Part shown: positions 1 to 18,068 of the stretch, in pieces | Layout of the letters: every line of letters begins with the position of its first letter | Position numbering within the stretch: position 1 is the stretch's first letter | IMG/VR virus record: IMGVR_UViG_3300021387_000529 | Span: 282,811 to 300,878 of that record | From: a virus | Lineage: Duplodnaviria; Heunggongvirae; Uroviricota; Caudoviricetes | DNA length: 18,068 bases | Direction: 5' to 3' (one strand) | Made by a program: the position numbers and the translations under genes | Notes under the pieces: generated by a model | Database searches by the model: none | The model's input: only the letters and a program-made list of their open reading frames with translations | What the model was told of the DNA's origin: nothing

Positions 1-286
1 TTACAATAGATGCTAAGTCTCGCGTTGCTGGCGTTGAACGAATTGAGCCAGTATAGCCATCTTTTATCAATTTTGGAAGTAGACCACAATGGTCGAAGTG
101 AGCATGTGTTAGAAAAACAGCACGTAATTTTTCAGTTGGAAATGTAAACTTTTTGTTTCGTTCTTGCGCATCATCAGTTCCCTGCCATGCGCCACAATCA
201 ATCATATATTGGTTGTCATCAATTTCAAGAATATGTTTTGAGCCAGTGACTTCCTCACAAGCTCCTATAGAATATGTTTGAATCAT
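1..286 (-). CDS. Metallo-beta-lactamase fold nuclease, beta-CASP/CPSF73-like family (N-terminal part; runs off the window; not in the ORF track)
   Basis: Manual translation from ATG at 286 (SD GGAGG, ATGA overlap with the upstream stop): MIQTYSIGACEEVTGSKHILEIDDNQYMIDCGAWQG...AVFLTHAHFDHCGLLPKL...STPATRDL. Contains GAxxEVTGS, DCG, the HxHxDH metal motif and TPATRDL. Confidence 0.9.
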   Translation of the reverse strand, partial: MIQTYSIGACEEVTGSKHILEIDDNQYMIDCGAWQGTDDAQERNKKFTFPTEKLRAVFLTHAHFDHCGLLPKLIKDGYTGSIRSTPATRDLASIV

Positions 287-543
287 AATTCCTCCAAGGC
301 GTCAATGAGGTCTAGTCTTTTTTGGTAGACACACTCTTTAACTTTTTTATAATACGAACGGCAATTTTCCCAAACTTTCTTTTCAGTTTTATCTGAAAAA
401 GCGAAAGAACGGGATGAAACAATTATATTGTCCCTGTCTAATACTGTTACAGCCCACATATTGTTCGTAAGGTCTGATATGTAGACTGTACCTGACGAAT
501 ACTTTCTAGAAGTAATAACCTTTCCCAAGTCAGCTTCAATCAT
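283..543 (-). CDS. Hypothetical protein, 86 aa
   Basis: ORF preceded by AACTAAATA motif and coupled to the downstream MBL gene by an ATGA overlap; no recognisable motif. Confidence 0.7.
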   Translation of the reverse strand: MIEADLGKVITSRKYSSGTVYISDLTNNMWAVTVLDRDNIIVSSRSFAFSDKTEKKVWENCRSYYKKVKECVYQKRLDLIDALEEL

Positions 544-547
544 CGAA

Positions 548-556
548 TATTTAGTT
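548..556 (-). promoter_or_regulatory. ACTAA-class putative late promoter (AACTAAATA)
   Basis: AACTAAATA-TTCG-ATG; no SD; same motif recurs before many genes in the window. Confidence 0.55.
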
Positions 557-560
557 TAAG

Positions 561-597
561 TGCTTACCTGTTTAAATAATCTTTAAAAGGGTAAGCA
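561..597. other. Imperfect inverted repeat/hairpin in a divergent intergenic region
   Basis: TGCTTACC (561-568) pairs with GGTAAGCA (590-597); inner TTTAAA (571-576) pairs with TTTAAA (582-587). Confidence 0.5.
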
Positions 598-694
598 AGT
601 GACCCTATAGATTTTAAATTATAATAACATATATACTACTATAATTTCATAACATATGTTACAATTACATGATTTGTGTTATTAATATAATAAT

Positions 695-1591
695 ATGGCA
701 ATTTATGAAGCAAGATGTGTAGGAAAAGAAGAATTCTATCCAACAGAAGAATGGATACGTGATGAATTATATAAACTTATAAAGAATAATCCAAAAACAA
801 TTTTAGACCCATGCGCAGGAAAAGGTGGTCTTGAATATTTTAATAATCCAGAATATACATACACAACATATGATATAAAAGACTACGGAATTGGCTCAGA
901 AATATGTGACTTCTTAAAAAGAGAATATGCAGGCGAAAGATTTGATGCAGTAGTTGTCAATCCGCCATACAAGTACACAGTTGAGTTTATTGAAAAATGT
1001 TTTCTATATTCTGATGATGTTTATGTAATTGCGCCAATCAAAACGATTGCTATGAACTTTGCAAATTGTATTGCTGGCTGGTCTTTGAATTATAAAATGT
1101 CACAAACATTTAATATCTTCACAAGTGTTGGATGTTTTGCATTGCATAAGAATGCTTCAACATTTGGAAAGATTAAAATTTCTAAAAAAGAAATGTTGAA
1201 AAAAATGTTTTTGCCAGAAGCTACAAAAACTTGGGCAGACACATTTGTTGAAGTCGACCACTGCACAGAAAACAAGCCATTCATAGTGAATAGACTTTTT
1301 AAGATGCGTGTTTTACGTGATGAAGAACTTATTCAAGACGAAGACATTTATGAAGCTGGTGATGAAAGCGCATTTATCGCTACTGGACAGAACTTATATG
1401 TGAAAAAAGGCGATAAGATTAAAAGAAGAATTATGTATTTTGACACAATGGAAGATGCTAAAAAGTTTCAGAAATTGTATAATGAAAATGATAAATATAT
1501 TAGAGAATACTGCTACCAATGGGGCAACAGTATTCTCCGATTGAAAGAAATACCTTTACTTGTTAGTGGGCAAGATACGAAGCAATCTTAG
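695..1591 (+). CDS. Orphan DNA amino-methyltransferase (probably N6-adenine), motif I then IV, C-terminal putative target-recognition region
   Basis: FYPTEE, SAM-binding ILDPCAGKGG, catalytic VVNPPY; no adjacent cognate endonuclease. Confidence 0.85.
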   Translation: MAIYEARCVGKEEFYPTEEWIRDELYKLIKNNPKTILDPCAGKGGLEYFNNPEYTYTTYDIKDYGIGSEICDFLKREYAGERFDAVVVNPPYKYTVEFIEKCFLYSDDVYVIAPIKTIAMNFANCIAGWSLNYKMSQTFNIFTSVGCFALHKNASTFGKIKISKKEMLKKMFLPEATKTWADTFVEVDHCTENKPFIVNRLFKMRVLRDEELIQDEDIYEAGDESAFIATGQNLYVKKGDKIKRRIMYFDTMEDAKKFQKLYNENDKYIREYCYQWGNSILRLKEIPLLVSGQDTKQS

Positions 1592-3419
1592 CCGTACCAT
1601 ATCTGTCACAAGCGCTCATCAAGTCACTGTATTCAATATCATACTGTGGCATGATGCTGATAGCTTTCTTAACAAGTGTTTCAAATGTACCACGAGAAAC
1701 ACCCATTTCTTCAGCAACAGCTTTGAGGTTTGTAGCATCTGGATTAGTGAGCAATTTCCAAAGAGCTGCAGCTGGAGTGCATTTTTTGCCATCATTTAAA
1801 GTCTCATCTTGAGCATAGTCAAACCAGTTTTTCAAGAAGTCGTCTTTTGAAAGTTTATCAAGAACTGAGTCTTCAAGACCTTCACGAGCAAAAGCATCGT
1901 CTTCACCATCAGTTCTTTCACGGCCATTATCAAATTCAAGGTCTGTCATTGAGACTGGAGTATCAGCATTTGAAACACCATTTGAGTCATTCATCGTATT
2001 ATAAACTTTTGCTTGCTCAATAACATCCAATCTGAAGTGAGAAGCAAATGCATTTTCAGGGTTGCCAGTTACTTTACTTTCATCAAAACCTTCAAGTGTT
2101 GAGAACTTATGGCGCTCACTGCCATTTTTCTTTGTGATGTCAACGCCACCTTTAATAAGAGCTTTCAAACAAATACCAATCCAACCGAGAATAGAAGACT
2201 TCAAACCGCCGTCTTCTTCAATACGAACTTTTCTCATTTTTGGATTTGGTCCCAAGAAATTGCGCCAATATGTATTAATAATCATTGGAGCATGCTTGTA
2301 CATCAAGAAACCAATAGCTGTTTGGTCACCTTCACGTGCTGCTTGAACAGCATCAAGAAAGTCGCGGCTTTCCCATTTTTGGTTAGAAGGTGTCTTGTAA
2401 ATTCTATCAACAAGGTTTACACCATCTTTAATTTTGCTGTCACTTACATCTTTAAGGTCTGCAAGTGAAACTGTAGCGTCAGCTTCTCGAAGTGTTTTCA
2501 AGATTGACATTGCAGCTTTCTTATAATACTCGAAAGCTTCTTTGTAGGCCTGGTTGCCAACTTTGATATACTTGTTTCCTGTCATGTTATCCTCCATTGC
2601 TTTGACAACCTGGTCTGCATAAGGGTGTCGAGCATAATTTTTTTGAATTTCTAGTGTTGTTCCAACAGCTTTTGCAAGTGCTTTAGTAAAATTATCATTG
2701 AGTCTATAAATGCTCATAGTTCCTTTTAAGCATTCATTGATTGTGGCAATAACAGCTCGTGGCTCATCACTGTCTTTGTATTGCTCAAAAATTGGATTTT
2801 TACTTCGTTGTGCAATTGAATTATTTATTTCTGTGAGTACAACTTGTTTTTTAGTATTTAATAAATTTAATTCTTCAGCTAATTTTTGTTGAAGTTCTTT
2901 ACCCTGTGTTGTTCTTAAATCATATGCATTAAGGTCTTTTTTGCTTTTAACAAATGTAAAATAAACAACACTAGAAGCATCATTTGCATTTAATACAAAG
3001 CATTTAGAATTATTTTCGAAAACAACAGAATTATATATGCGTCCTTGGAAGAATGTTGTTTTAAAATTTCCAAGTTTATCTTCGCTTCTTAAAAATATTT
3101 CTCTTAAAGTCTTAGAGTCTAATTTTGGTTGCTCTTCTTTTCTATGCTCTTTTTCATATGCTTTTAAATAAGGTGAAATCTCTTCAGAATACTGTCCCAA
3201 ATCACTTTTAATGCCATTAACTAAAAGTTTATAATAGTCATCATCAGTCTTAATGTTGTAATTATTGTCATTACTACAATATTTTATATATAAGTCTTCT
3301 TTATCGTCTTTTTTATCAGTATGGAATTTAAGTGCGAGAATTCTTTTAATTTTCTTTAAGTTTTCATCTTTTAATGTGTATTGTTCACGTAGAATAGCTT
3401 CAAAAAGTAAACCTTCCAT
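1563..3419 (-). CDS. 618-aa protein with C-terminal sigma70-family-like region (regions 2-4) and an unknown N-terminal domain of about 345 aa
   Basis: Start moved to ATG 3419 (follows AACTAATTT motif). AVQAAREGDQTAIGFLMYKH resembles region 1.2/2.1; GFDESK...FASHFRLDV resembles region 2.3/2.4; TPVSMTD resembles the region 3 linker; TNLKAVAEEMGVSRGTFETLVKKA resembles the region 4.2 HTH. Confidence 0.7.
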   Translation of the reverse strand: MEGLLFEAILREQYTLKDENLKKIKRILALKFHTDKKDDKEDLYIKYCSNDNNYNIKTDDDYYKLLVNGIKSDLGQYSEEISPYLKAYEKEHRKEEQPKLDSKTLREIFLRSEDKLGNFKTTFFQGRIYNSVVFENNSKCFVLNANDASSVVYFTFVKSKKDLNAYDLRTTQGKELQQKLAEELNLLNTKKQVVLTEINNSIAQRSKNPIFEQYKDSDEPRAVIATINECLKGTMSIYRLNDNFTKALAKAVGTTLEIQKNYARHPYADQVVKAMEDNMTGNKYIKVGNQAYKEAFEYYKKAAMSILKTLREADATVSLADLKDVSDSKIKDGVNLVDRIYKTPSNQKWESRDFLDAVQAAREGDQTAIGFLMYKHAPMIINTYWRNFLGPNPKMRKVRIEEDGGLKSSILGWIGICLKALIKGGVDITKKNGSERHKFSTLEGFDESKVTGNPENAFASHFRLDVIEQAKVYNTMNDSNGVSNADTPVSMTDLEFDNGRERTDGEDDAFAREGLEDSVLDKLSKDDFLKNWFDYAQDETLNDGKKCTPAAALWKLLTNPDATNLKAVAEEMGVSRGTFETLVKKAISIMPQYDIEYSDLMSACDRYGTAKIASYLAH

Positions 3420-3423
3420 AATA

Positions 3424-3432
3424 AAATTAGTT
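3424..3432 (-). promoter_or_regulatory. ACTAA-class putative late promoter (AACTAATTT)
   Basis: AACTAATTT-TATT-ATG; includes the TAA stop of the upstream gene. Confidence 0.45.
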
Positions 3433-5028
3433 GTTGTCGCTCTCACTTTCTATAAAGTCACGTTGATTTCCAAAATATTTGTTTGCAATTGCTTGGAATT
3501 CAGTACTTCTAACTAAAGCTTCAAGACCTTCATATTCATGTTTACCAGCTTCTTCTCTACGTTTATCAATGCCAGCTTTTATTAAAGGCATCATCCAACC
3601 AAGACCAATGCCTTGCATCATAAAGTCTGCACCATCAGTAAGAGCTGCTCCCCATTCCTTTCCAACTTCAGTTACAACTTGTTTCATCACACGTGAAGCC
3701 ATAGAAGGATTACCACCATCATCGAGGCCATCTTTAATCGCTTCAACAGCAGAAAAAAGTCTTGTAATATATTGTTTCGCGCCTGAGTTTGCCTTAATGC
3801 TTTCCCAAGACCAGTCTATTTCGATGTCTTCTTTTAAATGAGACTCATTTATCTTTTGTGAAGTTTTTGTATCTTGTGTGTCTTGTGCAGCTGCTGAACC
3901 AGTCTTTTTACCATTTATATATTCCAAGAATGTATTGAAGATCTCTTTTCCAGCAGGCCCAAGTTCAGGGTCATCGAATGCTTTTACTATTTGAGGGCTA
4001 ATTTTAATTTTATTGTTTTCCCAAAGCATTTCTTTAATTGGGCCAAGTTGGTTATAAACTTCTGTTGAACAATAGATAGTAATAACACCTTTGCCTATAT
4101 TAGCATTATGCAAGCTTGTGTTAAATTTTGAAACTCCAGCAGAAGGACTAACAGTCTCAACGCCTTCTTCATTCGCTTCTTTTAATGCAAATGTTCTAAG
4201 ATTTTTAATAGCAATTGTCTCTTTAATTTTTTGGGCAATAAGCACTGCAAATGTTTTCCAAGATGTAATTGTTGGAACATTTTCATTGAAATGGTTGATT
4301 AATGCTGTTCCCTTTCTATGATGAAGACACTCTACATAGCTGTTTAAGTCAAAATGGCCATCACCACCTTTATTTATAGATGTTGTAATAATTGTGCATC
4401 CTTGATAAATTGGCTTTTTTAGCTCATTGATAATAGCATCTGTTTTTTGTAAATTTGGCAAAAATGGATTTAATGGCCAAATGATGAGTCCTTTATTTAT
4501 ATCAATATTACTTGCTTTATTAGTTGTTTCATCGCTATTATATTCTTGGATAGAATTTTTATCTACATTTGTAAGAGCTTTTTCAACATTTGTAGTTTGC
4601 AGCTGATTTCCTGCAGTAAGCGCTAATTCAGTTGAAGCTGGCTCAACTTTTATAACAACTTCCCATGGATTTGTTCTACCATTATTTTTACCAGACTTAA
4701 CGCCTTGTGAAGCAGTATATGGATTTTTTATAACTCTATTCGCGATATTCAAGCTTTCACCAGTGAGAGGTTTAATTCCATAATTCTGTGGTTGAGCGAC
4801 TAAGTCTTTAAATAAAGTAGAAAATGCAATGTCTATAATATTATTTTTTTTACCTTTTTGTTGATTGACTAACTCTGCGAATTTATCAATCATTTGTTGT
4901 GTCCAATTGCTTGACTTAGCTGCTTTTATAAAGCCATCTTGTAAATTATGATTTTTGTCAATAACACTTGTATTGTTTATTTCTTTTAATCTTTGTGCTG
5001 TTTTTAATGACTCTAAAATATCTACCAT
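3427..5028 (-). CDS. Hypothetical protein, 533 aa, possibly an internal virion protein
   Basis: Long intact ORF after ACTAA motif; (I/L)xE clusters at the N-terminus (ILE, LKE) and before a C-terminal module (INESHLKE); no family recognised. Confidence 0.8.
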   Translation of the reverse strand: MVDILESLKTAQRLKEINNTSVIDKNHNLQDGFIKAAKSSNWTQQMIDKFAELVNQQKGKKNNIIDIAFSTLFKDLVAQPQNYGIKPLTGESLNIANRVIKNPYTASQGVKSGKNNGRTNPWEVVIKVEPASTELALTAGNQLQTTNVEKALTNVDKNSIQEYNSDETTNKASNIDINKGLIIWPLNPFLPNLQKTDAIINELKKPIYQGCTIITTSINKGGDGHFDLNSYVECLHHRKGTALINHFNENVPTITSWKTFAVLIAQKIKETIAIKNLRTFALKEANEEGVETVSPSAGVSKFNTSLHNANIGKGVITIYCSTEVYNQLGPIKEMLWENNKIKISPQIVKAFDDPELGPAGKEIFNTFLEYINGKKTGSAAAQDTQDTKTSQKINESHLKEDIEIDWSWESIKANSGAKQYITRLFSAVEAIKDGLDDGGNPSMASRVMKQVVTEVGKEWGAALTDGADFMMQGIGLGWMMPLIKAGIDKRREEAGKHEYEGLEALVRSTEFQAIANKYFGNQRDFIESESDNN

Positions 5029-5034
5029 AATATA

Positions 5035-5043
5035 AAATTAGTT
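5035..5043 (-). promoter_or_regulatory. ACTAA-class putative late promoter (AACTAATTT)
   Basis: AACTAATTT-TATATT-ATG; no SD. Confidence 0.5.
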
Positions 5044-6061
5044 AGTCACCAATAGAAGTCTTGTTTTTTCCAGAATGCTTAGAACAATACAAAAGTGAGT
5101 CAACAACTTTAATATTTTGGTCGAGAGTTAGACTATTGTCATATAATACAGCTCCAACTGAAATAGAAAATGATTTTTTAATAGAATTATCATTTTTAGT
5201 TCTGTTCAAAACATTGATACGAACAGCTTCAGCAATCTTATACAAGTCATATTTTAAAGTCAAGTCTTTCAGGATAATAATAAACTCTTCACCACCATAA
5301 CGGATAATTTTATCATCTTTTCGTAAGATTTCTTGTAATATTTTGTATAGTGACTTTAATGAAGCATCACCGTTGCTATGGCCAAATTCATCATTTAATT
5401 TTTTAAAATTATCGATGTCAATCATAATAATACCACAGTTTGTCAAATCTTGATCGTATAAATAATATCGATTATATGCGCCAGTAAGCTGGTCTTTATA
5501 TGCGTGCTCACGCAGTTCTTTGTTTACTTCACATAGTTTTTTGAAAGCGGTATAAGTGACAACGTATGTAAATAAGTATGAAACAGTTGTTCCAACCAAA
5601 ATTCTGGTAGAGTTTGTTGTATAGAACTCAATATTTTCAATATTTATTTGGTATTTTATTTTCAGCCAAATTAAAAAGTCATATAAAATTATAGGAAAAA
5701 ACCCAAGCTTTCCGAGATTTTTGTCGAGATAAGAAACTAAACCGAATGTTGATGAAATAAGATTTAAAAAATAAATGAAGCCGCCATCTTTACTTGAAAT
5801 TAGTAATGCTGGAAATGTAAGATATGCCATCAAAAATATTATGATTTTTGGATATAAATCATATTTGTTGAGAATAAAAATAGTAAAAATACCTAATATG
5901 AAAACTAAAGAAAAACTGATAGTAACAGAAATGATGTTTATATTGCCAATAAAAGTATTTTCATAATTGATGTAATCAATTAAAAGGCCTGCTCCATTCG
6001 AAATGACAGCAAGAATAAAAAAGATAAATGAAAGCTTAAAATTAAATCTATTATTAGTCAT
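5042..6061 (-). CDS. Membrane-anchored diguanylate cyclase (GGDEF domain)
   Basis: About 5-6 hydrophobic helices in the first 175 aa, then DQLTGAYNR, IDIDNFKKLNDEFGHSNGD, I-site RKDD five residues before RYGGEEF, and FSISVG. Confidence 0.93.
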   Translation of the reverse strand: MTNNRFNFKLSFIFFILAVISNGAGLLIDYINYENTFIGNINIISVTISFSLVFILGIFTIFILNKYDLYPKIIIFLMAYLTFPALLISSKDGGFIYFLNLISSTFGLVSYLDKNLGKLGFFPIILYDFLIWLKIKYQINIENIEFYTTNSTRILVGTTVSYLFTYVVTYTAFKKLCEVNKELREHAYKDQLTGAYNRYYLYDQDLTNCGIIMIDIDNFKKLNDEFGHSNGDASLKSLYKILQEILRKDDKIIRYGGEEFIIILKDLTLKYDLYKIAEAVRINVLNRTKNDNSIKKSFSISVGAVLYDNSLTLDQNIKVVDSLLYCSKHSGKNKTSIGD

Positions 6062-6066
6062 AATAA

Positions 6067-6075
6067 AAATTAGTG
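6067..6075 (-). promoter_or_regulatory. ACTAA-class putative late promoter (CACTAATTT)
   Basis: CACTAATTT-TTATT-ATG, directly downstream of the capsid terminator. Confidence 0.5.
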
Positions 6076-6081
6076 ATTAAT

Positions 6082-6111
6082 AAAAAAATGCCGCTCCGAA
6101 GAGCGGCATTT
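6082..6111 (-). terminator. Rho-independent terminator of the major capsid gene
   Basis: Minus strand AAATGCCGCTC-TTCG-GAGCGGCATTT followed by a T run; C(UUCG)G tetraloop. Confidence 0.92.
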
Positions 6112-6133
6112 CTTATTCGTTAGAAGCTAACAC

Positions 6134-7957
6134 TTAGTCTGCCTTCTTGTTGAAGTCTTTCATATTAGCGATCTTAACGATTGCCAAGAAGCGGCGGTTG
6201 AGTACCTGGTGGTCACCCCAAGTAGCGATACCAGCTTCCTTGTAGAAGTTCTTACGAGGAATGATACCTGTTGAGAAGAATGGAACCAATGTACCGAATA
6301 CGATAGAAACTTCTGTTTCAACCTGGTCATCTTTCCATACTGTCAAGATTTCATCTGTTGGGATGATGCTTGATGGTACTTTGAATACAGGCATGCTGTC
6401 GAATGTACCTTCCTGGTGAGCACCACGAGATGCCTGTTTTCCAGTTGGGCTCCACAATCCCTGAGCGAGTTTCAAGTAAGAAACAGCTGAAGGACCACCT
6501 ACCAAGCGGCTTACACCACCACGGAGGATTTCATCATAAATAACATCACCAATTGCGTCAAATGCTGAAACAATTGTTGAAGCGTTGTCACGATAACCGT
6601 CTTTAGCACCACGTGTATTAGCTGGAACATCCTCTGTTGAGTAAGCAGCATCGAATACATAGTAGTAGTTAGGGTTATGTGAAGCATTTGTCTTAGCCAT
6701 CTGATAACCGAGTTTGATTGCACGGTAGTCAAGAGCTGAACGGATTTCCTGAGAAGCGTAGCTTACCAAGAGCTCTTCAGCTGATGTGCTGTAAGATGTC
6801 TGCAATGTGATTTCTGTGAGCTGTGACCAAGAAACACCAATTGATGTCATAGAAGGTTTGAACTGGTAGTCTGTCAACTGGATTTCAACTTCACCAAGGT
6901 GGTTACCTTCGAAGTCGCTCTCAGCGTTGAAACGTCCATAAGCACGAATTTCTGTGCTTCCATCTTTGAACCAAGGAGCTTTCTTAGCAACATCTTCTGT
7001 TGTAGAAACTTTTACAATCATTACACCAGGACCTTCAGTCTTCAAAGCAGCTTCGATGTCGTCAGTCTTTGGCATAACTGTGATACCAGCTTCATGGTTG
7101 TTGAGGAACTTGCTGCGGTAAGCAACAGGCTTAATCATCTCAACTTTGAAACCAGGAGCAGCAAGGAATTCACCAGAACGTTTGTCCTGAGCTGCGATGA
7201 GCTGCTGGTCTACAGTATTGCTGTCATCACCATCATTGTAACCGAAGATTCCTACATAACCATCAACGTAGTTAGCACCATTTTTACCCCATTTTGTTGA
7301 GAGGTGTTTTGCACTCTCTGAAAGACCTTCGATTTCTGTACCGTCTGTGAGGTCTTTGAAGAAGAGTTTTACCTGCTCACCGTTGATTTTACCGTCAACA
7401 GGAACGTTTGCGATTTCCATATTGTGGCGATCACGAACGTCTTCATAGAGAGCCTTACGGAATTCATCACGGTTGAAGTCACCACCTTTTCCATACTCCC
7501 ATGGGTCGTAGTCGTCATCTTCACGTCCACCGTATGTTGAGTCACGGTCGTTCAAGTCATGTCCATTAGCTGTTTTGCTGAAGAATGGACGAACGTACTG
7601 GATGCTGTCCTTTGTTGTTTCAAGAGCAACTTCTGTAAATACTTTATTGCGGATAAGGTTTGGCATTGAAAGTCTTACAAGACGAAGCATATTCTCTGGT
7701 GTGAAGTTGTTCAATGCTGTTGCCATCTGAGACTCTTTCAAGTTGCTCATAAAGTTGTACTGGCGGTCCAAGTTGATAGCTGTGTTACGAGCAACACCAA
7801 CTGGCATTGTTTTCAAACCTTCACCTACTTCAGGAATACGTGACCAAGCTTCGATAAGCTTGTCAGCTCTGAAATTTCTGTCATCCTTGTACATTTTCTG
7901 TACTGCTTCTGCGCGAGCATTAGCATTTTTTGCGCTCATTGCTGAGTTCATACCCAT
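6134..7957 (-). CDS. gp23: Major capsid protein, T4 gp23-like, 607 aa
   Basis: LIEAW...NTAINLDRQ...LKES...MLRLVRLSMPNLI parallels the gp23 N-terminus; QLTEITL...EIRSALDYRAI and C-terminal LVPFF...FYKEAGIATW parallel the HK97-fold core; SD AAGGAG; strong codon bias; own terminator. Confidence 0.85.
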   Translation of the reverse strand: MGMNSAMSAKNANARAEAVQKMYKDDRNFRADKLIEAWSRIPEVGEGLKTMPVGVARNTAINLDRQYNFMSNLKESQMATALNNFTPENMLRLVRLSMPNLIRNKVFTEVALETTKDSIQYVRPFFSKTANGHDLNDRDSTYGGREDDDYDPWEYGKGGDFNRDEFRKALYEDVRDRHNMEIANVPVDGKINGEQVKLFFKDLTDGTEIEGLSESAKHLSTKWGKNGANYVDGYVGIFGYNDGDDSNTVDQQLIAAQDKRSGEFLAAPGFKVEMIKPVAYRSKFLNNHEAGITVMPKTDDIEAALKTEGPGVMIVKVSTTEDVAKKAPWFKDGSTEIRAYGRFNAESDFEGNHLGEVEIQLTDYQFKPSMTSIGVSWSQLTEITLQTSYSTSAEELLVSYASQEIRSALDYRAIKLGYQMAKTNASHNPNYYYVFDAAYSTEDVPANTRGAKDGYRDNASTIVSAFDAIGDVIYDEILRGGVSRLVGGPSAVSYLKLAQGLWSPTGKQASRGAHQEGTFDSMPVFKVPSSIIPTDEILTVWKDDQVETEVSIVFGTLVPFFSTGIIPRKNFYKEAGIATWGDHQVLNRRFLAIVKIANMKDFNKKAD

Positions 7958-8142
7958 TTTGATAATTCTCCTTTTAGAATAGAAGTCTTCAAAACAAATA
8001 TCTTAAAATGACATTCACTTATATTTAAAAGTGTATTTCAGGTGTTATATAAAAACAAACTTGTACCAAAATATATGAATCTTGGTAATTTCCTTTAAGA
8101 AATTTTTGAAAGACAGACGCTCTTAATAAGCGTCATTGTTTA

Positions 8143-8157
8143 ATTATATAGTTAGTT
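8143..8157 (-). promoter_or_regulatory. Putative promoter for the capsid gene (AACTAACTA-TATAAT)
   Basis: ACTAA-like motif plus a TATAAT hexamer about 185 nt upstream of the capsid ATG; start site not verifiable. Confidence 0.4.
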
Positions 8158-8180
8158 TATTTTCAAAAGATGCAAGTTTT

Positions 8181-8209
8181 TTGAACAATTTTTATTAATC
8201 TCATATATT
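8181..8209 (+). promoter_or_regulatory. Sigma70-type (early) promoter TTGAAC-N17-TATATT
   Basis: -35 at 8181-8186, -10 at 8204-8209; both hexamers, the spacing and flanking TCATATATTATAT are identical to the copy at 14811-14839. Confidence 0.75.
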
Positions 8210-8231
8210 ATATCCGTAACAAGGAGAAAAT

Positions 8232-9023
8232 ATGAAGACCTTTAATCTTGACTTCTACGGCAAAGACAGTGTCCGTTTTAATCGTGACATCCAGGTCCCA
8301 GATGAAATATATGATGAGTTCAAAAAACTCTTCGATGCCGCAAAAGACGGAGAAGAAATCTTCGATAAAGTTTCATCAGCTGATGTTTCAGCTTTCTTGA
8401 AAGAGCTCAATCCGAATATTTCACCAAAAGTTTTGCGTACTGCAAAATGTAACAAAGTTTTGGTCGATGAATTGAAGAAACAGAAAGTTGATGAGAATTC
8501 AACTGATGCTGAAAAAGTTCGAGCAATGTATCGTGCAAATCTTGAAATTGCAAAGACTCTTAACCACCAGAAAAATGTTGCAAAAAACTTCAAAGAACAG
8601 GAAGAAAAAGCCAAAGAAAAGGTAACAGCTTCTCAGGATAAAATGATTGAAGTTAAGGCAAAGCAGGAAGAAAAGCTCGCCAAACTTGATGAAGAAGAAA
8701 AATCTATCAAAGCAAAATATGCAAAAATGCCGACTTTGAAAAAAGAAAAGCTTGCTAAATTGAAGGAAAAACGCGCCAAGCTTGAAGCTCAACTTGAGAA
8801 ACAGAATGAGCGCATTGAAAAAGCACAGTTCAATCTTCAGAAAAAGCAGGAAACTAAGGACATCAATCTTGGAACTTCTTTGGGAGCATATGCTGACTAC
8901 CGCATTATCTACAGCTGGTGTAATGATATGAAGCTCAATCCAAAGAAAATCTACACAAAAGGTTTGCTTGACAAATCACAGTCATTTGCAAATACAGACA
9001 AAAACTTCTGGAAGACAATCTAA
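8232..9023 (+). CDS. C-terminal half of an archaeal/eukaryote-type DNA topoisomerase IB (catalytic core remainder, coiled-coil linker, Tyr domain)
   Basis: LDFYGKDSVRF (human FDFLGKDSIRY, K532), PKVLRTA (AKVFRTY, R590), ANLEIAKTLNHQK (ANRAVAILCNHQR, H632), Lys/Glu-rich linker, INLGTSLGAYADYRI (IALGTSKLNYLDPRI, Y723). Own SD AAGGAG and promoter. Confidence 0.88.
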   Translation: MKTFNLDFYGKDSVRFNRDIQVPDEIYDEFKKLFDAAKDGEEIFDKVSSADVSAFLKELNPNISPKVLRTAKCNKVLVDELKKQKVDENSTDAEKVRAMYRANLEIAKTLNHQKNVAKNFKEQEEKAKEKVTASQDKMIEVKAKQEEKLAKLDEEEKSIKAKYAKMPTLKKEKLAKLKEKRAKLEAQLEKQNERIEKAQFNLQKKQETKDINLGTSLGAYADYRIIYSWCNDMKLNPKKIYTKGLLDKSQSFANTDKNFWKTI

Positions 9024-9024
9024 A

Positions 9025-9438
9025 ATGGCATATGATGAGTTCAGAGGCGTGTATGGTGAAGAAGCTGAAAAATACACGCTGAATTGGTTCCGTTCAAAAG
9101 GATATGAAGCAATCCCAACTAAAGAATGGTTGGGAAACAAATGGTCACCTGAAAATGACGCAAAATATGGCGACATCCAGATTATTAAGAATGGTGACAT
9201 TACACAAAGAATTGATGTAAAGCGTGCTGGGCCAAATGAGCCTGATGCGTTTTATGGCACAATTACAAAAACTGGAGCCTCAGAGACATTCAGAAATGAC
9301 CCAAAAGCATGGTATTTATTGTTTAATAAAAACATGACAAAATATATTTGGGTAAAAGCGACTTCATTACGAAGCTCACAGCCAAAAAATGGAAAATTTT
9401 GGACAACAAAAGAAGTCTTACCTTATGCTGAGCATTAA
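9025..9438 (+). CDS. PD-(D/E)xK restriction-endonuclease-like protein
   Basis: Start moved to ATG 9025, just after the Topo stop. GEEAE helix, YGDI, RIDVKR give the E...D...DxK pattern. Confidence 0.6.
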   Translation: MAYDEFRGVYGEEAEKYTLNWFRSKGYEAIPTKEWLGNKWSPENDAKYGDIQIIKNGDITQRIDVKRAGPNEPDAFYGTITKTGASETFRNDPKAWYLLFNKNMTKYIWVKATSLRSSQPKNGKFWTTKEVLPYAEH

Positions 9439-9846
9439 GTCATTATTTTCATTGATTGGCTTAAAACCATTCGACAAGTAAAATAGTTTGGCACTTTTAT
9501 CTTTCGCATGAAGTGCCAAATTATTTTTATGTAGTTGTTGCGCTAATGACTTAAGATAGTCTATACATTTTGTTCCAAATCCCTTTCCTTTGTCTCTAAC
9601 TTCAAACACGGAAACCCAAATTCCATTTGAGATGTCATGTGTTTCACTTGGTATTATGTAAACAAAAGCATCATTCGTGTAGTCATCAGCAACTAAATGA
9701 AGCCAATTTTGTCTGTATAGAGCATCACGCTCAATGTAGATTTTTGGAAGAGAAAAGCCATCAGTATATTCTAAAACCTGTTCAGGTGACAAAACATCAA
9801 TACGCAACTGCACTTCTCCTTTTGGACATCTCACGAATACATTCAA
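9418..9846 (-). CDS. GNAT-family acetyltransferase (true start possibly TTG at 9807)
   Basis: FEVRDKGKGFGTKCIDYL (acetyl-CoA motif A) and SAKLFYLSNGF (motif B); AAGGAG lies 8 nt before the in-frame TTG at 9807. Confidence 0.8.
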   Translation of the reverse strand: MNVFVRCPKGEVQLRIDVLSPEQVLEYTDGFSLPKIYIERDALYRQNWLHLVADDYTNDAFVYIIPSETHDISNGIWVSVFEVRDKGKGFGTKCIDYLKSLAQQLHKNNLALHAKDKSAKLFYLSNGFKPINENNDLMLSIR

Positions 9847-10354
9847 CTACTTCTTGTGGGAAATTGTCAGTTGGAATAGTGCATGCACATTTTTGCATAA
9901 TCATTTTCATTTGGCCAAAAGTTCCCAATAATTCTTGAACTTGCATAGGAACAACAGCATTTACTTTTTGTGCTTCATCAACGAATACACGAATTATCAA
10001 ATCGCCAACATCAATATCAATTCCCCAAGGAACTTGAAGCGTATACATTTTTTCTTGTTGTCCATCTTCAAATGCATCTACTAAAGATGAAAGTGTCCAT
10101 TGTCCTGTAACACCATCAACTCGAACTTTTCTGAATGGAACATCTTCAAGAGCTGGAAATACAACTGGAATGACATCTGTTTTTTCAACAACCCAAGTAT
10201 CATCATCACCTTCATAAGTTTTCTTTGCTTTAATTAAAAAACAATCAACTGGTGATGAAACTAAGAAAATATTTGAGCCATCTATAATTTTTCGTTTGAA
10301 TGAGTCTTGTTTCATTGCGAGACGAGACTGAAACGTTGATATTCTACCTGACAT
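9797..10354 (-). CDS. Hypothetical protein, possibly head-closure/neck protein
   Basis: 185 aa, beta-rich, IDVGDLIIR resembles head-closure proteins; ACTAA motif upstream; functional call is weak. Confidence 0.55.
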   Translation of the reverse strand: MSGRISTFQSRLAMKQDSFKRKIIDGSNIFLVSSPVDCFLIKAKKTYEGDDDTWVVEKTDVIPVVFPALEDVPFRKVRVDGVTGQWTLSSLVDAFEDGQQEKMYTLQVPWGIDIDVGDLIIRVFVDEAQKVNAVVPMQVQELLGTFGQMKMIMQKCACTIPTDNFPQEVVECIREMSKRRSAVAY

Positions 10355-10357
10355 ATA

Positions 10358-10381
10358 GATTTAGTTATTTGAGACTATTTT
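10358..10381. promoter_or_regulatory. Back-to-back ACTAA-class motifs in a 30-nt divergent gap
   Basis: Minus AACTAAATC-TAT-ATG (10358-10366); plus variant GACTATTTT-ATT-ATG (10373-10381). Confidence 0.45.
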
Positions 10382-10384
10382 ATT

Positions 10385-10918
10385 ATGGAAGATAATGAAA
10401 AAGAAGAAGAGCGTACTTCTTCAAAAACATTAGCTGAGCTAGAAGCAGAAAGCTTACGTAGATTTGAACAATTTATAGAAATTACATGGCAACCTATTCC
10501 AAATAGGCATAAAGTACGTGTATGGATAGATGATGGTACGTTTAAAATGGTTATGTCAAATGAGAAATTTATCAAAACTCTTGAAGATATTTTGATGGAT
10601 AACCAATCACAAAAAACGTATTATAACATGCGCAATATTGAGAATTCATTATCACAATATCAAGGTTTTTATCAATATAACCGCCAAACAGATGAATATA
10701 GAGCTTTGAACCAGTTACGCTTTAATGATAAGTTGACAAAACAAGACTTGTATGAAAATGCACGTGCAGACTATGACGCAAAGTTTGGAAAAGACAACGT
10801 CTTAAACCATATGGTAAATATCAGCTTATTCGATAAGATGGCTGATGCTGACATTCGAAAACAAAATATACAGAACAACTTATTGAAAAATACAGCGCGC
10901 TTTTATGGAGGATTTTAA
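10385..10918 (+). CDS. Hypothetical protein, 177 aa
   Basis: Intact ORF coupled to the next gene by a TAATG overlap. Confidence 0.75.
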   Translation: MEDNEKEEERTSSKTLAELEAESLRRFEQFIEITWQPIPNRHKVRVWIDDGTFKMVMSNEKFIKTLEDILMDNQSQKTYYNMRNIENSLSQYQGFYQYNRQTDEYRALNQLRFNDKLTKQDLYENARADYDAKFGKDNVLNHMVNISLFDKMADADIRKQNIQNNLLKNTARFYGGF

Positions 10919-11877
10919 TGTTACTCACAAATGAAGACATGGAAGGCGTGTTTGAAAGAATGTACTGGCATTTGAAAATACGTCTGACAACAAGATGCAA
11001 TATGGCATGTGCACATTGCTATGCAGCTTCAGAGCAGTATGCCTCATATGAAAAAGAGAGACTTGAAAATTTTGAATGGGTTGACAGACTTGCAAAAAGT
11101 GAATATATTAAGTTTCTGCATCTTCAAGGCGGTGAGCCAACATTAGAGCCTGAAGCAATAAAAGAGTGCGTAAAAATTGGACATAAATACGGAAAACCAG
11201 TTTGTGTCTTTACAAATGGAAAAAGACTGTATGAAGATGAAGACTTTAGAAATGAGTTTTTAACATTTGGTGTTGACAACATAATTGTTTCATTTAATAA
11301 GTATCTTGAAGCACAAACAGACCAGGCAAAGGTTGTGAATACGCTTATGCACTTTTTTGAAGATAAACCAAACATTCATTTTGGCTCAACAGCAATTATC
11401 GATAAAGACCATATCGCTCATCTTCAAAGATGGATTCAGCATTTTGGTTGGCCGCCATATTATCCAGAAGACTTCCCAGACGTTGAAGAAAAATTAGAAA
11501 ATAAAAAATATTGGAAGTTTCAACTGCCATTATGCTATTCAGACCGTGGAGCAAAAACTGCTGCGAACAATGACGTTGCTGAAATAACTTGGCCAGCATT
11601 AGGATGTGACTTTTCGCCAGTTCTGATGCCATCTGGATTTTTACAAGCAGATTGTGGATGTTCTTCAGTTAGAAAATGCTTATTAGGCTTTATAGATGAC
11701 TTTGGCGATGACCCAATAGACTATATTGTAACAAATATGTCACGTTATATCCACTATAACGTTCATGCAAATGGATTTTATCAAATTTGTATGAAAAATG
11801 ACAATATGAGATGTCTTAGAAAATATCCGCCACGAACACGGCCTGACAGTGAATATGAAGAAAGGATGAAATACTAA
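10918..11877 (+). CDS. Radical SAM enzyme with Cys-containing C-terminal extension
   Basis: TTRCNMACAHCY (CxxxCxxC), GGEPTL, VFTNG; further Cys in GCDFSP and DCGCSSVRKC; SD GGAGG. Confidence 0.9.
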   Translation: MLLTNEDMEGVFERMYWHLKIRLTTRCNMACAHCYAASEQYASYEKERLENFEWVDRLAKSEYIKFLHLQGGEPTLEPEAIKECVKIGHKYGKPVCVFTNGKRLYEDEDFRNEFLTFGVDNIIVSFNKYLEAQTDQAKVVNTLMHFFEDKPNIHFGSTAIIDKDHIAHLQRWIQHFGWPPYYPEDFPDVEEKLENKKYWKFQLPLCYSDRGAKTAANNDVAEITWPALGCDFSPVLMPSGFLQADCGCSSVRKCLLGFIDDFGDDPIDYIVTNMSRYIHYNVHANGFYQICMKNDNMRCLRKYPPRTRPDSEYEERMKY

Positions 11878-11878
11878 A

Positions 11879-12358
11879 ATGAACTATCAATTTTGGAAAA
11901 AGACTGGATGCATTAAGCCATTCCAATCAGTCGAAGAATTTGAAAAATTTCAAGAAGACGCAATAAAAGATAAATGGACAGGCGTAAAACCGAACAGTCC
12001 ATTTAATAAAGCGATTGCAAAAAAGGGCTTTGCATATGGTGTTTCATATGATAGTTTTGCTGAGTTTACGTTCATGACGTATGAAGAAAAAATATGCCAT
12101 GCTTCAGTAGAACGAAATATGAAATTGAAGTTTTTGAATTATATTGATGAAAATGGTAAAAGCCGAAAGTGGTACCCAGACTTCGTAGTGAATGGCATTT
12201 TTTATGAAGTAAAAGGCGTTGTTAGACCAAAAGATCAGCAAAAGAAAAATCAACATCCTGAAGTTGAATGGGTTTTCTCAGAAGACTGCAAACAAATGGC
12301 AAAAGAATTAGATGACAAATGTCCAGGGTGGCGTGATGAGTTTGTTCCAAAAAATTAA
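11879..12358 (+). CDS. PD-(D/E)xK nuclease, TnsA-N/T4 gp4 head-completion-like
   Basis: SFAEFTF, WYPDFVV, FYEVKG; directly upstream of the portal gene. Confidence 0.7.
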   Translation: MNYQFWKKTGCIKPFQSVEEFEKFQEDAIKDKWTGVKPNSPFNKAIAKKGFAYGVSYDSFAEFTFMTYEEKICHASVERNMKLKFLNYIDENGKSRKWYPDFVVNGIFYEVKGVVRPKDQQKKNQHPEVEWVFSEDCKQMAKELDDKCPGWRDEFVPKN

Positions 12359-12363
12359 TCTAT

Positions 12364-12372
12364 TACTAATTA
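12364..12372 (+). promoter_or_regulatory. ACTAA-class putative late promoter (TACTAATTA)
   Basis: TACTAATTA-TTT-ATG before the portal gene; no SD. Confidence 0.5.
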
Positions 12373-12375
12373 TTT

Positions 12376-14571
12376 ATGGCAGTTTTTACAAGTAAAGAGA
12401 AACCAAAGTCTGCTCTATTAAACAAGTCTTTTAACTATAGATTGTCTTCTTTATTTGGTTGGCGTCCTATTTCGAAAGAAAAAGCAACTACCCAACTTGA
12501 AAAAGATACAGGACTTCAATTTGTAAAAGTTGATGTTGGAAATCCAGTTTATAGAACTAAACAGGCAGCTTTGGGAAATGTTTTTGATAATTCAAAGTTG
12601 TCTTCAACAGTTGACCACTTATTTAATAATTATTTGAATGAAACTTCAATTGTATATTCTGATATTCAAGAACGCCAAGAGCGTTTGTCAGAATTGCGTT
12701 TTGCTGTAACAAATAGTCCTTATCTTTCACGCGCATGTCGCCTTGTTGCAGATGAAGCTACAATGATAGATGACCAAAATCGTATTCTTACGGTTGAGTC
12801 ACCATCAGTTGCATTTTCAAACAGATGTTACGAATTATTTTCACAATGGGGTTTGACACAACAACGTATTTCTTCAACATGTTTTGAAATTGAGCAATAT
12901 GGCGAAGCTGTTTGGGCAAATAAAATTACACGTAATGGCGTTGAACGTATCAATCCTTTAAAAGCGCCAGAATTAGTAGAGCGTCTTGAGTTTTCTCCAA
13001 TGCATATGGCAGAAGTTGAAGAACAGCTCGCAAATGGTACAGACTTAAATAAATCAAGAAAAGCAAAAATTGATAAATTGTTGCAAATGTTCAAAGAAAA
13101 AGACGCACTTAATGCAATGAATGATGACTTTGCAGACATGTACGACACAAAGCTTCTTGGCTATGAATTCCATGATGGAATTATTGCTCCGCCTTGGGAT
13201 GTAACACACTTTAGATATAATCCAGACTGCAGTGAGTTTTTCCCATATGGAACACCACCTCTTATTTTCTGTTTAGGACCATTTAAGAGGGCATATTCGC
13301 TTTGGACTTTGCAAGGTCTTGCTCGTGCTGCTTCTTTCCCAGTTCAACTTTATACTGTAAAAGGAACAGAAGGCGTTGGTGTTGAAACTGCATTTGAAAC
13401 TGTAAATAATGTTCGTGAAGAATATGAAAACATTGGTGTCACACCTTCAAGCAATTCACTTGAAGTTTACACTGTAAACACTAAGATTTGGGCTCCAGAA
13501 GGATTGCTCGACCTTAAAATTCTTGAAAGTAAAATTGACTATAATTTTACCGATGATATTGAGCTTGCTGAAGACCAAGTTGCTTTTGCTGCTGGTGTTC
13601 CTCGCGGTTATCTTGACCCTTCAAAAGAGTCTTGGGGTGTTTCAGGAATTGCACTTACAGAACAGTTCAAACCATTTGCTACACATATCTATACAGTTCA
13701 GTCAACGTTCCTTCAAGGTATTGGTGAACTTATTCGTTTGCATTTTGCTATCACTGGTGAGTTTGACTATAATACGCCGTTTGTTCTCTCAATGAGATTT
13801 CCAGCTGAAGAAATGTCAGATGAACGTAGAAATGCTAAACAAGCTTCTATCGACTTGTCTAATTCTATTCTTGAGCTTCTTGGCTCTGTTCTTGGACTTG
13901 AAGAAGGTGAAGCACTTCCTGAAGATGTAGTTACAGACATTCTTTCTAAATATACATTCCTTGACCCAACAGACCTTCAAAGATGGGTACGTCTTTCCGC
14001 TATTGCGCATGCTCAGGCAGCTGCTAATGATGAAGCTGATGCTGAAGAAGGTGGTGGTGGAGATGATGGAGACTTCGACTTCGGAGGCGGAGGTGATGAT
14101 GGAGACTTCGACTTTGGTGGTGACGATGGAAGTGATGATGGCGTAAGTGGTGGAGATAACGACTCAGGTGGTAGTGGTGGAGATGACAGTGGCTCAATGG
14201 ATGAGTCTATCGACCGTAAATATTACCTTAAAGTTAAGAAATTACTTCGTGAAAAGCAGAACAAAAAGAGAAGACTTCGTGAGCAAAGATTACGCGATGC
14301 GTATTTCTCATCTCGTGAAGACATATATTTCCATTGGTTGAAAGAGAACCATTTAACTGAATGGAAAAAACCAGACGGAAGATACAACCAGCATGCAATT
14401 ATGGTTAGTCCATTGAACAACAAACTTGTTGAAGCTGTTGGCGTTCTTAAACAAAATGACTGGCCTGTTGGTAGCACAGTTCTTCGTGAAGGACTTGATG
14501 CTAATAAAATAGAGAGCGAATTGCAAACAACTCTTCAAGAGCAGCTTACAATTCCAGAAGGAGAAAACTAA
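12376..14571 (+). CDS. gp20: Portal protein, T4 gp20-like, 731 aa with acidic C-terminal insertion
   Basis: SPYLSRACRLVADEAT (gp20-type ..A.D.I.DEA helix), VTHFR...FFPYGTPPL, LARAASFP, DDIE...AAGVPRGYL; followed by a Gly/Asp tract and a basic tail. Confidence 0.82.
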   Translation: MAVFTSKEKPKSALLNKSFNYRLSSLFGWRPISKEKATTQLEKDTGLQFVKVDVGNPVYRTKQAALGNVFDNSKLSSTVDHLFNNYLNETSIVYSDIQERQERLSELRFAVTNSPYLSRACRLVADEATMIDDQNRILTVESPSVAFSNRCYELFSQWGLTQQRISSTCFEIEQYGEAVWANKITRNGVERINPLKAPELVERLEFSPMHMAEVEEQLANGTDLNKSRKAKIDKLLQMFKEKDALNAMNDDFADMYDTKLLGYEFHDGIIAPPWDVTHFRYNPDCSEFFPYGTPPLIFCLGPFKRAYSLWTLQGLARAASFPVQLYTVKGTEGVGVETAFETVNNVREEYENIGVTPSSNSLEVYTVNTKIWAPEGLLDLKILESKIDYNFTDDIELAEDQVAFAAGVPRGYLDPSKESWGVSGIALTEQFKPFATHIYTVQSTFLQGIGELIRLHFAITGEFDYNTPFVLSMRFPAEEMSDERRNAKQASIDLSNSILELLGSVLGLEEGEALPEDVVTDILSKYTFLDPTDLQRWVRLSAIAHAQAAANDEADAEEGGGGDDGDFDFGGGGDDGDFDFGGDDGSDDGVSGGDNDSGGSGGDDSGSMDESIDRKYYLKVKKLLREKQNKKRRLREQRLRDAYFSSREDIYFHWLKENHLTEWKKPDGRYNQHAIMVSPLNNKLVEAVGVLKQNDWPVGSTVLREGLDANKIESELQTTLQEQLTIPEGEN
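14062..14117 (+). repeat. In-frame direct repeat (33-nt period) encoding DDGDFDFG twice
   Basis: GATGATGGAGACTTCGACTTCGG (14062-14084) and GATGATGGAGACTTCGACTTTGG (14095-14117). Confidence 0.85.
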
Positions 14572-14572
14572 T

Positions 14573-14770
14573 ATGCAGAGACTTAGAGAAGTTGTTGGTG
14601 AACCAAATGAAGGAACACCAATTTACAATCCAAATGAGAATGTACGCCTTGATGGCCAGGATATTTCACGTGAAGACTTGAATGAAAAAATGGACAAATG
14701 CGGACATTCGAAAAAAATTGTTGAAGTTGAAGAGAATGCATACAAAACATTGAATCGACTCTATAGCTAA
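14573..14770 (+). CDS. Small hypothetical protein, 65 aa
   Basis: Starts 1 nt after the portal stop, GGAG upstream, ends just before the terminator. Confidence 0.65.
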   Translation: MQRLREVVGEPNEGTPIYNPNENVRLDGQDISREDLNEKMDKCGHSKKIVEVEENAYKTLNRLYS

Positions 14771-14778
14771 AAACTGCC

Positions 14779-14812
14779 AAATGCAAACTGTAAAAAGTTT
14801 GCATTTTTTTTT
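14779..14812 (+). terminator. Rho-independent terminator of the portal operon
   Basis: AAATGCAAACT-GTAAAA-AGTTTGCATTT (11-bp stem) followed by a T run. Confidence 0.8.
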
Positions 14813-14839
14813 GAACCTTTCTGTGCTTTTTCATATATT
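14811..14839 (+). promoter_or_regulatory. Sigma70-type (early) promoter TTGAAC-N17-TATATT
   Basis: -35 at 14811-14816, -10 at 14834-14839; twin of 8181-8209. Confidence 0.75.
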
Positions 14840-14860
14840 ATATATGTAAAGAGGTAAACT

Positions 14861-15331
14861 ATGGCTAACAAATATGAAAACTTCATTCACTGGGCAGTTA
14901 TCAAAACATCTTTTGACTCTTCTCGAAAAACTTGGGATGAAGAGAAAGCTTGGGAATTCGCATACATCATAACTGAAGGTTTGGGAGTTGGAACGTTCTT
15001 TCCTCAGAACGGCATCTTTGATACAAAAGAAGAAGCCCAGAGAAAATCTGAGGATATTCGACAGTATGCAGCCTATGACAGAAGCCGCGCTCGCTATGGT
15101 TACTCTTCTTACAAAGACCGTATTTGGGTTCATCAGGTTATTTCAAAAAACGGACGTAATGGTGTCTATCTTCCAACAGTTGGCGAAATTAAAAAAGGTT
15201 TGGAATATATCGCAAACAATCTCAAGTCAGAAAATTATCGTTCTGAATGGGTTGATTGGGCAATTGCTCATGAGGGCATGAAACCATCTGAAATCCTCGA
15301 AGAACTCATCGAAAACTATCTCAAAGACTAA
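14861..15331 (+). CDS. Hypothetical protein, 156 aa (likely early)
   Basis: SD GAGG, first gene after the early-type promoter. Confidence 0.8.
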   Translation: MANKYENFIHWAVIKTSFDSSRKTWDEEKAWEFAYIITEGLGVGTFFPQNGIFDTKEEAQRKSEDIRQYAAYDRSRARYGYSSYKDRIWVHQVISKNGRNGVYLPTVGEIKKGLEYIANNLKSENYRSEWVDWAIAHEGMKPSEILEELIENYLKD

Positions 15332-15341
15332 GGAGACATAA

Positions 15342-15827
15342 ATGCTATATGCAATTTCGAATTTGGTAGGAACTTCCATATTTGGGTCTTTAATGTTATT
15401 GTATGTCATTGCAATTATGTTTACATTTCTGTTCGTAGCAATTGTTGACGCACATATTACATCACACACAACATTGCAATCTTTTGTGCGAGGTGGCATG
15501 GCAGCTGTAATTGTAGTAATTGCCGGTGTGATTTTCATTCCACTTTATACAGAATTTAATACATCATACAAGAAGGACTCATTAGACTATTGGCGTCTTC
15601 AAACTAATGGGCTAATAAAAGAATATGAAAAAACAAATGATGAAATTGAGTCGAATTACATCTTGAGATTTAAAGCTCTTCCAGCATATAAGCATTTTGA
15701 CCATTATCATCTAAGCTTATTCGGTACTTCATCAAAAGAATTTACAGAATATTTTGAAAGAAAAACAATAAAATATGATGCTTACCATGTAGCAGACACA
15801 ATAATTGTCAAAAAGGAGAAAATGTAG
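15342..15827 (+). CDS. Hypothetical membrane protein (two N-terminal hydrophobic segments)
   Basis: SD AAGGAG; hydrophobic stretches at about aa 10-36 and 52-68. Confidence 0.7.
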   Translation: MLYAISNLVGTSIFGSLMLLYVIAIMFTFLFVAIVDAHITSHTTLQSFVRGGMAAVIVVIAGVIFIPLYTEFNTSYKKDSLDYWRLQTNGLIKEYEKTNDEIESNYILRFKALPAYKHFDHYHLSLFGTSSKEFTEYFERKTIKYDAYHVADTIIVKKEKM

Positions 15828-15828
15828 A

Positions 15829-16323
15829 ATGACAGTTTATATAACAGTTGGAATTTCTGGAAGTGGAAAATCACATATTGCAAGAAATCTTTTTCCAGAT
15901 GCGATTGAATTGAATGCTGATAACATCCGAAAAGAAACCAGTGGTGACATTTCTTGTCAGTCACAAAATTCTCTTGTCTTCAAAATGATTGATGACCGCC
16001 TTGAAAAAGCAATTAAAGACGGAACAAAAGATGTCATCATCTCAAACACGAACTTGCATCTCGACAAGAATATTGAGCTTGCTCTCAAATATCCTGACAC
16101 AAAGTTTATGATGCTTCTTATTGAAGACTCATCACGAATAAACCGCTGTATTGGCCGTGTTAAAAAAGACTTAAAAAACAAAGTTGAAAGAAGTGATGTT
16201 CCTGTTTTCGTTATTCGCAATCAGCATAAAAACTTCATCAAACTTGTTGAAGACCTCAAAACAACTGAACTTCCAAAAAATCTCAGCTATAAGTGGGTGA
16301 CTTCAGACTTGCGAATAATTTAG
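15829..16323 (+). CDS. P-loop kinase, AAA_33/polynucleotide-kinase-like (kinase domain only)
   Basis: Start moved to ATG 15829. VYITVGISGSGKS (Walker A), LNADNIRKE, VIISNTNL resemble the T4 Pnk kinase domain; no phosphatase domain. Confidence 0.8.
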   Translation: MTVYITVGISGSGKSHIARNLFPDAIELNADNIRKETSGDISCQSQNSLVFKMIDDRLEKAIKDGTKDVIISNTNLHLDKNIELALKYPDTKFMMLLIEDSSRINRCIGRVKKDLKNKVERSDVPVFVIRNQHKNFIKLVEDLKTTELPKNLSYKWVTSDLRII

Positions 16324-16331
16324 ACTAATTT
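16323..16331 (+). promoter_or_regulatory. ACTAA-class putative late promoter (GACTAATTT)
   Basis: GACTAATTT-CTTATT-ATG; no SD. Confidence 0.45.
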
Positions 16332-16337
16332 CTTATT

Positions 16338-16832
16338 ATGGAAAAGCAAAACTTAAAAGAAGATTGGTATAAAGCAAAAAATCTCAATGGCCGTGATAGC
16401 CAACTTTTGGTTGAATTGTCGACAACAAATATAGAGTCTATCTCAAAAGCAATTGCAGCTCTTGAGGCTTTGAAAAAGAATTTGAACATCTACAAAGAGT
16501 GTCTTACAGACTCAATAAACCTTGAAGCTGAAAGTGCAGATTTGGCATCTAAGTATGCACAGGACAATACATATCAGAATAACTTCAATCTTCCTGGAAC
16601 TGTTTCTTTGCCTCAATCATACGATATTGACTCTATCAAAAAAGACTCACAGAGAATGATTGACATCCAAAAAGACAGAAATAAAATTGCTTCACAGAGT
16701 GATACATATTTGAATATTTGCAAAGCTCAAATGAAAGTTTTTGTTGAGAACTGGAAGAACCTCAACTATGGAGCAGTTTCTTGGAAAGAGTTTATTCTTT
16801 CACTTAATCAAAATATCAATCAAAATTACTAA
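16338..16832 (+). CDS. Hypothetical helical protein, 164 aa
   Basis: Intact ORF ending just before a terminator; N-terminal NLKE. Confidence 0.75.
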   Translation: MEKQNLKEDWYKAKNLNGRDSQLLVELSTTNIESISKAIAALEALKKNLNIYKECLTDSINLEAESADLASKYAQDNTYQNNFNLPGTVSLPQSYDIDSIKKDSQRMIDIQKDRNKIASQSDTYLNICKAQMKVFVENWKNLNYGAVSWKEFILSLNQNINQNY

Positions 16833-16865
16833 AAAAGAAAGGTCGTTCAAAGAACGACCTTTTTT
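16831..16865. terminator. Bidirectional Rho-independent terminator
   Basis: AAAGGTCGTTC-AAA-GAACGACCTTT flanked by an A run (16831-16836) and a T run (to 16865), between convergent genes. Confidence 0.88.
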
Positions 16866-16882
16866 CATATTATAATTTGACC

Positions 16883-17710
16883 CTAGAGGGACTTTTTAAA
16901 TCTATCTTGAAATATCGACGGAAATCTTTTAATTGTTTTTTCAATCATTCTTTTAGTAAGTCCAGTTTTTAAAACAAGTTTAGTTACGTAGCCGAACTTA
17001 GAAATATCTACACCACTTTGAAGAATTATATCTTTTCTATGTTCCCATTCTGATGTTGGAATAAGAGTTCTATTAACTTTTCCAGACTTGTCAACAAGTC
17101 CAAGAGCAGCTTTTTTTGCTTTCCAATTGTCATATTTTAGTTTTTCAAGTCTTTTTTTCTCAAAAAATTGGTCTTGTAATTTTAATTCAAATGAGTCATC
17201 TATAAATGACTTCATCATTTTAATAGCATTTTCTTTTTCTGTTTGGATAAAGCTCCAACTAAGTCTTAAACATGTCCAGCCATTTGACTTTAACCAATCA
17301 TCTCGTTTTTTATCGTAGTCTTTTTGTAATTCATGCTGTTTGCCATCAATTTCAATATAACGCATCTTTTTTGGCCAAGCAAAGTCTAATTTATAGTGTC
17401 CTACAGGTAAGTTATATTCAAAGTCTTTATCATTAAAATTATTTTTTATTACAGAAGAAAACCATAATTCAGGATATGACATTCCATTTACATTTTTCCG
17501 TGTGTTTGCCCAACCTTTATGTCTACCTTCACTATGAGCAATTTTCATCTTTTGAGAGATTTTTTCTTTAGTTTCTTTTGAAAGTTTATGGCTTTGATAG
17601 ACTTTTCTGTTTGGATTCATAATACAATATTTAATATGTCTACTTAAGCCACTTTTAGTCGTGAGCTCACGACCACAAAAACTACATACATGTAATTGAA
17701 CATTCATCAT
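16883..17710 (-). CDS. Free-standing DUF559/Vsr-like (EDxHD-type) putative homing endonuclease with zinc finger and NUMOD3-like motif
   Basis: CSFCGRELTTKSGLSRHIKYC (Zn finger), HKLSKETKEKISQKMK (NUMOD3-like), SYPELWF, YKLDFAW, IEIDGKQH. Confidence 0.8.
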   Translation of the reverse strand: MMNVQLHVCSFCGRELTTKSGLSRHIKYCIMNPNRKVYQSHKLSKETKEKISQKMKIAHSEGRHKGWANTRKNVNGMSYPELWFSSVIKNNFNDKDFEYNLPVGHYKLDFAWPKKMRYIEIDGKQHELQKDYDKKRDDWLKSNGWTCLRLSWSFIQTEKENAIKMMKSFIDDSFELKLQDQFFEKKRLEKLKYDNWKAKKAALGLVDKSGKVNRTLIPTSEWEHRKDIILQSGVDISKFGYVTKLVLKTGLTKRMIEKTIKRFPSIFQDRFKKSL

Positions 17711-17713
17711 ATA

Positions 17714-17722
17714 TATTTAGTT
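17714..17722 (-). promoter_or_regulatory. ACTAA-class putative late promoter (AACTAAATA)
   Basis: AACTAAATA-TAT-ATG, beginning 3 nt downstream of the tRNA-like element. Confidence 0.55.
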
Positions 17723-17725
17723 ATA

Positions 17726-17805
17726 TGCATGTGACAAGATTCGAACTTGCATTTTCAGCTCCATTTACAGATACCTGTTTCGTAGACAGGACTGGCTACA
17801 CATGC
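17726..17805 (-). tRNA. Non-canonical tRNA-like gene, anticodon ACG (Arg), D-arm absent; CCA not encoded
   Basis: Acceptor GCATGTG/CACATGC plus discriminator A; T-arm GCAAG-TTCGAAT-CTTGT; hairpin CCTGT-CTACGAA-ACAGG; only 8 nt (TAGCCAGT) where the D-arm should be; 23 nt between anticodon and T arms. Confidence 0.65.
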
Positions 17806-18068
17806 TCATGTTTTTCACATAAATATCTATAATATTCACGTGTTTTTCTGTTTGAATTGAGGAACATACATTTCATATATTCTTCACAAGCTTCTGTAAG
17901 TTGATAACCAAGTTTGTCTTTGAAAAACTTTAGTCTGGCCACAACTTTACCATCATTGTAAACTGGTCCAACAAAAGAAATTATTCCAGTTTTCATAGTT
18001 TCTTCAAGAGCAGATGAATACAACTTTTTCCAAAGTGGGATCCAAGCTGCACTGTCAATAGACAATAA
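17796..18068 (-). CDS. Hypothetical protein, C-terminal part (probably starts outside the window)
   Basis: Frame is open to the window edge; TAG stop at 17796-17798 lies inside the tRNA-like 5' end. Confidence 0.6.
   Translation of the reverse strand, partial: LLSIDSAAWIPLWKKLYSSALEETMKTGIISFVGPVYNDGKVVARLKFFKDKLGYQLTEACEEYMKCMFLNSNRKTREYYRYLCEKHEHV

Follow-up and report, generated by a model that had tools for sequence, protein, structure and literature searches.

The long form of topoisomerase IB (TopIB) has been described as confined to eukaryotes and Thaumarchaeota (PMC2621148, PMC4824112). Among prokaryotes, the long version has been found only in Thaumarchaeota, with viruses and bacteria having the short version (PMC4824112). 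A heterodimeric TopIB, composed of a large and a small subunit, is known from the kinetoplastids Leishmania and Trypanosoma (PDB 2b9s; PMC3759442). In phages, free-standing homing endonucleases have produced "genes in pieces," such as Aeh1 nrdA/mobE, T4 gene 39/mobA/gene 60, and phage 25 gene 43 (PMC2988022). In addition, introns and endonucleases frequently fragment genes in gut jumbo phages (PMC12880540). Thus, a split gene as such is to be expected in a genome of the type analyzed here. Fractured genes with split inteins, reportedly described by Dassa et al. in 2009, are said to be essential phage DNA metabolism genes encoded as two pieces, which an endonuclease gene often separates.

Here, one half of a long-form TopIB was found as a gene of its own in the genome of a large phage, and its counterpart was found far away in the same genome. 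We consider it likely that the first of these genes encodes the C-subunit of a functional two-subunit long-form TopIB, which was split by an endonuclease and subsequently dispersed. No report of a long-form TopIB in phages, of a TopIB in jumbo phages, or of a TopIB associated with homing endonucleases was found in the searched literature. Likewise, tblastn of both halves against 50,697 GenBank phage records gave no match, and PHROGs contained no family for either half. The phage long-form TopIB family appears to be previously undescribed, and to our knowledge, no solved or published TopIB tolerates a break at the position reported here.

The C-terminal half and its distant partner

The window, that is, the whole stretch of DNA analyzed (18,068 nucleotides), is the terminal 18 kb of a virus record that is complete at 300,878 bp (G000; GC, 35%). 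The gene of interest, hereafter the C-half, is an intact open reading frame (ORF) of 263 amino acids (aa) whose protein starts with MKTFNLDFYGKDS; the reading frame 5' of it is closed. The protein matched the Pfam profile Topoisom_I (PF01028) at positions 87 to 226 of 228 (E value, 2.5e-27; 96 bits against a cut-off of 23.7), and a six-frame HMM search gave coverage of profile positions 85 to 226. Residues 192 to 259 corresponded to positions 1 to 68 of 70 in Topo_C_assoc (PF14370; E value, 4e-16; 59 bits against a cut-off of 25). When the PDB was searched with phmmer, residues 5 to 248 aligned with human Top1, and residues 5 to 148 and 170 to 249 aligned with the Caldiarchaeum TopIB 6z01, with approximately 30 to 35% identity to the human and archaeal enzymes. 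About 95 residues of charged linker separate the catalytic His and Tyr, and by analogy with long-form TopIB, this linker presumably forms a coiled coil. Neither the cap nor the first Arg of the catalytic pentad was present in the ORF according to the Pfam and PDB alignments.

These results agree with a sequence-only reading of the same DNA, which had described an ORF resembling long-form TopIB from just before the catalytic Lys onward, with Lys, Arg, His, a linker of about 95 aa, and Tyr retained and with the cap and the first Arg (human R488) missing. Both parts were confirmed. The promoter, strong Shine-Dalgarno sequence, and intact frame that it had ascribed to the gene were found as well (Table 1).

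Table 1. Positions of the C-half gene, its catalytic codons, its expression signals, and its neighbors in the window
Feature	Position	Strand	Remarks
607-aa divergent gene 5' of the C-half, plausible major capsid protein	6134..7957	-	Weak or faint Gp23 matches in homologues
C-half promoter	8181..8212	+	Sigma-70-like; -35-like TTGAAC (8181-8186), 17-nt spacer, -10-like TATATT (8204-8209)
Shine-Dalgarno AAGGAG	8221..8226	+	5 nt before the C-half ATG; read off the sequence
TopIB C-half gene (P0001)	8232..9023	+	Remainder of core subdomain III, linker, C-terminal domain
Catalytic Lys K11 codon (GKD; human K532)	8262..8264	+	Human Top1 alignment; invariant in 20 split C-halves
Catalytic Arg R69 codon (LRT; human R590)	8436..8438	+	Alignment, 20 C-halves
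Catalytic His H112 codon (NHQ; human H632)	8565..8567	+	Alignment, 20 C-halves
Lys/Glu-rich linker, about residues 120-205	8589..8846	+	Charged-helical character kept; sequence and length vary
Nucleophile Tyr Y220 codon (GAY; human Y723)	8889..8891	+	Alignment, 20 C-halves
137-aa ORF, no family match	9025..9438	+	Starts 1 nt past the C-half stop codon

One option raised in that reading was a heterodimer whose other part is supplied in trans by a distant gene. Both Topoisom_I_N and the segment with the first Arg were indeed found in the genome, in a single 300-aa gene at genome positions 42196 to 43098 (+), outside the window. Residues 6 to 199 of this N-half matched positions 2 to 203 of 213 in Topoisom_I_N (PF02919; E value, 1.2e-25; 86 bits against a cut-off of 25), followed by positions 9 to 84 of the Topoisom_I core. 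The N-half, whose sequence ends with ...GIRVGNER...VGASTLKKENFKF, contains the first catalytic Arg, R274 (human R488). In the six-frame HMM search of the whole record, exactly one Topoisom_I_N domain and two Topoisom_I pieces were detected, with no third piece. The two pieces, positions 9 to 84 in the N-half and 85 to 226 in the C-half, neither overlap nor leave a gap. The sum of 300 and 263 aa is 563 aa, which matches the length of the unsplit relatives (555 to 570 aa), and the long-form domain set of cap, core, pentad, linker, and C-terminal domain is complete only as the sum of both genes.

In the order of the pentad, the cut separates the first Arg from the Lys, and it falls within a beta-hairpin of core subdomain III. 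It replaces the hairpin turn, which we take to be residues 515 to 521 of the human enzyme (between 514 and 522), with K532 as the anchor. The two genes are approximately 249 kb apart along the record and approximately 51 kb apart across its ends on a circular map; the short terminal repeat of the record (107 bp) implies that the map is either circular or circularly permuted. Type IA and type IIA topoisomerase domains were not detected in the genome, and the split TopIB is therefore the only recognizable topoisomerase of this phage. Presumably, it relieves torsional stress during replication and transcription of the 301-kb genome.

The expression signals of the C-half are of the bacterial type. 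Its -10-like element sits within a conserved 11-mer, CATATATTATA (8202-8212), which is followed by NNNGTAA and belongs to a phage-specific promoter class with the consensus TTTTTGAA-N12-TTTTCATATATTATA-N3-GTAA. This class has 34 sites in the 301-kb genome versus 0 in a shuffled genome, and both TopIB halves have one of these sites directly 5' of them (PWM scores, 44.2 and 45.8). Since each half has its own copy of one promoter class, the two genes are probably coexpressed, as judged solely from this common motif, which suggests that they belong to one temporal class. The 137-aa ORF behind the C-half is probably part of its transcription unit. One metatranscriptome contig covers 8232 to 9401, although a contig that spans two genes is no proof of a single transcript. 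Contigs from ruminant-gut RNA libraries (sheep and cattle) cover the C-half in 3 of 4 runs, together with the ORF behind it; they derive from approximately 94%-identical relatives, do not show strand, ends, or level, and may include DNA carry-over. They are thus a weak indication of expression and a weak hint at a ruminant-gut habitat, and they are uninformative for the stretch between the capsid gene and the C-half (about 8125 to 8231), which they leave uncovered.

The neighbor 5' of the C-half had been read as a divergent capsid gene. Its divergent orientation and the lack of an adjacent N-half were confirmed. The 607-aa protein itself had no Pfam and no PHROG match, and its assignment as capsid is made plausible by its homologues in two relatives (L036 and L038), which show weak or faint matches to Pfam Gp23 (major capsid). 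The order of capsid gene and C-half recurs in L038, an independent assembly with 78% identity, which argues against the misassembly at about 8230 that had been considered earlier.

The breakpoint among phage relatives

Single-protein scans of IMG/VR retrieved nothing with the C-half and only near-identical contigs with the N-half; relatives were retrieved with a six-sequence alignment. An exhaustive profile-free search with the C-half yielded 820 relatives, and word-indexed searches yielded 57 C-half-sized and approximately 45 N-half-sized clusters. When the retrieved proteins were classed by their match to the halves, 66 stand-alone C-halves, 44 stand-alone N-halves, and approximately 130 two-domain proteins were obtained. 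All 66 C-half and 44 N-half clusters are broken at one and the same beta-hairpin turn: the C-half homologues have their Met 3 to 12 residues ahead of GKDS, and the N-half homologues end 3 to 10 residues past the STLK strand. A common start residue in related phages, which the sequence-only reading had proposed to look for, was thus found.

Both halves are well conserved. K11, R69, H112, and Y220 were invariant in 20 C-halves with 27 to 58% identity, and R274 was invariant in 27 N-halves with 33 to 82% identity. For the N-half, compared with a strain at a dS of 0.30, the dN/dS ratio was 0.054; for the C-half, compared with an 81%-identical relative, it was 0.09. Both values indicate strongly purifying selection; the comparisons with L007 and L038 were the usable ones, with dS saturated in most other pairs. 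Both halves were found wherever enough sequence was visible, namely, in G000, G001, L032, L033, L036, L039, and L040. The split is real, old, and under purifying selection.

The recurrence of the split at one hairpin, its association with endonuclease genes, and the existence of adjacent and unsplit relatives lay beyond the view of the sequence-only reading. Unsplit TopIB genes of 555 to 569 aa occur in four IMG/VR records (G002 to G005). In G001 (386 kb), the halves are adjacent, separated by a TAA codon and a 37-nt spacer with its own Shine-Dalgarno sequence and a frame change. Only 56 nt lie between the adjacent halves of L033 (NCBI LSPZ01000001.1; 299 kb), and no mention of the NCBI assembly GCA_001577435.1, which carries an adjacent split pair, was found in the searched literature. 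The two halves of L036 (294 kb) lie on opposite strands, at a distance of 8.7 kb. In L008, L034, L037, and L038, the partner half was not present within 10 kb; an N-half (L034, 67% identity) and a C-half (L037, 66% identity) from one sample may represent a single phage.

In several relatives, endonuclease genes were found at the break. The halves of L039 enclose a GIY-YIG gene (35 bits against a cut-off of 22.6) encoded on the opposite strand, and the same contig has a NUMOD3 gene 3' of the C-half. In L040, the halves flank a 297-aa ORF whose product has an HNH-like HH..P..H motif. In L007, whose N-half shares 98% protein identity and approximately 94% DNA identity with that of G000, a 947-bp insertion right behind the N-half stop codon codes for a NUMOD3 protein of 254 aa (37 bits against a cut-off of 20.4), and the final N-half codons beside the insertion have diverged, as co-conversion would predict. 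This protein is 40% identical (E value, 1e-60) to the 297-aa protein of L040. Thus, genes of one endonuclease family are found at the TopIB break in two distant lineages, and in the lineage of G000 itself, the gene is still polymorphic. A 155-aa ORF between the halves of L032 was also considered as an endonuclease and rejected, as it has a lipoprotein- or signal-peptide-like appearance and no family match. In G000, no GIY-YIG domain was detected genome-wide, and no endonuclease ORF was present at either broken end; its origin by endonuclease insertion is therefore deduced from the relatives.

A tree built from 198 rows of the C-half region placed the C-half of G000 in a clade (support, 97*) whose 38 clusters are without exception split. 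Since this clade takes in the adjacent arrangement of G001 as well as the 8.7-kb arrangement of L036, the split is older than the dispersal. The phage-type clade includes 31 full-length rows, with split and unsplit rows interleaved. A careful tree of 77 rows required 16 state changes, 11 of which were forced by well-supported branches, and a single origin of the split was recovered in 0 of 200 bootstrap trees. Genomic context confirmed true two-cistron splits in four lineages: the G000 clade, L033, L039, and L040. Repeated homing of endonucleases to one conserved site accounts for a cut that always falls at the same turn, and the split site must be structurally permissive. Lateral spread of the split allele by co-conversion is an alternative explanation for the recurrence.

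A further-reaching interpretation of these trees is rather doubtful in our estimation. In this interpretation, large phages of gut and rumen bacteria would carry a large clade of eukaryote-like long-form TopIB, which in the trees lies nearer to sequences of approximately 480 to 1,500 aa (taken as eukaryotic or giant-virus proteins, with names absent) than to the archaeal clade; the hairpin would be a hot spot and the enzyme an obligate heterodimer. Only tentatively can it be proposed, as part of the same interpretation, that mobile endonuclease genes opened one hairpin turn many separate times and that the resulting active site is a composite with a single Arg provided in trans. Equally speculative is its last element, a heterodimer stable enough to allow a 50-kb drift of the genes, with subunit assembly as a possible point of regulation. 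If the placement of the phage clade holds, it bears on the origin of eukaryotic Top1.

Reassembly of the halves and competing explanations

Because the cut lies at a recurrent endonuclease spot and both halves are conserved, reassembly into one enzyme is most likely. A two-chain model of the halves gave an ipSAE of 0.71, a mark attained by 58 of 80 solved complexes and 2 of 110 mismatched pairs; the highest score among its three controls was 0.00. At least 96% of contacts were common to the three runs, with a partner pLDDT of at least 86. In the model, N-half residues 297 to 299 pair antiparallel with C-half residues 4 to 8, and the hairpin is re-formed. N-half residues 256 to 278, which contain R274, pack on C-half residues 26 to 56 and 65 to 75, the latter including R69. 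The modeled interface further includes C-half residues 4 to 13 (with K11), 109 to 111, and 222 to 224, adjoining H112 and Y220. Since single-chain TopIB structures have been solved, the high score may stem from resemblance to these structures and does not prove the pairing independently.

In the mechanism that we propose, the N-subunit would supply the DNA-clamping cap and the first Arg (R274), and the C-subunit would supply the Lys, the second Arg, the His, the linker, and the Tyr nucleophile. Noncovalent reassembly through the re-formed hairpin of N-half residues 297 to 300 and C-half residues 4 to 8 and through the packing of N-half residues 256 to 278 on C-half residues 26 to 56 would create a composite active site, which would relax supercoils without ATP by nicking, controlled rotation, and religation. 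The split itself would have arisen when a free-standing homing endonuclease gene inserted at the hairpin site, as in other "genes in pieces." In the lineage of G000, the endonuclease gene would later have been lost, and genome rearrangement would have moved the halves approximately 51 kb apart. Physical assembly, activity, and coexpression of the halves are what we infer from these data.

Other explanations of the locus were weighed against reassembly. The C-half might act alone or with another partner, as a DNA-binding or regulatory protein, as a dominant-negative inhibitor of the host enzyme, or as a recombinase-like Tyr transesterase. Tyrosine recombinases function without a cap domain, and the two genes are unlinked, at approximately 51 kb here and more than 10 kb apart in several relatives. 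Nevertheless, the first Arg of the pentad is absent from the C-half and invariant in the N-half, every genome or contig of sufficient length contains both halves, the hairpin strands at the broken ends are conserved and predicted to pair, and one promoter class is common to both genes. Given the strict co-occurrence, the missing Arg, and the conserved pairing strands, an independent function of the C-half is quite unlikely. Even less probable is a decaying remnant, that is, a topoisomerase inactivated by the split whose pieces are heading for loss. The break does lie inside the catalytic core, between two residues of the pentad, which counts in favor of a remnant. Against this, the dN/dS ratios are 0.05 to 0.09, the five catalytic residues are invariant down to approximately 27 to 33% identity, the all-split clade comprises the 38 clusters mentioned above, both ORFs are intact with expression signals, and the genome has no other detected topoisomerase. 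Purifying selection and the invariant catalytic residues rule strongly against this explanation. Hence, the remnant and inhibitor options listed by the sequence-only reading found no support, and its option of a heterodimer completed in trans gained support from the N-half gene, from selection, and from the model.

It is also conceivable that the halves are joined after expression, by trans-splicing of a split intein, by RNA trans-splicing of a split intron, or by ribosomal bypass, and intron-split genes are common in large phages (PMC12880540). We regard such joining as very improbable. There are no surplus residues at the broken ends: the end of the N-half and the start of the C-half both lie within the hairpin, and the total of 563 aa equals the unsplit length. 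No Pfam intein or Hint domain was detected in either half, and no Rfam intron was detected at either locus (E value of ≤1) or at the loci of five relatives (E value of ≤0.1). The C-half has its own promoter, Shine-Dalgarno sequence, and ATG, the 37-nt spacer of G001 with its frame change is too short for an intron, and ribosomal bypass is impossible across 51 kb. As far as sequence can tell, protein or RNA trans-splicing of the halves is excluded. Noncovalent assembly of a two-subunit TopIB remains the preferred explanation.

Significance and comparison with known systems

The presence of a large long-form TopIB family in big phages, with more than 100 clusters at 90% identity, bears on how the enzyme evolved. 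In nature, this protein has repeatedly been cut so that the first Arg is separated from the Lys, evidently without loss of the enzyme. For enzymologists, a natural two-piece TopIB may be of use in studies of clamp opening, active-site assembly, and inhibitor action, and it would be a complementary system to the kinetoplastid heterodimer, itself a drug target. In addition, the phage genomes provide an unusually complete series of selfish endonucleases remodeling essential genes, from intact genes through invaded genes to genes that have lost the endonuclease and remain adjacent. The later stages of the series are halves that are inverted and 8.7 kb apart and, finally, halves that are approximately 51 kb apart with their own promoters.

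Compared with the long-form enzymes of known structure (6z01; human Top1 1a36), the phage TopIB has the same domain set and the same catalytic pentad. It differs in that it is encoded by two genes, in a virus of approximately 300 kb with T4-like capsid matches and bacterial-type expression signals.

The split-intein fractured genes differ in that no intein halves were found at the broken ends of TopIB, and reassembly of TopIB must therefore be noncovalent. The resemblance to phage "genes in pieces" is closer: the gene is contiguous in relatives and has been cut into two cistrons at a critical region, HNH or GIY-YIG genes lie at the cut (L039, L040, and L007), and the pieces are expected to reassemble noncovalently. 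In contrast to the described cases, TopIB is a new target according to the searched literature, and the site has changed state at least 11 times. Moreover, the classical pieces stay adjacent, whereas in G000 the endonuclease is gone and the halves are approximately 51 kb apart with separate promoters. The adjacency lost in G000 is still present in G001, L033, L032, L039, and L040.

Like the kinetoplastid TopIB, the phage long-form TopIB is encoded as two unlinked polypeptides; their association, which would give an active site divided between the subunits, is predicted here by the two-chain model. The sequence-only reading had held the breakpoint to be of a non-kinetoplastid kind, and the alignment agrees: the large subunit, 2b9s_A, matches C-half residues 5 to 115, and the small subunit, 2b9s_B, matches residues 203 to 257. 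In Leishmania, all pentad residues but the Tyr are on the large subunit, and the small subunit contributes the Tyr region alone, whereas in the phage, one subunit has the cap and a single Arg and the other has the Lys, Arg, His, linker, and Tyr. The origin differs as well, with homing endonuclease genes at the site in phage relatives. The split TopIB of this phage is thus not a member of the kinetoplastid type, though it would work alike.

Insertions at the TopIB break in relatives

In the related IMG/VR contig L007, the topoisomerase IB (TopIB) N-half was 98% identical in protein to that of the window's phage, and the insertion directly 3' of its stop codon encoded a 254-aa HNH-like/NUMOD3 protein, which was absent from the genome of the window's phage. 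The final ~20 codons of the L007 N-half, beside the insertion, were diverged and similar to another TopIB allele (P0156 type), the pattern that co-conversion would leave behind when an endonuclease gene homes.

A different occupant was present in the relative L032, where the break is filled by a non-endonuclease gene. The N-terminus of its product carried a lipoprotein-like signal, a hydrophobic stretch with Cys at the end, and a family search with this ORF returned no match.

Features located in the window and in relatives' contigs
Feature	Location	Strand	Detail
Insertion, 947 bp	L007:3906-4852		directly 3' of N-half stop codon
155-aa ORF between TopIB halves	L032:6942-7409	+	297-kb phage
Flagellin-like gene	L008:11869-12711	+	Flagellin_N + Flagellin_C
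nrdD (anaerobic ribonucleotide reductase)	L037:15979-20209	-	fragmented
GGDEF diguanylate-cyclase domain gene	window 5042-6061	-	E 1e-31
Promoter-class sites	window 8181-8212 and 14811-14842		two of 34 genome-wide
Three-gene block	window 10918-12358	+	radical-SAM gene (319 aa) first
275-aa ORF, C2H2 zinc finger, then DUF559/Vsr-like endonuclease domain	window 16883-17710	-	E 8e-15
tRNA gene adjoining the 275-aa ORF	window 17726-17805	-
Terminal repeat	window 17962-18068		= genome 1-107

Promoters, neighboring genes and genome ends

Each TopIB half was located behind a site of a phage-specific promoter class with the consensus TTTTTGAA-N12-TTTTCATATATTATA-N3-GTAA. A whole-genome scan identified 34 sites, 31 of them on the + strand, and no site was found in the shuffled genome used as a control. 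Several sites lay directly 3' of a GC hairpin and T-run, forming terminator-promoter cassettes.

The GGDEF gene lies directly downstream of the probable capsid gene, and this pair was also kept in the relative L038; the predicted c-di-GMP synthase encoded by a phage merits separate study. In the three-gene block, the radical-SAM gene was followed by a 159-aa ORF with a weak match to phage endonuclease I (T7 gp3-like) and by a 731-aa ORF with no family match, and the synteny of the block was kept in the relatives L034 and L038. The 275-aa ORF may be a free-standing homing endonuclease. The record's "direct terminal repeat" was only 107 bp long. It appears to reflect overlapping assembly ends on a circular or circularly permuted map and not a physical long terminal repeat.

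Gene fragmentation in the phage group

Fragmented genes are a general trait of the phage group around the window's phage. For example, nrdD in the relative L037 was split into at least three fragments of 278, 143, and 384 aa, and the ORFs that separate them are unrelated. The flagellin-like gene of the relative L008 was found near the TopIB C-half of the same phage contig. Gene fragmentation has likewise been reported in Jug phages (PMC12880540).

What the first reader, a model, noticed from the sequence alone, without database searches (positions are those of the whole stretch)
17726..17805. tRNA-like RNA with no D-arm and a D-loop-like segment relocated 3' of the anticodon arm
The 7-bp acceptor stem, UUCGAAU T-loop and CU-ACG-AA anticodon loop on a perfect 5-bp stem are all canonical, but only UAGCCAGU separates acceptor and anticodon arms. 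The 23-nt segment UAUCUGUAAAUGGAGCUGAAAAU can pair back: U8-C11 (UAGC) with GCUG and C12-G14 (CAG) with CUG, leaving UAAAUGGA looped out. Its GG could stand in for G18-G19 in docking on the T-loop. That would be an alternative topology for an L-shaped tRNA, acting as an Arg(ICG) decoder, an anticodon-nuclease decoy or a regulatory mimic. I cannot assign it to a named family.
Basis: partly seen in the sequence, partly recalled or inferred. Interest (0 to 1): 0.8.

Follow-up and report, generated by a model that had tools for sequence, protein, structure and literature searches.

The report
Rewired arginine tRNA of phages
This 80-base gene in a 300-kb ruminant-gut phage belongs to a large, conserved phage family of arginine tRNAs whose core is wired differently from the textbook cloverleaf, and I found no paper that describes the design.

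Summary

- **What it is.** Window 17726-17805 (minus strand) has a normal acceptor stem, anticodon arm (ACG) and T arm but no D hairpin. UAGC (8-11) pairs with GCUG. CAG (12-14) pairs with CUG. UAAAUGGA is looped out between them.
- **A family, not a wreck.** Pattern scans plus a covariance model found at least 118 distinct full-layout copies in viral contigs. Cultured phages carry it too: phiCbK, Vibrio D419-like phages, Pseudomonas PA11-like phages and a Brevundimonas phage. Felix O1 and Microbacterium Zooman carry lower-scoring variants.
- **Structure.** Both new helices covary.
- **D-loop behaviour.** The looped-out segment behaves like a D-loop. Its third base covaries with the last linker base as a Levitt pair does (A-U 106, G-C 7, G-G 5).
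- **Arginine identity.** 117 of 118 anticodons read arginine. GG is followed by A (the ArgRS element A20) in every Arg copy, but by U in the Ile and Lys variants.
- **Real 3' ends.** Half of the copies encode CCA.
- **Context.** Copies sit in tRNA arrays, and ARAGORN misses about 90% of them.
- **Best reading (0.72).** It is a working tRNA-Arg(ACG, read as ICG). Why the core is rewired is unknown; escape from tRNA-targeting nucleases is only an inference.

Earlier agents of this scan noted the same family on other DNA. I found no paper describing it.

The parts
17726..17805 (-). Whole 80-nt non-canonical tRNA-Arg(ACG) gene
   Evidence: Rfam RF00005 at 34.9 bits. Family model R1 at 93.5 bits.
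17799..17805 (-). Acceptor stem 5' strand GCAUGUG. It pairs with 17727-17733 (CACAUGC). The discriminator A73 is at 17726.
   Evidence: Seven Watson-Crick pairs in the sequence. All 7 pairs covary in the family.
17795..17798 (-). Helix 2 5' strand U8-A9-G10-C11. It pairs with GCUG at 17756-17759. U8-A9-G10 is also the TAG stop of the upstream ORF.
   Evidence: Pairs 10 and 11 covary in alignment A2. U8-G and A9-U are invariant and so unproven. ORF end.
17792..17794 (-). Helix 3 5' strand C12-A13-G14. It pairs with CUG at 17768-17770. This helix is the equivalent of the D-stem and stacks above the anticodon stem.
   Evidence: Pair 13 is GC 69, CG 10, AU 9. Pair 14 shows 5 pair types with 32 unpaired cells.
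17774..17791 (-). U15 (the N26 equivalent) and the anticodon arm: stem CCUGU/ACAGG and loop CUACGAA. The anticodon ACG is at 17781-17783.
   Evidence: Sequence. All 5 stem pairs covary. The loop is identical to the usual bacterial tRNA-Arg(ACG) loop.
17771..17773 (-). 3-nt spacer UAU after the anticodon stem. The family consensus is U-A-N, and its first U lies opposite the N26 equivalent.
   Evidence: UAA, UAT, UAG or UAC in 99 of 118 members.
17760..17767 (-). D-loop-like bulge UAAAUGGA, read as U13?, A14, A15, N16, U17, G18, G19, A20.
   Evidence: Its third base covaries with the last linker base. GGA is present in all Arg members and GGU in the Ile and Lys variants.
17751..17755 (-). 5-nt linker AAAAU, the equivalent of the variable loop, ending in U48.
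   Evidence: The linker is 5 nt in 116 of 118 members. Its last base pairs with R15: A-U 106, G-C 7, G-G 5.
17734..17750 (-). T arm: stem GCAAG/CUUGU and loop UUCGAAU.
   Evidence: Canonical T-loop. The stem covaries. Against the nearest relative L037, an A-U pair is replaced by G-C.
17796..18068 (-). 3' part of the upstream ORF. The full ORF is 222 aa and runs across the terminal repeat from genome position 503. It has a nucleotidyltransferase-like hG[GS]...DxD motif, and its stop codon lies inside the tRNA.
   Evidence: Weak Pfam match to NTP_transf_5, E 8e-4.
16883..17710 (-). Downstream ORF with a C2H2 zinc finger and a DUF559 endonuclease-like domain. It appears to have been inserted just after the tRNA.
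   Evidence: Pfam DUF559, E 8e-15. Homology with relative L037 ends 2 nt after the tRNA 3' end, and L037 has a terminator-like hairpin there instead.

Best explanation
This is a working arginine tRNA with a rewired core, one member of a large phage family.

**Layout.** The order of two canonical segments is swapped. After U8-A9 come the strand that normally forms the 3' side of the D-stem and the anticodon arm. Only then come the 5' side of the D-stem and the D-loop (A14, R15, G18, G19, A20), followed by a 5-nt variable-loop equivalent and the T arm. In the 80-nt form, a short extra helix (UAGC/GCUG) clamps the two new joints.

**Inferred steps, none shown here.**
- It is transcribed with the phage's tRNA array.
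- It is trimmed by RNase P and 3' nucleases, and this copy, which encodes no CCA, receives CCA from the CCA-adding enzyme.
- It folds into an L-like shape in which helix 3 stacks on the anticodon stem, GG docks on the T-loop, and A15 pairs with U48.
- ArgRS charges it through A20, C35 and G36.
- TadA deaminates A34 to inosine.
- It then reads CGU, CGC and CGA, which make up about half of the phage's Arg codons.

**Why the core is rewired** is not known. The most likely reason is escape from host factors that recognise the canonical D-arm or core, such as tRNA-targeting defence nucleases.
For: **Structure**
- RNAalifold predicts the five helices independently.
- On 91 distinct sequences, 96.3% of cells pair, against 64% in shuffles. 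The covariation score is 0.851, against 0.21 in shuffles and 0.09-0.14 for slid controls.
- An unbiased mutual-information scan ranks only the proposed helix pairs at the top. Apart from two positions of the anticodon itself, the best non-helix pair is bulge base 3 with the last linker base.
- That pair takes only known Levitt combinations: A-U 106, G-C 7, G-G 5.
- Segment lengths are fixed in 103 of 118 members.

**tRNA function**
- 117 of 118 anticodons are Arg: UCU 66, ACG 27, UCG 16, CCU 5, GCG 2, CCG 1.
- Some phages carry 2-4 copies with different Arg anticodons.
- Among copies not selected by any search pattern, GG is followed by A in 18 of 18 Arg copies and by U in 10 of 10 Ile and 1 of 1 Lys copies. 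I corrected two mis-parsed rows by eye. A20 is the established ArgRS identity element.
- CCA follows the discriminator in 59 of 118 members, and C74 is present in 113 of 118.
- 106 of 115 loci hold other tRNAs nearby.

**This copy**
- It is the only ACG tRNA and the only family member in its genome.
- CGU, CGC and CGA together make up 19.2 per 1000 codons, against 14.2 for AGA, which the phage's canonical tRNA-Arg(UCU) reads.
- Against relative L037 it differs by a compensated T-stem pair, and homology ends 2 nt past its 3' end, where L037 has a terminator hairpin.
Against: - I have no direct evidence of a processed, charged RNA.
- The RNA-library contigs that overlap the gene are relatives' copies with unlike flanks, and they could be DNA carry-over.
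- The U8-G and A9-U pairs never vary, so helix 2 is proven for only two pairs.
- The third pair of helix 3 is unpaired in about a third of members.
- Canonical tRNA-Arg genes with the same anticodon sometimes sit beside a family member, for example in L036. Simple codon supply therefore does not explain the design.
- Anticodon class does not track local codon usage (p 0.42).
- This copy encodes no CCA.
- No 3D model was available to check that the fold fits the ribosome.
Confidence: 0.72

Rival explanations
1. It is a tRNA-shaped RNA that does not decode. It could be a decoy or sponge for a tRNA-Arg-directed nuclease or modifying enzyme. It could also be a charged Arg donor for a non-ribosomal reaction. 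On this reading the unusual core keeps it off the ribosome or EF-Tu.
For: - Canonical tRNA-Arg genes with the same anticodon co-exist with family members, sometimes adjacent to them.
- tRNA-repair genes (T4 Rnl1-like ligase, AAA_33 kinase) lie in 7-8 of the member loci.
- tRNA-targeting defences and phage tRNA counter-measures are documented (PMC10264068, PMC12409363, listed).
Against: - A decoy would not need a full set of Arg isoacceptors in one phage.
- It would not need a conserved U33 and purine-37 loop, or an encoded CCA.
- It would not need the strict segment lengths of an adaptor that must fit a ribosome.
- In phiCbK the family member is the only Arg tRNA (PMC3556154).
Confidence: 0.17
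2. It is a decayed or rearranged tRNA-Arg pseudogene, damaged for example by the neighbouring homing endonuclease, and has no function.
For: - ARAGORN does not call it.
- The single-sequence fold is not better than shuffles (z -1.28).
- An endonuclease-like gene abuts it.
Against: - At least 118 distinct homologues in unrelated phages keep every helix through compensatory changes.
- The same layout occurs where no endonuclease is nearby, as in L037.
- The model score of 93.5 bits is among the highest in the family.
Confidence: 0.02
3. It is a precursor that RNA cutting and rejoining convert into a canonical cloverleaf tRNA, by analogy with permuted or split tRNA genes.
For: - The segment order is a rearrangement of canonical parts.
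- Some member loci encode an RNA ligase and a kinase.
Against: - The rearrangement is an internal swap, not a circular permutation, so restoring the canonical order would need three cuts and three ligations.
- I noticed no bulge-helix-bulge motif, but I ran no search for one.
- Helices 2 and 3 covary, as expected for a structure that is under selection in its own right.
- Most member loci have no ligase gene.
Confidence: 0.03

Closest known systems
Canonical bacterial and phage tRNA-Arg, for example E. coli tRNA-Arg(ACG) (Rfam RF00005)
   Same: - 7-bp acceptor stem with A, G or U at position 73
- anticodon loop CUACGAA
- T arm with UUCGAAU
- 5-nt variable-loop equivalent
- a GG-A motif that supplies A20
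- Levitt-type 15-48 covariation
- location in a phage tRNA array
   Different: There is no D hairpin. The D 5' strand and D-loop lie after the anticodon arm instead of before it. An extra 2-4 bp helix (8-11 with the 4 nt after A20) joins the acceptor side to the linker. ARAGORN misses about 90% of members.
Metazoan mitochondrial D-armless tRNAs, for example mt-tRNA-Ser(AGY) (PMC4013460, PMC9427863)
   Same: A working tRNA without a D hairpin. The helix that carries the anticodon is extended.
   Different: The mitochondrial forms are shortened, have lost the GG and T-loop elbow contacts, and depend on co-evolved factors. This family is of full length or longer (74-82 nt). It keeps the D-loop motif and a canonical T-loop, and it occurs in phages of ordinary bacteria.
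Permuted and split tRNA genes (Cyanidioschyzon, Nanoarchaeum). This comparison is from my own knowledge and was not tested here.
   Same: The gene order of tRNA segments departs from the order in the canonical molecule.
   Different: Those genes are circular permutations or halves that processing turns into a canonical cloverleaf. Here the swap is internal, and the rearranged structure itself is conserved.
Phage tRNAs that counter tRNA-targeting defences (PMC10264068 and the AriB/PARIS paper PMC12409363, both listed)
   Same: Phage-encoded isoacceptors that duplicate host, and even phage, tRNAs. Homing endonucleases and tRNA-repair genes lie nearby.
   Different: The known cases escape through point changes in the anticodon loop. 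No case with a changed architecture has been described, and no nuclease is linked to this family.
Engineered non-canonical tRNA in E. coli (PMC11551756)
   Same: Bacterial translation can be made to use a tRNA with a non-cloverleaf fold.
   Different: That case is a laboratory construct. Its abstract states that all known bacterial tRNAs are canonical. The present family would be a natural exception, encoded by phages.

Membership tests
tRNA (Rfam RF00005, canonical cloverleaf) | Score at or above the family's gathering threshold | tested here: met
   34.9 bits against a threshold of 29.
tRNA (Rfam RF00005, canonical cloverleaf) | 7-bp acceptor stem, 5-bp anticodon stem with a 7-nt loop (U33, purine 37), and 5-bp T stem with a UUCRANY loop | tested here: met
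   Read from the sequence. All three stems covary in the family.
tRNA (Rfam RF00005, canonical cloverleaf) | D hairpin (10-13 paired with 22-25, closing a loop with G18-G19) between position 9 and the anticodon arm | tested here: not met
   Only 8 nt lie between the acceptor and anticodon stems. Rfam aligns 5 nt in place of 15. The D-loop motif lies 3' of the anticodon arm.
tRNA-Arg identity set (bacterial ArgRS; established knowledge) | C35 with G36 or U36 in the anticodon | tested here: met
   The window copy has ACG. 117 of 118 family members have NCG or YCU.
tRNA-Arg identity set (bacterial ArgRS; established knowledge) | A20 in the D-loop | tested here: met
   GG is followed by A in 18 of 18 pattern-unselected Arg copies, and by U in 11 of 11 Ile and Lys variants. 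That the shifted loop actually presents this A to ArgRS is an inference.
tRNA-Arg identity set (bacterial ArgRS; established knowledge) | Aminoacylation with arginine | not testable with these tools
   This needs a charging assay or an acid-gel Northern blot.
Rewired phage tRNA-Arg family (model R1, built here) | Layout: acceptor, U-A-N-N, C-N-N, 1 nt, anticodon arm, U-A-N, N-N-G, U-A-R-N-U-G-G-A, N-N-U-G, 5-nt linker, T arm | tested here: met
   93.5 bits, against 73 bits or more for the other full-layout copies found in IMG/VR contigs and under 37 bits for ordinary tRNAs. Full-layout copies in two cultured phages score somewhat lower: 70-71 bits in two IMG/VR loci and 64.6 bits in Zooman.
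Metazoan mitochondrial D-armless tRNA | D-arm replaced by a short unstructured connector, loss of the D-loop and T-loop elbow motifs, and reduced length | tested here: not met
   The gene is 80 nt, with a conserved UAANUGGA motif and a canonical T-loop.
Permuted tRNA gene | Circular permutation (3' half upstream of 5' half) with processing signals | tested here: not met
   The acceptor 5' and 3' strands are at the two ends of the gene. The swap is internal.

The most novel reading that the evidence does not exclude
Phages of many bacterial phyla encode a natural second architecture for an elongator tRNA, a segment-swapped core. It is charged by host ArgRS and used by ordinary bacterial ribosomes. 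It persists because the rewired core makes it invisible to host tRNA-directed nucleases, or to other factors that read the canonical D-arm and core.
Probability: 0.3. Interest if true: 0.92.

Novelty: new variant of a known kind. Interest (0 to 1): 0.82.

Why it matters
The cloverleaf is treated as universal outside animal mitochondria. A 2024 paper states that all known bacterial tRNAs are canonical (PMC11551756), and a 2020 review of non-canonical tRNAs does not mention phages (PMC7609411).

If these genes make working tRNAs, several things follow.
- Bacterial ArgRS, EF-Tu, RNase P and the ribosome accept a differently wired adaptor.
- Phage tRNA inventories are incomplete. phiCbK was reported to lack an Arg tRNA (PMC3556154), yet it carries one of these.
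- tRNA finders need a new model.
- The design could serve as a natural scaffold for orthogonal tRNAs.
- It could point to tRNA-targeting defences that are still unknown.

The question can be tested directly in well-studied phage-host pairs.

Tried and rejected
- **Near-relative search.** blastn of the 1.3-kb region against GenBank phages found nothing.
- **Single-sequence folding.** It is uninformative (z -1.28) and mis-pairs the AT-rich T stem.
- **Expression.** No RNA holder was listed for the 1.3-kb stretch. A second search listed bovine-gut metatranscriptome runs holding 5-14% of the words. When laid, their contigs cover 17740-17821 with unlike flanks, so they are relatives' copies. They show neither RNA ends nor transcription.
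- **Anticodon against codon usage.** Testing anticodon class against local Arg codon usage or GC content showed no association (p 0.42 and 0.87). The loci are short, so this says nothing either way.
- **Partner protein.** A neighbour-gene search for a conserved partner found only homing endonucleases, a kinase, an RNA ligase and a sigma-like protein. None is general to the family.
- **Cellular genomes.** One specific pattern gave only 6 true hits in 185,579 species genomes. All are MAG contigs with phage-like tRNA arrays. The pattern catches roughly half of the family, so absence elsewhere is not shown.
- **First parser.** My first regular-expression parser undercounted members (61). I replaced it.
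- **Literature.** Eight full-text searches found no description. Subscription journals are not covered.
- **Second odd tRNA-like gene.** The one at genome 141228-141313 shares a short motif but is not a member (23 bits).

Full report
**1. The observation**

On the minus strand, window 17805-17726 reads as follows:
- GCAUGUG (acceptor 5' strand)
- UAGC
- CAG
- U
- CCUGU-CUACGAA-ACAGG (anticodon arm, anticodon ACG)
- UAU
- CUG
- UAAAUGGA
- GCUG
- AAAAU
- GCAAG-UUCGAAU-CUUGU (T arm)
- CACAUGC (acceptor 3' strand)
- A (discriminator)

Rfam's tRNA model matches exactly these coordinates at 34.9 bits (threshold 29). To do so it deletes the D-arm and inserts 20 nt in the variable region. ARAGORN reports nothing here.

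**2. Setting**

- The window is the right end (282811-300878) of a 300,878-bp IMG/VR virus record with a 107-bp direct terminal repeat.
- DNA runs that hold the stretch come from ruminant gut samples.
- ARAGORN finds 42 tRNAs and a tmRNA in two arrays. The only Arg tRNA it calls is a canonical UCU.
- Read across the terminal repeat, the candidate lies just downstream of the minus-strand array (723-5387).
- A 222-aa ORF with a nucleotidyltransferase-like motif separates it from that array. The ORF's TAG stop codon is U8-A9-G10 of the tRNA.
- Immediately downstream lies a gene with a zinc finger and a DUF559 endonuclease-like domain.

**3. It is one of a family**

I scanned IMG/VR with three patterns and then used a covariance model.
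- A pattern taken from the odd segment and the T arm hit 15 viral contigs.
- A looser pattern hit more than 120. Filtering these for acceptor and T-stem pairing left 24 distinct sequences of about 80 nt.
- RNAalifold on their MAFFT alignment predicted, without input from me, five helices: the acceptor stem, 8-11 with the 4 nt after GGA, 12-14 with the 3 nt before UAAAUGGA, the anticodon stem and the T stem.
- A covariance model (R1) separates full-layout copies in these viral contigs (73-95 bits; a few score 64-71 bits) from ordinary tRNAs (under 37 bits). A small intermediate class scores 40-63 bits.
It gave 84 further hits at 70 bits or more.
- In total I parsed 118 distinct full-layout sequences.
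- In the phage's own genome the candidate is the only member (93.5 bits; the next best hit is 23.8 bits).

**4. Structure**

- On 91 distinct sequences, 96.3% of cells form standard pairs, against 64.2% in shuffles. The covariation score is 0.851, against 0.211 in shuffles and 0.09-0.14 when partners are slid.
- Helix 2: pair 10 is GC 41, AU 35, UA 2, CG 1. Pair 11 is CG 59, UA 13, AU 4, UG 4. U8-G and A9-U never vary, so they are not proven.
- Helix 3: C12-G is invariant. Pair 13 is GC 69, CG 10, AU 9. Pair 14 has five pair types but is unpaired, mostly as A.C, in about a third of sequences.
- A mutual-information scan over all column pairs puts only the proposed helix pairs at the top. Apart from two positions of the anticodon itself, the strongest other pair is the third base of the bulge with the last base of the linker.
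- That pair occurs only as A-U (106), G-C (7) or G-G (5). These are the combinations known for the Levitt 15-48 pair; G15-G48 is known from E. coli tRNA-Cys (established knowledge).
- Segment lengths are nearly fixed: 1 nt before the anticodon stem, 3 nt (U-A-N) after it, an 8-nt bulge and a 5-nt linker.

**5. How I read the architecture**

The bulge U-A-R-N-U-G-G-A is a D-loop (A14, R15, G18, G19, A20). It follows the 3' strand of helix 3 just as a D-loop follows positions 10-13. The 5' strand of helix 3 runs through one nucleotide (the N26 equivalent) into the anticodon stem, as positions 22-25 do. The linker is a 5-nt variable loop that ends in N48.

Relative to a cloverleaf, then, the block "D 5' strand plus D-loop" and the block "D 3' strand plus anticodon arm" have changed places.

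The intermediate class supports this. Copies of 74-78 nt have the same swap but little or no helix 2, and their length is that of an ordinary tRNA. An example is L109:954-1027, with anticodon CCU. Helix 2 therefore looks like an added clamp at the two new joints.

The stack of helix 3 (3 bp), the 26-44 layer and the anticodon stem (5 bp) is about as long as the canonical D-plus-anticodon arm. An L-shape of normal size is therefore plausible. This is inference, because no 3D tool was available.

**6. Evidence that it is a tRNA-Arg**

- Anticodons are UCU 66, ACG 27, UCG 16, CCU 5, GCG 2, CCG 1 and one odd UGU.
- Several phages carry two to four copies with different Arg anticodons.
- Anticodon loops are the usual Arg loops, such as CUUCUAA and CUACGAA.
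- My patterns fixed GGA, so I checked only copies that no pattern had selected. All 18 Arg copies have GGA, while all 10 Ile copies (UAU, GAU) and the one Lys copy (CUU) have GGU. I corrected two mis-parsed rows by eye. A20 is the classic ArgRS identity element.
- The three bases after the discriminator are CCA in 59 of 118 members. Position 74 is C in 113 of 118.
- 106 of 115 loci have other tRNAs nearby, and 52 have eight or more.
- ARAGORN calls only 12 of 130 copies.

**7. This copy**

- Its nearest relative (L037) is 94.8% identical over 345 nt. The homology ends 2 nt after the tRNA's 3' end.
- Inside the tRNA the only changes are one T-loop base and a compensated T-stem pair (A-U to G-C).
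- L037 has a terminator-like hairpin where the window has the endonuclease gene.
- The phage's long ORFs use CGU 11.5, CGC 4.4 and CGA 3.3 per 1000 codons, against AGA 14.2. An ICG tRNA together with the canonical UCU tRNA would cover about 94% of Arg codons directly (up to 98% if the UCU tRNA also reads AGG).
- This copy is one of the few without C74 or CCA, so it would need the CCA-adding enzyme.

**8. Cultured phages**

- Caulobacter phage phiCbK carries an ACG copy at NC_019405.1 52333-52412. It is unannotated and lies between tRNA-Gln and tRNA-Gly. The genome paper says phiCbK is the only phage of its group to lack an Arg tRNA (PMC3556154).
- BLAST also found matches at the equivalent place in the phiCbK-like phages (CcrColossus, CcrPW and others). 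I did not score these with the model.
- Brevundimonas phage Bajun has two copies, one annotated as tRNA-Arg and one unannotated.
- About 290 Vibrio phages of roughly 114 kb match. In D419 the tRNA locus tags skip a number at that position.
- Pseudomonas phages Ty and PP21 carry it. PA11 and Boevelstad match by BLAST.
- Microbacterium phage Zooman has a copy that scores 64.6 bits.
- Felix O1 has a short variant at 25951-26029 (36.8 bits).
- Hosts thus span Alpha- and Gammaproteobacteria and Actinobacteria, and the window's phage comes from the ruminant gut.
- Among 185,579 prokaryote species genomes, one specific pattern found only six true copies. All are on MAG contigs with phage-like tRNA arrays.

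**9. Function and rivals**

The best reading is a working tRNA-Arg.

What remains unexplained is the reason for the design. Canonical Arg tRNAs, sometimes with the same anticodon and adjacent, co-exist with family members. Codon supply alone is therefore not the answer.

Given the many tRNA-targeting defences and the phage tRNAs that counter them (papers listed), escape from a factor that reads the canonical core is the most attractive idea. It is untested.

A decoy or a non-ribosomal role is possible (0.17). A pseudogene (0.02) and a precursor that is re-spliced into a cloverleaf (0.03) are very unlikely.

**10. Novelty**

- Eight literature searches found no description.
- A review of natural non-canonical tRNAs does not mention phages (PMC7609411).
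- A 2024 paper states that all known bacterial tRNAs are canonical (PMC11551756).
- Earlier agents of this scan reached the same reading on other phages. Those notes are not independent evidence. I used them only as a lead to check Felix O1.

I class the finding as a new variant of a known kind.

Noticed in passing
genome 141228-141313 (+), outside the window; copies at L031:95-179 and L042:401-485: A second odd tRNA-like gene, which ARAGORN calls 'Phe-AAA' and Rfam tRNA scores at 34.9 bits. It has a normal acceptor stem, D arm and T arm. In place of an anticodon arm it has a 6-bp palindromic stem CUGCAG/CUGCAG with a 20-nt loop. It is not a member of the Arg family (23 bits).
   Followed up: partly
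window 17796-18068 (-), continuing to genome position 503 across the terminal repeat: A 222-aa ORF with a nucleotidyltransferase-like G[GS]...DxD motif and a weak Pfam match to NTP_transf_5. Its TAG stop codon is U8-A9-G10 of the tRNA. The same arrangement is present in L037.
   Followed up: partly
window 16883-17710 (-): A gene with a C2H2 zinc finger and a DUF559 endonuclease-like domain, starting 16 nt after the tRNA. Synteny with L037 breaks 2 nt after the tRNA 3' end, as expected for a homing-endonuclease insertion.
   Followed up: partly
genome 143689-143761, 136983-137361, 1631-1714, 4040-4125, 138181-138262 and 140032-140116: The phage encodes a UAA-suppressor tRNA (anticodon UUA) and a tmRNA. 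It also has Lys, Phe and Thr tRNAs with long variable arms, which those isotypes normally lack.
   Followed up: no
L036:926-1007, L045:4806-4885, L274:1802-1883, L045:4498-4574, L243:692-772, L244:11003-11080: The same swapped layout occurs with Ile (UAU, GAU) and Lys (CUU) anticodons in other phages. In these, GG is followed by U instead of A, and helix 2 has a different form.
   Followed up: partly
L281:2998-3077 (phiCbK, NC_019405.1 52333-52412): An unannotated family member (ACG) in the tRNA array of phiCbK, a phage that its genome paper reports as lacking an Arg tRNA.
   Followed up: yes
window 5042-6061 (-), 8232-9023 (+), 10918-11877 (+): The window also encodes a GGDEF diguanylate cyclase, a eukaryotic-type topoisomerase IB and a radical SAM protein (Pfam).
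   Followed up: no
L175:679-1199 (Armatimonadota MAG, 1.36-Mb contig): A family member followed by five tRNA-Thr genes in a row on a long bacterial contig. This could be a prophage or a cellular tRNA array.
   Followed up: no
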